From Patescibacteria group bacterium (GTDB lineage Bacteria; Patescibacteriota; Minisyncoccia; Phycocordibacterales; XYD1-FULL-46-19): a stretch of 64,000 nt of DNA. The DNA lies in the NCBI GenBank assembly GCA_048617235.1, contig JBMCHT010000004.1, positions 46,107 to 110,106 of the forward strand. The letters run 5' to 3'. The notes under the pieces are model-generated. The model was not told the DNA's origin. It did not search any database and worked only from the letters and a program-made list of their open reading frames with translations. The position numbers were made by a program, and so were the translations under genes. Within the stretch, counting starts at the first letter, position 1. Each line of letters opens with the position of its first letter. Positions 1 to 64,000 of the stretch are shown piece by piece.

Positions 1-363
1 TCGCTCCGTCAGGCTTTCGCCCATTGCGGAAGATTCTCGACTGCGGCCACCCGTAGGTGTATGGTCCGTGTCTCAGTACCATCGGCGGGGGCCAGGCTCT
101 CACCTCCCCTAAGCGTCATAGCCTTGGTAGGCCATTACCCTACCAACAAGCTGATACTCCGCAGGCCGATCCTTAAGCGCCAAAGCTTTACCGATCATAT
201 AAATATGAGCGGACTATCGGGTATTACTCCATCTTTCAATGGGTTATCCCCGTCTCAAGGGTTCGTTCCTACGTGTTACTGCCTCGTTTGCCATGCCGAG
301 CAAGCTCGGCATTCGACTTGCATGCCTAATCCACGTCGCCAGCGTTCATCCTGAGCTAGGATC
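1..363 (-). rRNA. rrs: 16S rRNA, 5' portion only (gene continues beyond window start)
   Basis: Reverse complement of 340-363 is AGAGTTTGATCCTAGCTCAGGATGAACGCTGGCG, the universal 16S 5' end. Reverse complement of 1-60 matches the conserved ~340-395 region (ACACCTACGGGTGGCCGCAG...CCGCAATGGGCGAAAGCCTGACGGAGCGA). Confidence 0.9.
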
Positions 364-642
364 AAACTCTCAAAAAAATGAACGGAACAAAAGAAAAAAC
401 AATATTACTAATTATAAGCGAATGTGTGAATCATACGATTGAATAAATTCAATCGTTAATCCAGTCTATATGCATATGCAATTGTTAAAGAACGTTCCGA
501 AATGGCACCTTATCTAATATAAGGTACATCGCCTATTATAACCAGATGAAAGTAAATGTCAACCAAATTAAACAGTCTAAACAATTACTTTTATAAACAA
601 ACACTGCTTCAACTAAAAAGTCAAAACAGTGTTTATTTTTAA

Positions 643-1052
643 GCAATTCAAGATCTATAAGCCGGATTCTGTATCTTATCTTAAGATAAGACGGTAGCCA
701 TTTATCTGGAATCGACATTGCTGCCGACTTCTGGCGGCACTTCTTGTAAAAACAAGACACGGCCTTGCACTCGAGTAAGGATTTAGCCGTTTCACTTTTC
801 GACTTCACTTAAAGTTGAACTTTAAGTTTATACGAAACTCATCCTGAAATAACAGGATGCTTTTATTTTTTCAAATAAAAGCGTCTCTGCTCGCACCTCT
901 AATTCAGCTAAACCGAATCGACGGGTGTTACCCGCTACCCGGCTCCCGATACCATTTTCAGTCTCCATCGTCGTAGAAACTGAAAACGGTATCGGGGAGT
1001 GTCCGGACTTTCCTCTTCTTGTAAAAGAAGCGACTACCCGATCTTGAATTGC
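643..1052 (-). ncRNA. rnpB: RNase P RNA, bacterial type A-like (~410 nt)
   Basis: Minus-strand transcript has a 12-bp P1 (GCAAUUCAAGAU at the 5' end pairs AUCUUGAAUUGC at the 3' end). A P3 hairpin is followed by GAGGAAAGUCCGGAC (P4 5' strand, including the bulged U). Internal motifs include GGGUAACACCC, GUGCGAGCAGAGACGC, GUGAAACGGCUAA, GAGUGCAAGGCC and CCAGAUAAAUGGCUACC. The 3' end carries ACAGAAUCCGGCUUAUAG (J2/4 plus P4 3' strand). P2 shows covariation (GUAG/CUAC here versus ACAG/CUGU in the E. coli sequence recalled from memory). Confidence 0.8.
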
Positions 1053-1079
1053 TGATTTATTATACCAGTAAATTATAAC

Positions 1080-3365
1080 TTAGGCAATATCACAAACTCC
1101 GGAGACACAAGCCAATTCTTTTTTAACTTCCGTTTCATCATGAATCTCATAACTTAATAATTTAGAGAAATCTATATTTTCATAATACTTCATTAACTCC
1201 TCATACTGTTTCTTATTTATCTCTTCATAAGGAGCCAATTGATAGACATGATTGGTTCGAGGTAAGAAAGATAAGCCACCAACTATCTCCCAATTTTTAT
1301 AAACCCAATTAGCTACTTCCACCCATTCACCCTCTCCCACCGAAACTGTGACTGAAGGATTATGTTCGGTATAACTGGTCTTCACTATTTTCCAATGTTC
1401 CAACTGATCTAAAGCCGAAATGTCGTCTTTATAAACAGAGCCTTCAGGAGCTTTAACCGGAAAATCTATAACAAAAGTACTAGCTTCGTTTATATCTTGA
1501 CCAACTTCCGGATTATAAGGTATTCCTTGATCGCGCAACATTTTAAACAAAGAATCGGTAGCTGAAATCCTGACTCTTCTAATATAGTAAGGAGCGTGTC
1601 GCGGATGCATTCCCGAAGAACAATCCACCATCTGAGACAAAGTCCCCGATGGTTTCACACAAGTAATGGCGGTTGATTGTTCTATATTAAAACGTTTGGC
1701 ATATTTGGCATTAATTTTTATAGACTCTTTTCTCAAACGCTCTAGTATTTTCGGATCCCTAGCTAAAGAACTATCCCATTGACCGGTAATAGATACTCCC
1801 AACAATCTTTCTTGTTTGCAATTCTTTTCCCAATCTTTGGATAAATAAGAAAACTTAGTTAAAGAAGACTGAAAAGTTCCCAAAATGGTAGCTAGGCGCA
1901 TTTTACGTATTAAACTCTCTTCGGTATCTTCAGCTCGAGCCACAATTTCCGATAAGTTACAAAATTGTTTGGATTTTAATATTATCTCACCACAAGGATT
2001 AGTACCCATATCTCCAACAAAACCACTCAACACCTCCAATCTTCTCTCCGGTAAAGTATCTTTTAAAGCCGAGCGATTAAAAATACCTCTTTCACCGGAA
2101 CCGCTTTTAACCAAAGATAACCATTCCTCCAAAAACTCTTTATTAGTTGGTTTATAATTATAAACCGCCGAGTTATTGGCCATACTTCTTTGCGGTTCGC
2201 TTAAATAAAACTGTCCTTTCTTGGCATCTCTCATCTTTTCATCATATAAATCAGACAGAGAAATCATGGCACTACGACGAACTCCTCCGGCCACCACTAT
2301 TTCACCTATTTTACAGATAATGTCATGGGCATCTAAGTTGGTTAAACGACGCCCTTGACTACCCATTATCTTTTCCCGAGTAAAATCCAACAATCGACGC
2401 AAGGGTTCCGGTCCGGAAGATTTTCCACCCATAGTTTTTAAACGAGCCCCGGCCGGTCTTAGTTTTGAATAATCAAATTGAATATCTTCTCCGGCATACC
2501 AAGTTTCTAAACCTAGACTCAAAGCATCACACCAACCTTCTTTATTGTCTTCAACCGCATGAGTTGGTTTTACAACCCCGGTCTGAGTCTTAATAATCGG
2601 TAACTCTTGTATAAATTTACTTTCCACTGAATAACCAACTCCGGTACCACACATGGAGATATACATAATTTCTGAAAAATCTTTCAATTTTTTGGGAGCA
2701 ATAAAAGAACAATTATAAGCACAAACATTTGTCCGCCTGGCGGCCGGACCGGCAAATTGCAATAATCTCATTGAAGGCATAGCTTCATGTTTTAAAATTC
2801 CTTCTCTAACTTCTTCATACTCTTTAGCGGTTAAAACATCCCCGATATTTTCTTTCATAAAATCCATATACCGATCAACCGTTTCAATCCAAGTTTCTCG
2901 CCTATTTTCTTCTTCTATCCAACGAGAATAGGTGCGGTAATATATAAATTCTCCCAAAGGATCCCTAAAATATTGCCGACTGTCTTTAACCAATTGCTTA
3001 ACTTTTTCCGGAATTACCCCTTTTTGTTGCCTTAATTCTGACCTCCTTTCCCGATACAAAATATAGGATTTGGCGGTTTTAACCAATTTATGAAATATCA
3101 ATTCTTTCTCCACTACATCCTGAATATATTCTACTGTTGGAATAAAATTCCCATCACCATTATGATGCTTGGCTTGAATTTTTAAATCCGCCAACACCGA
3201 TTGAGCAACTTCTTTGGCGGTTTTCTCATCTCCCTCTTGAGTTACTTGTAAAGATTTATTGATAGCCAGCTCCACTTTAGTAATATCAAAATCAACCACC
3301 GTGCCGTCTCTTTTTCTAACTTTTTTTATATTATTTCGACTGGAGTGAGAATGTTTTTTAACCAT
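1080..3365 (-). CDS. ribonucleotide reductase catalytic subunit with N-terminal ATP-cone; likely class II (B12-dependent) because no beta subunit gene is adjacent
   Basis: 761-aa ORF. N-terminal ATP-cone-like segment (VVKRDGTVVDFDITKV). Catalytic-site NPCGEI motif (Asn-x-Cys-x-Glu). The ORF-track start is a TTG; the ATG lies 2 codons downstream. Confidence 0.7.
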   Translation of the reverse strand: MVKKHSHSSRNNIKKVRKRDGTVVDFDITKVELAINKSLQVTQEGDEKTAKEVAQSVLADLKIQAKHHNGDGNFIPTVEYIQDVVEKELIFHKLVKTAKSYILYRERRSELRQQKGVIPEKVKQLVKDSRQYFRDPLGEFIYYRTYSRWIEEENRRETWIETVDRYMDFMKENIGDVLTAKEYEEVREGILKHEAMPSMRLLQFAGPAARRTNVCAYNCSFIAPKKLKDFSEIMYISMCGTGVGYSVESKFIQELPIIKTQTGVVKPTHAVEDNKEGWCDALSLGLETWYAGEDIQFDYSKLRPAGARLKTMGGKSSGPEPLRRLLDFTREKIMGSQGRRLTNLDAHDIICKIGEIVVAGGVRRSAMISLSDLYDEKMRDAKKGQFYLSEPQRSMANNSAVYNYKPTNKEFLEEWLSLVKSGSGERGIFNRSALKDTLPERRLEVLSGFVGDMGTNPCGEIILKSKQFCNLSEIVARAEDTEESLIRKMRLATILGTFQSSLTKFSYLSKDWEKNCKQERLLGVSITGQWDSSLARDPKILERLRKESIKINAKYAKRFNIEQSTAITCVKPSGTLSQMVDCSSGMHPRHAPYYIRRVRISATDSLFKMLRDQGIPYNPEVGQDINEASTFVIDFPVKAPEGSVYKDDISALDQLEHWKIVKTSYTEHNPSVTVSVGEGEWVEVANWVYKNWEIVGGLSFLPRTNHVYQLAPYEEINKKQYEELMKYYENIDFSKLLSYEIHDETEVKKELACVSGVCDIA

Positions 3366-3561
3366 AGACAATAGATAAAATTATTTTTTAAAGTACACCC
3401 ATTTTAAACCAAAAGCTGACTGAGACCAAGTTAAAATTATCCACCAATAACCGATTTTATCCAGCAAAAAATAAAAATCAACCTCTTACAAGGTCAACTC
3501 TTAGAAAAGACGGAGGACTAAGACTAAAAATAAAAACTTAAAACAAAAATTTTACAAAAAT

Positions 3562-4332
3562 CTATTTTAATTTTTCTTTAGCTAGAGCTAACGCCCCATA
3601 TAAACCGCCAATGTCTCCCAGAGTAGCTAATTTCAATTCCGGTTTTTGAGAATAAATCTTTAAAATAGTATTAAAATGATCTCTCACTTCATTTAATCTA
3701 ATACCGGGGATTTTCATCATAGAACCTCCGACCACTATTATCTCCGGTGACCAACAAACCGCTATATTATTAAGACCATAAGCCAAATGAAGAGCCAGTT
3801 CCGACCAAATTTCATCATCCTTATCTATTTCATAAGGTAGACAACCATAGTTGGCCTCCAAAGATCGGCCGGAAATTAAATTTTCTAAAGTAAAAGGTAC
3901 TTTATCTTTAGACAATAAAATTTGATGACCGGGTTCAAATCCAAAACTGGATTTATCTATTGAATTATTAACTATTCTGGCTCCACCTACTCCCGAAGAT
4001 ACAGTCACATAAGCAGTAATTGCACCTCCTTGACCGGCACCGGCGGTCATCTCCCCCAAACCCACTACCGCACTATCATTTTCCAGAATAACCGGACAAT
4101 TAAAATTCTTTTTCAACTCCGATTGAATATTAATATCTGACCAAACCGCCCGACTTATTCCACCGGCAATTAGAGTTATTTCTTCTCCTTTAACTATTTC
4201 CAATAATTTATTCAACCCCACCTGAAAATCTACCGGGGTATCAAAAATAACCGGCTCCCCCGACCAAGTCTGACCATTATCAGATAAAACCACCCGAGTT
4301 TTGGTTCTTCCTATATCAAAAAGCAGAATCAT
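3562..4332 (-). CDS. ROK/BadF-type sugar kinase (putative glucokinase)
   Basis: N-terminal LLFDIGRTKTRV phosphate-1 motif typical of ROK/BadF ATPases. Overlaps the upstream VKOR gene by 17 nt, suggesting an operon. Confidence 0.45.
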   Translation of the reverse strand: MILLFDIGRTKTRVVLSDNGQTWSGEPVIFDTPVDFQVGLNKLLEIVKGEEITLIAGGISRAVWSDINIQSELKKNFNCPVILENDSAVVGLGEMTAGAGQGGAITAYVTVSSGVGGARIVNNSIDKSSFGFEPGHQILLSKDKVPFTLENLISGRSLEANYGCLPYEIDKDDEIWSELALHLAYGLNNIAVCWSPEIIVVGGSMMKIPGIRLNEVRDHFNTILKIYSQKPELKLATLGDIGGLYGALALAKEKLK

Positions 4333-4801
4333 AATCCAGATAACTTACTGACTCTTCTTCTTCAACTCTTCCATCTCTGACCCAAAACAAACTAATAATA
4401 AACAAACAAATTATTAAACCAAAAGATAGTAAACAAAAAGAACACCAGGACTCCAATATTTTCCATTGAATATAAAATAACCAGAAACTAAAACCCAAAG
4501 CCGAGCCGATTAAAAAAGTAATTAAAGCCAAAATCCAATCCACCAAATTTTGTCGCCACCAAATTATTAAAATTATCAACGATAGATAAAACAATAAACC
4601 TCCCAAAGCCAAAGGGAAATCAAAAACCGTATTATAAATACTGGAAGTTACCGCCTGGCAACCATCAAGTCCCAAAACACAAACCAAATCCGAACCCAAA
4701 TAGTGTTTAAAAGTTAAATAAGAAGCATCCGCCAAACCAACAAAAGCCAAAACCAACATAATGATTGACCATTTTTCCGTTTGTTTATTTTCTTTATTCA
4801 T
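4316..4801 (-). CDS. vitamin K epoxide reductase (VKOR) family membrane protein
   Basis: Multi-pass membrane protein. Loop cysteine pair (CVLGLDGC) plus CSFC (CxxC) in a transmembrane segment. Overlaps the DsbA-like gene by 8 nt. Confidence 0.6.
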   Translation of the reverse strand: MNKENKQTEKWSIIMLVLAFVGLADASYLTFKHYLGSDLVCVLGLDGCQAVTSSIYNTVFDFPLALGGLLFYLSLIILIIWWRQNLVDWILALITFLIGSALGFSFWLFYIQWKILESWCSFCLLSFGLIICLFIISLFWVRDGRVEEEESVSYLDYDSAF

Positions 4802-5609
4802 ATTCTATTTCTACAGGAATAGATTCTCCTTCACCGGTTGTTAAATCCACTTCAACTTCCTCCTCAGATAAATCCACATCGCCTTCTTCAGTTGAAGAGG
4901 AAAAATCAGTTACTACCTCTTGAATAGCATTTCGCAAATCTGAAAACTCAGTCAATTTAACTGCCTGACCATTCAAGAAAAAGGTTGGGGTAGATCTCAC
5001 TCCCGCTTGACGACCGGAATCATAATCACTTCTTATTTTTTCACGCAATAAATCAGCATTTAGATCCGTTTTAAATTGCTCCACATCCAATTCCAACTCT
5101 TCAGCCTGAGCAGAAACCAAATTATTAAACTCTTCTATATTCAATCGACTCCACTCCGTTTGATTCTCAAACAACCAATCATGCATCGGCCAAAAAGCTC
5201 CTTGACGACCGGCCGCTTCCGCCGCCAAAGCTGCGGTTCTTGAATGTAAATAACCCAAAGGATAATGACGATAAGTAATATTTAAATCATCTCCAAATTG
5301 ATCAAGTAAATTATCTAATTCAGCTGACCATGCCCGACAAGCCGGACATTGGAAATCACTATATTCAACCAATTGAGCCGGAGCCTCTTCCCCTCCTCCT
5401 TTACTGTTTTCCCATTGAGCTTCGGTTTTAACTTCATCCAAAGAAGAAGTCGAGTCTGTAAATTTCCAAGCCAAGAAAAAGGCTCCGGTTATTATAATAA
5501 AACTAATCCCTACTACTAAAAACCAAGTTAAAAAATTTTTACGCCTGGCCAATTCTTGCCTTTTTAATCTCTTTTCTTTTTTAGATAAATGTTCCGGTTT
5601 ATTGGTCAT
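4794..5609 (-). CDS. DsbA-like thioredoxin-fold thiol:disulfide oxidoreductase (membrane anchored)
   Basis: N-terminal transmembrane helix. CPAC active-site motif (FQCPACRAW). Translationally coupled to VKOR. Confidence 0.65.
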   Translation of the reverse strand: MTNKPEHLSKKEKRLKRQELARRKNFLTWFLVVGISFIIITGAFFLAWKFTDSTSSLDEVKTEAQWENSKGGGEEAPAQLVEYSDFQCPACRAWSAELDNLLDQFGDDLNITYRHYPLGYLHSRTAALAAEAAGRQGAFWPMHDWLFENQTEWSRLNIEEFNNLVSAQAEELELDVEQFKTDLNADLLREKIRSDYDSGRQAGVRSTPTFFLNGQAVKLTEFSDLRNAIQEVVTDFSSSTEEGDVDLSEEEVEVDLTTGEGESIPVEIEYE

Positions 5610-5676
5610 ATTTTGTTTTACAAAATTAAATTTAATATCAACCAGTGTAGCAAATTGTTATCAAAAAACAAATAAA

Positions 5677-6072
5677 TCACCAATTAAGATAAGTGATGGT
5701 AAATTGCAAGACGGTGGCAAAAGATACCCATAAACCATAAGGAATATTAACCAAAGTCACCCACCGAGCATGAGGCCAGATTGCCACCATTAACCAAATT
5801 AAAGTAACTACTACCAAAATAATATCCAAAGAAGCCAAAAGATTATTTTGAAGACCGAATTGAATCGGAGTGTAAATTAAATTAAAAAATAAATTTAAAC
5901 CAAAAGGCACAGCCACCGTTTTTGGTATCTGACCTTTAATCACCTGATAAAAAACCCAACCGAAAGATATAACTATAATTATATACAAAACTGTCCAAAC
6001 TGGAGAAAACAACCAGGCCGGTGGTGCCCAAGCCGGCCTAATAAATTCTGCATATTGAAGAGCTTCATTCAT
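5677..6072 (-). CDS. TspO/MBR (tryptophan-rich sensory protein) family, short form
   Basis: Motif PAWAPPAWLFSPVWTVLYIIIVISFG matches the TspO signature (P.W.PP.W.F.PVWT.LY). 131 aa with 4-5 transmembrane segments. Confidence 0.55.
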   Translation of the reverse strand: MNEALQYAEFIRPAWAPPAWLFSPVWTVLYIIIVISFGWVFYQVIKGQIPKTVAVPFGLNLFFNLIYTPIQFGLQNNLLASLDIILVVVTLIWLMVAIWPHARWVTLVNIPYGLWVSFATVLQFTITYLNW

Positions 6073-6754
6073 GTTTTAAATATTTTGTTTTTAAAAAGTT
6101 ACTAAATTTTTCCATTTCCATTTGAGCCGCTTCCAAAACTTCTCCTTTACGATCTCTGTCCGCTTGCGATAATTCCGCCCACCTAAATTCCATTTCATTG
6201 GGAATAAAAAACTTACCGCCATTATGGAGCATAAAATCAAAAGCTCCATCTTCAAGCATCAACCTCTCTTCTTCAGTGACCTCCCGAGCCTGATAAAATT
6301 CCTCCAATAAAGATTGTAATTTTTGTTTTAATTTTTCATTCTTTTCTCTTAGGAGTTTAGCTTCTTTTGTTTCCGGTTGTTGCCTAATAATATTTACAGC
6401 TTCTTTCCAAGCCTCCATATTGTCTCCTTTCTTAACCTCTTCTACCGAAACTCCATACTTAGCAGCCACTTGTTTATAAATCTCTGTTTCGTTTTCATAA
6501 AACTCTTCTATATTATCATCGGCTGTAATAGTAACCCAAGGAGCCGGATAACCACTATCTAAATGCCCTTCACAAGACATACCGGTTGGAAAACCCCAAA
6601 CATTGAGCATAACGATTGCTTCTTTTATTTTTCCATCTAAAGGCATACCTAAAGCATCTCCCCAATTTTCCACTTCCTGTCTTGCTTTCTCAATCTTTTG
6701 CTCTTTAGGACTTTTGTCCTCCTTATTTGCTGATATGTTATTTTCGAAATTCAT
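6065..6754 (-). CDS. hypothetical protein, acidic with coiled-coil region
   Basis: 229-aa ORF. Overlaps the TspO start by 8 nt. No motif I recognise. Confidence 0.4.
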   Translation of the reverse strand: MNFENNISANKEDKSPKEQKIEKARQEVENWGDALGMPLDGKIKEAIVMLNVWGFPTGMSCEGHLDSGYPAPWVTITADDNIEEFYENETEIYKQVAAKYGVSVEEVKKGDNMEAWKEAVNIIRQQPETKEAKLLREKNEKLKQKLQSLLEEFYQAREVTEEERLMLEDGAFDFMLHNGGKFFIPNEMEFRWAELSQADRDRKGEVLEAAQMEMEKFSNFLKTKYLKHE

Positions 6755-6800
6755 AGACTTATTTTAACCAAAAACAGACCTAAAAACTAGTTTTTTAAAT

Positions 6801-7787
6801 TTAATGTTTAACTATTCTTAATAAAGGTTTTTTATTATAAACATTTAATTGAACCATTCCGCCAATAGGAAAAGTGATCATCGGATAAGTATGCCCAAAA
6901 TCCACATTAGCCAATACCGGTAAATAATCCAATTCTTTTTTAGATTTAATAACTTTTATTAATTGTTCAGTTTTAATTTCACTGGCTTTTTGAAATCTTC
7001 CAATTACAATTCCTTTCATTTTCTTAAAATTTGGCAAATGAATCAAAGATTGTAAATCCCGATCGAAATTAAATATTTTAGACTCTGCATCATCTTCTAA
7101 AAACAAAATCGAACCGGAGATATCCGGAAAATACTCCGATCCTTGTAAAAGATTAAAGGTGCAAATATTAGCTCCTAAAATTTTACCCTCGGCCTGACCC
7201 TCATTAATAACCAACCAATCATCATTTTTTATTAATTGCCTGTTATCTTGATCTAAATACCACCTATCATCACTCCAAGATTCACTGGGAAAAATATCAA
7301 ACTCCTGATCACTAAATAAACATTTTTTAAAATATTCCAAAGTATAATCAAAATAAAGTTTTTGACCGAAAGTTGAATAAGCCGGGCCGGAATAAGTAAC
7401 TAAGCCGGTTTTGGTATAGATAGCATTTTGCAAAGCGGTAGTATCCGAATAACCCACAAAAACTTTCGGATTAGCTTTGATTAAATCCCAATCTAAATAA
7501 TTTAAAAGTTGATTGCAATTGAAACCTCCAATAACCGTAAAAATTCCTTTAACACTTTTATCTGAAAAAGCTTGGTGTAAATCACTAACCCTTGATTTAA
7601 TTGAAGAAGAATCAAATTCATCACACTCCTTTACATTATTAGCAAAAGATAATTCTAAACCCATTGTTTTAAATCTATCATTGGCTATTTGCCTAACTTC
7701 CTCAGAAATTAAACCTAAAGAATCCGAAGGAGCCACCACCATAACTTTATCTCCTTTTTTTAATTTATCCGGAAAAATTGTTTTCAT
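6801..7787 (-). CDS. LD-carboxypeptidase (peptidase S66, LdcA/MccF-like)
   Basis: GYSDTTAL catalytic serine motif. Length and layout typical of S66 enzymes. Confidence 0.65.
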   Translation of the reverse strand: MKTIFPDKLKKGDKVMVVAPSDSLGLISEEVRQIANDRFKTMGLELSFANNVKECDEFDSSSIKSRVSDLHQAFSDKSVKGIFTVIGGFNCNQLLNYLDWDLIKANPKVFVGYSDTTALQNAIYTKTGLVTYSGPAYSTFGQKLYFDYTLEYFKKCLFSDQEFDIFPSESWSDDRWYLDQDNRQLIKNDDWLVINEGQAEGKILGANICTFNLLQGSEYFPDISGSILFLEDDAESKIFNFDRDLQSLIHLPNFKKMKGIVIGRFQKASEIKTEQLIKVIKSKKELDYLPVLANVDFGHTYPMITFPIGGMVQLNVYNKKPLLRIVKH

Positions 7788-7823
7788 ACTATAAAGTTAA
7801 CAAATATATTATCATTTACCAAT

Positions 7824-8222
7824 CTAAAGCTCTATTCGTTTTAGCATCAAAGCATTTATAACCACAATCACCGTAGATAAACTCATAACCAAAGCTCCTA
7901 TTTCCGGTCTTAAAAAGAATCCCCAAGTGGCAAAAACTCCAGCCGCCGCCGGTATGGCAACAATATTGTAACCAAGTGCCCAGACGAGATTCTGGATCAT
8001 CTTTGAGTATACTTTTTTAGATTTTCTAAATACTGTCACAATTTCGTTAATCACTTTCTTCTCTTGGCCTTGTTTCATTTGTAAAATAACATGTTCAGAC
8101 AAATGATTTTCCAACATTAAATCTTCAATCACCGCCAAACTCACCAGCCAAAATCTCAATCGCCTTCTCCCAAGCTTCATCCGGAGTTTTAAATACCAAG
8201 CAGTTGTACTTTTCCGCTTCAC
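7824..8222 (-). pseudogene. remnant of a heavy-metal P-type ATPase (C-terminal ~100 aa only)
   Basis: C-terminus ...KMIQNLVWALGYNIVAIPAAAGVF...SLSTVIVVINALMLKR matches the conserved last two transmembrane segments of CopA/ZntA-type ATPases (NIKQNLFWAFGYN...IPLAAG). No phosphorylation or nucleotide-binding domains lie upstream. Confidence 0.5.
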
Positions 8223-8715
8223 TTAGATAACGAAATCTTTCACCATAAAAAAAAGCCTCAGCTTCCAATTTTTGAAGCTCCTCTGTTTTCCCCCATCTTG
8301 GTTCAAGTTTATTTCTTTTAAAAACTTCTTCAAAAGAAGAGCCGATTAATACTATTCCGGGAATTTGTAAATCTCGACAAGCCAAATGCGGTAAAATGTT
8401 TACTCCTTCAAAAATAACAGGTTGAGTGTTTTTAGTATATTGATTCAATCTAGACAATACCCCCGGCCATATCTTTTCAGATTGAGTGACTAAATTTTTC
8501 TATTGCTCATCATAATCGGTATTAGTGTAATATGTATATTCATCTTGATTAAGATAATAATTTACCCATTTTTTATATTTTTCATCCTGAGATAATTCTT
8601 CTCGCATATCATCAACAGAAACACAAAGACCCCCCACTTCTTTAGCCAACTTCTTGCCCAAATATGACTTCCCTGCAGTCGGAATTCCGGTAATAAACAA
8701 CCGTGATTTATTCAT
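8125..8715 (-). pseudogene. P-loop NTPase/kinase gene interrupted by a single in-frame TAG
   Basis: The N-terminal ORF (Walker A GIPTAGKS) ends ...DYDEQ-TAG. The same frame continues KNLVTQSEKIWPGVLSRLNQYTK...VIFEG (Walker B-like) to the end of the second ORF. The ORF track's second Met is really a TTG codon in that frame. Confidence 0.45.
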
Positions 8716-8749
8716 AGTTTTATAGTAATAAAAAATCTAGTCTTATTAA

Positions 8750-9193
8750 TTATTTTAAATATTTATCAAAATAATCTCTATATCTGTTAAATGTATATTC
8801 AAACCCACTATGGATAGGTGTTGGTAGATTATTCAAAGTGAACCAACCCAACTCTAACATTTTTTCCGGTTCGTTTAAGACAACTTCATTTGGTTTTACC
8901 ACAACAAAAAACGGAACAGCGATCCAGTGTGTTTTTTGTCCATTATGTTCACGAAAGATATCATGGGGTGGGAGTTGTTCTCCCAAAATACCCTTACAAC
9001 CATACTCTTCCTCCACTTCTTTAAGCACATTTTCTTCCAAACTAAAACCATGATCTAATTTTCCGGATCCGAGATCCCAACATAAATGTTCATCTCGACA
9101 ATTTTTACTTCTTTTATGAAATAAAAAATTGCCCCGCCCATCATGACAATAAAAAGGGGTAGTAATGCCTATATAATCTATACCTATTTTCAT
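8750..9193 (-). CDS. Nudix-like hydrolase
   Basis: Nudix-box-like segment GSGKLDHGFSLEENVLKEVEEEYG (a divergent REUxEExGU). Confidence 0.4.
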   Translation of the reverse strand: MKIGIDYIGITTPFYCHDGRGNFLFHKRSKNCRDEHLCWDLGSGKLDHGFSLEENVLKEVEEEYGCKGILGEQLPPHDIFREHNGQKTHWIAVPFFVVVKPNEVVLNEPEKMLELGWFTLNNLPTPIHSGFEYTFNRYRDYFDKYLK

Positions 9194-9284
9194 ATTTGCA
9201 TTTTATCTCAAATACAAAAATTTATACAGCAACCTTTAAATTTTAAAAAACTAATAAATGATCTTAAAAAAATGAAAATAAACT

Positions 9285-10034
9285 TTATTTATTCTTTAGA
9301 GTTAAAAATAAAATTATTGGAATAATAATTATTAATCCGATTATCCAATAAATTAATCTATTTTGTGTACCTTCTATTGGATCTAAAACATCTCTTTCAA
9401 AATCCCATCCCCTCATTCCTTCATCAGAAAAAGATTTTAAAATGTAATTAACTTCAGCTGAAGTTACAATTGATTCACTTTCAAAATTATCAATCCATAT
9501 TTGCTCTTCTCCTTCGGGAACTTTAATTATTCCCCACTTATGAATTATTTCTGAATCTCCTTCCGAAATAATTATCTCTTTGATTTCTAATTCTTCAAAA
9601 TTGTTTATAAGATTTACTGCTTTTTGTTCAGTAGCTCTATCATTAAAATGAATAACCATTAAAGATTTATTATACTCATCTAAATATACAAAAGATATTG
9701 GCCACGCTCCGGTTAATATATAATCATTATCATAAATTTCTCTATCCTTTAAAATAATTTCATTTGAGACTTCACTTCTTAAAGAAGAATTTTCCATTAT
9801 ATCTTCAGGAAGCTCAACATAAACTTTAAAATTATCAGTTTCCACAAAAAAAGGATACTCATCTTTCCAAGTTAGATTATACGATTTTATCAAATTGTTA
9901 ATTTCATTCTCACTAGCATTATCCTGAAAATTTACTATTATTTCACCAAGAGAATACTCTTGAGCATTAACTATCGTAGCTCCCACTAATAAAATTCCTA
10001 AAATTATAAACATACCAATTATTTTATTTTTCAT
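9285..10034 (-). CDS. hypothetical secreted or membrane-anchored protein (N-terminal signal/TM, C-terminal TM)
   Basis: Hydrophobic N-terminus (IIGMFIILGILLVGATIVNA) and a C-terminal hydrophobic helix followed by KNK. Confidence 0.4.
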   Translation of the reverse strand: MKNKIIGMFIILGILLVGATIVNAQEYSLGEIIVNFQDNASENEINNLIKSYNLTWKDEYPFFVETDNFKVYVELPEDIMENSSLRSEVSNEIILKDREIYDNDYILTGAWPISFVYLDEYNKSLMVIHFNDRATEQKAVNLINNFEELEIKEIIISEGDSEIIHKWGIIKVPEGEEQIWIDNFESESIVTSAEVNYILKSFSDEGMRGWDFERDVLDPIEGTQNRLIYWIIGLIIIIPIILFLTLKNK

Positions 10035-10064
10035 AGTTTTATTATTTTAAATCCGATAAAATTT

Positions 10065-10085
10065 TGGCGGAGAGGGCGGGATTCG
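10065..10085 (-). repeat. 21-22-bp direct copy of the tRNA-Ser 3' end (attL-like)
   Basis: TGGCGGAGAGGGCGGGATTCG is identical to 12010-12030 (the 3' end of the intact tRNA), in the same orientation. Confidence 0.7.
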
Positions 10086-10191
10086 GCGTCAGCTCACCTC
10101 GCTATAATTCTGCGCTACGCTTGAATTCTAGCGGGTGGCTCCTGCCCGGGCTCAGCCGGTGACATTTTTTCAAAATGTCCGGCTTCCGCCT

Positions 10192-10363
10192 TTCGAATCC
10201 CGCCCTCTCCGCCAATTTACAATTTCAGCATTTTGGGGAGAGATTGCCTCGGCGCTACGCGCCTCGGCAGGCGCGCTTCGCGCGCCAAAGTCCCATTTTG
10301 CGAGGATTTGCCACGCTCCGCGTGGCGAAAAGGAAACGGCTTGGTTTTGGATTTGGAAGTTCG
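10192..10363 (+). repeat. left inverted repeat (~172 bp, GC-rich)
   Basis: About 95% identical to the reverse complement of 11861-12033. The outer tip TTCGAATCCCGCCCTCTCCGCCAA is tRNA 3'-end-like. Contains the perfect palindrome GGCGCGCTTCGCGCGCC at 10270-10286. Confidence 0.85.
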
Positions 10364-10470
10364 TTTGGGCAAAGCCCAAAGTTCCGCAAAGCGGAACCAA
10401 CCAATCTTTTTTCGTTTCGCCACAGGCGAAACACGGAAGCGATAATTTTTAATATTTTGACTGCCTCACT

Positions 10471-12123
<1,653 letters not shown>

Positions 12124-12152
12124 CTTAAATTCTTTTAAAATCCAAGTTAAAT

Positions 12153-13052
12153 TTATTTATCACTTTGTCTTAGAGCTTTTATTCTTTCCTCCACCGGCGG
12201 ATGAGTCATAAACAATTTATGCAAACCGAAACGACTTTTTGAGCCGAAAGGGCTGGCAATAAATAAATGAGCCGTAGCATTGGAGGATTTTTTTATTTCC
12301 CCCGGGTAAGCGGAGATTTTTTCCAAAGCTCGAGCCAAACCTTCCGGATAACGAGTTAGTAAAGCACCGGAAGCATCTGCCAAAAATTCCCGTTTACGAG
12401 AGATAGCCAATTGAATCACCATGGCAATAATGGGAGCCAAAATAGCCAAAGCAATTCCTCCGATGATCATTAGCATTTGTGCCCGACCGTCTCGATTGCC
12501 ACCACCCAAGCCACCCCAAATAGTGGCTCTTAAGAAGAAATCGGATAAAAGAGCGACAAAACCCACCAAAACCACCACTATGGTTTGAAGTAAAATATCT
12601 CGATTACCAATATGAGATAATTCATGAGCCACCACTCCTTCCAGTTCGGTTTTATCCAACCTATCTAATAATCCGGTGGTAAAAGCGACAGCGGCATTAT
12701 CGGCATTACGACCGGTAGCAAAAGCATTGGGAGCCGAATCATTAATAATATAAATCCTAGGTTTAGGTAAACCGGCAGTAATGGCCAAATTCTCTACTAA
12801 TCTATGTAATTCCGGATATCTATCGGGACTGGCCGGCTCGGCTCCGGTTACTTTTAAGGCAATTTTATCAGCTTTCCAATAACTGACAAAATTCATTACT
12901 AAACTGAAAATTATGGCAATGTATAAAATTGTTGGATTACCGAACAGTTGAGCAAACAACCATCCCAAACCGATTACAGTTAGCAAAAAGGCGGTCATTA
13001 ATATCCAAGTTCGACGGATATTACTATCCTGATGATTATACAAAGTGGCCAT
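12153..13052 (-). CDS. htpX: HtpX-family zinc metalloprotease (M48)
   Basis: HELSHIGNRD (HExxH) motif. N-terminal transmembrane helices. Typical size. Confidence 0.8.
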   Translation of the reverse strand: MATLYNHQDSNIRRTWILMTAFLLTVIGLGWLFAQLFGNPTILYIAIIFSLVMNFVSYWKADKIALKVTGAEPASPDRYPELHRLVENLAITAGLPKPRIYIINDSAPNAFATGRNADNAAVAFTTGLLDRLDKTELEGVVAHELSHIGNRDILLQTIVVVLVGFVALLSDFFLRATIWGGLGGGNRDGRAQMLMIIGGIALAILAPIIAMVIQLAISRKREFLADASGALLTRYPEGLARALEKISAYPGEIKKSSNATAHLFIASPFGSKSRFGLHKLFMTHPPVEERIKALRQSDK

Positions 13053-13060
13053 AGTTTAAT

Positions 13061-13627
13061 TTAGAATTTAACCTCTACCGGCTCTCTGGCAGCTGATTCT
13101 TCCAATTCAAAGAAAGTTTGTTTTTGGAATTTAAAAGCTCCGGCAATTAGATTATAGGGAAAAGTTTCTATTCTAGTGTTTAAATCTCGGACATTACCGT
13201 TATAGAATCGTCGAGCGGCTTGGATTTTATTCTCAGTATCACTTAATTCTCTTTGTAGTTCCAAAAAGTTTTCATTAGCTTTCAAATCCGGATAACTTTC
13301 AGAAACTGCAAACAAAGACTTTAAAGCTCCGGATAGCATATTTTCAGCCTCGGCATGTTCATCCACCGTTCCGGCTTGCATAGCTTTGGTTCTGGCTTCG
13401 GTTACTTTTTCCAAAGTTCCGGCTTCATGAGAAGCATAACCTTTAACCGTATTAACCAAGTTGGGAATTAGATCGTAACGGCGCTTGAGTTGAACATCAA
13501 TATCCGCCCAGGCTTCTTTGGTTCTGTTAACCAAAAGAATAAAACGATTATAAGCAAAAATAGCCCAAATCAACAAAAGAACCACTACCGCTAAAATAAT
13601 ATATAAAATATTCATAAATTTAATCAA
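13061..13627 (-). CDS. lemA: LemA family protein
   Basis: N-terminal TM then NRFILLVNRTKEAWADIDVQLKRRYDLIPNLVNTVKGYASHE, matching the LemA signature. Confidence 0.75.
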   Translation of the reverse strand: MIKFMNILYIILAVVVLLLIWAIFAYNRFILLVNRTKEAWADIDVQLKRRYDLIPNLVNTVKGYASHEAGTLEKVTEARTKAMQAGTVDEHAEAENMLSGALKSLFAVSESYPDLKANENFLELQRELSDTENKIQAARRFYNGNVRDLNTRIETFPYNLIAGAFKFQKQTFFELEESAAREPVEVKF

Positions 13628-13690
13628 TTAATTTAATAAGATGAATAATCATCTGCCTTTGATTTTACCACAAAAAACTCCCCTGTCCAC

Positions 13691-13723
13691 AAAAAAACAC
13701 ACTCCATTGGGGTGTGTTTTTTG
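13691..13723 (-). terminator. bidirectional rho-independent terminator downstream of groEL
   Basis: AAAAAAACACACTCCATTGGGGTGTGTTTTTTG forms a GC/AC stem flanked by A and T runs. Confidence 0.55.
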
Positions 13724-13745
13724 ATTGTCTATTTAAACAAATATT

Positions 13746-15413
13746 TTAATAACCCATCATCCCCCCCATACCGGGCATCCCTCCTTCAGGTGCTTCATCT
13801 TTACCATCATCCTTTTTAGGAATATCGGTAATGGCAGCTTCGGCAGTTAACAAGACAGCGGCGGCTGAAGCAGCTCTTTCCAAACCGGTTCGGGTAACTT
13901 TAACCGGATCAATAATACCCACCGCAAACATATCTTTAACTATTTTATCGGCATTGGCGTCATAACCCTCATTAGCACTGCCATTTTTAACTTGATCAAC
14001 TATAACAGAAGCATTATCTTTACCGGTATTGCGGACTATTTGTCGTAAAGGAGACTCCAAGGCTTTTAATAATACTTGGACTCCGACCTCAAACTCTTGA
14101 GCAATATCTGCAGATGGAGACTTGATGGCCTTTTTAGACAAAACTTGACCGGCCTTAACCAAAGCACTACCGCCTCCGGGAACCACTCCTTCTTCCACTG
14201 CCGCTTTGGTAGCTTCCACCGCATCTTCTATTTTTAATTTCTTGTATTTCATATCCGCCTCAGTAGCTGCTCCCACCTTAATAACCGCTACTCCGCCGGA
14301 TAACTTACCTAATCTTTCACTTAATTTTTCTTTATCATATTGACTATCGGCTTGCTCTAATTGACCGCGAATTTGACCAACTCGAGCTTCTAAATCCGCT
14401 TTTTTGCCTTTACCGCCAACTATTGTAGTTGCCTCCTTAGTGGATTCTATCCGACGAGATCTTCCTAGAACCGTTAAGTCGGCTGCTTCCAATTTCATAC
14501 CCAAATCTTCAGAAACCACCTTACCTCCGGTTAAAACAGCAATATCTTGCAACAACTCTTTACGACGATCACCAAAACCGGGAGCTTTAATAGCTAAAGT
14601 ATTAAAGACACCTCTGATTTTATTAACCACCAAGGTAGCCAAGGCCTCCCCTTCTACATCTTCGGCAATAATCACCAATTCTTTTTTACCGGTTTGAGCC
14701 AGCTTTTCCAACAAAGGCACTATTTCTTTAACTGAAGATATTTTTTTATCTGTAATCAAAATGTAAGGATCAGTGAAAACCGCTTCCATTCTTTCTGAAT
14801 CAGTAATCATATAAGGAGAGATATAACCTTTATCAAACTGCATCCCTTCCACCATTTCTGATTCCACCGAAAAAGATTGAGATTCTTCTACAGTAACCAC
14901 TCCATCTTTACCGACTTTATTAATAGCATCGGCAATAATACCCCCAAATTCTTCAGATTCGGCGGCAATAGTGGCCACTTGCCTAATCTCCTCCTGGCTT
15001 TTAATCGGTTTAGCTAAAGATTTTAAAGCCACCACCGCTTCTTCAGCCGCTTTTTCTATTCCTTGTTTAACTCCCATGGCATTAACCCCCATAGTGGTTT
15101 TCTTAAAACCTTCTTCCACTAAAGCTTGAGTTAAAATCATGGCTGTGGTGGTACCATCACCGGCATTATCATTGGTCTTACCGGCTACATCTTTAATAAT
15201 TTCTGCTCCCAGATTTTCCATTTTATCCGGCAAACTAATTTCCTTAGCAATGGAAACTCCGTCATTGGTAATGGTTGGGGCTCCGTAACCTTTATCAAAA
15301 ACCACATTGCGACCCTTGGGTCCGATAGTCACTCGAACCGCATCGGCCACTTTATCAATCCCTCTTTTTAAGGATTGACGAGCTTGATCACTAAAAACTA
15401 TTTGTTTAGACAT
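13746..15413 (-). CDS. groL: chaperonin GroEL
   Basis: 555 aa. [12 protein letters not shown] motif and a GGM-rich C-terminus ([10 protein letters not shown]). Confidence 0.95.
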
Positions 15414-15460
15414 AAAATTTTATTGATTTAACTGTTAATAAAATAATCCGACCGGTTAAA

Positions 15461-15772
15461 CTATTCAATTACCGCTAAAATATTTGATTCACTAACTATC
15501 AAATATTCTTGCTCATCTATTTTTATTTCATCCGGTCCATATTTGGAAAAAATAACTTTCTGACCGACTTTGACTCTTGGAGCAATTACTTGACCATCAT
15601 CTGTTACTCGACCGGCTCCCACCGCTATTACCTTTCCTTGCTCCGGACTTTCTTTATCGGCCGTTTCCGGAATAATAATACCGGATTCGGTTTTATCTTG
15701 TTTTTTATCGGCTTCTATTAAAACTTTATCACCCAAAGGTGTTACATTTACTTTTTTATTTTTCATAGGCAT
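15461..15772 (-). CDS. groES: co-chaperonin GroES
   Basis: 103 aa. Conserved mobile-loop region. Sits immediately upstream of groEL. Confidence 0.9.
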   Translation of the reverse strand: MPMKNKKVNVTPLGDKVLIEADKKQDKTESGIIIPETADKESPEQGKVIAVGAGRVTDDGQVIAPRVKVGQKVIFSKYGPDEIKIDEQEYLIVSESNILAVIE

Positions 15773-16058
15773 TATACAAAGACCGAAGATATATCTTCGT
15801 CTATTAAAACTAATAATAAAATCAATAAACTAATAAAATATACATTCAAAATCCAAAAATCAACCACAAATTCCTCTATCGGATTTACCTATTATAATTC
15901 AAAAAAAGCCAAAGTCAACCCGTCTAAGGTTGCAAAAAAACACCAAATAAGATAGAATGCCGACAATTGCTTAACTCCACCCCGGAAATGATTTAAAATT
16001 GAAAACAAGGATTAAGCGGTTGTTATTTACAGAAAATTGCCAACTATTTAAACAATTC

Positions 16059-16277
16059 ATGGAAATATTAACCATAATACAAGTTGTCGTAGCCATTTTA
16101 ATGGTGGTTTTAATACTGTTACAAAGAAGCGATGCCGGTTTAGGAGGAGCTTTTGGTGGCGGAGATAGCGGGGCTATAGTTAATAAAAAACGTGGTGCAG
16201 AAAAAACCATCTTTAATTTAACCATCGTAATAGCTTTACTTTTCGGTTTAATTTCTTTATTGCAAATTTTCTTTTAA
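16059..16277 (+). CDS. secG: preprotein translocase subunit SecG
   Basis: ILTIIQVVVAILMVVLILLQRSDAGLGGAFGGG is typical of SecG. Start taken at the internal ATG; the ORF-track N-terminus is probably spurious. Confidence 0.6.
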   Translation: MEILTIIQVVVAILMVVLILLQRSDAGLGGAFGGGDSGAIVNKKRGAEKTIFNLTIVIALLFGLISLLQIFF

Positions 16278-16343
16278 AATATTTCTCCAAATATTAATTA
16301 TCGCTAACGATAATAAATTCTATACAAATCATTCGTGGATAAA

Positions 16344-18161
16344 ATGTTTTCTAAATTAATTGAACAGGTTAAAACCTTGATTAAAAAAGGTGGTTATATT
16401 CCGACGACTACCGATTTAAAAAAAAGTTATCACAGCTTAATCATTAGTCATAAAATTGCTTGGGTGGGTTTATTTGCTTTGGGTACCTTGTTTTTAATCG
16501 GTGGTTTTATAACCTTAATTGAAAAACAAACAGCTATTGTGATTAAACCGGAAGGTGCTTTAACTGAAGGATTACTGGGTACTCCCCGTTTTATTAATCC
16601 GGTTTTAGCTATAAATGAAACGGATCGGACTTTAACCAATCTTATTTATTCCGGCCTTTTGCGTTTAAATCAAAAAGGTGAATTAATTCCGGATTTGGCC
16701 TTATATTATAATATCGACGACGACGGTTTGACCTACACTTTTAAATTAAAACCTGATCTAACTTGGCACGACAATACTCCTTTAACTTCTTCCGATATTG
16801 TTTTTACTATAGAAACCATAAAAAACAGAGCCGTTCAAAGCCCGCGTCGGATTCAATGGGAAGGAGTGGAAGTAACCGCCCCGGATAACAGAACAATTGT
16901 TTTTAAATTACCTCAAGCCTACAGTCCGTTTATAGAAAACTTTACTTTAGGTATTTTGCCACAACATGTTTGGCAAAACACAGATCCGGAATTATTTGCT
17001 TTCAGTGAATATAATTTCCGACCAATCGGCTCCGGGCCTTATAAATTTAATCGCCTTTATCGTGATGAAAATGACAGGCCTTATCTTTATGAATTAACCG
17101 CTTTTAAAAATTTTGCCTTAGGCCAGCCCGGTCTTAAAAAATTAAAACTGAAATTTTTTCTCGATGAAACGAATTTAGCAGATGAATTATCTGCCGGTAA
17201 AATAGACAGTGCCGGAGCTTTATCTCCATCTATTACCGAACAACTAATAGATGACAATAAACAAGTTTTAGATTCACTCTTGCCCAGAATTTTTGGTGTC
17301 TTTTTTAACCAAAACCAAGCTCAAATTTTAGCTCGATCAGAAGTTAGGCAAGCTTTAGATGAAGTAGTTGATCGCCAAACAATAATCAATCAAGTTTTGT
17401 TGGGTTTTGCCAAACCAATAACCGGACCTCTGGAAAAGTTTTCATATCTTTCATCTGATGGTCTTTTAGATGTCTTTCCCAATGAAGACATTAAAGAAAC
17501 AGAAATCAATCGAACCGAACGAATCAAAAAAGCTAAAAGTATTTTGACTGATAAAGGATGGGAATTGAAAACAAATGACGATGGGAAAACCATCGCCACT
17601 TTAGATGACGGTGCCACCACTTTAAACTTCACCTTAACCACAGTTAATACTCCGGAATTAAAACAAACGGCTCAACTGTTACAAAAACAATGGGAAGCCA
17701 TTGGGGCTCAAGTTGAAATTGAATTTTTTGAAGAAGACGAACTTAATCAAAATGTAATTAGAGCCAGAAAATATGATGCTTTACTTTACGGCTTAGTAAT
17801 CGGCCAAGAACCGGATCCTTTTGTTTTTTGGCATTCATCCCAAAGACAAGATCCGGGATTAAATATCTCTATGTATGCCAATGTCTCAGCCGATAAGCTA
17901 TTGGAAGAAATTCGACAAACCACAGATAAGGATATAAAGACAAATCTATATCAAGAGTTAACCGAATTGATAAAAAAAGACCGGCCGGCTATTTTCCTTT
18001 ATTCACCACAATTCACCTATATTTTGCCCAATAAAATTAAAGGAGTGAATATTAATCATGCCGGTCGGCCGGCTGATCGTTTTAACGATATTTATCGTTG
18101 GTACATTAAAACTGAAAAAATCTGGAGATTCTTAACCAATACTCCGGAAGTAACAAATTAA
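16344..18161 (+). CDS. ABC transporter substrate-binding protein, family 5 (peptide/nickel type), orphan
   Basis: N-terminal TM anchor. Family-5 SBP architecture (PDLALYYNIDDDGLTYTFKLKPDLTWHDNTPLTSSDIVFT). No adjacent permease or ATPase genes. Confidence 0.65.
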   Translation: MFSKLIEQVKTLIKKGGYIPTTTDLKKSYHSLIISHKIAWVGLFALGTLFLIGGFITLIEKQTAIVIKPEGALTEGLLGTPRFINPVLAINETDRTLTNLIYSGLLRLNQKGELIPDLALYYNIDDDGLTYTFKLKPDLTWHDNTPLTSSDIVFTIETIKNRAVQSPRRIQWEGVEVTAPDNRTIVFKLPQAYSPFIENFTLGILPQHVWQNTDPELFAFSEYNFRPIGSGPYKFNRLYRDENDRPYLYELTAFKNFALGQPGLKKLKLKFFLDETNLADELSAGKIDSAGALSPSITEQLIDDNKQVLDSLLPRIFGVFFNQNQAQILARSEVRQALDEVVDRQTIINQVLLGFAKPITGPLEKFSYLSSDGLLDVFPNEDIKETEINRTERIKKAKSILTDKGWELKTNDDGKTIATLDDGATTLNFTLTTVNTPELKQTAQLLQKQWEAIGAQVEIEFFEEDELNQNVIRARKYDALLYGLVIGQEPDPFVFWHSSQRQDPGLNISMYANVSADKLLEEIRQTTDKDIKTNLYQELTELIKKDRPAIFLYSPQFTYILPNKIKGVNINHAGRPADRFNDIYRWYIKTEKIWRFLTNTPEVTN

Positions 18162-18185
18162 TAATAAATTATAAAATTAAATAAT

Positions 18186-20030
18186 ATGAAAATAGACAGT
18201 CAAGAAGATACAAAAATAGGAAAAAATAAAAAAATAAAATCAAACACTAACACCAGAAACAAACACCGGTCAAAAACCAAAAATAATAATCATTCTTCTG
18301 TTTCAACAAATGGCAAACTTCAACCCAAAAGAACCAATAAGTCCTTACCTGAACTAAAAGAGGGGGATATTAGAATTATCCCCTTGGGCGGAGTTGAAGA
18401 AATCGGAAAAAATATGACGGCTATTGAGTATAACAATGATATTGTTATCATAGATGCCGGTCTGCAATTCCCGGATGAAGAATCGCCGGGAATAGATTTT
18501 ATCATTCCGGATACCACTTACTTGGAAAATAATAAAAAGAAGATCAGGGGGGTGATTGTTACTCACGGGCACTTGGATCACACCGGTGGTATCCCTTATA
18601 TTATGCCCAAAATCGGTAACCCGACAATTTATACCAGCCTATTAACCGCTGTTATGATTAAAAAAAGGCAAGAAGAATTTCCTCATCTACCTAAATTAAA
18701 TATCCGAGTGGTTGACCAAAAAGATAAATTAAAGCTGGGCAAAATCCCCATTCGTTTTTTTGATACCACTCATACTATTCCGGACACCTTGGGTATAATC
18801 ATTGAAACTCCATATGGTAACATTATTAATACCGGGGATGTTAAAATAGAAAATAAAGACGGCCAACCTTCCAAAATTGAACTTAATACTTATAAAAAAT
18901 TAGGGGCGGAAAAAAATCTATTATTAATCGCTGATTCTACCAATGTTGAAAAACCGGGATTCTCTTTTCCGGAAAAAGAAGTTCATAAAAATTTAGAAAA
19001 AATAATAGCGGATGCTCCGGGACGAATAATTGTTTCCACTTTTGCTTCTTTATTTGACCGAATTATTGCCATTATTAAATCGGCCGAAAAGTTAGATAAG
19101 AAAGTGGTAGTAGAAGGACGCTCTATGAAAACTAATGTAGAAATAGCCAAAGAATTAAATCTCTTGGAAGTTAAAAAAGATACTATTATCAGTGTTGAAT
19201 CTATGGAGGATTACCCCGATGATAAATTGGTAATCCTGGCTACCGGTGCTCAAGGTGATTCCTTTGCCGCTTTAATGAGAATATCCAATAAAAGTCATAA
19301 ATATGTCAAAATAAAGCCGAGAGATACTGTTTTATTATCTTCCTCAATTATTCCCGGCAATGAAAGAGGGGTTCAAAGACTGAAAGATAATCTCTCTCGC
19401 CAAGGAGCTAAAATAGTTCATGTAGGAGCTGCCGATGTTCATTCTTCCGGTCACTCCAATCGAGCCGAATTAGAATGGTTACATCAAATGATTAAGCCTA
19501 AGTTTTTTATTCCGGTTCATGGTAATCATTATATGCTCAAACTTCATGCTGAAATGGCCACTGAATTGGGTATGAAGCCAAATCAAATCATTGTTCCGGA
19601 TAACGGTATGGCAATTGAAATAATTAATAAAGGTCAAAAAATGATCCAACATAAAGAACCGGTATCCAATCGCTTAGTTATGGTTGACGGTATCGGTTCT
19701 AATAATGTGCAAGAAGTAGTTATTCGTGATCGACAAATGTTATCTCAAGACGGTATGTTCGTGATAATCGCCATTATAGATATTAAAACCGGTAAAGTTC
19801 GAAAATCTCCGGATATAATTTCACGCGGTTTTGTTTATTTAAAAGAATCACAAGAATTACTTCAAGAAGTGCGTCAAATGACTAAAAAAACCATAGAACA
19901 AGCCACCGAAAAAATGCATCCTATTAATTTAGATTATGTTAAAAATGCCACCAGAGAAGAAATAGGACGTTTTCTCTTTCAAAAAACCCACAAAAGACCT
20001 ATAATATTACCGGTATTGATAGAAGTCTAA
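18186..20030 (+). CDS. rnj: ribonuclease J (metallo-beta-lactamase/beta-CASP) with N-terminal basic low-complexity extension
   Basis: HGHLDH metal-binding motif (VTHGHLDHTGG), a beta-CASP region and an RNase J C-terminal domain. ~55-aa Lys/Asn-rich N-terminal tail. Confidence 0.8.
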   Translation: MKIDSQEDTKIGKNKKIKSNTNTRNKHRSKTKNNNHSSVSTNGKLQPKRTNKSLPELKEGDIRIIPLGGVEEIGKNMTAIEYNNDIVIIDAGLQFPDEESPGIDFIIPDTTYLENNKKKIRGVIVTHGHLDHTGGIPYIMPKIGNPTIYTSLLTAVMIKKRQEEFPHLPKLNIRVVDQKDKLKLGKIPIRFFDTTHTIPDTLGIIIETPYGNIINTGDVKIENKDGQPSKIELNTYKKLGAEKNLLLIADSTNVEKPGFSFPEKEVHKNLEKIIADAPGRIIVSTFASLFDRIIAIIKSAEKLDKKVVVEGRSMKTNVEIAKELNLLEVKKDTIISVESMEDYPDDKLVILATGAQGDSFAALMRISNKSHKYVKIKPRDTVLLSSSIIPGNERGVQRLKDNLSRQGAKIVHVGAADVHSSGHSNRAELEWLHQMIKPKFFIPVHGNHYMLKLHAEMATELGMKPNQIIVPDNGMAIEIINKGQKMIQHKEPVSNRLVMVDGIGSNNVQEVVIRDRQMLSQDGMFVIIAIIDIKTGKVRKSPDIISRGFVYLKESQELLQEVRQMTKKTIEQATEKMHPINLDYVKNATREEIGRFLFQKTHKRPIILPVLIEV

Positions 20031-20129
20031 AAAATACTCAGGGAATATTGTGCACCAACGATCATATACTAAAAAAGAAATAAAAAATAGGATTATCAAG
20101 AAAATAATCCTCTCTATCACCTAGAAATT

Positions 20130-21335
20130 ATGCTAAACCTTAATCTAGTACAAACACTGATATATCATCGCCGCCTCCGTCGCTATACCTACGCTTCCAT
20201 TTTTTTACTGTCGGTTCACTTATCTTTTATCTCTTATATCAGCTCGTCTTTTATAGCAGAGGCAGTTGGTGAACGTTATGTCGGTTTGGTTTTTTCAATC
20301 GGTTCAGCTTTAGCTATCATGACTCTCTTGATTATCCCAACCCTGATGAAAACCATCGGTAATGTTCAAATTACTCTAACTCTGGCATTTTCACTTTTGA
20401 TAAATATTTTAATGTTGGCTTATGTTACCACTCCGGTCATTATTATCAGTTTCTTCTTACTTTATTATGTAACCGGCTTAGCTGTTCAGTATTCAATTGA
20501 TCTTTATCTGGAAAAAATATCTGATGATTCCGAAACCGGAGGTATTAGAGGATTATTTTTGAGTGTACTTAATTTAGCTATTATGTTATCACTCTTAACT
20601 ACCGGTTTTATTTTAGGAGACGGTAGTGAATATTGGAAGGTTTTTCTTTTCTCCGGCTTAGTTTTGTTACCCTTCCTTTATTTAGCCGGTAATTATTTGC
20701 CGGAGATACCCGAACAAGAAATTAAAGAACCAATTCGTTGGTGGTCTACCATTAAAAAAATCGCCTACCCCGGCTCTAATGACAATCCCAATTTAAAACA
20801 CATTCTGGCTATAGATTTTCTAATTAGCTTTTTTTATTCTTTAATGGTTGTCTATATGCCAATTTATTTGAATAAATATATAGGCCTTAATTGGTCAGAA
20901 ATCGGTATGATTTCCGCCTTTATGCTTTTACCTTTTGTTCTATTTGCTGTTCCTTTTGGTCGAATCGCTGACAATTGGTTGGGTGAAAAAGAAATAATGT
21001 CAGCCGGTTTAATTATAGCCGGTATTGCCACTATGATTATCTCTTTTATTGATAATTCTCTTTTATGGTTTTGGGGTCTGTTACTTTTTACCACCAGATT
21101 GGGAATTAGTGCAATTGAAACTATGAAAGAATCTTACTTATTTAAACAAATAGACGGTAAAGATTCCAATATTTTAAGCATTTCCAGAAATATTCGATCT
21201 TTGGCTTATTTAATTGGACCTTTAGTAGCCACTATCTTTCTTCACTTCAATGACTATCGGTATTTATTTTTCTTCTTAGGTCTAGTTATGATTTGGGGTT
21301 TACGTTATTGTTGGGCTTTAGTAGATACAAAATAA
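20130..21335 (+). CDS. MFS transporter
   Basis: ~12 predicted transmembrane segments. Typical MFS loop motifs (GRIADNWLGEK). Confidence 0.6.
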   Translation: MLNLNLVQTLIYHRRLRRYTYASIFLLSVHLSFISYISSSFIAEAVGERYVGLVFSIGSALAIMTLLIIPTLMKTIGNVQITLTLAFSLLINILMLAYVTTPVIIISFFLLYYVTGLAVQYSIDLYLEKISDDSETGGIRGLFLSVLNLAIMLSLLTTGFILGDGSEYWKVFLFSGLVLLPFLYLAGNYLPEIPEQEIKEPIRWWSTIKKIAYPGSNDNPNLKHILAIDFLISFFYSLMVVYMPIYLNKYIGLNWSEIGMISAFMLLPFVLFAVPFGRIADNWLGEKEIMSAGLIIAGIATMIISFIDNSLLWFWGLLLFTTRLGISAIETMKESYLFKQIDGKDSNILSISRNIRSLAYLIGPLVATIFLHFNDYRYLFFFLGLVMIWGLRYCWALVDTK

Positions 21336-21339
21336 TAAT

Positions 21340-24339
21340 TTAATTCAACATCTTTCTCAATTGACAATATTCACATTTTTTATCCTGACAGCTCTTATCC
21401 CAAAAATCCAAAGTTAAAATTTCTTGAACTACATTTTTAATCAACTCTTTCATTTTTTCCACTTCCTCCGTTTCAATTTCAAAACGCTCTTTTCGGTATT
21501 TATCATTTTGGCCCGGTTCCACAAAATCTAATTCCGCCGCTTCCATTATCCACTCTCCTTCTTTGTAGTTTTCAAATAATAACTTATAAAAAACCAACTG
21601 ACGCCACAGGTCACCGGTAGAATTTTTAGTTAAGCCCAAAATTTGATTGCGAGTTTTAGGAGAACCTGTTTTGTAATCAACCACTACTACTTTATTGTCA
21701 CCCAATAATTCCAGTTTATCTATTTTACCGGTTAAAATTATACCGGGCTCCAATTCCACTCCTTTAATTGACACCTCAGTCATAGTTTGACGGTGCCAAT
21801 TATTATGATAAGTATCAAACCAGCCGAATAAAGAATCTCGGCCTTTTTGGTCGTAACGTTTCTTTTCTTCAGTGGTTAATAAAGATTTTTCTAATTGTTC
21901 GGAAAAATAATTCAAAAACTCTTTCTTAGTCGGATCCAAACCTCGCTCATAAGACTTAAATAAATATTCCAAAGCCTTATGAACCGTAGAACCGTAAAGC
22001 AAATGAGGAGTCGGAGCCTCCGGCCAACGCAATAGACTACGATAAAAATATCTCCAAGGACAATTTAAATAATTATTTAAAGCGGTAACCGATAATTTTC
22101 GATTTCTGAAAAGCTCACCCACTAAAAGCGGATCTTTTAATAAACGTTTTGGCTTCTCTTTTTTAACTAACCACTGTTGTCCTCGATGTTTTCGCCAAGC
22201 TTCTTCTATGGCTTTGGTTGAACCAAGTTGTTTTAATTCATCTTTAATTTCTTCTATAAAAGCACAGGGTAATTGTTCTTTCCCCTCTTCATTGTTTAAG
22301 CTGTAAGTAACTGTTACCTGCTCTTTGGCTCTGGTTAAAGCTACATAAAATAATCTTCTTTCGTCAGCCAACTTATCTGTCGCCAAAGATTCTTCATGTT
22401 CTAATAATTCAAACACCTCCGGCAATAAAGGCAGTTTATCCGCTCGCCGACTGTTACCCCAACGACCATTAACTGCCCCAATTAAATAAACATATCTAAA
22501 TTCTTGACCTTTGGCTCGATGAGCGGTCATTAACCTGACTTTACCCAAACGAGCCGGCTGGTTTTTTCGGCCGGTATTTAATTTATTATTTTGAATAATA
22601 TCTAAATGAACAAAAAAATCTTCCAAATCGGCATTGGGTTTAATTGTTAATAAAGTCTTTATTTCGTTAAATAAATCATCCAAGTTATTTAAATTCTCTT
22701 CTACCGCCTCCCCTGTTAAAATATTATTGATTAAACCCGATTCTTTAATTATTTCTTCGGCTAAAGATAATAAACCAATATTATATCGTCGCTTAGTCCA
22801 ATTTTTTAACAACTGCCAAGCTTGTTGTAAATAAATTGCTTCTTTTTTATCAAGGGGTAATTTATTTTCAGTGTCTAAAAGTTCGGCTAAACTCTTTTTA
22901 GTTTTTAAAGCCTCTTGCCGGATTTTAAAAATAGACCAAGGGTCAAGTTCAAACATATCCAGATGTAAAAAATCCAATAAACTACGATCGTCGCCAAAAT
23001 CTTTAACCACTTTAAATATTATTAATATTTTTTTAATAATTAACTCATCCAAATAATTTCTGTCCGACTCAATCTGAACAGGAATTCCGGCCTTAAACAA
23101 ATCTTCGGCCACCGGTCCAGCTTCGCTATTCTCCCGATACAAAACAGCTATCTCTGTCGGTGGTACTTTTTGTTTGAGTAGATTTTTAATTTCTTCAATC
23201 AAAAAATAACGCTCCACCGCCGGCTCAGACCAACCGTAAACAATTAGAGATTGACTACCCGTTTTAGTAACTGCTTGTAATGGTTGATTGGAACTAATTA
23301 AACCTTCAGCTGAATCCAATATTTTTTGTGTTGAACGATAATTTTTTACCAAAGAAATTAACTTAGCTTCAGGATATAATTTTTGAAAATAATAAAAATT
23401 TTCCAAACTGGCTCCTTGAAAACGAAAAATGGCTTGCTTGTCATCTCCCACTACAAATAAATTAGGTTGAGGTGCAAAGTAAGAAGCCAGGAGTTCTAAA
23501 ATCCTATTTTGAGCCTTGTTAGCATCTTGATGTTCATCGGCCAAAATATACTGATATTGCTCTTGTAAAATTAATAACAGATCTTGATTGCTCATTAAAG
23601 CCGATTGCAATTCCATAATCATATCTTCAAAATCATATAATTTTCTGGTTGTTAATTCTGTTTGATATTCTTTATAAACCAATAACAGTTCCTGATTTTT
23701 TTCTATTTTTTTCTTTTGAATTTTATATTTACCTTTTAATTGACCTTGATAAGCTCCTTTTTTATGATATAAATCCGGCAAATTATCAAAACGGCTTTGT
23801 GCTTTTATAATCACTTTCTCATAATCTGAAGGACTAATTCCTTCTCTTTTTAAATTACTAATAGCCCTAATTATATCTTTAATGTAAAACAAAGGATCAT
23901 TAACGGTTTTTAATTTATTTAAATCCAACTTCTTAATAATTTCTTCAACCACAGCCAAACGTTCAGTTTCAGCTAGATGGCGAGAACCGACTATTCTGGG
24001 AAATTCTTCCGGATAGGTTTTAATTATACTTTCGGCAAAACCGTGAAAAGTAGCAATGGTTACCCTATAAGCAGCCGATCCAATAATTTCAGTTAACCTG
24101 GCTCTCATACTTAAAACTCCGGCTTCAGTAAAAGTTAAAGCTAAAATATCCTCAGGGGAAGCATCTGTCTGTTTAAGAATATTGGCTATCCGTAAAGTTA
24201 AAATCTGGGTTTTACCGGTACCCGGACCGGCCACCACCATTACCGGACCTTCTATAGTATCTACTGCTTCTTTTTGTTCGGGGTTTAAGCGTTTATACTC
24301 TTCTTTAAATTTATCAATTTTGAAAGATTTATTTATCAT
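21340..24339 (-). CDS. UvrD/PcrA-family helicase fused to a C-terminal PD-(D/E)xK nuclease with Cys cluster (AddA/RecB-like single polypeptide)
   Basis: Walker A motif (VVAGPGTGKTQ) and UvrD helicase motifs. C-terminal nuclease motif (VVVVDYKTG) and a terminal Cys cluster (CQDKKCEYCQ) that suggests Fe-S binding. Confidence 0.75.
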   Translation of the reverse strand: MINKSFKIDKFKEEYKRLNPEQKEAVDTIEGPVMVVAGPGTGKTQILTLRIANILKQTDASPEDILALTFTEAGVLSMRARLTEIIGSAAYRVTIATFHGFAESIIKTYPEEFPRIVGSRHLAETERLAVVEEIIKKLDLNKLKTVNDPLFYIKDIIRAISNLKREGISPSDYEKVIIKAQSRFDNLPDLYHKKGAYQGQLKGKYKIQKKKIEKNQELLLVYKEYQTELTTRKLYDFEDMIMELQSALMSNQDLLLILQEQYQYILADEHQDANKAQNRILELLASYFAPQPNLFVVGDDKQAIFRFQGASLENFYYFQKLYPEAKLISLVKNYRSTQKILDSAEGLISSNQPLQAVTKTGSQSLIVYGWSEPAVERYFLIEEIKNLLKQKVPPTEIAVLYRENSEAGPVAEDLFKAGIPVQIESDRNYLDELIIKKILIIFKVVKDFGDDRSLLDFLHLDMFELDPWSIFKIRQEALKTKKSLAELLDTENKLPLDKKEAIYLQQAWQLLKNWTKRRYNIGLLSLAEEIIKESGLINNILTGEAVEENLNNLDDLFNEIKTLLTIKPNADLEDFFVHLDIIQNNKLNTGRKNQPARLGKVRLMTAHRAKGQEFRYVYLIGAVNGRWGNSRRADKLPLLPEVFELLEHEESLATDKLADERRLFYVALTRAKEQVTVTYSLNNEEGKEQLPCAFIEEIKDELKQLGSTKAIEEAWRKHRGQQWLVKKEKPKRLLKDPLLVGELFRNRKLSVTALNNYLNCPWRYFYRSLLRWPEAPTPHLLYGSTVHKALEYLFKSYERGLDPTKKEFLNYFSEQLEKSLLTTEEKKRYDQKGRDSLFGWFDTYHNNWHRQTMTEVSIKGVELEPGIILTGKIDKLELLGDNKVVVVDYKTGSPKTRNQILGLTKNSTGDLWRQLVFYKLLFENYKEGEWIMEAAELDFVEPGQNDKYRKERFEIETEEVEKMKELIKNVVQEILTLDFWDKSCQDKKCEYCQLRKMLN

Positions 24340-24429
24340 ATAAGCTCAAGTATAACATATTCAAAGTCTGCCCTTAACGGCCATTTTTTGCTATAATCAA
24401 CAAACATATAAGTCTAATCAATATAATAT

Positions 24430-24885
24430 ATGAGCTTACATCAAGAAATAACCAATGGAGTAAAAGAAGCCTTAAAAAGTAAAGACGGTAGAAAATTATC
24501 TGTCTTAAGAGGGTTGTTATCCTCTTGTACTAATCATTTGGTGGCCACTGGTCGCAAACCCAATGAAATATTAAACGATAATGAAGTACTAACGGTAATA
24601 AAAAAACAAGTTAAACAAAGAAAAGACTCCATTAAACAATATCAAGATGGAAATCGACCGGAATTAGCTGAAGCTGAACAAGCAGAAATGGCTATTTTAG
24701 AAACCTATTTACCGGAACCAATACCTGACGAAAAAATAGAAGCTATAATCAAATCCAAAAAAGAAGAACTAGGTCTTAAAACCAAAGCCGATGCCGGTCG
24801 CCTGATTGGAGCGGTAATAAAAGAAACAAACGGACAAGCTGACGGCCAAAGAGTAAAAACTTTAATTGAAAAATTATTAGATTAA
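24430..24885 (+). CDS. GatB/YqeY domain protein
   Basis: 151 aa with a YqeY-like N-terminus (ITNGVKEALKSKDGRKLSVLRGLLS). Confidence 0.6.
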   Translation: MSLHQEITNGVKEALKSKDGRKLSVLRGLLSSCTNHLVATGRKPNEILNDNEVLTVIKKQVKQRKDSIKQYQDGNRPELAEAEQAEMAILETYLPEPIPDEKIEAIIKSKKEELGLKTKADAGRLIGAVIKETNGQADGQRVKTLIEKLLD

Positions 24886-25415
24886 CTTAGTTTTTTTAAT
24901 AAAGTCTCCATTTCAGTTAACATAGCCAACAAACTACTATTGGTTTTTTCCGGAATAGCTTCTAACTGTCGCTCCGGCCAAATTTTATTTACTTCCGAAA
25001 AATAAACGGCTGACCGCAAAGGCAATAAACCAAGCTCTAAACAAACCGGCTTTAAATTCTCTACCACTCGACTACCACCAATACCACCGGAAGAAACTCC
25101 GATTAAACCAACCGGTTTATGTAAACTATTTGTAATCTGAGTTAAATCCAGAGCTAGTTTTAATTCTCCCGGATAACCATGATTATATTCCGGCGTGACA
25201 ATAAGTAAACCATCTGCTGTGGCCAACAACTTGTTCCAGTCATCTTTTTTGGCAGATTGACCGGTCACTCCTTCTACATAATTTGTCACTTCAACCGGGA
25301 AACTATCAAAACCAAAAGTCCGGCTATGATCTAAAACAGCTGTCGCCGCCAAAGAAGTATAATTACCATCTCGGCCGGTACCTATTATTATTGGAATATT
25401 TAATTTGTTTGTCAT
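24882..25415 (-). CDS. NAD(P)H-dependent FMN reductase-like flavodoxin-fold protein
   Basis: Flavodoxin-like N-terminus (IPIIIGTGRDGNYTS). Size is typical. Confidence 0.45.
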   Translation of the reverse strand: MTNKLNIPIIIGTGRDGNYTSLAATAVLDHSRTFGFDSFPVEVTNYVEGVTGQSAKKDDWNKLLATADGLLIVTPEYNHGYPGELKLALDLTQITNSLHKPVGLIGVSSGGIGGSRVVENLKPVCLELGLLPLRSAVYFSEVNKIWPERQLEAIPEKTNSSLLAMLTEMETLLKKLS

Positions 25416-25424
25416 AATTTAAAA

Positions 25425-27197
25425 TTAAAATAAAGGCCAAAAATAAAGCAATAAAGGTATAGATAAAACAGTTATTAGAATTTCTAAAGGTAAACCAACT
25501 TTTAAATAATCACTGAAACGATACCCACCCGGACCCATAACTAACATATTGGATTCATGCCCCATCGGAGTCAAAAAGGCACAAGAAGCTCCTATAGCCA
25601 CCGCCATTAAAAAAGGATCGATTGAAGCCCCCAAACTACTAGCCACTAAAACAGCCACCGGAGACATTAAAACCGCAGCTGCAGTCGTGTTAATAAAATC
25701 AGATAATAACATAGTGATAATAAAAACAGTTACTAAAATGGCCACCGGTGAAATATATTGGATCAAATATTCCACACCCCCGGCCACCATTTCCGCTCCA
25801 CCGGTATCTTCAAAAGCTGAACCAAGAGCTATCATTGAACCTAATAGAATAATTACCGGCCAATCAATAGATTCGTAAGATTGACGCCAAGAGATTAATC
25901 CGATTACCACCATTAAAACCGCTGTAGTTAAAAAGATTACTTCTATCGGCAAAATATTTAAAGCGGCCAAAACAATAGCCACTATAAATAAAACCGAGGA
26001 CAACCACACTTTAGGAGAACGACCAAAACTAACTTCTCTCTCCGCCAAAGGTAATAATTTCAACCAATTAATGGTATCTACTAAACTGTCTCGGCGACCG
26101 GATAATAATAAGACATCTCCCGGCCGAAAATGAACATCAACTAAATGTTTATCAATTGTTTCTCCGGTTCTAGATAAAGCCAAAAAATTTATTCCGAAAC
26201 GCAAATTTAAATTAATATCTTGCCAAGATAAACCTACCGGGAAAGAACGAGGTTGGACTACAGCCTCTATATCTATAGTTTCATCATCTTGACTAATTTT
26301 CCCTTCAGCCGCTTTCTGGCCGACAATAGATAATTTATTAACTTCAACTAAATTGGTTAAAGTATCCGAATCCGCTTGGATTAACAAATTATCTTCCGGT
26401 TGCACTTCTTCCAAACCGGATGGTTTTAAAATTCTTTCCACTCCCCGAATAATTGCCACCACTTTAAAAGGCTGGCTAATACTGGCTCTTAAATTATTTA
26501 TATATTCGACCAAATATTTTTGATCTTTAGGTATTTTAACTTCGGCTACATAATCTTCAACTTCTACTCCTAAATCAGACAAACCTCTTCTTTTGGGCAA
26601 TAATAACCAACCGATAAAAGATAAAAAAATCAAACTAGCCACAGCAATAAAAATACCAACATAAGCAAAATCAAACATAGCAAATGGTTCCAAACCAGCC
26701 GATTCCCTAAAGCTGGAAACAATAATATTCCTGGGAGTCCCAACTAAAGTTAGAAAGCCCCCCAAATGAGAAGCAAAAGCCAAAGGTAAAAAATAAATTG
26801 AAGGTGAAATTTTGTCTTGCTTGGCTAAATGAACCGCAATTGGTAAAGCTAAAGCCAAAGCCCCCACCCCATTAATAAAAGCCGAGATTCCGGCCACTAA
26901 TGAAGAGAGAACCAATAATTTTATCAAGGGGTGCCTTTCTATGTAAGTTAAGCGACGAATCACAACATCTATTACTCCTGATTGAATCAAGGCCTGACTA
27001 ATAACAAACATTGAAGCCACTACTATAACTGCCGGATGAGAAAAACCACTAAAAACTTCTTCCGGAGAAATTAAACCAAAAATCATAATAGCAGATAAAG
27101 CTGCCAAAGAAGCAATATCTGAACGCAAATAACCCCATAAAGAAGCGATGATCATCAAAAAAATAATCACGCTAATAGCCAATAATTCTATAATCAT
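25425..27197 (-). CDS. DASS/SLC13-type anion permease with two central TrkA-C domains
   Basis: Repeated transmembrane halves (GTPRNIIV...) flank a soluble tandem TrkA-C-like region. Confidence 0.55.
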   Translation of the reverse strand: MIIELLAISVIIFLMIIASLWGYLRSDIASLAALSAIMIFGLISPEEVFSGFSHPAVIVVASMFVISQALIQSGVIDVVIRRLTYIERHPLIKLLVLSSLVAGISAFINGVGALALALPIAVHLAKQDKISPSIYFLPLAFASHLGGFLTLVGTPRNIIVSSFRESAGLEPFAMFDFAYVGIFIAVASLIFLSFIGWLLLPKRRGLSDLGVEVEDYVAEVKIPKDQKYLVEYINNLRASISQPFKVVAIIRGVERILKPSGLEEVQPEDNLLIQADSDTLTNLVEVNKLSIVGQKAAEGKISQDDETIDIEAVVQPRSFPVGLSWQDINLNLRFGINFLALSRTGETIDKHLVDVHFRPGDVLLLSGRRDSLVDTINWLKLLPLAEREVSFGRSPKVWLSSVLFIVAIVLAALNILPIEVIFLTTAVLMVVIGLISWRQSYESIDWPVIILLGSMIALGSAFEDTGGAEMVAGGVEYLIQYISPVAILVTVFIITMLLSDFINTTAAAVLMSPVAVLVASSLGASIDPFLMAVAIGASCAFLTPMGHESNMLVMGPGGYRFSDYLKVGLPLEILITVLSIPLLLYFWPLF

Positions 27198-27244
27198 ATA
27201 AAGTATTATACCAAAAAAAGAACCAATCTAAAAAAGTATATATA

Positions 27245-27901
27245 TTACTCACCAACAAAAGGCACAAAAGAAAAACCGTTAAAAACTTTTTCACTTAAAT
27301 TACCGGTTTCATCTTTGAGATATAGGATAATTTTGTTTTCTATCGGAGCTACTAAACGCCCGCCTGGTTTTAATTGTTCAAACCAAGCAGCCGGTATCTG
27401 CCGACTGGCAGCGGCAGCAATAATTCTATCAAAAGGAGCTTCTTTAGGGTAACCACTAATGGCATTACGGCAATGAACTTCGGTTATTTTTTTGGAAACA
27501 AAACTATATTGACCAATATTTTTAAGAGCCAAGCGAGTTAATTCCGGCAATATCTCCAAACCAATAACCCGGCCGGTAACATTAGCCGGTAATTCTTTCC
27601 CCGTTTCATCGTGGCTAACCAAGTAAGAAAGCAAAGCCGTCTGCCAACCCGAACCGGCTCCAATATCTAAAACTTTCTGACCTGGTTTCACAGCCAATAA
27701 CTCCAACATAAAAGCCACTGTCTGTGGTTGAGAAATTGTTTGACCGTAACCAATTGGTAAAGGGGCATTGATATAACTTTGTAATTTAAATTCCGGCAAA
27801 ACAAAATCAGCTCTGTCTACATTTAAAAAAGCCTGATAAACTTCCGGAGCAGTAATTACCCCATCCTCTTTTAATTCATCAACTAATTGTTCAACTGTCA
27901 T
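27245..27901 (-). CDS. pcm: protein-L-isoaspartate O-methyltransferase
   Basis: SAM-binding VLDIGAGSGWQTALLS motif and the SQP substrate-region motif. Confidence 0.75.
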   Translation of the reverse strand: MTVEQLVDELKEDGVITAPEVYQAFLNVDRADFVLPEFKLQSYINAPLPIGYGQTISQPQTVAFMLELLAVKPGQKVLDIGAGSGWQTALLSYLVSHDETGKELPANVTGRVIGLEILPELTRLALKNIGQYSFVSKKITEVHCRNAISGYPKEAPFDRIIAAAASRQIPAAWFEQLKPGGRLVAPIENKIILYLKDETGNLSEKVFNGFSFVPFVGE

Positions 27902-27930
27902 ATCTTGGTTGGATTATACCATAAGCCAAA

Positions 27931-29004
27931 ATGTTTGAAAATAAACAAAAAACCTTTATAATAAAATATATGAATAGTAAAAGCTGGAAATTTGGTATTT
28001 TTTTAATCATCCTAACTCTGATTGGGGTCTTGCTTTTCTTTATTATTAAACCTTTTGTTTTAATTTTATTATTGACTATAACATTAGCTATAATTTTCAG
28101 ACCAATATATTTATCTTTAAGTAAATATATCTGGCCCAGTCCGGCCGCCGGTTTAACTTTACTTTTAGTTGTTTTAATAGTAATTCTACCTACAATTGCA
28201 GTTGGCCTAGAAGTTTTTAATGAATCACGCCAAATTTATTGGGATTATTTTACAGCCGACAATACTACCGATTGGCAAACAATTTTAGATGAATACAAAG
28301 AATATTTAGAACAATATTCTTTTATTCAATTATTTTGGCCTGAGAATATTAATCTCGAACAAATCCAAGAAGAAGTCATTAGTTGGATATACAACAATGC
28401 TAATACCTTAATCTCCAGCCTAACTAAAACCTTTCTTAATCTTTCAATTTTCCTATTCGCCTTTTTCTACTTAATACGTGATGCCGATAAATTAAAAAAA
28501 TGGTTATTTAAAATAAGCCCATTGAATGATAATCAAAATAAATTAATAAAAAATGAGTTTATTAATACTGTTAAATCAATTATGAACGGTTCCATTTTTA
28601 TAGCCATTCTTCAAGGTGTTACCTCCGGAATTGGCTTTCTTTTGTTTGGTTTACCACAACCGGTTTTATGGGGAGCTTTATCAATAATTCTCTCCCTCAT
28701 TCCCGGAATTGGAGCCTCTTTAATTCTTTTGCCGGCTGCAGCTTATCTTTTACTAACAGGTTCTATTGGAGCCGGAATCGGTTTAATTATTTGGGCTGTC
28801 TTGGTAGTTGGATTAATGGATAACTTTCTCAGACCAATTTTAATAGAAAAAGGAACCAATATTCACGCCTTTCTTGTTCTAATTTCCGCTTTGGGAGGGA
28901 TTGCTTTATTTGGTCCGATTGGTTTTATTTTAGGTCCAATAATTGCCGGATTATTCCTAACTTTAACTGATATTTATTCGGAAATATCTAATCAAGAAAT
29001 ATAA
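27931..29004 (+). CDS. AI-2E family transporter (PerM/YdiK-like)
   Basis: 8 transmembrane segments with the characteristic central soluble insert and glycine-rich C-terminal helices. Confidence 0.65.
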   Translation: MFENKQKTFIIKYMNSKSWKFGIFLIILTLIGVLLFFIIKPFVLILLLTITLAIIFRPIYLSLSKYIWPSPAAGLTLLLVVLIVILPTIAVGLEVFNESRQIYWDYFTADNTTDWQTILDEYKEYLEQYSFIQLFWPENINLEQIQEEVISWIYNNANTLISSLTKTFLNLSIFLFAFFYLIRDADKLKKWLFKISPLNDNQNKLIKNEFINTVKSIMNGSIFIAILQGVTSGIGFLLFGLPQPVLWGALSIILSLIPGIGASLILLPAAAYLLLTGSIGAGIGLIIWAVLVVGLMDNFLRPILIEKGTNIHAFLVLISALGGIALFGPIGFILGPIIAGLFLTLTDIYSEISNQEI

Positions 29005-29010
29005 TAATTT

Positions 29011-29325
29011 ATGTCTGAAAAAAAACATCCTTTATTAAAAGAAGATCAATTAAAAGTTTACAAGTCGAAACTAAATCCGACTTGGAAATTAATTAATGAT
29101 AACCAAATCCTAAATTTAGAAACCAAGGTTAAAGATTTTCAAACAGCTCTTGATGTGGTCAATCAAATAGGCAAGCTAGCCGAGGAAATGGACCATCACC
29201 CCGATCTCCATATCCATAATTGGAATAATTTATCCATTAATTTAACCTCTCACAAAGCCGGTGGTTTAACCGACCAAGATTTTATTTTAGCTTCCAAAAT
29301 AGATCAACTTCTAAAAGACAAATAA
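29011..29325 (+). CDS. pterin-4a-carbinolamine dehydratase (PCD/DCoH)
   Basis: EEMDHHPDLHIHNWNNLSINLTSH signature. Confidence 0.7.
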   Translation: MSEKKHPLLKEDQLKVYKSKLNPTWKLINDNQILNLETKVKDFQTALDVVNQIGKLAEEMDHHPDLHIHNWNNLSINLTSHKAGGLTDQDFILASKIDQLLKDK

Positions 29326-29327
29326 AA

Positions 29328-30059
29328 TTAACGAGCCATCCAACCACCATCAACATAAATTATCTCCCCGGTGGTAAATTCAGCTTCAGCTGAAGCCAAA
29401 TAAGCGGCCACTGCGGCTATGTCTTCCGGTTTACCCATTCGGCCTTGGGGAGTATTAGCTTCTACCATTTGCATAAATTCAGGATTTTCTTTAACTTGTT
29501 TGGTCATATTAGTATCTATAAAACCGGGAGCGATAGCATTAACTCTAATACCTAAAGGCGCTAAATCCAAAGCTCCCGATCTGGTTAATTGAACCACTCC
29601 GCCCTTGGAAGCACTGTAGGCTAAAGCTCCCTGAAAACCAACTCCGCCTAAAATAGAACTAATATTAATAATTGACCCCTTAATTCCCTTATCTTTCATA
29701 AACAAAGCAACCGCTTGCATACCATAAAAAACTCCGGCCAAATTAACATTAATCACTTTTTGCCAATCATCAACAGATGTCTCCAATAAACCTCCGGTTA
29801 CTCCAATACCGGCGTTGTTAATCATAATATCCAAACCACCTAAATCTTTAACCGTCTCAGCCACTAAATTATCTACTGCTTGCCTGTCGCTGACATCACA
29901 ATTTTTAAACAAACACCCCTCAGGTAAAGCCTGATCCGGCTCCACAATATCCGAATAAACTACCTTAGCTCCTTCACTTTGTAATCTATCGGCTATCGCC
30001 CTTCCTAAACCATTGGCTGCTCCGGTAACAATAGCAATTTTATTTTTTAATCTATTCAT
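29328..30059 (-). CDS. short-chain dehydrogenase/reductase (3-oxoacyl-ACP reductase-like)
   Basis: TGAANGLGRAIA Rossmann motif. YSASK catalytic motif. Confidence 0.75.
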   Translation of the reverse strand: MNRLKNKIAIVTGAANGLGRAIADRLQSEGAKVVYSDIVEPDQALPEGCLFKNCDVSDRQAVDNLVAETVKDLGGLDIMINNAGIGVTGGLLETSVDDWQKVINVNLAGVFYGMQAVALFMKDKGIKGSIINISSILGGVGFQGALAYSASKGGVVQLTRSGALDLAPLGIRVNAIAPGFIDTNMTKQVKENPEFMQMVEANTPQGRMGKPEDIAAVAAYLASAEAEFTTGEIIYVDGGWMAR

Positions 30060-30079
30060 AAATATTATTCAATTAATTT

Positions 30080-30502
30080 TTAAAGTAACCATAATCGTTT
30101 ATTAATTATTTTTCTCCAACAATGACCCAAACCCAAATAATAACCGGATTCGAATACTGCCAAAACAATCAAAACTAAAATATATATAATATGATAATCT
30201 AATATCGGATTATTGGCCAGATAAGGCCAGGAAGATAAATAAATTAAAAACATCATTATTGATCCGACAACTGCGGCTATTTTTACTCCCACTCCCAAGA
30301 TTAAAGTTATACCTACAAAAAATAAACCTAACATAAACAACCAATCAACCCACACTTGACCGGCCAATAATCGAAAAAAGTTAGAAAAATATCCATCAAC
30401 TTGAGTCAAAAAACCGGCTGTCGGAGAACCACCAACCAGCCAAGCATCCGAACATAACCAAACAACATCCACCGAGCGACAAGTATTAAAACCCAACCCC
30501 AA
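30080..30502 (-). CDS. hypothetical membrane protein (DoxX-like?)
   Basis: 3-4 transmembrane helices. No clear motif. N-terminus uncertain. Confidence 0.3.
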   Translation of the reverse strand: MGLGFNTCRSVDVVWLCSDAWLVGGSPTAGFLTQVDGYFSNFFRLLAGQVWVDWLFMLGLFFVGITLILGVGVKIAAVVGSIMMFLIYLSSWPYLANNPILDYHIIYILVLIVLAVFESGYYLGLGHCWRKIINKRLWLL

Positions 30503-30579
30503 CCATTTATCTAAAAAAGACCATAAAAAAAATAAAACCCATGGCCAATCTTAACAAACTCAAAACTAAATAATTACTT

Positions 30580-31074
30580 CTATACTTCATTTTTATCTTT
30601 AATTATTAAAAGTCCTGTTGCCACCTTACTTGAATCAATAGAATCCGCTATTGTTGTATAATATTCATAATCTCCGATAGTTGAAGACTCAAACTCAATT
30701 ATTTCTACCTGGCCCGGCTCCACTATTCCTGTTTCCAAATCCAAATCATCAAGTCGCCAAACTAAATTTTCTTCTTCATTATTGACAAATGTTATACTGA
30801 TTTTATCTCCAATTTCAACTTCAATTTCGGTTACCGATAAAGATCCTTCAAAATTTTCCATTTCTATCTCTATTACAGATTCAACTTCATTATCCTCTTT
30901 TGTTGTTAAATCCAAATCGGTAGTAATCGGCTCTTCTTTATTCTCCTTTAAAAATCCGGATAAGACAAAAACCGATTCAGTTTCCAAATTATATTCAGCA
31001 TACATAAACCAAAACCACAAAATCAAACCACCGACTATTATTAAAAATAATAAAAAGATTAATTTATTTTTCAT
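30580..31074 (-). CDS. hypothetical secreted acidic protein
   Basis: N-terminal TM/signal. Glu-rich beta-rich body. Confidence 0.35.
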   Translation of the reverse strand: MKNKLIFLLFLIIVGGLILWFWFMYAEYNLETESVFVLSGFLKENKEEPITTDLDLTTKEDNEVESVIEIEMENFEGSLSVTEIEVEIGDKISITFVNNEEENLVWRLDDLDLETGIVEPGQVEIIEFESSTIGDYEYYTTIADSIDSSKVATGLLIIKDKNEV

Positions 31075-31085
31075 TAATATTAAAT

Positions 31086-31988
31086 TTAAGCTTGTTTTTT
31101 ATTTTTACTCCTTTCAGACCATTCAGCCAATAAAGGAGCTGCCAAGAAAATGGAAGAATAAGTTCCCAAAGCCATTCCTACCGCCAAAACTAAAGCAAAA
31201 TTTTTGGTTGTCTCGCCACCTAAAAGCCATAAAGACAACAAAACCACAATCGTAGTTACCGAAGTATTAATAGAACGAATATAAGTTTGACTTAAACTCT
31301 CACCGGTAATATCAGTGAAAGATTTTTTCGGAAACAAGACTGAATTCTCCCTGATTCGATCAAAGACCACTATGGTATCGTTAACCGACAGTCCCAAAAT
31401 AGCCAATAAAGCAGTCAAGAAAAGAGCGTCCATTTCAAAACCAACCAACCAACCCAAAAAAGCAAACAAACCAACCGGTAAAAGAATATCGTGAATTAAA
31501 GTTATAATAGCTACTACTCCATAACGCCAAGAACTCATTTGTTTAGATGAGCCACTGAAAGCAAAAGCTAAAAAGCCAATAATTAAAACAACCACCAAAG
31601 CAATAGCTATTAATCCTTTATTAGCTAACTCAGCCCCAATGGCCGGACCAATGGAACTAAATCTAATTTCTTGTACTTCTTGTTCAGTAGCTTCAGTTAA
31701 CAATGATAATATTTCCGCCTGTAATCCGGTGGAGATCTCGGGCATTCTTAAAATCTGTCCCGATTCTCCGGTTGGTTGTACTAAAATATTACCAATCATT
31801 AAAGGCTCCAGAGTCTCCAAAACTACTTCAGTCTCCGGTCGGAATTCAGAATATTCCACCTCTAAAATGGAACCGCCTTTAAAATCTATCCCCAAATTTA
31901 AACCAAAAACAAAAATAGAGGCCAGTGCCAAAACCGCCAGAAAACCGGAAAGACCAAAAAATATTCTTCTGTTATTTATAACCCACAT
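31086..31988 (-). CDS. secF: protein translocase subunit SecF
   Basis: Lies downstream of secD. Typical SecF transmembrane layout. Confidence 0.85.
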   Translation of the reverse strand: MWVINNRRIFFGLSGFLAVLALASIFVFGLNLGIDFKGGSILEVEYSEFRPETEVVLETLEPLMIGNILVQPTGESGQILRMPEISTGLQAEILSLLTEATEQEVQEIRFSSIGPAIGAELANKGLIAIALVVVLIIGFLAFAFSGSSKQMSSWRYGVVAIITLIHDILLPVGLFAFLGWLVGFEMDALFLTALLAILGLSVNDTIVVFDRIRENSVLFPKKSFTDITGESLSQTYIRSINTSVTTIVVLLSLWLLGGETTKNFALVLAVGMALGTYSSIFLAAPLLAEWSERSKNKKQA

Positions 31989-31990
31989 AA

Positions 31991-33412
31991 TTATACTTTA
32001 TTTGTTTTATTACTGATTACCGGCAAACCACTGTAAAAAAACCAAACTACTTTAGCTGAATCGGATACTCCCAAAGCCAGTAATATGGTTCTGGTTACAA
32101 TAATGGCGGTAAACATACTCACTATTACTCCCAAACCAAAAGTTAAAGCAAAACCTTGAATCAAACTGGTTCCAAACCAAAACAAAATAATAGCCGAAAT
32201 AATACTGGATAAATTAGAATCCCGAATAGAAGTCCAAGCTCGAGTAAAACCGTTTCGAATAGCCTCGGCCAAACTCAATCCCCGATTCAATTCTTCTTTT
32301 AAACGTTCAAAAATTAAGACATTGGCATCAACCGCTATCCCCAAAGACATAATAAAACCGGCAATACCGGCTGCCGTTAAAGTTACCGGCACCAATTTAA
32401 AAATGGCTAACATTATAACCAAATAAATAGCCAAAGAAATAACTGCCACCAAACCAGGTAAGCGATACCATATCAACATAAACAAAGCCACTAAAACCAA
32501 ACCAACCAAACCGGCTATAATTCCTTGAGCTAAAACTTTTTCTCCCAAAGTCGGACCAATAGTTTGAGTAGATACTAATTCTATAGGTACCGGTAAAGCA
32601 CCTAAGTTTAAATCCCGAGCCAAATCTCTAGCCTCCTCTACTGTAAAATCACCGGTAATTTCAGCTTGTCCGGTTCTGATTACATCTTGAACCATCGGAG
32701 CCGACAATAAATCCCCGTCCAAGAAAATAGCAATAGTTCGATCCAGATTTTCTTCTGTTAGCTCAGCAAATAATTCCGTTCCTTGTTTATCAAACTCTAA
32801 AGAAACCCCCGGTTGCTGAACTGTCTGTCCATCGAAAGCAACACTGGCTCGACGCAAAAATCTCCCGGTTAAACCGGAAGAAACGTAATGAGGGTCTTCA
32901 GCCAATAAAGGATTATCAATTAATAAATCCTCTTTTGTAGCTCCGTTGGCAATTGCCTCTTCTGCTACCCGATGAGCCTCTAAAATAGCTTCTTTATCCG
33001 AACCATCCGGACGCTCAACTTTAAATTCCAATTCCGGGGTTTTATCTATTAAAGCCAAAGCCTCTTCCAAATCTGTCACTCCCGGCAATTCCACAATTAA
33101 ACGATAACCTCCCTCCTCTACTAGTCCTCCCTTTTCCACTTGAACCAAAGGTTCAGACACTCCAAAAACATTTATCCGCCTTTCTATCACCTCCCGCAAA
33201 GCCGACATTGATTCCGGCCAATCAGCTTGATTAATATCACTTAAATCCGCCTGATAAACCAAATGGCTACCGCCTTTCAAATCCAAACCCAACTGAAACG
33301 GCCTTTGCCACCAACTGTCACCATCTGTTTGCTCTGATTGATAAAGCCAATAACCGACTCCCACCGAAGCAATTATTAAAATTAAAGCCAATAATCTGTA
33401 TTTAAATATCAT
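31991..33412 (-). CDS. secD: protein translocase subunit SecD
   Basis: Periplasmic domain plus 6 transmembrane segments. Conserved FTAIIVTRT-type motifs. Confidence 0.85.
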   Translation of the reverse strand: MIFKYRLLALILIIASVGVGYWLYQSEQTDGDSWWQRPFQLGLDLKGGSHLVYQADLSDINQADWPESMSALREVIERRINVFGVSEPLVQVEKGGLVEEGGYRLIVELPGVTDLEEALALIDKTPELEFKVERPDGSDKEAILEAHRVAEEAIANGATKEDLLIDNPLLAEDPHYVSSGLTGRFLRRASVAFDGQTVQQPGVSLEFDKQGTELFAELTEENLDRTIAIFLDGDLLSAPMVQDVIRTGQAEITGDFTVEEARDLARDLNLGALPVPIELVSTQTIGPTLGEKVLAQGIIAGLVGLVLVALFMLIWYRLPGLVAVISLAIYLVIMLAIFKLVPVTLTAAGIAGFIMSLGIAVDANVLIFERLKEELNRGLSLAEAIRNGFTRAWTSIRDSNLSSIISAIILFWFGTSLIQGFALTFGLGVIVSMFTAIIVTRTILLALGVSDSAKVVWFFYSGLPVISNKTNKV

Positions 33413-33458
33413 TAAGAGCTATTATGCAGGAAAAAACCTTTAAAAGCAACAATTAAAA

Positions 33459-34253
33459 TTATTTGTCTTTATTTACCAAATCCGCCAGATTGGTAAATAA
33501 AGCCATCACCGCCACCGGCCCCACTCCACCCGGCACCGGAGTATATAATTTAGCTTTATCAAAACAAGCCGGATGCATATCCCCTTGCAATCGACCACCG
33601 GATTCACTGGTGCCGGCATCAATTAAAGTAACTCCGTCTTTTAACATCTTGGGTTTAATTAAACCGGGAATACCCACTCCGCTTATAATTATCTCCGCTT
33701 GGGGTAAAACTTCTATTAAAGAATCATTTCGACCGACGGCTATAAAATCCACTCGTTGTTGAGATAACCAATTTAATAGAGGTTGACCAACTAATCGGCC
33801 GGAACCAATAACGGCAATTTTTTTAGTCCTCCACTGCGACAAATATTTATCTAAAATCACTTGAATTGCTCTTACTACCGGAGACAAGACTAACGGTTCC
33901 GGTGATAAAGCATCCGGATCTTTCACTGCCGGAATTAAAGCTAAAATATCTGAGGTCTTAATATGCTCCGGTAATGGTAATTGAATTACAATTCCATCTA
34001 TTTTATTATCATCTACTAATTCTTTAATTTTAATTTCCAAATCCATTTGAGAAACTTCTCTTGGTAAATATATCTTTTCGGTTAAAATACCGGCTTTTTG
34101 CCCACTTTTTATTTTCATCTGTAAATATTTTTCAGTCACTAAATCCTTACCAATTGTCACTAAAGCCAATCTGGACTGTCTGTTATTTAAATCTTTTTTT
34201 ATAGACTGAGCCAATTCCTCAGCTAATTGTTTTCCGTCTACTGCAATAGTCAT
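33459..34253 (-). CDS. folD: bifunctional methylene-THF dehydrogenase/methenyl-THF cyclohydrolase
   Basis: NAD(P)-binding GRS-x-VG motif (VIGSGRLVGQP). Active-site PGGVGP motif. Confidence 0.85.
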   Translation of the reverse strand: MTIAVDGKQLAEELAQSIKKDLNNRQSRLALVTIGKDLVTEKYLQMKIKSGQKAGILTEKIYLPREVSQMDLEIKIKELVDDNKIDGIVIQLPLPEHIKTSDILALIPAVKDPDALSPEPLVLSPVVRAIQVILDKYLSQWRTKKIAVIGSGRLVGQPLLNWLSQQRVDFIAVGRNDSLIEVLPQAEIIISGVGIPGLIKPKMLKDGVTLIDAGTSESGGRLQGDMHPACFDKAKLYTPVPGGVGPVAVMALFTNLADLVNKDK

Positions 34254-34256
34254 AAA

Positions 34257-35528
34257 TTATTTTCCACTAAAAGACATTAAGGTAATTAAGGTTTTTAAAC
34301 TAATTTTAAGATCCAACCACAAACTTCTGTTTTTAACATAATACAAGTCATAAGATAATTTATCTCTGGTAGCTTCCACTTTCGGTTTAAAATGAGGATG
34401 ACCGTCGTGATAAATCTGCGCCCAACCGGACAAACCGGGAGCAATTAAATGACGGATATCATAATAAGGAATTTGACGACTGTATAAACCAACATAATCC
34501 GGTTTTTCCGGCCGAGGACCAATTAAAGACAATCTACCTTGTAAAACATTTACCAATTGTGGTAATTCATCCAAACGAGCCTGTCTTAAAAAGCGACCAA
34601 TGGTTGTTACTTGATCATTAGTCATAGACCTGAATTTGTAAAGATAAAACACTCGACCAAACCGACCGACTCGTTTATCTAAATAAAACAAAGGCTGGCC
34701 ATCAAAAATTAAAATAGCCACAGCAGTTAATAAAATAAAAGGTGCAAAAATAATCAATAACAAAGAAGCCACTATCACATCAACCACTCTTTTTAAACTA
34801 TCATAAATCGGCTTTGGCTGATTAGGCACATGTTCTAAAAACCATTTTTCAGAAATTAAATCTACCGGAATAAAACCAAGCCACTCTTCGTAAAGATCAT
34901 TAATGCCAATCACCCGTCGACCGATTTTAAATTTTTTATAAGCTCGTAATAATAATTCCCGATCATAACCATGCCAATTCAAAACTATGGTCGAATAACC
35001 ATCATCATCTTTAATTAAAGATTGAGAGGAGCAAACTTTAAATTGTAACAACTGCCGACCGGACAAAGTTTTGATTAAAGAACTAAAATCCTCCTGCCGG
35101 CCAACCAATAAAACCGACTCCCCTGGCCGATCGATAAAATAGCGGGTCATCCAATGACGCCATAACCACAAAAAAACAAAAGCTAAAACCAAAACCAAAA
35201 CCAAAACCAATTTCGGTTGGATATAAAAATAAGGTACCAAATAAAAGAAAATAGCCGCTAAGACGGTGTTAACTGTTAAAGCTCTAAATAAAACAGCTGA
35301 TAATTTTTCTTTAGTTAACCAAGTTAAAGGCCGGTATAAATCAAAAATATAAAAAACAATTAACCAAAGACCAAAAATTATTATAAAAGGCACTAAATGC
35401 TCTTTTAATAAACCTTGGTCAGGCCAATAACCAAAACGCAAATATAAAGCTCCGGCTAAAGCCAATAACAAAAAAGCGATATCACCTAAAAGTAAAACCA
35501 CAATCTCTGTTTTATTTCTTAACTTCAT
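34257..35528 (-). CDS. polyprenyl glycosylphosphotransferase (bacterial sugar transferase, WbaP/EpsL-like)
   Basis: N-terminal transmembrane segments. C-terminal sugar-transferase domain with the KFRSM motif. Confidence 0.75.
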   Translation of the reverse strand: MKLRNKTEIVVLLLGDIAFLLLALAGALYLRFGYWPDQGLLKEHLVPFIIIFGLWLIVFYIFDLYRPLTWLTKEKLSAVLFRALTVNTVLAAIFFYLVPYFYIQPKLVLVLVLVLAFVFLWLWRHWMTRYFIDRPGESVLLVGRQEDFSSLIKTLSGRQLLQFKVCSSQSLIKDDDGYSTIVLNWHGYDRELLLRAYKKFKIGRRVIGINDLYEEWLGFIPVDLISEKWFLEHVPNQPKPIYDSLKRVVDVIVASLLLIIFAPFILLTAVAILIFDGQPLFYLDKRVGRFGRVFYLYKFRSMTNDQVTTIGRFLRQARLDELPQLVNVLQGRLSLIGPRPEKPDYVGLYSRQIPYYDIRHLIAPGLSGWAQIYHDGHPHFKPKVEATRDKLSYDLYYVKNRSLWLDLKISLKTLITLMSFSGK

Positions 35529-35577
35529 ATCTGGAAATCATACAACAAAATTCAAAATTATGCTATAGTAAAACCAA

Positions 35578-36711
35578 ATGTCCAAAAGAAAAATACTTTA
35601 TCTAATAACTAAAGGAAATTGGGGCGGAGCCCAACGCTATGTTTATGATTTAGCCACATCTCTCCCTCAAGACAAATTCTCCATTACTGTGGCCGTAGGC
35701 CAAACCGGTCAATTAATTGAAAAATTAAATAAAAAAGGAATAAACACCGTCAACACCTCCTACCTTCAAAGAGATATTGGCCTCTTCCGAGAATTAAAAG
35801 CTTTTTTTAATACTTACCGTTTAATAAAAAAAGAAAAACCGGATATTATTCACTTAAACAGTTCCAAGGCCGGAGGCTTAGGTGCTGTCGCTGCTAAAAT
35901 AACCGGGATTCCTAAAATTATTTTTACCATTCACGGTTTACCCGGACAAGAACCAAGACCCAAGTGGCAAAAATTTTTAATTAATATTTTTACCTGGTTA
36001 ACCATCGTTTTTTGCCATAAAATTATTACCGTTTCCGCCAAGGAGGCTCGAATTTTAAAATCTTGGCCTTTAATTAAAAATAAAATATTTATAATTACCA
36101 ATGGCTTACCCGAAATAAACTTTAAAACCAAAGAAATAGCCAGAGAATTATTACTTAAAAAAATAAACCTAAACAAGATAGATAATAATCATCTTTGGTT
36201 AGGCACCATAGCCGAACTTCACCCCAATAAAGATTTATCCACCATAATTAAAGCTGTCGCTTTGGTTATAGATAAAAACCCCCATACTATTTTAGTTATT
36301 ATCGGCTCCGGTCAAGAGAAAAATAAATTACAAAAATTAATAAAACAATTAGCTAAACAACAAAACATCTTTCTCCTGGGATCTATTCCTGAAGCCGGAT
36401 CCTATTTAAAAGCTTTGGATATATTTTTATTAAGCTCAGTCAAAGAAGGTCTACCTTATGTCATTTTAGAAGCCGGACAAGCAGAATTGGCAACCATTGC
36501 CACTACCGTTGGCGGTATTCCCGAAATTATTACAGATAAAAACAACGGTCTTTTATTTAAACCAAAAGATATCAATCAAGCTGTTTTTTTAATAACCGAA
36601 TTATTAGCTAAACCGAACTTACGTCAAAAATTAGGACAAGAATTAAAAAAAACCATTACCACAGATTTTACTTTAAAAAAAATGGTCGACCAAACATTGG
36701 AATTATACTGA
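35578..36711 (+). CDS. glycosyltransferase family 4
   Basis: EGLPYVILEAGQA...GGIPEII C-terminal GT4 motifs. Confidence 0.7.
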   Translation: MSKRKILYLITKGNWGGAQRYVYDLATSLPQDKFSITVAVGQTGQLIEKLNKKGINTVNTSYLQRDIGLFRELKAFFNTYRLIKKEKPDIIHLNSSKAGGLGAVAAKITGIPKIIFTIHGLPGQEPRPKWQKFLINIFTWLTIVFCHKIITVSAKEARILKSWPLIKNKIFIITNGLPEINFKTKEIARELLLKKINLNKIDNNHLWLGTIAELHPNKDLSTIIKAVALVIDKNPHTILVIIGSGQEKNKLQKLIKQLAKQQNIFLLGSIPEAGSYLKALDIFLLSSVKEGLPYVILEAGQAELATIATTVGGIPEIITDKNNGLLFKPKDINQAVFLITELLAKPNLRQKLGQELKKTITTDFTLKKMVDQTLELY

Positions 36712-37842
36712 CTATTGCGGTCCTAAAAATTCATTCTTAATATCTCCTTTATAAAAAGCCAGAGAATATCTTTTCATTCCTAATAAAATACCAATACCTA
36801 AAAATTCCGCCAATAAATGACTACCCCCATAACTAACAAAAGGTAAAGGCAAACCGGTAACCGGCAAAACTCCAATATTCATTCCAATATGAATAACCAC
36901 ATTGGAAAAAATCATTATAGCCAAACCCACCCCAAATAAAATTTCAAAATTGGTAGCCCCATGAATGGCATTATCTAAAATCCGATAAATAATAAAACCA
37001 AATAAAAAAAAGAAAACTAATGAACCAATAAAACCCCACTCTTCGGCAAAAGCGGCGAAAATAAAATCGGTTTGCGGTTCCGGCAAAAAACGTAATCGCG
37101 ATTGACTACCAAAACCCAAACCTTTCCCCATAATTTGCCCGGAACCGACAGCAATTTTAGATTGATTGGCGTTATAACCGGCTCCTTGAATATCCGCCAC
37201 CGGATCTATAAAAGACAGAATTCTCTGTTTTTGGTAATCATATAAAGCTCCAAACCAAACGGCAATAAAAGCGACTACCCCTATCATAAAAACTACAAAT
37301 AAATGTTTTTTAGAAACTCCGGAGATTAGAATCAGTCCCAACCAAATTAAAAAAACAATAATCGCCGAACCTAAATCCGGTTGCTGAAAAACCAAAACAA
37401 AAGGAATAAAAGCATAAAGACCGGAAATGGCAATATGACGAAAATCAGCTATTTCTATATGTCGGCGTGAAAAATATTTAGCTAAAATAATAATCAAAGC
37501 CAATTTAACAAATTCTACCGGTTGAACTGAAAACCAAATTAAAGAAAAAGACCGACCGGAACTGTTACTATAAACAAGTAAAATTAACAACCCTATAATT
37601 GATAAAATATACAAAAAAATAACCGTTGAAGATTGTCTAAGAAAACGCCAATCAACCATGGAAGCCCCAAACATTACTCCGAAAGACAACAACAACCAAA
37701 AAACCTGCCGATTAAAATAAAAACTGACTTCAGTAAAAGAATTCATTGTTAAAAGCCCGGCCACCGCCAAAGGTATAATAGCTAAAACCAAAAGCCAATC
37801 CCCATTTAATTGAAAAAACTTTTTCTTTAAGCCGGCAATCAT
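36712..37842 (-). CDS. ftsW: FtsW/RodA/SpoVE family peptidoglycan glycosyltransferase
   Basis: 10 transmembrane segments. Conserved PEPQTDFIFA and GLPLPFVSYGGS motifs. Confidence 0.75.
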   Translation of the reverse strand: MIAGLKKKFFQLNGDWLLVLAIIPLAVAGLLTMNSFTEVSFYFNRQVFWLLLSFGVMFGASMVDWRFLRQSSTVIFLYILSIIGLLILLVYSNSSGRSFSLIWFSVQPVEFVKLALIIILAKYFSRRHIEIADFRHIAISGLYAFIPFVLVFQQPDLGSAIIVFLIWLGLILISGVSKKHLFVVFMIGVVAFIAVWFGALYDYQKQRILSFIDPVADIQGAGYNANQSKIAVGSGQIMGKGLGFGSQSRLRFLPEPQTDFIFAAFAEEWGFIGSLVFFFLFGFIIYRILDNAIHGATNFEILFGVGLAIMIFSNVVIHIGMNIGVLPVTGLPLPFVSYGGSHLLAEFLGIGILLGMKRYSLAFYKGDIKNEFLGPQ

Positions 37843-37859
37843 ATTAATTAATTTTTAAC

Positions 37860-38624
37860 TTATCTCTTCAATTCCATCCGATTGACCCGAGGGTAAAAAT
37901 TAACAAAAACCGGGTTTGATTTGATCTCTTGTGGCCAGGTGAAAACAATATTTCGATCAGACATAGCCCCAACTCCCGGTACTAAAGTGGAGCTGGCCAT
38001 ATAAACATTATTATCAGCATCAAGCAAAAGTACAACTACTTCCACCTCATAAATTTCACGTAAAGACTTATTAACTAAAGTAGCCTCTAGTCTGGTTGGA
38101 ACTCCCACTTCAAAATCTCCTTGCCTGACTCTTAAAACATCTAAAGGCTCAACATCTCGTTGCCAATCAATTTTATCATGAGCAACAAATTCAAATAAAA
38201 CTTGATCCGGTTCTATATCCAAAGAGACATTGGTTTCCATAATGATAAAATTTTCAGACGGGTTAACAAAACTTCGTCCGGTGAATTCTTGTCTTTGACC
38301 TTCGTTATCATATACCAAAAAACGGTAATCAACCTCTGGCACCATAAAATTACGATTAAGATTTTCTCCTTCGGCTACCAAATGAAAAACTCCCGGCCTG
38401 ATCTCAAAAGCTCGAGCCCAATTCACTTGCAAAGGCTTGACTTCATGAGAGCAAACTCTCTCGCATGGCCCACCGCAATCAACTCCCAACTCTCCCTGAT
38501 TTTGAATCCCGTCAAAACAATTGGGACGCGGTTTATACCACCAATAAAAAAATAAGCCGATCAGCAAAAAGAAACCGACAATCCCGGCTATATACATTAA
38601 TTGTCTTTTTCGGCGCCAAGTCAT
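37860..38624 (-). CDS. hypothetical membrane-anchored protein with Cys-rich N-terminal module
   Basis: TM helix followed by CFDGIQNQGELGVDCGGPCERVC. Confidence 0.4.
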   Translation of the reverse strand: MTWRRKRQLMYIAGIVGFFLLIGLFFYWWYKPRPNCFDGIQNQGELGVDCGGPCERVCSHEVKPLQVNWARAFEIRPGVFHLVAEGENLNRNFMVPEVDYRFLVYDNEGQRQEFTGRSFVNPSENFIIMETNVSLDIEPDQVLFEFVAHDKIDWQRDVEPLDVLRVRQGDFEVGVPTRLEATLVNKSLREIYEVEVVVLLLDADNNVYMASSTLVPGVGAMSDRNIVFTWPQEIKSNPVFVNFYPRVNRMELKR

Positions 38625-38689
38625 TTATAATTATGGTAACAAAAAACAGCCTCAGTGGCTACTAAAGACTGTTTTTTAAACCGATACTT

Positions 38690-38800
38690 GGTTCTGGCGG
38701 CTGCCTACTCTCCCCTTACGAGTACCATCGGCACTACCGGGCTTAACTTCTCTGTTCGGAATGGAAAGAGGTGTGTCCCCGGCGTCAAGCCGCCAAAACC
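38690..38800 (-). rRNA. rrf: 5S rRNA
   Basis: Reverse complement is GGTTTTGGCGGCTTGACGCCGGGGACACACC...CCGAACAGAGAAGTTAAGCCCGGTAGTGCCGATGGTACTCG...AGGCAGCCGCCAGAACC, with matching ends. A terminator hairpin follows. Confidence 0.85.
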
Positions 38801-38879
38801 AAACATCGGTTATTTTTAAAAAACTAAAAGTAATCACAAAAACAAAAAACGGTTCCAAATTTCCTAATAGGAATCGACT

Positions 38880-42240
<3,361 letters not shown>

Positions 42241-42405
42241 CCTATTAGGAAATTTATAACCGTTCTAATATTTTTGTGATTACTTTTAGTTTCTTTTAGT
42301 TTCAATGCATGATTCCACCGGCTACTCAGACGGTGAAATCACCTGCTATGTCAGACAAATAAAATTGTCTGAATTTGTCAAAGTTCAAACCCTTGCTGTC
42401 AAAAT

Positions 42406-42432
42406 AAAACCGCCTTGACTCAGGCGGTTTTT
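42406..42432 (-). terminator. rho-independent terminator between the upstream CDS and the 23S promoter region
   Basis: AAAACCGCCTTGACTCAGGCGGTTTTT has a 7-bp GC-rich stem plus a T tract. Confidence 0.55.
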
Positions 42433-42601
42433 AAAGACTAATTCAATAGCCTATTCAGACCTTGTTCTAAGGCCTTCACCTGAATCTGATTTTATTTTTA
42501 TACATATCCGACAATTGACATTATATACAAAATAGAAAAAGCGTCAAGCCAAAACGACTCAACGCTTTTCCACATTCTCTTCTGTAAAAAACCGTATCCT
42601 C

Positions 42602-43303
42602 CTAATTGTGATTACTGATATCTTTTCTCATCTTAGACAAGAAATCCGTGGCTGCTTCTTTACCTCCCAAACCGAAAGCTAATCCACCGGCCAAAGCCAA
42701 CATAGCCACTAAACCGGTAAATAAAGTTTGTGTAAAAATAGAAGCAATATTCAACTGATTCATAGCGATCAAGATAGCAAATACCCAAATAGACCACTTG
42801 GCAATACCACTGGCTACTCCGGCATAAGAGATAGAGGCAGCTTTAGCTGAAGCCAAAACCAATTTGTGAACCACATCGGCCACAAAAGCGGCCAATAACA
42901 AGATAAGTGCGGCGGCCACTACATTCGGCAAATAATTAAGTAAGTCTTTCAAGAATTCATTAATCTGATTCAAACCCAAAACTTCAAAGGCGGCAATCAA
43001 GAAAGCCAAAACAATAAACAATTTAACCAAAGCTCCGATAAAAGCACCAGAGTCTAATTTGTACCCGGAACGGCTAACCACCTCTTCCACTCCCAAACTT
43101 TTAAGAATCTCGTCCACTTTTAGCGAACGAACAATCTGAGCTACCCAATGAGCCAAAACAGCCGCCGCAATCCAACCAAAAATGAATATCAAAATTGAGA
43201 TAATCAAATTCGGAATATAAGCGATAACATCCGCCCACAAGCCCTGAAAAGAACTGGTTAAAACATTATTCCAAGTATCAAGTAATGTATTTTCATCTAA
43301 CAT
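42602..43303 (-). CDS. hypothetical multi-pass membrane protein (conserved TM-helix repeat, MscS-related?)
   Basis: Repeated AALILLLAAFVAD / LAFLIAAFEVLG helices. Confidence 0.35.
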   Translation of the reverse strand: MLDENTLLDTWNNVLTSSFQGLWADVIAYIPNLIISILIFIFGWIAAAVLAHWVAQIVRSLKVDEILKSLGVEEVVSRSGYKLDSGAFIGALVKLFIVLAFLIAAFEVLGLNQINEFLKDLLNYLPNVVAAALILLLAAFVADVVHKLVLASAKAASISYAGVASGIAKWSIWVFAILIAMNQLNIASIFTQTLFTGLVAMLALAGGLAFGLGGKEAATDFLSKMRKDISNHN

Positions 43304-43482
43304 AATATTAAACTTTTAAAGTCTAATTAATAATAACTTTTTATTTTAATATTAACTGTTTATCGACCCCGTTTTCAGAGATTATTATCCCCGATTACGG
43401 CAGTTATATTTATACTCTTTATTATAACACAAATTAAAATAAAACAAGGTAAAATTACCAACAGATAAAGTCAGATTTCAGA

Positions 43483-44055
43483 CTATAAAATAAGTTTATT
43501 GATTATCTTCTCATGAGGATAATCAAGGACATCCCGCACAAATTTATCACTGGTATTCATTCTATATTCAAAATCCCCGGTCTCTAAAATGGAATAATTT
43601 AATTCTCGCCCCAAATCGGCTTCCACCCCCTTGATAATATTATCTATAACCGGCTTTTTTAATCTATCCCCCACCACCAATAAATCCACTCGCCTGTCTT
43701 CATCTTCAATAAAAACTCCGGAAACTATCAATAAGTTTATTTTACCGCAATTACGAAAACGCCTAACAAATTCCTGTTTGCGTCTTAAAAAATCTGCTTT
43801 CAATAAAGCTCTCATCTGGCCAATCAACAGCCAATTAGGATTCAACATCCAAACTTTGCCTTTATCTTTACCGCTTTTGGTTTTTATCATGCCAATATCC
43901 GCTAAAATCTTTAACTCTTTTCGCAACTGCACCGGAGTCACTTTAGCTCGCCGTCTAATTTCATCTTTCTCAAAAATCACTTCGGGATTAAATAAAAACA
44001 ATCTGACCATTCGCACTCGTGGCCCACTCCCAAATAATTTACTTAAAATATCCAT
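43483..44055 (-). CDS. hypothetical protein with putative winged-helix N-terminal region
   Basis: 190-aa basic protein. No firm motif. Confidence 0.3.
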   Translation of the reverse strand: MDILSKLFGSGPRVRMVRLFLFNPEVIFEKDEIRRRAKVTPVQLRKELKILADIGMIKTKSGKDKGKVWMLNPNWLLIGQMRALLKADFLRRKQEFVRRFRNCGKINLLIVSGVFIEDEDRRVDLLVVGDRLKKPVIDNIIKGVEADLGRELNYSILETGDFEYRMNTSDKFVRDVLDYPHEKIINKLIL

Positions 44056-44126
44056 AATATCTTTTAAATTACTGCCAATGGAAATTATAATACCACACTA
44101 TCATTAAAAAAATAATACCGCTATTT

Positions 44127-44152
44127 TAAAAACCCCGCCGAGCGGGGTTTTT
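44127..44152 (-). terminator. rho-independent terminator after rplL
   Basis: AAAAACCCCGCCGAGCGGGGTTTTT. Confidence 0.6.
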
Positions 44153-44162
44153 AAACAATAAT

Positions 44163-44642
44163 CTATTTCAATTCTACCGTACCGCCAGCTTCTTCCACTT
44201 TCTTTTTCATCTCTTCCGCTTCCTCGGTTTTAACTCCTTCTTTCAACATAGCCGGAGCCGAATCCACCAAATCTTTAGCTTCCTTCAAACCCAAGCCCAT
44301 GATTTCCTTAACTGCCTTAATCACTTGGATTTTTTGGTCACCAATCGCAGTCAATTCCACATTAAAGGAATCCTTGGCCGCTTCCTGTCCACCGGCTTCA
44401 CCGCCACCTGTCATAACCACCGCTTGAGCCGAAACTCCGAATTTCTTTTCCAAAATTTTTACCAATTCATTTAATTCCAAAACACTCATTTCTTCCACTT
44501 GTTTAATCAAATCTTGGAATTTAGCCGGCACTTCCACCTCCTCTTCTTCGGCTACCGGAGCTTCCTCTTTTACTTCCTCAACCGGAGCCTCTGCTTTGGC
44601 TTCCGCTTGATCTTCTTTTTTTACTTGAGTATCATCAGACAT
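44163..44642 (-). CDS. rplL: 50S ribosomal protein L7/L12 with ~35-aa acidic N-terminal extension
   Basis: C-terminal domain [21 protein letters not shown]...[20 protein letters not shown]...[26 protein letters not shown]. Confidence 0.85.
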
Positions 44643-44669
44643 AATATTGATATAATTAAATTAATAATC

Positions 44670-45161
44670 TTAAGCTTCTTGTTTTTTGGCTATTTGATCT
44701 AAAGCCATAGCCAAACCGGATAATGGAGAATTCAAAACATTAGCCAATTGAGCATACAAAGTTTGCCGATCCGGAATCTTAGCTAAAGAAATAATTTCCT
44801 CAGCCGCTAAAAATTTCCCTTCAAAAATTCCACCTAAAATACGGAAATTATCCGGATTACTCTTATGTTGATCATAAGCGGATTTTATCGGCTCCAAGAC
44901 ATCCTCTCCATAAGCCACCGCCACCTCTCCTTCCAATTCCGGCATTTCTCCTTCTATTTTTCTACCGTCAAAAGCTCGACGAATAAGAGTCTTTTTAGCC
45001 ACCATATAACCAACTTCTTTTTGGCGAAAAGATTCTCTGGCTGAAGTGGTATCGGCAACAGATAAACCATGGAAATTAACAAACACCATGGCTTCGGCCT
45101 TGTCTATAGCCGCAGACACCTTCTCCACTATTTCTTGTTTTTTCTCTTTATTGATAGCCAT
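44670..45161 (-). CDS. rplJ: 50S ribosomal protein L10
   Basis: MAINKEKKQEIVEKV... is typical L10. Start taken at the internal ATG; the ORF-track extension is likely spurious. Confidence 0.85.
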   Translation of the reverse strand: MAINKEKKQEIVEKVSAAIDKAEAMVFVNFHGLSVADTTSARESFRQKEVGYMVAKKTLIRRAFDGRKIEGEMPELEGEVAVAYGEDVLEPIKSAYDQHKSNPDNFRILGGIFEGKFLAAEEIISLAKIPDRQTLYAQLANVLNSPLSGLAMALDQIAKKQEA

Positions 45162-45554
45162 ATAAATATTAGATAAGTATTTGTTTATTTTAATAAACAA
45201 AAAAATTACAGCTAAAAGCCGTAATAATTGAACATCGACCTCAGCAGGACTTAAATTCTTTAACGAATCGCCTACCATCTACGGCTTGCTTATAATCTAA
45301 AAGATTTTTAAGTAAAAGTCAAATCAAACCAACAAAATCCATTACTCGCCAGAAAATAAAACCCAACAGAATAACTCCCAATATTCCCATAATCACTTTT
45401 CCTCCGAGTTTAATTTTAAACTTAAACATAAAAAGATTTCTATAATCCTTGATTAAAATTTTCAATTATTACAGTTATTAATAAAACCAAGATAACCAAA
45501 ACCAAAAACCAAGTTGTCATTTTCCAAAAAAACGGTGTCAGATATTTTTTCATA

Positions 45555-46262
45555 TTAAATTACTTTAAAAGATAAACGCCGGTAGACCACCGCCAGAGTC
45601 ACTAAAGTTAATGGCATACTAACCAATAAACCAATACCAAAAAACAAAGTACCGATAATATTTATTGCTATTAAATACCATAACAACAACAATAATGGCC
45701 ACTTAACTCCTTTGGTTAAGACAAAATTCTCCCGAAGAGCGGTAATTAAATCGGCATTTTTATCCAATAAAATATAATAAATAAGCACTAATTGAGAAAT
45801 CACAGCAGTATAAACAAATATGAAACCAACAAAAAACAAAAACATCATCAAAAGAAAATTATCAAGAGTATCTTTAATTAATCCTGAATTAATCATCAAT
45901 ATAAATAAAAGCATACTCAAGCCGGCTATAATTACAAAAATAAAACCAAACAAAAAATAAGCTCCTACAACTTGAACAAAACGAAATAAACTCATCTCGG
46001 TAATCAACTGATTAAAAGAAACCGGTTGGCCATCGGCGGCTACAATAGCCGTTTTAACACCGACAATTAAAGTCCAAATACTGAAAATTAAAGATAAAAT
46101 TACAAAACTTACAATTTCCAAACCATCAAAAAAACGATCTCCAATAGATGAAGACATATTAATAATCATAAAAACCAAAGTCAGGCCGGATAAAACCACC
46201 CATTGATTCCTATAAGCTCGCCAGCCACCGGCAATAACCGCTCTAAGATCCAGAGTATTCAT
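45555..46262 (-). CDS. hypothetical membrane protein
   Basis: 6 predicted transmembrane helices. Confidence 0.4.
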   Translation of the reverse strand: MNTLDLRAVIAGGWRAYRNQWVVLSGLTLVFMIINMSSSIGDRFFDGLEIVSFVILSLIFSIWTLIVGVKTAIVAADGQPVSFNQLITEMSLFRFVQVVGAYFLFGFIFVIIAGLSMLLFILMINSGLIKDTLDNFLLMMFLFFVGFIFVYTAVISQLVLIYYILLDKNADLITALRENFVLTKGVKWPLLLLLWYLIAINIIGTLFFGIGLLVSMPLTLVTLAVVYRRLSFKVI

Positions 46263-46293
46263 AAAATAATAATATTATTTCTTAATAGCTTCA

Positions 46294-47571
46294 TTATAAC
46301 CCAAATGGCCACCAACGGAAACGACCGGTTTCTGTCGGCACTTGCCAGCTGGTGGCCTTCTCCTTTTCCACTTTTTTTGTCTCCATTGGTGTTTCCGCTT
46401 CAATTTCTACCGGCTCCACAACCGCCGGCTCCACAACCGGAGGCGGTGGGGCTTGAGCCTCAACTACGGACTCCTCAGCTAACATCTCAGCCAAAGATTC
46501 CAAAGCGGTCATTAATTCTTCCACTTCAAGCTCTGCTTCAATTTCCTCCTCAATTTGTAAATCCACCATCAATTTATCTTCATCATTAGTAAAATAAAAC
46601 TCCGATTCTTCATCCTCGGTTACCCGAAACCGCAGACTCTCCCCCGCTAAAACAATAGTATCCTCGGCCAATTCCCTCAATCTTTCCTGATCATCATACA
46701 AACGCCATTTGCCGACATTAATCTCGTATTGACTCTTATTTTTTAATTCCAAAACATCATCCGTTAAACTCAATTCCAATTCCGGATCAATCACCAAAAC
46801 CTCCGTTCGAGCCACCGCTTTTCTACCGGAATGTTTATCCTTTACCGTCAAAACCACCGCATAACGACCGGCAAACTCATAACGATGAACAACTGTCTGC
46901 CCTTCAACCCGATTGCCATCACCAAAAGACCAAGTAAAATCCAAAGACTGAAGATTATCTTCAGTTAACTCGGCTTGGAATTCAACTTCGGCTCCGGTGG
47001 TTACCAACCGCTCCCGACCGGCCGAGGCCGCCAGAGCCGGCTCCGGCTCCACTACCGATAAAGGAGTCGGCTGGCTGTGGGCGGAAGAGGCAGTGTCCAC
47101 TGCTTCATCTTCCAATTGCTCTCCAGCTGGAGGTTCTGGCTCCGGTTCCGGTTCCGGTTCCGGTTCATCACTAATAACAATCTCTTGAGTAGCCGAAAAA
47201 GACGTTTCTGTTTCTCTAATTTCCGCCACTACTTGTAAAGTATGCGTACCTAAAGTGCCGTCTATATAATAAAAAGTACGACTCCCCCAATTACTGTTCA
47301 TAGTAGTACTTACAGGATCACCGGAAGAATTAACAAATTGACCGGTTGGAGAAGAAGTTTGTAGAATTAAATCAGCGGTCTGACCAAAAGGTAATGTTTC
47401 CCCAGCAACATCAATCGGACTAATGGTGATAGCACCGGATATTACATCCGGCATTACTGTTTGAGGTTCTGTGGTGAATATTAAATCAACTGCCGAACCT
47501 TCATAAGCAAACACGCCGAAAGGGCTCGCCCACAACAATATAGACAAGCATAATCCAATTTTCTTTTTCAT
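46294..47571 (-). CDS. secreted PKD-domain protein with (EP)n linker
   Basis: Signal peptide. PKD-like segment FTWSFGDGNRVEGQTVVHRYEFAGRYAVVLTVKD. EPEPEPEPEPEP linker. Confidence 0.5.
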   Translation of the reverse strand: MKKKIGLCLSILLWASPFGVFAYEGSAVDLIFTTEPQTVMPDVISGAITISPIDVAGETLPFGQTADLILQTSSPTGQFVNSSGDPVSTTMNSNWGSRTFYYIDGTLGTHTLQVVAEIRETETSFSATQEIVISDEPEPEPEPEPEPPAGEQLEDEAVDTASSAHSQPTPLSVVEPEPALAASAGRERLVTTGAEVEFQAELTEDNLQSLDFTWSFGDGNRVEGQTVVHRYEFAGRYAVVLTVKDKHSGRKAVARTEVLVIDPELELSLTDDVLELKNKSQYEINVGKWRLYDDQERLRELAEDTIVLAGESLRFRVTEDEESEFYFTNDEDKLMVDLQIEEEIEAELEVEELMTALESLAEMLAEESVVEAQAPPPPVVEPAVVEPVEIEAETPMETKKVEKEKATSWQVPTETGRFRWWPFGL

Positions 47572-47594
47572 AAGCCAATGAAAATTAAAAGCTT

Positions 47595-47909
47595 TTATTT
47601 AACCGACCAAATTGTCGGTTCTTTAATTAAAATTTTAAATATATTCTCCAACAAATCCCCACCGGCATAACCTAAAACTACTGCCACTGATGGCGTAATC
47701 ATTTCCAAACCTAAAAAAGTAAAGCCCATATCAGCTGTCACATAAGCGGCCAATAAACCAATCCCTCCGGAAACCAACATCATTAAAGTAAAATACAGTG
47801 GCCGAAAAGGCACATCTTTATAAGATTGTTGGTGTTTAATAAAACCAACCAAACCCCTAACCACACCGCCTAAGAAGCCGGCTAATAAAATGGAAATTGA
47901 AATAGTCAT
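47595..47909 (-). CDS. small membrane protein
   Basis: 104 aa with 3 transmembrane helices. Confidence 0.35.
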   Translation of the reverse strand: MTISISILLAGFLGGVVRGLVGFIKHQQSYKDVPFRPLYFTLMMLVSGGIGLLAAYVTADMGFTFLGLEMITPSVAVVLGYAGGDLLENIFKILIKEPTIWSVK

Positions 47910-47928
47910 AATAAAAACTTTTAAACTA

Positions 47929-48960
47929 CTAATAACTTATTTGATTAACCACTCGCCCCTCTTTATCTTTTAAAATAATGGATTCTCTGGTTCTATCCCA
48001 CATCTGGTGCCCTCGGTTCAAAAATATCCGCCACTCAGGTAAGAAAAAATTAGGATCATCTTTGTGGTTTATAACGCAAGCCGAATAATTAAATCTTTCT
48101 CGAATAAAATCCTGACACTGCTCAGTTAATTCTGAAATACTGCTATCTGTCGGCCGAACACAGCCCCGTAATTTCCTAATATAGTTATAGCAACTATCCT
48201 CCAAAACATTCACCCCCTCATAAGAACTCGGCCGTGGACATTGCCTCATCGGTAAAGCCGGTATGGTTTGAAACCACCGAGTTAAATAACCGCTACATTT
48301 GGTTAATTGAAAGTTAGTATCCACATAAAAACCCCGCGACCCCTCCGGTGACGAACCGGTGGTAATTATAGCTTTAACTCCCGGTTCCAAATAAATATCT
48401 GACGGCTTTTCGCGAATAGCCGGCGGTTGCAAAATCTTTATTCCCTTTCCAATGGTAGCCGTTCTTTTCTCTCCCCAAACCGCCTGATCATCATCACCAC
48501 GAACAAATTCTCTAACCATTTTCTGGTCACCGGCATTTTCCAAAGTCCAACCGGTTATATTTATCGGTTCGGGATTATTACTTCTGGCGGTAATAATAAT
48601 ATATTCATAAGCAGACCTTTGCTCGGTAGCCGCTGTCCCCTTTCTAATTGTTACCATATCTTTCCAAGGAGAAATAGTAGGATCAATTTCTTCCTCTTCT
48701 TCTTCAACCGGAGTCTCTACCTGCGGTTTATCGCTGGTTGGTTTTTTAATTACAGCTGATTTAGGAATCTGCGGAGCGGCCGCTTCAAAATCCGGAATAA
48801 AAAAACTTAAAAAACCACCACTATCAGTAGAAGTAGCCACCTCTCCTTCCTCCCCTTCCCCGGAAGAGATTATAAAGCTACCGACCACCCAAAACAAAAT
48901 CACTAACAAAACCACAAACACCAACATCCCGACCAAGAGTTTCGGATAAAAAGATTTCAT
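47929..48960 (-). CDS. secreted protein, possible lamin-tail-domain (LTD)-like fold
   Basis: N-terminal TM/signal. NNPEPINITGWTLENAGD resembles the LTD core. Cys-rich C-terminal region. Confidence 0.35.
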   Translation of the reverse strand: MKSFYPKLLVGMLVFVVLLVILFWVVGSFIISSGEGEEGEVATSTDSGGFLSFFIPDFEAAAPQIPKSAVIKKPTSDKPQVETPVEEEEEEIDPTISPWKDMVTIRKGTAATEQRSAYEYIIITARSNNPEPINITGWTLENAGDQKMVREFVRGDDDQAVWGEKRTATIGKGIKILQPPAIREKPSDIYLEPGVKAIITTGSSPEGSRGFYVDTNFQLTKCSGYLTRWFQTIPALPMRQCPRPSSYEGVNVLEDSCYNYIRKLRGCVRPTDSSISELTEQCQDFIRERFNYSACVINHKDDPNFFLPEWRIFLNRGHQMWDRTRESIILKDKEGRVVNQISY

Positions 48961-49022
48961 AATATTGTTTTAATTATAAAAGGTTTAGTCATTAAAGCCA
49001 AGTTTTAGGCAAACAAAAAACC
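48852..49022. repeat. direct repeat copy A (~170 bp; promoter plus first ~35 codons of the 47929-48960 gene)
   Basis: About 92% identical to 49856-50012, with a perfect core of ~100 bp. Confidence 0.8.
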
Positions 49023-49120
49023 TTTGATTTACTTTACCTCTAAGGACTGGAATAAATTATAACTTATACATTAAAATAAACTTAGTACGACTCAGGTTTA
49101 TTAAAACAATTTATGTTAAA

Positions 49121-49825
49121 ATGACACTTATGAGTAAAAAAGAAATCGTAATTTATCAAGCAAAATCTGGTGCTATTGAATTTAAGGGAGATATAGGAAA
49201 TGAGACAATTTGGGCTTCGCAGTCTCAAATTGCCGAGGCTTTTGAGGTAGATGTTCGCACAATAAATGAACATATTTTAAATATATATAAAAGTAAAGAA
49301 TTGTCTAAAAAAACAACTATCCGGAATTTCCGGATAGTTCAAAAAGAGGGCAAAAGAGAAGTATCTCGTGAAGTAAAACATTACAATTTAGATATGATTA
49401 TTTCGGTTGGTTATAAGGTTAACTCAAAAAAAGCTACTAAATTTAGACAATGGGCAACCAAAACTCTCAAGGATCACTTAACCAAGGGCTATACGATAAA
49501 CCGCAAAAGAATTACTAAAAATTATCATGAATTTTTAAAATCAGTTGAAGAAATAAAAAAACTTCTTCCCAATGGAGATGCTTTATCTAAAGAAGACACT
49601 TTAGAATTAATTAAATTTTTTGCTAGTACTTGGCTTTCTCTTGATGCTTACGACAAATCAACATTTTCCAAAAAAGGCCTAACCAAAAAACAAATTAAAA
49701 TAACTGCTACCGAATTGGAAAGTGCTATTTATAATTTAAGAAATAATCTCATTTCTCAAAAAGAAGCTACCGACATTTTTGCTCAAGAGCCGAAAGTAAC
49801 CCTAATGATAAAGAAAAAGTTGTAG
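49121..49825 (+). CDS. RhuM-family (virulence protein RhuM-like) protein
   Basis: IVIYQAKSGAIEFKGDIGNETIWASQSQIAEAFEVDVRTINEHI...FRQWATKTLKDHL matches RhuM family proteins. Confidence 0.65.
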   Translation: MTLMSKKEIVIYQAKSGAIEFKGDIGNETIWASQSQIAEAFEVDVRTINEHILNIYKSKELSKKTTIRNFRIVQKEGKREVSREVKHYNLDMIISVGYKVNSKKATKFRQWATKTLKDHLTKGYTINRKRITKNYHEFLKSVEEIKKLLPNGDALSKEDTLELIKFFASTWLSLDAYDKSTFSKKGLTKKQIKITATELESAIYNLRNNLISQKEATDIFAQEPKVTLMIKKKL

Positions 49826-49855
49826 GTTTGGTTTTAAACTTGTTGCGTTGATTTA

Positions 49856-50012
49856 CCCCCTTCTCCGAAAGAAATTATAAAGCTGCCAATCACCGATAAA
49901 ACCACAAACACCAGCATCCCGACCAAGAGTTTCGGATAAAAAGATTTCATAATATTGTTTTAATTATAAAAGGCTTGGTCATTAAAGCCAAGTTTTAGGC
50001 AAACAAAAAACC
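49856..50012. repeat. direct repeat copy B (~157 bp) containing a truncated 5' remnant of a paralogous surface-protein gene
   Basis: Encodes MKSFYPKLLVGMLVFVV... on the minus strand, then diverges and stops after ~38 codons. A terminator hairpin follows at 50005-50030. Confidence 0.8.
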
Positions 50013-50082
50013 GCCCGAAGGCGGTTTTTTGCAACCTAAACTAAGAAAAACTTAGTTTACACAAGGTGGTTTAAGTTATCAA

Positions 50083-52086
50083 CTAAGATGCAGTTAAGTA
50101 TTGAGAAACATAAAGATCATCAATACCGAAGTCAATTGTCTTATCATTTGCCCCAGCTGTTTCACCCCAAGTTATCTCATCTATAGATAAATTCTTATTT
50201 CCAGCAGTGCCACCAGTATTGTCCATATTAGCTTGAACTGTAAAAGTTCTGGAAGTACCGTCAGCTACAAAGAAATCAGATCCCGTATCTCCAGCTTTAC
50301 TAGAAGAAGTAATTTCATCTATTGCTGACGAAGAAGCTGACGAAGAATCACTTATAGCAGTAGCTGCAGTTTTACTTATATAGACATCTCCACCATTAGA
50401 ACTAAGAGTAAACTGGAAAGTTACCTGAGCTAACGCTGGATTGTCAGTAATTGCAGAAGCAACAGCAGACATGTCACTAACGCTTACTGCTAAATCAACA
50501 AAGGTAACCTCTTCACTCGTAACTGTTGATCCACCAACAGTTACATCTTCATAATTAGTATCTTCACCTACAATAGCAACACTATCTGCTGCCAAGCTAG
50601 CTTGAACTCCATCATCTGCTGCCAAATTATCCCCTAACTCACTAACATCAGCTACCAACCTTAAAGTCTTAGTCTCGTCTTTACTGATTTCATATTCTAA
50701 ATCAGTAAAGGTGGTAGTTGCTGCAATAGTATCTGCTGTCCCTATTAAATTACTACCTTCATACAATTCTACACGGGTTAACATATCAGCAATATCGTTA
50801 GCAGAACCAGTAGTAGAAGCAATGTCGAATTTCAACTCATTAATTTCTACATCTTGATTATCGGCCTTAAGTTTAAAGACCAATAATTCCACACCTTCAG
50901 TTTCATAATCACTATCCACTTCAACATTTCTCTTTTGAGGGGTATCAGAACTTAAGGTAGGAGTAATTTGACCTACACTACTAGCTGTAAAGTCAAATTT
51001 CCTACCAGACCATCCACTTTCATGACTTAACCCTACTGTATCAGTACCTCGTACAGCATAATCATCAGTAAGAATTTCAATTTCAGCATCTTCGCGATCT
51101 GTGAATGATAAAGCACTAATTCTAACAGTTAAGTCCTTTTTACTATCTTTTGGAACTACATAATCAACATTACTGAATCGTAATCTATACTCACTACCAG
51201 AAGTTATTTCAGTGAAATCTGAAGATCCAAAATCAGCAATTTCCGCTACGACTGTATCGCCGTCCATAATGGCTATTTTATCAAAATACAACCAAGGACG
51301 AGCATCAAACCGAACATCAATTCTGTTTAAGGTTATATCCGAATCCCGAACATCAACCTCAAATCCCATAACATCTTTGGTTTGACCCTTTTTTAACTCT
51401 ACATTAGAAGGCGAAGAATTTCGAGAAACATCCATAGATCCCTCTCGTGCAACATCTCCTTCGTCGTCGTCTTCAGGATCACTACCATCACAAGGCTCAC
51501 CTGTTACCGGACTAAATCCGGTTGCATCAGTACAACCTTCAGGTAGATCTTCAACCTCAGTATCACAAGGCTCACCTGTTACCGGACTAAAGCCGGTTGT
51601 ATCAGTACAACCTTCAGGCAAACCAGGTTCAGGTTCAGATTCTACCATAGTAGCTTCAACAGCTGCTCTGGTAGAAGGACCCCAGTAACCTCGGTATTCA
51701 CCATAGTCAACACCTAAGTCATCTTGAAGATCACCAACGGCATCCTGAGTTAAACTACCATAATATTCAGATTCATTGCCAGCAGAACCGGGACCACTTG
51801 AAGCTACGGTATATCCGTTAGCATTCAACCACTCTTGTAAAGCTTTAACGGCTGCTCCGGTATCATCGGGAGCCAAGTTAGCTTGAAGAGTAGCTGGTAA
51901 TTCAGATACTCCGGTTGAAGGAGCATCATCAGCAGCAGTCAAATCTTGAATTTGTGCCATTAACTCCTGAATTTGTGCTTGAAGTTCTTCAACAGTTTGT
52001 GCACCTGCAGAAGTAGGAGCTCCAACCACCATAGCAACCGCAATTGCCGATCCGGCAAGAACAGTTAATAATTTTTTCATATTCAT
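50083..52086 (-). CDS. large secreted cell-surface protein with peptidoglycan-binding domain, tandem Cys-motif repeats and Ser/Thr-rich domain
   Basis: Signal peptide. Coiled-coil segment QAQIQELMAQIQDL. PG_binding_1-like segment (AAVKALQEWLNANGY...). Two copies of PEGCTD(T/A)TGFSPVTGEPCD. A long S/T/D-rich beta-rich C-terminal region. Confidence 0.5.
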   Translation of the reverse strand: MNMKKLLTVLAGSAIAVAMVVGAPTSAGAQTVEELQAQIQELMAQIQDLTAADDAPSTGVSELPATLQANLAPDDTGAAVKALQEWLNANGYTVASSGPGSAGNESEYYGSLTQDAVGDLQDDLGVDYGEYRGYWGPSTRAAVEATMVESEPEPGLPEGCTDTTGFSPVTGEPCDTEVEDLPEGCTDATGFSPVTGEPCDGSDPEDDDEGDVAREGSMDVSRNSSPSNVELKKGQTKDVMGFEVDVRDSDITLNRIDVRFDARPWLYFDKIAIMDGDTVVAEIADFGSSDFTEITSGSEYRLRFSNVDYVVPKDSKKDLTVRISALSFTDREDAEIEILTDDYAVRGTDTVGLSHESGWSGRKFDFTASSVGQITPTLSSDTPQKRNVEVDSDYETEGVELLVFKLKADNQDVEINELKFDIASTTGSANDIADMLTRVELYEGSNLIGTADTIAATTTFTDLEYEISKDETKTLRLVADVSELGDNLAADDGVQASLAADSVAIVGEDTNYEDVTVGGSTVTSEEVTFVDLAVSVSDMSAVASAITDNPALAQVTFQFTLSSNGGDVYISKTAATAISDSSSASSSAIDEITSSSKAGDTGSDFFVADGTSRTFTVQANMDNTGGTAGNKNLSIDEITWGETAGANDKTIDFGIDDLYVSQYLTAS
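51487..51620. repeat. 75-bp tandem repeat x2 inside the surface-protein gene
   Basis: ATCACAAGGCTCACCTGTTACCGGACTAAA(T/G)CCGGTTG(C/T)ATCAGTACAACCTTCAGG is repeated with period 75. Confidence 0.8.
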
Positions 52087-52799
52087 ATATATACTTATAA
52101 TAATAACTTATAATTTTATTACCATTACCGACTTGAACATCTCTGTTCACAATCCGGCAGACTTCGACTGGAGTCTGTTATCCGAATTGTTGTCGGCAAC
52201 TAATAATTAACTTATTAATCTTGTCTCGCTTTTTAATTTAATTTAACGAGACTAATCGAATGCGATTAAACATTCGATCGGTTTTTACTAACACTCGCCT
52301 CTTAACAGACGAGAGCTAATAACAAATTTGGTAAGTGAAAGCAACCGTAATTTCGTTCGCCACCGATTACTGAATTTTGTTTCTCTATGTGCTTGAAGAA
52401 TTTCTTCAAGGTTATTTGTCAAAGGCCGGTCACCTCCGCCGTTTCCGAATATAAACTGCTTATGACTATTATAGTATTGAACTCAATTACCTGCAAACAT
52501 TTTAAGTGTGGTTTGTGGATAACCGTAAACGATTATCTAAAACCACCGGTTTGGCTTTTTAAAACGAGTTCTTTTTTCAGAATTTCAGAAGCAGTTATCT
52601 ACTTCTTGTTTCTTTTTATTTTCATCCACTCTAGGGGGCATTATACACTAAAATTAAAACAATCACAATAATTTCTGTCATCGGCTTTTCCTGTTAAAAA
52701 TATTTTTTAAAATAGATATTCTTTAATTTAAAATCATTATTTCAATAAAAATAAAATGTCTTTTATTTTTATTTATCTGTCTTTCAAAGTCTATGTCCT

Positions 52800-53567
52800 T
52801 TAAGTGGTGGAAATGGCATACCGAGCCCAGCGTTTATCCCCTTTCTTTTTAATTTGTTTTTTGTCCAATAGATCATTTAGTTCCCTTTGGATAGTCTTTT
52901 GACTACAACCGGAAACAACCATAGCAATGTCTTTTACAGCTAACCAACCCTGTCCTTTAAGTGTCTTTAAGATTTGTTCCCGACGATCAGCTTTAGTTGA
53001 AGAATCGCCAAGAGGTTCAACTTGAGTGGCGGTTTTTGGTTGCGAGCCGGTTTTTTGAATTGGAGATGGAGTTTGTTGCCCGGCTCCCGGAATCGACGGT
53101 AGAGTTGCCGGAACGGGATTATCGTTAGATAAGAGAAAATCTTTAGACCATTGTGGAGAAACGGATTCAAAAGATTGAGCCAGTTTTTTGTATTCTTGTT
53201 GTAAGATCTCGGCATTCATAGGAGATAAAAGACCGGCGGCTCGACCGATGTCCATTAAAGACATAATAGACCAAATACGACCCTGAGCCGAACGAGTGCG
53301 GTTGGAGTCGTAAAAGACATCTGCTGAGCGATTGTCCTGCTCTGAATTATAGAAATTAAGAGACATTCCTATATCTGTTAATAAAGCCAAAGACTCTTCT
53401 CTTAATCTTCTTTTTAGAGGTTCATTTTCCGGTAACAAGTTGGTTACCATATATAAAGCTGAGGCTAATCTGCGACTTTTGCGATTCAAATAATCCTGAG
53501 GCAAACCCGAAGATTCGCTTGTCTTTTTGTCTTTTATATCCTTAATTTTAGGGTTGTTTTGAGACAT
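52800..53567 (-). CDS. hypothetical DNA-binding protein (C-terminal winged-helix/HTH)
   Basis: C-terminus ILKTLKGQGWLAVKDIAMVVSGCSQKTIQRELNDLLDKKQIKK is HTH-like. Start set at the ATG (MSQNNPKIK...); the ORF-track start is a TTG. Confidence 0.4.
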   Translation of the reverse strand: MSQNNPKIKDIKDKKTSESSGLPQDYLNRKSRRLASALYMVTNLLPENEPLKRRLREESLALLTDIGMSLNFYNSEQDNRSADVFYDSNRTRSAQGRIWSIMSLMDIGRAAGLLSPMNAEILQQEYKKLAQSFESVSPQWSKDFLLSNDNPVPATLPSIPGAGQQTPSPIQKTGSQPKTATQVEPLGDSSTKADRREQILKTLKGQGWLAVKDIAMVVSGCSQKTIQRELNDLLDKKQIKKKGDKRWARYAISTT

Positions 53568-53847
53568 ATGTCTTTTAAATGTCTTTTGTCTTTTAATGTC
53601 TGTTAGGGACAATTTTTATGTCCTTTATTATATATCAAAAGTAAAAGTTTGTCCAATAGCTTAAAAGACAAGCTTATTTTACTTATTTGGAATATTGTAA
53701 ATATAAAAGCTTTAACAATAAACTTTCAGAGGTGATTTTAAAATGATGAATATTAATTTTAAGCTATAAAAAACCACAGCTAAATATGCTATAATACTAG
53801 AGTTAAAAACTTTAAATTGAATAATTAAAATAAACATTTCATAAATT

Positions 53848-56022
53848 ATGGGTAGAAAGAAAAAGAAGGAAAAAAAGGGTTTAGGTGAATGGTTAAGTAA
53901 TCTACAAGATGAAACCCGTCATTCAATGCTGGGAGTTTTATTTATCGCCTTGGCTGTCTTTTTTAGTTTAGCCGGAGTAAATTATGCCGGCTTAATCGGA
54001 CGCTGGACTTACAGCGGACTATCGGCTTTAATGGGAGCCGGTTTTATTCTCCTCCCGATAGTTACCGCCGGTTTGGGAATTTCCTTTTTGATGTCTATTA
54101 AACCGAAAATTATTAGTCATCGTCTTTCCGGCGGAGCTTTGTTTTTTCTATCAACCTTGGGATTAATCAGTTTAATTTTTAATCAAGACTCCGGTGGTTT
54201 GATTGGCAACTTGATTGCCGAACCAATGGTTCGTCTATTCGATTTATACATCAGTTTAGTCTTTCTGGGCTCTTTGGCTCTGGTAGCGGTGATGATCACC
54301 TTTGATACCCGCATCACCTTAGAAGGTAAACTTTTTGGCTTGTCTTTATTCGGTCGCCGTCATCAATTGTCTGAAGATGAAGACTACCCAGAAGAAGAAG
54401 AAAATTGGGAGGAAGAACCGGAAGAGGAAAAAGAGGAAGCGGAGCCGGTTAAAACTCCGGTAGAGGCTACTCCGGTTAAAGATGACAGTGCCGGTTTATT
54501 AAAAAACTTATCCGGTTGGACCGGAGGCGGTAGTCAAGATTTTACTCCCCCACCGTTAAAACTTTTAAATAGCGACTCCGGTAAACCCGGTTCCGGGGAT
54601 ATTAAAGCCAATGCCAATATTATAAAAAGAACTTTAACCAACTTTGGAATTAATGTGGAAATGGATGAAGTTTCAGTCGGACCGTCTATCACCAGATATG
54701 CTCTGAAGCCGGCCGAGGGAGTAAAATTATCCAGAATTCTCGGTTTGCAAAATGACCTCTCTTTGGCCTTGGCCGCCCATCCTATCCGGATTGAAGCCCC
54801 TATCCCCGGCCGGTCTTTAGTAGGAATTGAAATACCCAACAGCACCAAAACCACTATCGGTTTAGCCACTCTTTTGGGAGGTAAAGATTTTACTCAATCT
54901 CCCTGGCCGTTAACCGTTACTTTAGGTCGCGGTATATCCGGCGGGGCTCATTATGCCAATTTAACCAAAGCTCCTCATATGTTAATTGCCGGAGCTACCG
55001 GTGCCGGTAAAAGTGTTACCATCCACGCCTTAATCACTTCCCTTCTCTACCAAAAAGGACCGGATAAATTAAGATTCATTATGATTGACCCTAAAAGAGT
55101 AGAATTGACTATGTACAATAAAATCCCTCATTTGCTGACTCCGGTAATTACCGATCCCAAGAAAACCATTGCCGCTCTCCGTTGGGCAGCCGGAGAAATG
55201 GAAAGGCGTTACAATATTCTGGAAGCGGAGGCAGTTAGAGATATTCAATCCTATCACAAGAATGTAGTTGATCCTTACCTAAAACAGAAGAAAAAGCAAG
55301 AAACTCAAGACGAGCAAGAAGATATAGACCGAATGCCCTATATTGTGATCATTATTGATGAGTTAGCAGATATTATGTCCACCTATCCCCGAGAGCTGGA
55401 AGCAGCCGTGGTTCGGTTGGCTCAAATGTCTCGAGCGGTGGGTATCCACCTGATATTATCCACTCAAAGACCGTCAGTAGAAGTGATTACCGGTTTAATT
55501 AAAGCCAATATTCCGGCCAGAATCGCCTTACAGGTGGCCTCTCAAGTGGATTCCCGCACCATTATAGATATGGCCGGAGCCGAAAAACTCTTAGGTGCCG
55601 GAGATATGCTCTATATTTCCGGTGAGATGTCTAAACCATTTAGAATACAATCGGCTTTCATTTCCGAAGAAGAAGTTAAAAAAGTGGTTAAATGGATTGC
55701 CGATCATTATACCGAAGAAGCTATCGGTGAGCTGGCACTGGAAGAGGCCTTATCCGGCCAAAGTGGAGATTTGGCCAGAACGGCTTTAGATGGTCAAAAT
55801 GACAACAATGACGATGACGAATTGTATGAAGATGCCCGAGAAGCCGTGATTGAGGGCGGTAAAGCTTCAGCTTCTTATTTACAAAGAAAATTAAAAGTGG
55901 GTTATGCCCGAGCAGCCAGATTATTGGATATGTTGGAAGAAAGAGGGGTGGTTGGCCCCGGCGAAGGTGCCAAACCGCGAGATGTCTATATTAAACCCGG
56001 TCAAGAAACAGAATCTGAATAA
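53848..56022 (+). CDS. ftsK: DNA translocase FtsK/SpoIIIE
   Basis: N-terminal TM region, an acidic linker and a motor domain with the Walker A motif GATGAGKS and the Walker B motif IVIIIDELAD. C-terminal gamma winged helix. Confidence 0.85.
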   Translation: MGRKKKKEKKGLGEWLSNLQDETRHSMLGVLFIALAVFFSLAGVNYAGLIGRWTYSGLSALMGAGFILLPIVTAGLGISFLMSIKPKIISHRLSGGALFFLSTLGLISLIFNQDSGGLIGNLIAEPMVRLFDLYISLVFLGSLALVAVMITFDTRITLEGKLFGLSLFGRRHQLSEDEDYPEEEENWEEEPEEEKEEAEPVKTPVEATPVKDDSAGLLKNLSGWTGGGSQDFTPPPLKLLNSDSGKPGSGDIKANANIIKRTLTNFGINVEMDEVSVGPSITRYALKPAEGVKLSRILGLQNDLSLALAAHPIRIEAPIPGRSLVGIEIPNSTKTTIGLATLLGGKDFTQSPWPLTVTLGRGISGGAHYANLTKAPHMLIAGATGAGKSVTIHALITSLLYQKGPDKLRFIMIDPKRVELTMYNKIPHLLTPVITDPKKTIAALRWAAGEMERRYNILEAEAVRDIQSYHKNVVDPYLKQKKKQETQDEQEDIDRMPYIVIIIDELADIMSTYPRELEAAVVRLAQMSRAVGIHLILSTQRPSVEVITGLIKANIPARIALQVASQVDSRTIIDMAGAEKLLGAGDMLYISGEMSKPFRIQSAFISEEEVKKVVKWIADHYTEEAIGELALEEALSGQSGDLARTALDGQNDNNDDDELYEDAREAVIEGGKASASYLQRKLKVGYARAARLLDMLEERGVVGPGEGAKPRDVYIKPGQETESE

Positions 56023-56026
56023 TTTT

Positions 56027-56413
56027 ATGTTTGAAATAGCCACTACTAAAAAAATACATAATCCCCTAAACTGGGAAGTGGTGGCTATCGGTTTGCTTTT
56101 GATTTTAGTTGTTATATACGGTTATATTAATTCCCGCGAATTTATTAAAGGACCAACAGTGGAGATTACCAGGATGGAAACCAAAGGTAATCATTTGTTG
56201 GCCATAACCGGCCAAGTTCACAATATTGCCAGAATCCAAATGAATAATAGGCCAATTTATACCAATGACGATGGTGTTTTTAAAGAAAACCTGGTTCTCT
56301 TGCCGGGCTACAATGTACTCAAACTGACCGCTCAAGATATTTTCGATCGTCAAACAAAAATAGATTATAGTTTTTATCAATCTCCGGATTTGTTGGCCGG
56401 AGTTAATGATTAA
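56027..56413 (+). CDS. hypothetical membrane-anchored protein
   Basis: Starts 4 nt after the ftsK stop. One TM helix then a soluble domain. Confidence 0.4.
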   Translation: MFEIATTKKIHNPLNWEVVAIGLLLILVVIYGYINSREFIKGPTVEITRMETKGNHLLAITGQVHNIARIQMNNRPIYTNDDGVFKENLVLLPGYNVLKLTAQDIFDRQTKIDYSFYQSPDLLAGVND

Positions 56414-56439
56414 ATTAAACATTTAAACATAAAGATTTT

Positions 56440-57492
56440 ATGCCTAAGAAAAAAAATACAGAACCCAAAAAAAGCAATATTCCCAGTCCGGATAAAGAAA
56501 AAAATGCGGCTGAGGTTGAAAGCACCATCCAGGCCATTCAGAGTCGTTTTGGCGAAGGTGCGATTATGAAGCTGGGTCAATCCCCCAAGGTGGATGTAGG
56601 AGCTATCCCCACCGGATCATTAGGTTTGGATTTTGCTTTGGGAATCGGTGGTATCCCCCGAGGCCGAGTAATAGAAATATATGGACCGGAATCCTCCGGT
56701 AAAACCACTCTGGCTTTACACATGGTGGCTGAAGCCCAAAAAAAAGGCGGGGTTTGCGCTTTTGTGGATGCCGAACATGCCTTGGATCCCCAATATTCTC
56801 AAAAAATAGGAGTTAAGATTGATGATCTTTTAATTTCCCAACCGGATTACGGAGAACAAGCTCTGGAGATTGCCGAGAGTTTAATTCGCTCCGGTGGAAT
56901 AGATATTGTAGTTATAGACTCAGTGGCCGCCTTAACCCCCAAAGATGAAATAGAGGGTGATGTGGGAGCTCATCATGTGGGTAAACAAGCCCGTTTAATG
57001 TCTCAGGCCTTACGGAAAATGACCGCTCTGGTAGCCAGAAGTAAAACCACGGTCATTTTTATTAACCAAATCAGGATGCAGATTGGAATGACTTTCGGTA
57101 ATCCGGAAACCACTCCCGGCGGTAAAGCCCTTAAATTTTATTCTTCTGTCAGGTTGGATGTTCGGCGTATCGCTCAAATTAAAAAAGGAGATGAAGTGGT
57201 TGGCGGTCGGGTTCGAGTTAAAGTGGTTAAAAACAAAGTAGCCGCTCCTTTTAGATTGGCCGAATTTGATATCCTCTACAATGAAGGCATTACCCCTGAA
57301 GGTGAAATGTTGGCTTTGGGCGAAAAACTGGATTTAATTAAAAAAAGCGGTGCCAGTTATACCTATACCCCACCGGAAGGTGAAGAGGTAAAATTAGGTC
57401 GGGGTTACGATATGGCTCGAACTTTCTTAAAAGAAAATCCGAAAATTAGCAAGGAATTAATGAAAAATATTAAAAACTCTTGGGATAAATAA
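56440..57492 (+). CDS. recA: recombinase RecA
   Basis: GPESSGKTT Walker A motif. Conserved L2 loop region. 350 aa. Confidence 0.95.
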
Positions 57493-57494
57493 TT

Positions 57495-58061
57495 ATGTTG
57501 AATTATAATGAAATCAAAGAAAGAACTTATATAAATTTTAAAGACGAACCTTATGAGATTATTAGCTCTCATATTTTTCGCAAACAACAAAGAAAACCGG
57601 TCAATAATGTTAAGATGAAAAATTTGTTAAATGGTAAAACCATTGAACACACTTTTCATCAAAGCGATAAAATAGAAGAAGCCAGCATAGAAACCGAACC
57701 GGTGAAATTTTTATTTTATAAACCTCAAGCTAATGAGTACTGGTTTTGTTCACCGAATGATCCTAAAAACCGTTATTCTTTACCGATGGAAGTTGTCGGT
57801 GAATCTTTAAAATTTATTCCTGAAAACACAAATATAGAGGTTGTTACTTTTAATGAGCAACCAATCAGTTTAAAGATACCGATTAAAATAAGTTTGGAAG
57901 TAACTGAGGCTCCACCTAATATTAAAGGTAATACCACCCAAGGTGGAGTTAAACAAGTAACTTTGGAAACCGGAGCGGTTATTAATACTCCGATGTTTAT
58001 TAATACCGGCGATAAAGTGGTTGTGAATACCGATAGCGGTGAATATGTAGAGCGAGGATGA
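57495..58061 (+). CDS. efp: elongation factor P
   Basis: 188 aa with the conserved KPG/GKG loop region and a three-domain size. Confidence 0.85.
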   Translation: MLNYNEIKERTYINFKDEPYEIISSHIFRKQQRKPVNNVKMKNLLNGKTIEHTFHQSDKIEEASIETEPVKFLFYKPQANEYWFCSPNDPKNRYSLPMEVVGESLKFIPENTNIEVVTFNEQPISLKIPIKISLEVTEAPPNIKGNTTQGGVKQVTLETGAVINTPMFINTGDKVVVNTDSGEYVERG

Positions 58062-58132
58062 AGTTAAAATTAGAGTAATATTATTAAAAATCGGTACCGA
58101 TAAAATCATTTTTTACAGTATAATGAAAGACT

Positions 58133-58161
58133 AAAAACACCACCTTTAAGGTGGTGTTTTT
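58133..58161 (+). terminator. bidirectional terminator after efp
   Basis: AAAAACACCACCTTTAAGGTGGTGTTTTT. Confidence 0.6.
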
Positions 58162-58301
58162 AGATGTGTCTGCCTTCGACTTAGGACATGTCCTTTTGTC
58201 GAACGAAGCTTTCGCTCACAGGCACACCTATTATGTTTAAAATAAATTAAAACCGTCATTTTAGGCAACGGTTTTAATCTTATCCACAATTTTATAAATA
58301 T

Positions 58302-58502
58302 CTACCCTCTGGTAAACGGCAACAAAGCCAAAAACCGAGCTCGCTTCACAGCTTGAGATAATCGTCGTTGATGTTTGGCACAAACTCCACTGCGACGACG
58401 CCCCATAATTCTGGCATGAGGGTTTAAAAACTTCTCCAACTGTTCTATGTTCTTATAGTCTATATCTTTCTGATTGGTGGTACAAAAATAACATTGTTTC
58501 AT
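58302..58502 (-). CDS. rpsR: 30S ribosomal protein S18
   Basis: MKQCYFCTTNQKDIDYKN...RRLSQAVKRARFLALLP is typical S18. Confidence 0.8.
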   Translation of the reverse strand: MKQCYFCTTNQKDIDYKNIEQLEKFLNPHARIMGRRRSGVCAKHQRRLSQAVKRARFLALLPFTRG

Positions 58503-58521
58503 AATTTTGTATTTTTAAAAC

Positions 58522-58971
58522 TTAAAAAGGAATATCGTCGGGATTAATGTCCTCCTCCGGATAATCTATGGTTTCATTATCAGAATCCGACTTTGGGGAA
58601 TTGCTTGAATTGTCAGACTTGGGATAATTATCACCACCGCCTCCACTTTTTTGACCAAATTGAACCGTATCGGCTACAATTTCCGTTCTGTATTTTTTAA
58701 TTCCATCTTGTCCATCCCAACTTCTGGTTTGAATTCGACCTTCAACCAAAACTTGCTGGCCTTTCTTTAGGTATTGGGCACTAGTTTCTGCTTGGCGACC
58801 AAAAACCACTATATTATGAAATTGAGTGTCTTCCTTTTTTTGACCTTCTTTATCTTTCCACACTCGGTTAGTGGCCACCCCAAAAGTAGTTACCGCCGTT
58901 CCTGAAGGTAAAGCTTTCTGTTCCGGGTCTCTGGTTAAATTACCGCTGATAATGGCTTTATTTAAATACAT
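58522..58971 (-). CDS. ssb: single-stranded DNA-binding protein
   Basis: OB-fold N-terminal region. Gly-rich tail ending DDIPF. Confidence 0.85.
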   Translation of the reverse strand: MYLNKAIISGNLTRDPEQKALPSGTAVTTFGVATNRVWKDKEGQKKEDTQFHNIVVFGRQAETSAQYLKKGQQVLVEGRIQTRSWDGQDGIKKYRTEIVADTVQFGQKSGGGGDNYPKSDNSSNSPKSDSDNETIDYPEEDINPDDIPF

Positions 58972-59006
58972 AATTTTAAAATATCACTATTTTATTTAAA
59001 AAGCAA

Positions 59007-59573
59007 TTATGCCGGAGTTTCATCTTTATTTTCGGTTAATAAACCCTCTATTTGTTCATCTATAGATTCAGTATCCAAAGGTTCAGCCGGTTTAGTTTCT
59101 TTTTCTTGATCAGGAGCAGGTTTTGGCTCTTCTGCGACCGAAGGGGAGGTTATTGCTTCTTCGGTTGCAGAAGCAACTTTTCCGGGGGATATCTTACCAA
59201 TCAAAGAATCCGGTACCACCAACAATAAAAATCTTAGAAGTTTATCCGAATTTTTCCAAATCAAAGACAAGGCTTCCACCTGAGCCGGATTTAACGAAAA
59301 CTGTACCGCTCCAAAATAGGCATCTTTATAGGAAGCGGAATCATGACCCACCACATGCCTGATTGGATAAGCTAAAGTAATTATAGAGGGATTAAGCCTG
59401 GATAATACTTCTCCACCGGCTTTGGTTATGGGATTTATTATCTCTTCTTCCAAAACTTTAACTAAATCGGCTTCAGCTACCAAAGGCAACAATAAAAAAC
59501 CGATTTCATAATTTTTGGACTCAGCCAAATCGGTTTCTATTTCTTGATCAACTGTTTTTTCTTCTTTTGACAT
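59007..59573 (-). CDS. rpsF: 30S ribosomal protein S6 with long acidic C-terminal extension
   Basis: The S6 core (NYEIGFLLLP...) lies in the rpsF-ssb-rpsR arrangement. ~70-aa Glu/Pro-rich tail. Confidence 0.7.
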   Translation of the reverse strand: MSKEEKTVDQEIETDLAESKNYEIGFLLLPLVAEADLVKVLEEEIINPITKAGGEVLSRLNPSIITLAYPIRHVVGHDSASYKDAYFGAVQFSLNPAQVEALSLIWKNSDKLLRFLLLVVPDSLIGKISPGKVASATEEAITSPSVAEEPKPAPDQEKETKPAEPLDTESIDEQIEGLLTENKDETPA

Positions 59574-59623
59574 ACAAGCGCTATCGTAGCAAAAAAAAGG
59601 ATAAAAGTCAAAAACAATAAAGG

Positions 59624-60460
59624 TTATTCTTTAAGGCCAAAAACTCGGAAAGCATTAGCGGTGGTAATCTCCGCCAACTCCGAATAAGACAAGCCCCGCC
59701 AAGTGGCTATCTGCTCGGCAATGGTTTTAACATAAAGCGGTTCATTCCTCTGACCACGGTAAGGCACCGGGGAGACATACGGACAATCGGTTTCCACCAT
59801 CAAAGAATCCAAAGGCACTAATTCCACCACCTGACGATAAGACTGACTAAAAGTAATTACTCCGGTAAAAGAAATGGTGGCACCTTTATCTAAAAAGCGT
59901 TTTAAAATTTGATCAGAACCAACAAAAAAATGAGTATGAATGGATAAATCCGGGAAATTTTTTAAAATAGCCAAAGTATCCTCATAAGCACCCCGAATAT
60001 GCAACATAACCGGCAGAGACATCTCTTGAGCCAACTGTAATTGGCTTTCAAAGGCAGAGAATTGCTTTTGACGGTCTTTATCGGACAAAGACCGGCCGTA
60101 ATCCAAACCAATCTCCCCGATAGCCACCACCTTGGTTGAAGATTTAATTAGTTGTCTGTAAAGGTCGATATCCAAAACCTCACCGGCGGTGGTAAAGCCT
60201 GCAGTAGCACCTTCACCTAATTCTTTCTTATCCCAATAACTGAAGGCGGTATGTAGAGGATGTAATCCGACAGTTGCCCACATCCCCTCTCTTTCTTTCT
60301 CCGCCAAAGCCACAGCTTGTTGAGAAGTCTCTAATTTGGAACCAACATTAATCACCCCCACCCCGGCTTCCTTGGTTTTAGTTAAAACCGCCGATCGATC
60401 TTCATCGTAAGCGGAAAAATTAAGATGAGCATGAATATCTATAATTTCCGGTTTAAACAT
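59624..60460 (-). CDS. tatD: TatD-family metal-dependent deoxyribonuclease
   Basis: IDIHAHLNF N-terminal motif. Conserved His/Glu/Asp pattern. Confidence 0.8.
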   Translation of the reverse strand: MFKPEIIDIHAHLNFSAYDEDRSAVLTKTKEAGVGVINVGSKLETSQQAVALAEKEREGMWATVGLHPLHTAFSYWDKKELGEGATAGFTTAGEVLDIDLYRQLIKSSTKVVAIGEIGLDYGRSLSDKDRQKQFSAFESQLQLAQEMSLPVMLHIRGAYEDTLAILKNFPDLSIHTHFFVGSDQILKRFLDKGATISFTGVITFSQSYRQVVELVPLDSLMVETDCPYVSPVPYRGQRNEPLYVKTIAEQIATWRGLSYSELAEITTANAFRVFGLKE

Positions 60461-60463
60461 AGA

Positions 60464-61888
60464 TTAAATACGAGGAAATAAAGGTTTATCCGGAAAGCGA
60501 TGATCAGTTAACAATTTTTTTATTTCACTTGCCGTGGCCGGCAATAGAGGTTCCAAGTAATTAGCTATCTCCCATAAACCAACCTCCAATTCGGCTATAG
60601 CTATCCGACCGGCTTCCTGATCTTCTTTAATCAATTGAAAAGGTTTTTGAATTTGAATTTTTTTATCCAGCTCAGTTATTTTATTCCAAACCCAATCGGC
60701 CGCTTTATTAAAATCATAATTATTGTAATATTCAAGATACTCATCCGGCCAAATCACTTCGGGGAAAATTGGAGCAAAATCCAAATGAGTAATAGCCATC
60801 TTTAAAATCCGACTGGTTAGATTACCCAGGCCATTGACCAAATTGGCAGTATAAGTCTCTTGAAATCGCTCCATAGTAAAATCCGAATCTTCAAATGGAT
60901 GGGTTTCTCTTAAAAAAAAGTAGCGAACGGCATCAGTGCCATATTGAGCCACCACTTCTTCCGGAGAGACAACATTTCCTAAACTCTTACTCATTTTCTG
61001 CCCACCGGCTGTATAAAAGCCGTGGATAATAATTTGACGCGAAAGAGGTAAACCGGCCGACAATAACATTGCCTGCCACATAGCGGCTTGTTGTCTTAGA
61101 TTATCTTTACCGGCAAATTGAAGCGGTGGCCAAAAACGTTCGTAGTCTGAATTAGGTTCCGGCCAACCTAAAGTAGATAAATAGTTAACCAAAGCATCAA
61201 ACCACACATACATTACATGATCAGGATCATCGGGCACCGGTACTCCCCAAGGCATTTTGGATTTTAAACGAGAAATACTAAAATCTGATAAACCTTGTTC
61301 AACAAAATTCTCTATTTCTTTTAAACGCCAGGCCGGTACCACAAAATCCGGACGAGATTGGTATAATTCCAGTAATTTAGAAGCATATTTAGAAAATCTA
61401 AAAAAATAATTTTCTTCGGCAATTTCTTCTATCGCCTGGCCGGGATGAATCGGGCACTCTCCGTTGTCTAATTCCGATAAACTTTTCTCCAATTCACAAC
61501 CGACACAATACAATACTTTATATTCGGCTTTGTAAATATCTCCATTAGCCAAACAACGACGCCACATTTCAGTCGCCGCTTGTTTATGATGAGGATTGGT
61601 GGTTTGAATAAATCTATCGGATGATAAATTCAACAAAGATTTTAAAGTTCTAAAAGATTCAGCCAAACGATCAACATAAACTTGAGGCTCCAAACCGGCC
61701 TCTTGGGCTTTACGATAAATCTTCAAACCATATTCATCGGTACCATAACTAAAAGTAACCTCGGCTCCTTGATAACGGCAAAAACGAGCATAAGCATCAG
61801 CCTGCACCACCTCTAAAGCAAAACCGATATGCGGTTTGGCATTAACATAAGGTAAAGTGGTGGTAATATAGATGGGTTTTTTATCCAT
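60464..61888 (-). CDS. metG: methionyl-tRNA synthetase (short form, no C-terminal tRNA-binding domain)
   Basis: HIGH-like PHIGF motif and the KMSKS motif. Confidence 0.85.
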   Translation of the reverse strand: MDKKPIYITTTLPYVNAKPHIGFALEVVQADAYARFCRYQGAEVTFSYGTDEYGLKIYRKAQEAGLEPQVYVDRLAESFRTLKSLLNLSSDRFIQTTNPHHKQAATEMWRRCLANGDIYKAEYKVLYCVGCELEKSLSELDNGECPIHPGQAIEEIAEENYFFRFSKYASKLLELYQSRPDFVVPAWRLKEIENFVEQGLSDFSISRLKSKMPWGVPVPDDPDHVMYVWFDALVNYLSTLGWPEPNSDYERFWPPLQFAGKDNLRQQAAMWQAMLLSAGLPLSRQIIIHGFYTAGGQKMSKSLGNVVSPEEVVAQYGTDAVRYFFLRETHPFEDSDFTMERFQETYTANLVNGLGNLTSRILKMAITHLDFAPIFPEVIWPDEYLEYYNNYDFNKAADWVWNKITELDKKIQIQKPFQLIKEDQEAGRIAIAELEVGLWEIANYLEPLLPATASEIKKLLTDHRFPDKPLFPRI

Positions 61889-61897
61889 AATATTTAA

Positions 61898-62977
61898 TTA
61901 TTGAATATTTGTTTTAGATTGTGGTTTCTGACGAAAAAGGATTTTCTTTTGTTCTATATCCGAAGCCAACTCCATAATAACCGTAGCCACCGGCACTGCC
62001 AAGATTATACCTAAAAAACCGGCCAGTTGATAACCAACAATCAAAGAGATAATAACAATAATTGGTGGGACTCCGACTATTTTTCTAACCACTAAAGGAT
62101 AAAACAAATGATTTTCAAACTGTTGAATAATTATATATAAACCAATCACCATAAAACCCAAAGTAACACTATCCAAAAAGCCCAACATAGCAGCCGGCAC
62201 CGCCGCCAAAACAGGGCCAAAAATAGGGATTAACTCAAACAAAGCAGCCAAAATAGCTAAAACCAAGGCATGCTTAACTCCTAAAATGGTTAAACCTAAA
62301 TAAACCAAAACCCCAACTATTATTCCTAATAATAATTGACCTTTCATCCATTGACCTATCTTTTCTTGAGAACGTCGCCACAGGCCGATCACATACTGTT
62401 CATAACGCAAAGGTAAAATAATCCGCAAAAAATTTTCTACTCCTTTTTCTTGTACTGCCAAATAAAAAGACAAAACCAAAATCATTATCAAACTGAATAT
62501 ACCGCCAAAAACTGCCGAAGCAGTAGCCACCGTCCCACCGGAAAAAGTACTTAACTGGTTTTTAAAATCCACTAATATGGCAGACCAATCTATATCTGCC
62601 CCCAAATAACCACCTAAAGACCGTAAAGGATTAAATCTGGTATCAAACAAATTTATCTCTGCCAATTGTTCGGGTACGGTAGAAATAATACCGGAGGCCT
62701 CTTCAAATATAGGTGGTAAAAAGATATAAACAAAAGAAATAATAACCAAGAAAGATGCCAAGTAAACCGCCAAAACAGCCACTACTCGAGGAATACGGTA
62801 ATAAACCAAAGATCGAGCAGCCGGCTCTACCGCCGAGGCAATAACCACCGAAGTTAAAATTATTAAAATTAAATCAAAGAAAAAATATAGAAGAAAAAAA
62901 CCGACCAAGATTAACAAGAACCGAACCATAGTATCGGTAGTTAAAGACACTTTTACCGGTGATGAGGTTTCAAACAT
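61898..62977 (-). CDS. AI-2E family transporter (second paralog)
   Basis: Same membrane architecture as 27931-29004. Confidence 0.6.
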   Translation of the reverse strand: MFETSSPVKVSLTTDTMVRFLLILVGFFLLYFFFDLILIILTSVVIASAVEPAARSLVYYRIPRVVAVLAVYLASFLVIISFVYIFLPPIFEEASGIISTVPEQLAEINLFDTRFNPLRSLGGYLGADIDWSAILVDFKNQLSTFSGGTVATASAVFGGIFSLIMILVLSFYLAVQEKGVENFLRIILPLRYEQYVIGLWRRSQEKIGQWMKGQLLLGIIVGVLVYLGLTILGVKHALVLAILAALFELIPIFGPVLAAVPAAMLGFLDSVTLGFMVIGLYIIIQQFENHLFYPLVVRKIVGVPPIIVIISLIVGYQLAGFLGIILAVPVATVIMELASDIEQKKILFRQKPQSKTNIQ

Positions 62978-63058
62978 AATTATTACCTTATAACATCATC
63001 TTAGCAAAAAATCATCTAAAATAAAATTATTTCAAATTAAGTTTTTAAGTTTAAAAAC

Positions 63059-64000
63059 TTAAATTAAATATTGTCGCAAATAAGCACTCAAATCATGTAT
63101 AGCCTCTCGCGTCTGTTCCCCACTATCCCTGTGCCTAATAGTAACCGTATCATTTTCCAAAGATTCAAAATCTACCGTCAAACAAAAAGGAGTTCCGATT
63201 TCATCTTGACGACGATAGCGTTTACCAATATTGCCGTTATCATCCCAAACTATCTGAGGAATTTCTTGTCTTAAATTTTCGTAAACAGTTCGAGCTTTGG
63301 TTATTAACTCAGGTTTATTTTTAAGTAAAGGAAAAACCGCCACCTTAACCGGAGCCAGTTTGGGTAATAATTTCAAAACCACTCTCGACTCCCCTCCCAA
63401 CTCATCCTCACAATAAGCATCTGCCAAAACCGCCAAGAAAAATCGCCCCATACCCATAGAGGTTTCTAAAATCCAAGGAATAAATTTCTCTCCGGTAACT
63501 TGATCGGTGTAATGCAAATCCACTCCGGAATACTTCATATGCTGAGTCAAGTCATAATCGGTTCTGTCATGAATACCTTCTATTTCATCAAAACCATAAG
63601 TGGGGAAATTATATTCTATATCCCAAGCATCAGAGGCATAAAAAACTAATTTATCATGCTGTTTCCAGCGTAATTTATCAGCCTTAATTCCTAAAGATAA
63701 ATACCAAGCCCAACGATCTTGCTTAATTTTCTCAAAGGCCTCCCGGTTTTCATACGGTTTAATAAAAAACTGAGTATCAGCTTGCTCAAATTCTCGAGTC
63801 CGGAATAAAAAGTTACGAGGTGAAATTTCATTACGAAAAGCTTTGCCGATCTGAGCCACTCCGAAAGGTATTTTCGGGCGCATGGTATTAATTATATTTT
63901 TATAATTAAGATATATTCCTTGACAAGCTTCTCCGGGCAAATAAACCGGTTTCTCGTTTTCGGCGGTAAAATCACCCAAATTGGATTTAACCAAAAGATT
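63059..64000 (-). CDS. glyQS: glycyl-tRNA synthetase (class II, GlyQS type), C-terminal ~310 aa; N-terminus lies beyond the window
   Basis: FGVAQIGKAFRNEISPRNFLFRTREFEQ class II motif 2 region and a C-terminal anticodon-binding domain. The ORF runs off the window end. Confidence 0.75.
   Translation of the reverse strand, partial: NLLVKSNLGDFTAENEKPVYLPGEACQGIYLNYKNIINTMRPKIPFGVAQIGKAFRNEISPRNFLFRTREFEQADTQFFIKPYENREAFEKIKQDRWAWYLSLGIKADKLRWKQHDKLVFYASDAWDIEYNFPTYGFDEIEGIHDRTDYDLTQHMKYSGVDLHYTDQVTGEKFIPWILETSMGMGRFFLAVLADAYCEDELGGESRVVLKLLPKLAPVKVAVFPLLKNKPELITKARTVYENLRQEIPQIVWDDNGNIGKRYRRQDEIGTPFCLTVDFESLENDTVTIRHRDSGEQTREAIHDLSAYLRQYLI

Follow-up and report, generated by a model that had tools for sequence, protein, structure and literature searches.

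An RNase P RNA gene between the RNR and 16S rRNA genes

We analyzed a 64-kb stretch of DNA, referred to as the window, in which an interval between a ribonucleotide reductase (RNR) gene and the 16S rRNA gene had been read, from the letters alone, as an RNase P RNA gene at 643-1052 on the minus strand. RNase P removes 5′ leaders from pre-tRNAs, and rnpB encodes the RNA subunit of this ribonucleoprotein enzyme. The features of the locus are given below from the RNR gene toward the 16S rRNA gene, where A1 denotes an alignment of 32 RNase P RNAs.

1080..3371, minus strand: class II (B12-dependent) RNR with ATP-cone, the upstream neighbour (Pfam ATP-cone, RNR_Alpha, Ribonuc_red_lgC and RNR-II_ins_dom)
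1059..1087, minus strand: putative rnpB promoter, TTGCCT-17-TGgTATAAT (consensus scan, 10/12 matches plus TG; function predicted)
642..1053, minus strand: RNA assigned to rnpB, RNase P RNA, 412 nt (RF00010 match, 14-bp P1 complementarity, covariation in A1)
1053..1040 and 655..642, minus strand: P1 5′ strand and P1 3′ strand (14 bp, by complementarity)
1002..1015, minus strand: CR-I / P4 5′ strand, GAGGAAAGUCCGGA, with a bulged U (columns invariant in A1)
945..996, minus strand: P5/P7 hairpin, 23-bp stem and 6-nt loop (-37.2 kcal/mol, z -8.9)
921..935, minus strand: P8 hairpin, GCGGG-UAACA-CCCGU (100% paired, compensatory changes)
901..919, minus strand: P9, hairpin of 7 bp whose loop, UUUAG, is not GNRA (sequence and alignment; GNRA loop in most homologs)
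797..882, minus strand: H1 (882..859), H2 (858..841) and H3 (837..797), tandem hairpins at the P12 position
734..764, minus strand: P15 (GGC/GCC) and a P16-like hairpin (757..742) (P15 99% paired, compensatory changes)
710..729, minus strand: P18, 8-bp hairpin with a GCAA tetraloop (95.3% paired, both-sided change in all 8 pairs)
673..692, minus strand: P19, 8-bp hairpin with a UUAA loop, between the P2 3′ and P4 3′ strands (fold)
658..672, minus strand: CR-V / P4 3′ strand, ACAGAAUCCGGCUUA (Rfam alignment, A1 conservation, covariation)
595..638, minus strand: terminator-like 20-bp AU-rich hairpin with A-rich/U-rich flanks (-24.8 kcal/mol, z -6.3)
535..562, minus strand: 16S rRNA promoter, TTGACA-16-TATAAT, given for context (12/12 consensus matches)

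The RNA starts 26 nt past the RNR stop codon (1080-1082) and ends 264 nt ahead of the 16S 5′ end (377), close to the spacings of ~28 nt and ~280 nt first estimated. Every sequence feature listed in the sequence-only reading is present in the window.

A default Rfam scan of the whole 64 kb at gathering thresholds returned rRNAs, a group I intron and a tRNA, and no RNase P. The locus was then matched to the class A model RF00010, one of the three models that the sequence-only reading had proposed as a check, in a permissive scan of 380..1300. The match was full-length, model positions 1-367 aligning to 642..1049 on the minus strand with an E-value of 9.6e-29, but its score of 92.7 bits fell below the curated RF00010 gathering score of 100 bits. 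In this alignment, 134 nt of the window RNA were left unaligned and P8 was mis-assigned, and these two defects account for the sub-gathering score.

To place the RNA among its relatives, we used a protein search with the RNR, which gave 80 loci at ≤69% identity, essentially all from Patescibacteria/Parcubacteria (Paceibacterota) MAGs. The exact RNR protein sequence had no match on record, and the bacterium, one with a tiny genome, is placed in the Patescibacteria (CPR) through these relatives. The P4 5′ motif was found in 36 of these loci, mostly just downstream of the RNR gene, and about 25 of the 80 have RNR followed by rnpB on the same strand. From the 36 motif-bearing loci, 31 complete RNAs could be delimited; these constitute the homolog set and, together with the window RNA, the clade set of 32 RNAs. 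The two strands of P4 lie 256 to 630 nt apart in the homologs and 343 nt apart in the window. When 14 clade homologs were scanned, 11 reached the RF00010 gathering score, at 103.6-134 bits, the top value belonging to L053, the best-scoring compact homolog. Judged by its model match and its relatives, the window RNA belongs, below threshold, to a family that Rfam does detect in close relatives, and standard annotation overlooks this rnpB because lineage-typical extra hairpins lower its score to just under the cut-off. Note that the RNA of L069 (6346-6781), in whose P8 hairpin, highly conserved in the other RNAs, ~60 nt are inserted between GGUAGCG and GGUAACCCCCGUC, is also short of the Rfam gathering score.

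Conservation and covariation of the catalytic core

GAGGAAAGUCCGG, at 1015..1003 of the window on the minus strand, and ACAGAAUCCGGCUUA pair as P4, the universal bulged U included. From CR-I to CR-V, the segments GAGGAAAGUCC, CAGAGA, GUGAAAC, GCAAGG and ACAGAAnnCGGCUUA are present and are invariant or nearly so in the 32 sequences, and the invariant columns of A1 coincide with the catalytic core. The universal core is in place, comprising P4 and the U bulged from it, J3/4, the adenosines of J5/15, and CR-I to CR-V.

To examine covariation, we derived a core structure by hand and projected it onto A1 with its 32 sequences. Standard pairs occupied 92.9% of the cells, compared with 38-43% when the 3′ partners were slid by 1-3 columns, and both-sided change was seen in 49 of the 66 pairs. 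The covariation score was 0.487, against 0.179 for shuffles, and none of 500 shuffles reached the observed value on any of five measures. Compensatory changes were found in P2, P3, P5, P7, P8, P10, P15 and P18. Folding with covariation on CPR homologs, put forward earlier as a further check, thus bears out the core helices: the alignment supports P1-P5, P7, P8, P10, P15 and P18. P11 is invariant in A1 and therefore uninformative in this respect.

P4 is paired in 99.6% of cells in A1, and the window has a G-C pair where 30 relatives have A-U, which is a compensatory change. The loop of P8 in the window is of the UAAC type; L8 contacts P4 in known structures. The P18 loops in the homologs are GNRA, as the type A architecture requires, and the P18 GNRA loop would dock on P8, a contact that we predict from this architecture.

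Since open reading frames do exist mechanically in this interval, we considered whether the region might be protein-coding, via a 90-aa ORF (536..808) or a 46-aa ORF (828..968), with its likeness to RNase P RNA being incidental. The overlapping ORFs at 536..808, 828..968 and 925..1047 were, however, ruled out as genes, as none of them had a Pfam match. Substitutions among the homologs keep base pairs and not codons, the 90-aa ORF crosses the 3′ end of the RNA, the terminator-like hairpin and the 16S promoter, and the E-value of 9.6e-29 for the covariance model also argues against coding, so that we assign this explanation a practically negligible probability.

A decaying or duplicated rnpB pseudogene, with the working gene located elsewhere in the genome, would fit the score under the Rfam gathering threshold as well as the missing helices and the long inserts described below. 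However, the catalytic-core nucleotides are all intact and invariant or nearly so across the 32 sequences, the window's own substitutions, such as that in P4, are compensatory, and the reduced architecture, gene neighbourhood, promoter and terminator are common to the 31 relatives. Furthermore, no other RNase P match was found within the 64-kb window, which is part of the genome, and CPR genomes are small, the published ones carrying a single diverged rnpB (PMC8172020). We regard a pseudogene as very improbable.

The covariance model, the 31 homologs and the helix-by-helix covariation together confirm the original identification of an RNase P RNA, and we conclude with high confidence that 1053..642 on the minus strand is the organism's rnpB, encoding the catalytic RNA of RNase P in the form of a reduced and remodelled class A derivative of the kind that is typical for Paceibacterota (CPR). 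The window RNA would be expected to cleave pre-tRNAs. rnpB is an ordinary housekeeping gene, and its placement here fills an annotation gap for an essential gene.

Putative promoter and terminator of rnpB

The putative sigma-70-type promoter of rnpB takes in the RNR stop codon, and 5 nt separate its end from P1. Nearly all of the 31 homologs have a TATAAT-like box 5-8 nt before P1, often TG-extended and accompanied by a -35 element, and the -10 box is also kept at loci where rnpB is not downstream of RNR. On the 3′ side, a GC hairpin and a U-run follow right after P1 in nearly all homologs. The hairpin at 595..638 in the window is AU-rich with a U-rich 3′ arm; it was not called by a simple consensus terminator scan and is not a textbook intrinsic terminator. 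We infer that rnpB most likely uses this promoter and is terminated downstream, that is, it would be its own transcription unit, starting where the mature 5′ end lies, or immediately beside it, and stopping at the downstream hairpin.

It had been suggested earlier that the RNase P RNA may be co-transcribed with the RNR gene. The accompanying observation of no intervening terminator is correct, as none lies between RNR and rnpB, and read-through from RNR is therefore possible. It is not required, however, and co-transcription is not needed to explain the RNA, given that the positions of its putative promoter and terminator are conserved in the homologs. A stricter version would hold that the RNA is made only by processing of a long RNR-rnpB co-transcript and that rnpB has no promoter of its own. 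The lack of a terminator in the 26 nt from the RNR stop to P1 and the recurrence of RNR-then-rnpB on the same strand in about 25 of 80 related loci speak for it. On the other hand, a TG-extended -10 box with a -35 element ends 5 nt before P1, a TATAAT-like box is kept in nearly all homologs, including L001, where rnpB is convergent with RNR, and L013, where rnpB lies upstream, and nearly all homologs have their own terminator after rnpB. We consider exclusive production from a co-transcript unlikely, and an independent rnpB unit, to which read-through may still add transcripts, is preferred.

In L001, where rnpB and RNR are convergent, there is one hairpin between the two genes (6307-6356), apparently a shared bidirectional terminator. 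The RNR-rnpB neighbourhood is therefore kept even where co-transcription is impossible.

A hairpin of free length between P5 and P7

An 18-bp near-perfect hairpin at 941-995 had been pointed out as an unusual feature lying directly after the P4 5′ strand. The hairpin is real, but as measured here it has 23 bp and a 6-nt loop and spans 996..945, and it is located after the 5′ strand of P5. Nor is it unusual for the clade, since all 32 RNAs have a hairpin at this site, which is the position of the type B P5.1 and the place where the 5′ strand of P6 would lie. In these 32 RNAs, the hairpin adjoins P5, and a conserved AGNA tail comes after it, but neither its sequence nor its length is conserved; the stems range from 4 bp (L016) up to branched elements of >100 nt (L007, L021, L022 and L034). 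The Rfam alignment of L053 handles the hairpin as an insertion.

In published tables, P5.1 occurs in type B only, replacing P6/P16/P17 (PMC2858038; PMC7191817), and the L5.1-L15.1 contact is a hallmark of type B (PMC5066622). Both P10.1 and P15.1 are absent in the window RNA and in the clade alignment. Because the P15.1 receptor is absent and because loop and length are unconstrained, the hairpin is predicted to be unable to act as the type B P5.1 does.

Given that the hairpin is unusually long and nearly perfect, it might have been a recently inserted foreign or mobile palindromic element rather than a native helix; copying into such sites does occur, as four homologs have repeated modules in several peripheral helices. 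We searched for its arms elsewhere in the 64-kb window, however, and found no repeats, and the exact site is occupied by a hairpin in 32 of 32 clade RNAs, indicating that the site is native. An inserted mobile element is accordingly judged improbable, and at most the distal extension of the 23-bp hairpin is young. Since length and sequence vary freely among relatives in the distal parts of this hairpin and in those of P19, these parts would most likely be neutral expansion segments carried by a scaffold that is itself conserved.

Missing and rearranged peripheral helices

The definition of type A (Haas/Brown/Massire, as cited in PMC5066622 and PMC7191817) includes a P6 pseudoknot, formed by the P5/P7 linker and the P17 loop, together with P16 and P17. 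Only a P16-like hairpin of this set was found. P17 is missing from the window RNA, and in the Rfam alignment of L053 it is cut from 23 nt to 3 nt. A search of the 32 RNAs for a P6-like pairing of the P5/P7 linker with bases left unpaired in the P16 arm was negative; the mean longest duplex was 2.28 nt, against 2.47 nt in shuffled sequences, and only 1 of the 32 RNAs reached a duplex of 4 nt.

The second type A element examined was the GGU in L15/16 for the tRNA 3′ CCA, and it was likewise lacking. J16/15 reads AGU in the window, not GGU, and GGU is present in only 3 of the 32 RNAs. Among 37 tRNA genes of the window and the related loci, 31 lack an encoded CCA, and the loss of GGU is consistent with these mostly CCA-less tRNA genes; the window's single tRNA-Ser gene has one. 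The claim that the RNA shows every hallmark of type A therefore needs correction: the P1-P4 core, P18 and the RF00010 match are there, but the P6 pseudoknot, P17 and GGU are absent.

The specificity (S) domain is rearranged as well. H1-H3 lie between J11/12 (GAGCAGAGACG, 892..882) and GUGAAAC (795..789), and GUGAAAC joins the 3′ strand of P11 directly, after all three hairpins. Exactly three S-domain hairpins are found in 29 of the 32 clade RNAs and one in the other 3; across the clade, the loop of H1 is GAAA or GAGA, that of H2 is variable, and that of H3 is G-GNRA-C. On L053, Rfam equates H1 with P12 and H3 with P14. The order of elements at this junction resembles that of type B, however, which speaks against this mapping, and H1-H3 are candidate counterparts of P12, P13 and P14.

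P19

The second feature singled out as unusual in the sequence-only reading was an 8-bp palindromic hairpin at 672-690. Its 8 bp were correct, and its span was measured here as 692..673 with a UUAA loop; it follows the P2 3′ strand and precedes ACAGAA in the P4 3′ strand. It is not unusual, for it corresponds to P19, a known optional element (PMC9945441), which is present in 25 of the 32 clade RNAs; the other 7 have a linker of ~3-4 nt between P2 and ACAGAA. As published, P19 is a hairpin between the P2 3′ and P4 3′ strands, and an R19 linker of ~4 nt is found where it is absent (PMC9945441). The window hairpin is like the P19 of type A RNAs, e.g., those of the Planctomycetes-Verrucomicrobia-Chlamydiae group, in having the same site and the same short-linker alternative (PMC9945441). 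We see no substantive difference from the published P19; the window version is short, perfectly palindromic and AU-rich.

Repeats and perfect hairpins within rnpB genes

In four of the homologous rnpB genes, one and the same module of 25-100 nt is directly repeated within a single RNA, in several of its peripheral helices. The repeated modules are located as follows.

L005, 6385-6460 / 6796-6871 / 6597-6679: repeated module
L021, 7358-7458 / 7723-7823: repeated module
L034, 6665-6763 / 6780-6880: repeated module
L056, 6770-6795 / 6989-7014: repeated module

In L005, the P3 element is identical to the P19 element over 76 nt, and a copy with 82% identity lies in the third S-domain hairpin. No copies of the modules were found outside rnpB within those loci. 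In the window, the P3 hairpin (1026..1015) and the P16 arm (about 751..740) share a 12-mer, UUUUACAAGAAG, which none of 300 shuffles reached. Such sharing between P3 and P16 is significant in 7 of the 32 clade RNAs, with a different sequence each time, and suggests recurrent copying or homogenisation between peripheral hairpins.

Several hairpins of the window locus are strikingly perfect. These are 945..996 (23-bp stem), 673..692 (a perfect DNA palindrome, TCTTATCTTAAGATAAGA), 859..882 (10-bp stem) and 595..638 (20-bp stem). Their perfection suggests that they are evolutionarily young, arising, e.g., from template-switch or inverted-duplication events.

Comparison with known RNase P RNAs

We compared the window RNA with class A (RF00010; E. 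coli M1 RNA and Thermotoga maritima P RNA), with type B (Bacillus subtilis; RF00011) and with the RNase P RNAs reported from CPR genomes. With class A it shares the core of P1-P5, P7-P11, P15 and CR-I to CR-V, the bulged U in P4, the P15/P16 internal loop, the P18 GNRA loop and the UAAC-type P8 loop. J2/3 is a single G as in class A, P19 is optional, and RF00010 aligns from end to end. Unlike class A, the window RNA scores 92.7, under 100, has no P6 pseudoknot and no P17, and has AGU rather than GGU in J16/15. Moreover, a hairpin stands in place of the 9-nt P5/P7 linker, and GUGAAA follows all three S-domain hairpins and is joined to P11, whereas it lies between P12 and P13 in class A.

The likeness to type B consists in the hairpin between P5 and P7, the absence of P6 and P17 (PMC7191817, PMC2858038), and a GUGRAAC strand that leads directly into the 3′ strand of P11 and is not followed by P13/P14. 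In contrast to type B, there is no P15.1, which makes the defining L5.1-L15.1 contact impossible (PMC5066622), and no P10.1. Neither loop nor length of the hairpin is conserved across the clade, and P15 bounds an internal loop, not a hairpin loop.

The closest published parallel is found in CPR bacteria. According to Lui, Nielsen and Arkin 2021 (PMC8172020), 10 of 35 circular CPR genomes seemed to be without an RNase P RNA until the RF00010 cut-off was relaxed; the RNAs required manual refolding, with helices extended or missing and with P13, P14, P16 and P17 often absent; and the CCA-binding motif was missing in 23 of the 35, i.e., about two thirds. The window RNA resembles these RNAs in being derived from class A, in falling under default Infernal cut-offs, in having extended and missing helices and in having lost the CCA-binding motif, and differs from some of them in retaining P12, P15 and P18. 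On this comparison, the window rnpB is another instance of a known CPR phenomenon, a diverged and sub-threshold RNase P RNA. It provides a concrete case in which lineage-specific inserts, here with 134 nt unaligned, make default Rfam cut-offs miss a CPR rnpB, and this is relevant where the presence of RNase P RNA serves as a check of genome completeness.

The available text of PMC8172020 contains no description of a conserved hairpin between P5 and P7, of P19, of linkage to RNR or of the promoter/terminator arrangement. Likewise, a literature search mostly of papers outside subscription yielded no description of a hairpin at the P5.1 position, or of these features in combination, in CPR/Paceibacterota. 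We tentatively raise the possibility, to which we give clearly less than even weight, that the Paceibacterota RNase P RNAs, including that of the window, form a distinct and formally undescribed architectural subtype outside both type A and type B. Such a subtype may be characterized by a core of type A that includes P18 and the P15/P16 internal loop, and by the lack of P6, P17 and GGU. It may further have an obligatory local hairpin, free in length, at the P5.1 position of type B but no P15.1, and three tandem hairpins before the CR-III strand. Its peripheral helices appear to have been repeatedly remodelled by intragenic copying, with the same module in P3, P16, P19 and S-domain helices.

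The replacement of the P6 pseudoknot by a local hairpin at the P5.1 site could inform the study of convergent evolution in the periphery of the C-domain. In addition, the ribozymes of the clade, whose lengths run from about 320 to 720 nt, make up a natural series that could inform which RNase P elements are dispensable.

Other RNA genes in the window

The ARAGORN program called a tmRNA at 12010..12517, overlapping tRNA-Ser(GGA) at 12010..12099. Rfam matched just the tRNA, which makes the tmRNA call a probable false positive. The 3′ CCA is encoded in the tRNA-Ser(GGA) gene, unlike in the 31 CCA-less genes among the 37 tRNAs counted in the window and the related loci.

The rRNA genes of the window are unlinked. 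The 16S rRNA gene (1..377, cut by the window edge) lies >38 kb from the 5S and 23S rRNA genes (38692..42247) on the same strand. This arrangement is as reported for many CPR genomes, whose rRNA genes are often unlinked (PMC8172020). The 23S match is 3385 nt long, compared with 2925 nt for the model, and its insertions include a group I intron (RF00028, 39162..39369).

Follow-up and report, generated by a model that had tools for sequence, protein, structure and literature searches.

Gene organization of the locus

The locus lies in a window of 64,000 nucleotides from a Patescibacteria group bacterium (the window being the whole stretch of DNA analysed), in a region that codes for several secreted or anchored proteins. 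An intact gene on the minus strand (47929-48960) encodes a 343-aa protein with an N-terminal membrane anchor, and its upstream neighbour on the same strand (50083-52086) encodes, according to the list of open reading frames and Pfam, a 667-aa secreted protein with a PG_binding_1 domain. The 343-aa protein gave a weak match, below cut-off, to the Lamin-tail domain (LTD) of Pfam (E = 9e-4); GCA_964402165.1 includes a protein of exactly this sequence, and a search of 5.8 billion proteins returned no paralogues or close homologues outside its own 90% cluster. Between these two genes lies a single plus-strand gene of the RhuM family, bracketed by direct repeats. The initial annotation had associated such a gene with genomic islands or prophage-like islands, an expectation that the surroundings do not bear out: the neighbours of the locus are core genes (FtsK, RecA, L10 and L7/L12), with no island or prophage context at the locus. 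No integrase or recombinase is encoded in the insert or within ±6 kb, the sole recombinase in the window being a large serine recombinase 38 kb off, and a Pfam scan of 38 window ORFs, which take in all non-overlapping ORFs of 218 aa or more, revealed no integron integrase.

Direct repeats derived from the target gene

A repeat search of the window returned two pairs of direct repeats, one of 125 nt at 95% identity (48898-49022 and 49888-50012) and one of 43 nt at 81% identity (48852-48894 and 49857-49899), which pairwise alignment joined into copy A (48852-49022, 171 nt) and copy B (49857-50012, 156 nt), both read on the minus strand. The two copies differ by 10 mismatches and one 15-nt gap (~94% identity, gap aside), in agreement with the direct repeats initially annotated around the RhuM-like gene. 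Copy A comprises codons 1-36 of the 343-aa gene and 62 nt upstream, including a promoter identified by motif reading (-35 at 49001-48996, -10 at 48978-48973); copy B comprises a promoter identified in the same way (-35 at 49991-49986, -10 at 49968-49963), an ATG at 49950 and the start of a 38-codon stump ORF (49834-49950, minus strand), which runs antisense into the 3' end of the RhuM gene. The minus-strand promoter-like site TTGGCT-17-TATAAT and the ATG followed by MKSFYPKLLVGMLVFVV are common to both copies. The earlier description of each repeat as a promoter plus the start of a surface-protein gene, heading an intact gene at copy A and a remnant at copy B, is therefore upheld. A 36-nt stretch that includes the start codon is present in exactly two places in the window and in none of 100 shuffled sequences, and no third copy of this 5' module, promoter plus gene start, is present in the 64 kb.

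The 667-aa gene ends in a bidirectional terminator hairpin (A6-CCGCC-cgaa-GGCGG-T6, 50005-50030; folding energy -26.8 kcal/mol, z = -6.7), and a search of Rfam gave sub-threshold matches only, driven by this hairpin. Copy B is continuous with this upstream terminator and ends 2 nt into its GC stem, and copy A is continuous with the gene body and retains only AAAAAACC from the hairpin; the promoter is kept in both, and microhomology at the junctions does not exceed 1-2 nt. Located 132 nt past the stop of the 667-aa gene and directly after its terminator, copy B occupies, as these positions support, the exact place expected of the ancestral promoter and start codon. Together with the run of copy A into the intact gene, this position favours the duplicated target that the initial annotation had offered as one possibility. 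Differences between the copies are concentrated at the coding end, where 41 aligned nt hold 7 mismatches and the indel, versus 3 mismatches in 115 nt elsewhere; this pattern is not what a fresh duplication with uniform drift would predict and fits gene conversion, continued use of the copy B promoter or a diverged donor copy.

The cassette carries a decayed RhuM–Doc gene

The interval between the ends of repeat homology (49023-49856, plus strand) is an inserted cassette of 834 nt, or ~1081 nt before an internal deletion, consisting of ~107 nt of 5' flank, a RhuM–Doc pseudogene and 5 nt past the natural stop. The RhuM gene is the only gene in the ORF list between copies A and B, as first annotated, and its family assignment was confirmed with the PF13310 profile suggested for that purpose (E = 2.7e-27, 96.1 bits against a cut-off of 33.7), the match covering residues 66-145 and model positions 2-87 of 252. 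The gene had also been taken as intact and as running from 49121 to 49825, and on these two points the annotation needs revision. Read from 49121, the ORF has no record in an exact-protein look-up; its start codon is likely the ATG at 49130, which yields the 231-aa product annotated in GenBank. This remaining ORF (49130-49825, plus strand) consists of a RhuM N-terminal part, which shares 79% identity with residues 1-220 of the full-length relative P0002, followed by an 11-residue out-of-frame tail.

Alignment of the DNA with the full-length genes of three related loci (L003, L169 and L170) placed a deletion junction at 49787/49788, where 247 nt have been lost, and comparison at both the DNA and the protein level showed that this deletion took out the Fic/Doc core, HPFxDGNKR motif included, and caused a frameshift. 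The last 19 residues and the stop of the full-length protein can still be recognized in another frame, as ESNPNDKEKVVGLVLNLLR and a stop codon at 49792-49851 (plus strand; the C-terminus of P0002 reads AESNPSDKEKVVGLILNLLR). The natural stop at 49849-49851 lies 5 nt short of copy B, so the insert fills the entire interval 49023-49856, and truncation of the RhuM gene through the arrival of copy B is ruled out, since that stop is still in place. The cassette gene is thus a pseudogene of a two-domain RhuM plus Fic/Doc protein of ~325 aa, the PADLOC candidate PDC-S23, and descends from a full-length RhuM/Fic/DOC member, both ends of the gene being recognizable. On the PDC-S23 model (327 positions), the window protein covers positions 1-221 only and P0002 covers 1-323. 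The full-length two-domain architecture (~312-331 aa) is not found in the window protein, which has no PF02661 match, and the region encoding the Fic/Doc catalytic motif HxFx(D/N)(A/G)N(G/K)R is absent from the gene. With the Doc catalytic core deleted, the toxin is dead, and the gene can now yield no more than the RhuM part. The cassette strand holds no second ORF between the repeats that could serve as an antitoxin of the phd-doc type.

At the 5' border of the cassette, 1 nt after copy A, the 9-nt sequence TTGATTTAC (49024-49032, plus strand) repeats the cassette 3' end, where a second copy (49848-49856) lies across the natural stop codon. This border redundancy is confined to the window, the other loci being without it, and in a cross-locus null comparison matches of 7-8 nt were not rare. 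An extended -10-like sequence, TGTTAAAAT (49114-49122, plus strand), was identified 7 nt before the ATG at 49130 by aligning 19 upstream regions, with TGCTAAAAT as its counterpart in L003 and TGTTAAAAT in L016. This -10-like TGnTAAAAT was the only feature in common among the flanks of 19 CPR cassettes, which share no non-coding end or recombination site; the close relatives L169 and L170 have neither flanking repeats nor conserved flanks. The proposed check of base composition was equivocal: the GC content of the RhuM gene, 0.306, ranks fifth from the bottom among 48 ORFs (z = -1.6) and its GC3 is 0.238, values that are low yet within the host range, and composition was therefore dropped as a decisive sign of foreign origin.

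Comparison with related genomes

A search of genome contigs with the 343-aa protein retrieved one distant relative only. Synteny was compared in a distant relative (L088), where the gene order FtsK/297 aa/635 aa/341 aa/417 aa corresponds to FtsK/270/667/343/425 in the window. Each of these proteins is homologous to its syntenic counterpart, at only 26-29% protein identity (29% between the 635-aa and 667-aa proteins). In this relative the 635-aa and 341-aa genes are separated by 100 nt with no RhuM gene, and the intergenic layout runs from terminator to promoter (-10) to ATG, as at copy B with the hairpin at 50005-50030. The initial annotation had proposed an acquired cassette, and had held that an arrangement conserved across distant relatives would be ancestral instead; because the distant relative keeps the flanking gene order without RhuM, comparison of the sequences supports acquisition. 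Among the closest sequences, RhuM adjoins the 343-aa protein as well as both of its cluster mates, and these close relatives offer no true empty site.

The arrangement itself is found in independent assemblies. Copy A and its junction with RhuM are reproduced in two JGI contigs (L005 and L006), the first of which is 96-97% identical to the window over the target gene as well as at either edge of RhuM. In addition, the 343-aa protein and the 231-aa RhuM product recur in identical form in a second NCBI MAG, beside a 665-aa neighbour and under consecutive accessions. A further contig (L007) stops inside copy B, just before the first mismatch between the two copies.

Recurrence of flanking repeats in the RhuM–Fic family

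The cassette protein has 7,777 relatives, and among the best 120 of these most are 320-330 aa in length and contain both PF13310 and PF02661. The HPFxDGNKR motif is invariant in 28 relatives, full-length members score near the TIGR01550 cut-off (37.8 versus 38.65 bits), and the RhuM–Fic relatives are likewise single genes. Direct repeats scoring at least 35 bits lie on either side of the RhuM–Fic gene in 11 of the 72 loci, or 10 of 71 if the window is set aside, where 0.30 would be expected on the basis of other positions in these loci; an inverted-repeat control gave one locus, and ~85% of RhuM–Fic loci are without flanking repeats. In each genome the repeats match the local target, the duplications range in length from 20 to 241 nt among the loci, and the junctions lie at or beside hairpins. 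In the closest full-length relative (L003), the 3' end of a tRNA-Thr is duplicated and repeated in tandem arrays, and elsewhere the duplicated piece is the start of a Wzy_C/TPR membrane protein gene (L014) or the 5' end of hsdR (L062 and L072). A further locus (L046) holds RhuM–Fic and an AAA_14/DUF4143 ATPase between three repeats of the hsdR 5' end, and the three hsdR cases may stem from a single event. In the clear cases (L003, L014, L062 and L072), a host function is left whole by the duplicated piece.

The tRNA-Thr locus looks like classical att-site integration at a tRNA, and its att-like tandem arrays suggest a recombinase route in at least some genomes. A phage vehicle was considered and rejected, since viral contigs carry separate RhuM-N or Doc domains only and no full-length fusion. 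No circular contigs, as judged by terminal overlaps, were found among the examined loci of up to 4.5 kb, RhuM-bearing contigs included.

A palindrome within the RhuM coding sequence

A perfect palindrome with 12-bp arms, AACTATCCGGAATTTCCGGATAGTT (49315-49339, plus strand), lies inside the RhuM coding sequence at the codons T-I-R-N-F-R-I-V. A palindrome with covarying arms occupies the same codons across the RhuM family, in every RhuM-domain gene examined, and is kept through compensatory changes that extend even to the amino acids encoded. The window contains no extra operator-like copies of the palindrome, and its half-site is mildly over-represented there (15 versus 3.8). In E. coli dinD, an inverted repeat with 15-nt arms is found at a comparable position of the coding sequence (nt 174-205). 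The portions of the RhuM-family literature available to us mention neither flanking repeats nor an internal palindrome.

These observations bear on a broader reading, which at present seems improbable to us, whereby RhuM–Doc genes are widespread recombinase-less one-gene mobile cassettes that create long and variable target duplications, with the palindrome as a cis-acting site. Such cassettes would pass through a circular or concatemeric intermediate, their duplications of 20-240 bp would rescue the host gene or tRNA, and the palindrome would function in cassette mobility or in the protein's own control. If confirmed to be functional, the palindrome would be a nucleic-acid element hidden in a family long annotated only as 'virulence protein'.

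Discussion

Our data suggest a model, which we regard as probable, whereby a RhuM–Doc gene was inserted horizontally into a surface-protein gene with a target duplication of ~160 bp and subsequently decayed. A single-gene cassette encoding a RhuM/Bro-N-like DNA-binding part and a Doc-type Fic domain would have been acquired horizontally and would have landed inside codon ~36 of the membrane-anchored surface-protein gene, duplicating ~160 bp of its target, a stretch that begins 2 nt into the hairpin of the upstream terminator and extends to codon 36. Through this duplication the target gene would have retained a complete promoter and 5' end (copy A), and copy B would be the original promoter and 5' end, stranded as a stump beyond the insert. 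The 247-nt deletion of the Doc core would have followed later, as would, in a sister strain, the replacement of a ~330-nt patch of the RhuM part by a divergent allele. The insert would now be removable by RecA-dependent recombination between the repeats, which would restore a single intact gene. Of these elements, the sequences themselves show that the cassette was acquired, how the duplication is arranged and that the gene has decayed, and they show as well that such a footprint recurs in other genomes.

As to the molecular route, we infer, tentatively, one illegitimate or template-switching event in which a circular or concatemeric donor was copied slightly more than one turn before synthesis re-entered the host template ~160 nt upstream. 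Copying past one full turn would account for the presence of the 9-nt TTGATTTAC at both inner borders. A rather unlikely alternative is a Campbell-type event, whereby a small circle that bore RhuM–Doc together with an attP-like ~160-nt copy of the target integrated by a single crossover with the chromosome, through RecA or a recombinase acting in trans, and copies A and B represent attL and attR. Insertion-duplication by a single crossover would give exactly this geometry, the 6% divergence of the copies with its concentration at one end is expected of a diverged donor copy, and the 9-nt border redundancy fits a circular form; moreover, the tRNA-Thr 3'-end array of L003 resembles sequential att-site integration, and both RecA and a large serine recombinase are encoded in the window. 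However, the block of identity on such a circle must match a lineage-specific gene without close homologues in 5.8 billion proteins, so that the element could have picked it up only within the same lineage and the origin of the duplication is pushed back one step. The repeats of related cassettes, in addition, are unrelated and in every case match the local target, these cassettes have no common non-coding recombination site, no recombinase lies within 6 kb, and neither circular contigs among the loci of up to 4.5 kb examined nor full-length RhuM–Fic genes in viral contigs were found; to our knowledge, serine integrases leave no long repeats.

Two other explanations were considered. In one, taken up from the initial annotation, recombination acted on paralogous 5' ends: tandem paralogues shared the same 5' module, and RhuM replaced the body of the second, of which copy B is the remnant. 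The complete promoter, start codon and 31 homologous codons of copy B would suit this, as would the several secreted or anchored proteins encoded in the region, but with two copies of the module in 64 kb, no paralogues in protein searches and one gene at this position in the distant relative, the proposal found no footing and is very unlikely; it would also need the left junction of the cassette to coincide exactly with the boundary of a tandem duplication inside the terminator stem. It is equally hard to credit that the arrangement is ancestral and was lost in relatives such as L088, or that it is an assembly artefact of a 125-nt near-identical repeat, even though the synteny argument relies on one distant relative and short-read assemblies do break at the repeat, as in the contig that ends in copy B. 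Loss would have had to remove precisely the cassette and one repeat and to restore the terminator-promoter-ATG layout; recombination between the repeats would achieve this, yet it implies an earlier insertion. As for an artefact, the junctions are reproduced in independent assemblies, and because the copies differ at 10 positions and by one indel, neither collapse nor duplication of one sequence during assembly explains them.

Taken alone, the locus preserves a dead toxin gene in an uncultured bacterium. Under the insertion model it is also a clean, datable example of foreign-gene uptake by a streamlined Patescibacteria genome, at a site within an envelope gene that was nonetheless retained. 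An insert with a duplicated target surrounds about one in seven RhuM–Fic genes in unrelated phyla, at tRNA ends, hsdR starts and envelope-gene starts, and these sequence footprints point to a common, so far undescribed mode by which one-gene defence or toxin cassettes may spread. The footprint of insert plus duplicated target also provides a simple sequence signature for spotting empty and filled sites.

Comparison with known systems

The Doc toxin of the phage P1 phd-doc module (TIGR01550) is a Fic-fold kinase of EF-Tu. Full-length RhuM–Fic relatives bear the same Doc-type HPFxDGNKR motif, but they have a RhuM part fused in front and no separate Phd gene, and the window copy lacks the motif altogether; with its Doc domain deleted and its frame broken, the window protein is unable to act as a Doc-type toxin. 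Its best PADLOC models are those of PDC-S23, a one-gene candidate phage-defence system defined by genomic association only (PADLOC-DB), and many annotations label the RhuM/Fic/DOC combination (PF13310 plus PF02661) as 'death-on-curing family protein'. Passages of an earlier study describe the RhuM family as fused to DOC, embedded in R-M loci and a proposed toxin (PMC3710099). The R-M context is also seen at the hsdR-linked loci L046, L062 and L072, whereas the window locus is a core-genome envelope-gene cluster rather than an R-M operon or island. E. coli DinD, which matches Pfam Bro-N instead of PF13310 and has no Doc domain, resembles the RhuM proteins in the inverted repeat inside its coding sequence and in its grouping, CDD placing dinD with RhuM-domain proteins according to the relevant passage of one report (PMC9881135).

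With respect to mobile elements, an insertion sequence or transposon was rejected: there is no transposase, the best terminal inverted repeats are 29 nt at 72% identity, and the duplication of 156-171 nt contrasts with the short, fixed target duplication (2-15 bp) taken as the mark of a transposon. Integron cassettes are similar as compact one-gene units of ~1 kb that occur in many contexts, and arrays with defence-type cassettes have a parallel in L046. They differ in that the RhuM cassette has no attC (5 nt separate the stop from the repeat) and no IntI or attI, brings its own promoter-like -10 and is flanked by repeats derived from the target rather than the element. A further comparison is with att-flanked genomic islets, which include tRNA-targeted islands, integrase-less CIMEs and satellites, and SXT-type elements that rebuild the prfC 5' end. 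As in these, the insert sits between direct repeats derived from the target, and the target remains functional through the duplicated piece; an adjacent recombinase and a shared element-borne site, expected of an element of the attL/attR type, were not found. The 834-nt insert has no integrase inside or nearby, its repeats are 156-171 nt of the 5' end of a lineage-specific gene, and the repeats of related cassettes are unrelated, with no common recombination site.

Laboratory-defined routes to comparable structures are single-crossover insertion-duplication and homology-facilitated or double illegitimate recombination during transformation, as in Acinetobacter and pneumococcus. The window junctions differ from these in that microhomology there is at most 1-2 nt, and the routes themselves were defined in the laboratory; the order of truncated copy, insert and intact copy, the variable lengths and the junctions near hairpins are nevertheless in keeping with such routes. 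Published work deals with the formation of merodiploids in natural transformation (PMC3784515) and with natural competence in Saccharibacteria (PMC10633639).

RESULTS

Direct repeats around the RhuM gene

The two direct repeats on either side of the RhuM cassette are real: copy A (48852-49022, 171 nt) and copy B (49857-50012, 156 nt) align with 10 mismatched positions and one 15-nt gap, and the window contains exactly two occurrences of a 36-nt stretch over the start codon, which shuffled sequences never reproduced. Both copies carry a promoter-like site (TTGGCT-17-TATAAT) and identical first 17 codons; the intact 343-aa ORF continues copy A, and copy B stops after 38 codons. Upstream host DNA is continuous with copy B and the target-gene body with copy A, the geometry of a duplicated target, and novel joints lie at both inner borders, between 49022 and 49023 and between 49856 and 49857. 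One end of the duplicated segment falls 2 nt within the GC stem of a bidirectional terminator hairpin (50005-50030, -26.8 kcal/mol, z = -6.7). This geometry fits equally an insertion with a target duplication of ~160 bp and a single crossover with a circle carrying the target. Recombination between paralogous 5' ends, which the initial annotation had offered beside a duplicated target, was rejected as the origin of the repeats, because there is no third copy of the module, no paralogue was found and a distant relative (L088) has a single gene at this place. In addition, the 9-mer TTGATTTAC lies just inside both cassette borders (49024-49032 and 49848-49856); the latter copy spans the natural stop, and thus the 3' end of the cassette is repeated at its 5' border. 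Such redundancy is expected if a circular or concatemeric donor was copied or joined over a little more than a single unit; it was not found in the other loci compared, and we therefore treat it as a hint only.

The window was placed on contig CAYOAU010000003.1 of GCA_964402165.1, a metagenome-assembled Patescibacteria (CPR) genome. The surroundings of the insertion are core genome: FtsK and RecA (RecA gene, 56440-57492) lie to one side, ribosomal proteins L10 and L7/L12 to the other, and the genes in between encode several secreted or membrane-anchored products, namely a 667-aa PG_binding_1 protein, the 343-aa target protein, a 104-aa holin-like membrane protein and a 425-aa PKD protein. Within the 667-aa gene, two 57-nt copies with 96% identity and a spacing of 75 nt (51487-51618) code for a repeated PEGCTD(A/T)TGFSPVTGEPCD module, an ordinary internal protein repeat. 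Protein searches with the 343-aa protein found no close homologues beyond its own 90% cluster. The Logan contig of the distant relative retains the order FtsK(-)/297/635/341/417, each protein homologous to its window counterpart at 26-29% identity, and its 635-aa and 341-aa genes are only 100 nt apart. That spacer holds, in order, a terminator hairpin, a -10 box and an ATG, the same layout as at copy B (667-aa gene stop at 50083, hairpin, promoter, ATG at 49950), which argues that copy B marks the ancestral site of the gene start. From this comparison, the inserted material would be the cassette plus sequence worth one repeat copy, either A or B. The proposal that the cassette was acquired holds up, since the arrangement is not conserved in the distant relative with its 100-nt spacer. 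Composition adds little: the GC (0.306) and GC3 (0.238) of the RhuM gene are low, yet within the range of the window's 48 ORFs.

No recombinase was found within 6 kb of the insert, and only one, a large serine recombinase (10471-12123), occurs anywhere in the window. This 550-aa gene is flanked by a 172-nt inverted repeat (10192-10363 and 11861-12032, 96%), one arm of which contains the 3' end of tRNA-Ser(GGA) (12010-12099), and a perfect 22-nt direct copy of the tRNA end lies at 10064-10085; the whole region (10064-12123) looks like a minimal recombinase-only element at a tRNA gene, integrative or invertible. An ARAGORN 'tmRNA' call on the minus strand (12010-12517) overlaps the tRNA and an M48 peptidase gene, has an implausible tag peptide and is probably spurious, the tRNA having seeded it.

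The RhuM gene and its later history

The gene between the repeats belongs to the RhuM family, as annotated, but it is not intact. The PF13310 match of the window ORF far exceeds the threshold but is confined to the first third of the model, whereas nearly all of the best 120 relatives are proteins of 320-330 aa with PF13310 and PF02661 (Fic/DOC), named 'virulence protein RhuM/Fic/DOC family protein' or 'death-on-curing protein'. The closest among the matches listed (P0002, 322 aa, Paceibacterota) shares 79% identity across residues 1-220, beyond which the similarity ends. DNA alignment with three full-length genes places a single 247-nt gap between 49787 and 49788; the motif HPFxDGNKR, invariant in 28 relatives and known as the Doc-type variant of the Fic motif, falls within this gap and is absent from the window gene, and 49792-49851 encodes, in another frame, the natural C-terminus of the family, ESNPNDKEKVVGLVLNLLR followed by a stop. 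Likewise, the window protein covers only positions 1-221 of the 327 of PADLOC PDC-S23, a candidate single-gene defence system for the full-length family. The gap, the lost motif and the out-of-frame C-terminus together mark the gene as a pseudogene derived from a RhuM–Doc fusion, or at best as a remnant of its RhuM part. With just 5 nt separating the natural stop (49849-49851) from copy B, the insert amounts to one complete gene that has ~107 nt of flank on its 5' side and hardly any on its 3' side. Doc-less forms make up about 5% of the best 120 relatives (for example P0030, ending ...FAQER), which indicates that loss of the toxin half recurs.

The junction of copy A with the cassette is reproduced in two JGI contigs from other samples (L005 and L006), and the truncated 231-aa product is present in another NCBI MAG; the insertion is thus older than the split of these strains. 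Identity between L005, from a sister strain, and the window is 96-97% in the 343-aa gene, in copy A and at either edge of the RhuM gene, and falls to 40-75% over ~330 nt (49190-49520), a stretch also compared at protein level. This patch was exchanged for a divergent allele within the inserted gene, a TIRNFRIV-type palindrome being swapped for the NVQNMHI type in L005. The RhuM gene thus went on recombining after insertion, and the Doc domain was lost in at least the window lineage.

A palindrome inside RhuM coding sequences

A terminator scan flagged a perfect palindrome within the window RhuM coding sequence (49315-49339). A palindrome with 9-13-bp arms and a 3-5-nt A/T centre is present at the same codons in nearly all of ~80 distinct RhuM-domain genes from genomes of 27-66% GC, phage contigs included (loci L003, L008-L084, L089-L123, L169 and L170). 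Its sequence varies by subfamily, and the dyad is retained through changes in both arms that alter amino acids in codon-complementary pairs (TIRKFRIV, TVAKNATV, TCAKIAQV, TTEESSVV, TCKESLQV, VVKDSLTT, NVQNMHI); rare A/T-rich codons are kept there in GC-rich genomes (60-66% GC). In a protein-guided codon alignment, 78% of cells were Watson-Crick paired versus 14-29% in shifted registers, and pair counting gave 86% versus 59.7% in shuffles. Double changes occurred at 11/11 pairs, with 237 double-change cells versus 67 in shuffles, a value attained by none of 500. These patterns suggest that selection at the palindrome acts on nucleic acid, the element being either a candidate RNA hairpin or a candidate dyad-symmetric DNA site. 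No Rfam match to it was found. A similarly placed inverted repeat, with 15-nt arms, occurs in E. coli dinD (L171, 3934-3965), a Bro-N family gene. With one mismatch allowed, the half-site CTATCCGGAA has 15 sites in the window (e.g. 7120, 24007, 49317 and 60486) versus 3.8 expected and a maximum of 11 in 100 shuffles; this excess may reflect only codon or dinucleotide usage.

Recurrence at other RhuM–Fic loci

In a set of 80 metagenomic RhuM–Fic loci, to which contigs from three close relatives were added, direct repeats scoring 35 bits or more bracketed the gene in 11/72 loci (10/71 without the window), against 0.30 expected from all other positions in the same loci; an inverted-repeat control gave one case, a palindromic terminator. 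Flanking repeats are absent from ~85% of loci, L169 and L170 included. The bracketing repeats are local host sequence in every case and share no element site. They comprise a 56-62-nt piece of the tRNA-Thr 3' end and its terminator in the closest relative (L003), the beginning of a downstream gene for a Wzy_C/TPR membrane protein, with its ATG and first 14 codons (L014), a terminator hairpin (L015), 42 nt overlapping the RhuM stop (L060) and 58-241 nt of the hsdR 5' end in three genomes of 63-66% GC (L062, L072 and L046). The repeats measure 20 to 241 nt, and in tight cases the right junction falls -9 to +56 nt from the stop. Wherever this can be judged, the host gene or tRNA stays intact after the duplication. 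The upstream regions share only an extended -10 (TGnTAAAAT), and viral contigs contain only separate RhuM-N or Doc domains.

Around RhuM–Fic alone, hsdR 5' ends are duplicated in L062 and L072; in L046 (2670-5707), three copies (67-226 nt, 82-93%) enclose a pair of consecutive genes, one for RhuM–Fic and one for an AAA_14/DUF4143 ATPase, resembling a small cassette array at the hsdR start. Upstream of the L003 cassette are two further tandem units of 197 nt: tRNA-Thr(TGT) is followed (4406-6064) by these and a partial third, each of which opens with a divergent tRNA 3'-end copy plus a hairpin and has a 135-nt GC-rich body, and then by the RhuM–Fic cassette and a fourth copy. Further units bracketed by repeats adjoin RhuM–Fic genes: a second Fic gene and a frameshifted RhuM–Fic lie between 151-nt repeats (L078, 1235-3740), a Gp49/HigB-like toxin gene lies between 51-nt repeats (L066, 3925-4641), and several repeat families with tRNA-like fragments surround the cassette of L016 (797-4157).

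DISCUSSION

A foreign one-gene cassette occupies the 5' end of a host gene and is bracketed by a duplication of ~160 bp of target. The interrupted gene remains intact, the cassette has lost its toxin half by deletion and the pattern recurs elsewhere. The observation in the initial annotation was correct and its interpretation partly so. As to how the joints were made, we infer a single illegitimate or template-switching event in which the donor was circular or concatemeric. We favour this route because the repeats differ greatly in length from locus to locus and in each case match the local target, neither a recombinase nor a shared site accompanies the gene, and junctions lie at or beside hairpins (the window terminator, L015, L003 and L014). 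Its main rival, Campbell-type integration of a circle bearing an identity block, fits the tRNA array of L003 and the uneven divergence of copies A and B, but would need an element that already carried 160 nt of a lineage-specific gene. RecA could remove the insert by recombining the repeats, which would leave one intact gene, and the copy B promoter would now be directed antisense into the RhuM gene.

The locus is moderately interesting alone, and the recurrent footprint and the intragenic palindrome raise its interest. In the accessible portions of the literature naming the RhuM family, we found nothing on target-derived flanking repeats, single-gene mobility or the palindrome; as far as checked in those portions, the insertion footprint and its recurrence are undescribed. 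Published work describes RhuM-like domains that are fused to DOC, embedded in R-M operons and proposed as toxins (PMC3710099), and an enrichment of RhuM genes beside inversion loci of type I R-M systems (PMC9881135). The gene studied here is a decayed representative of this known toxin/defence family, inserted with a long target duplication.
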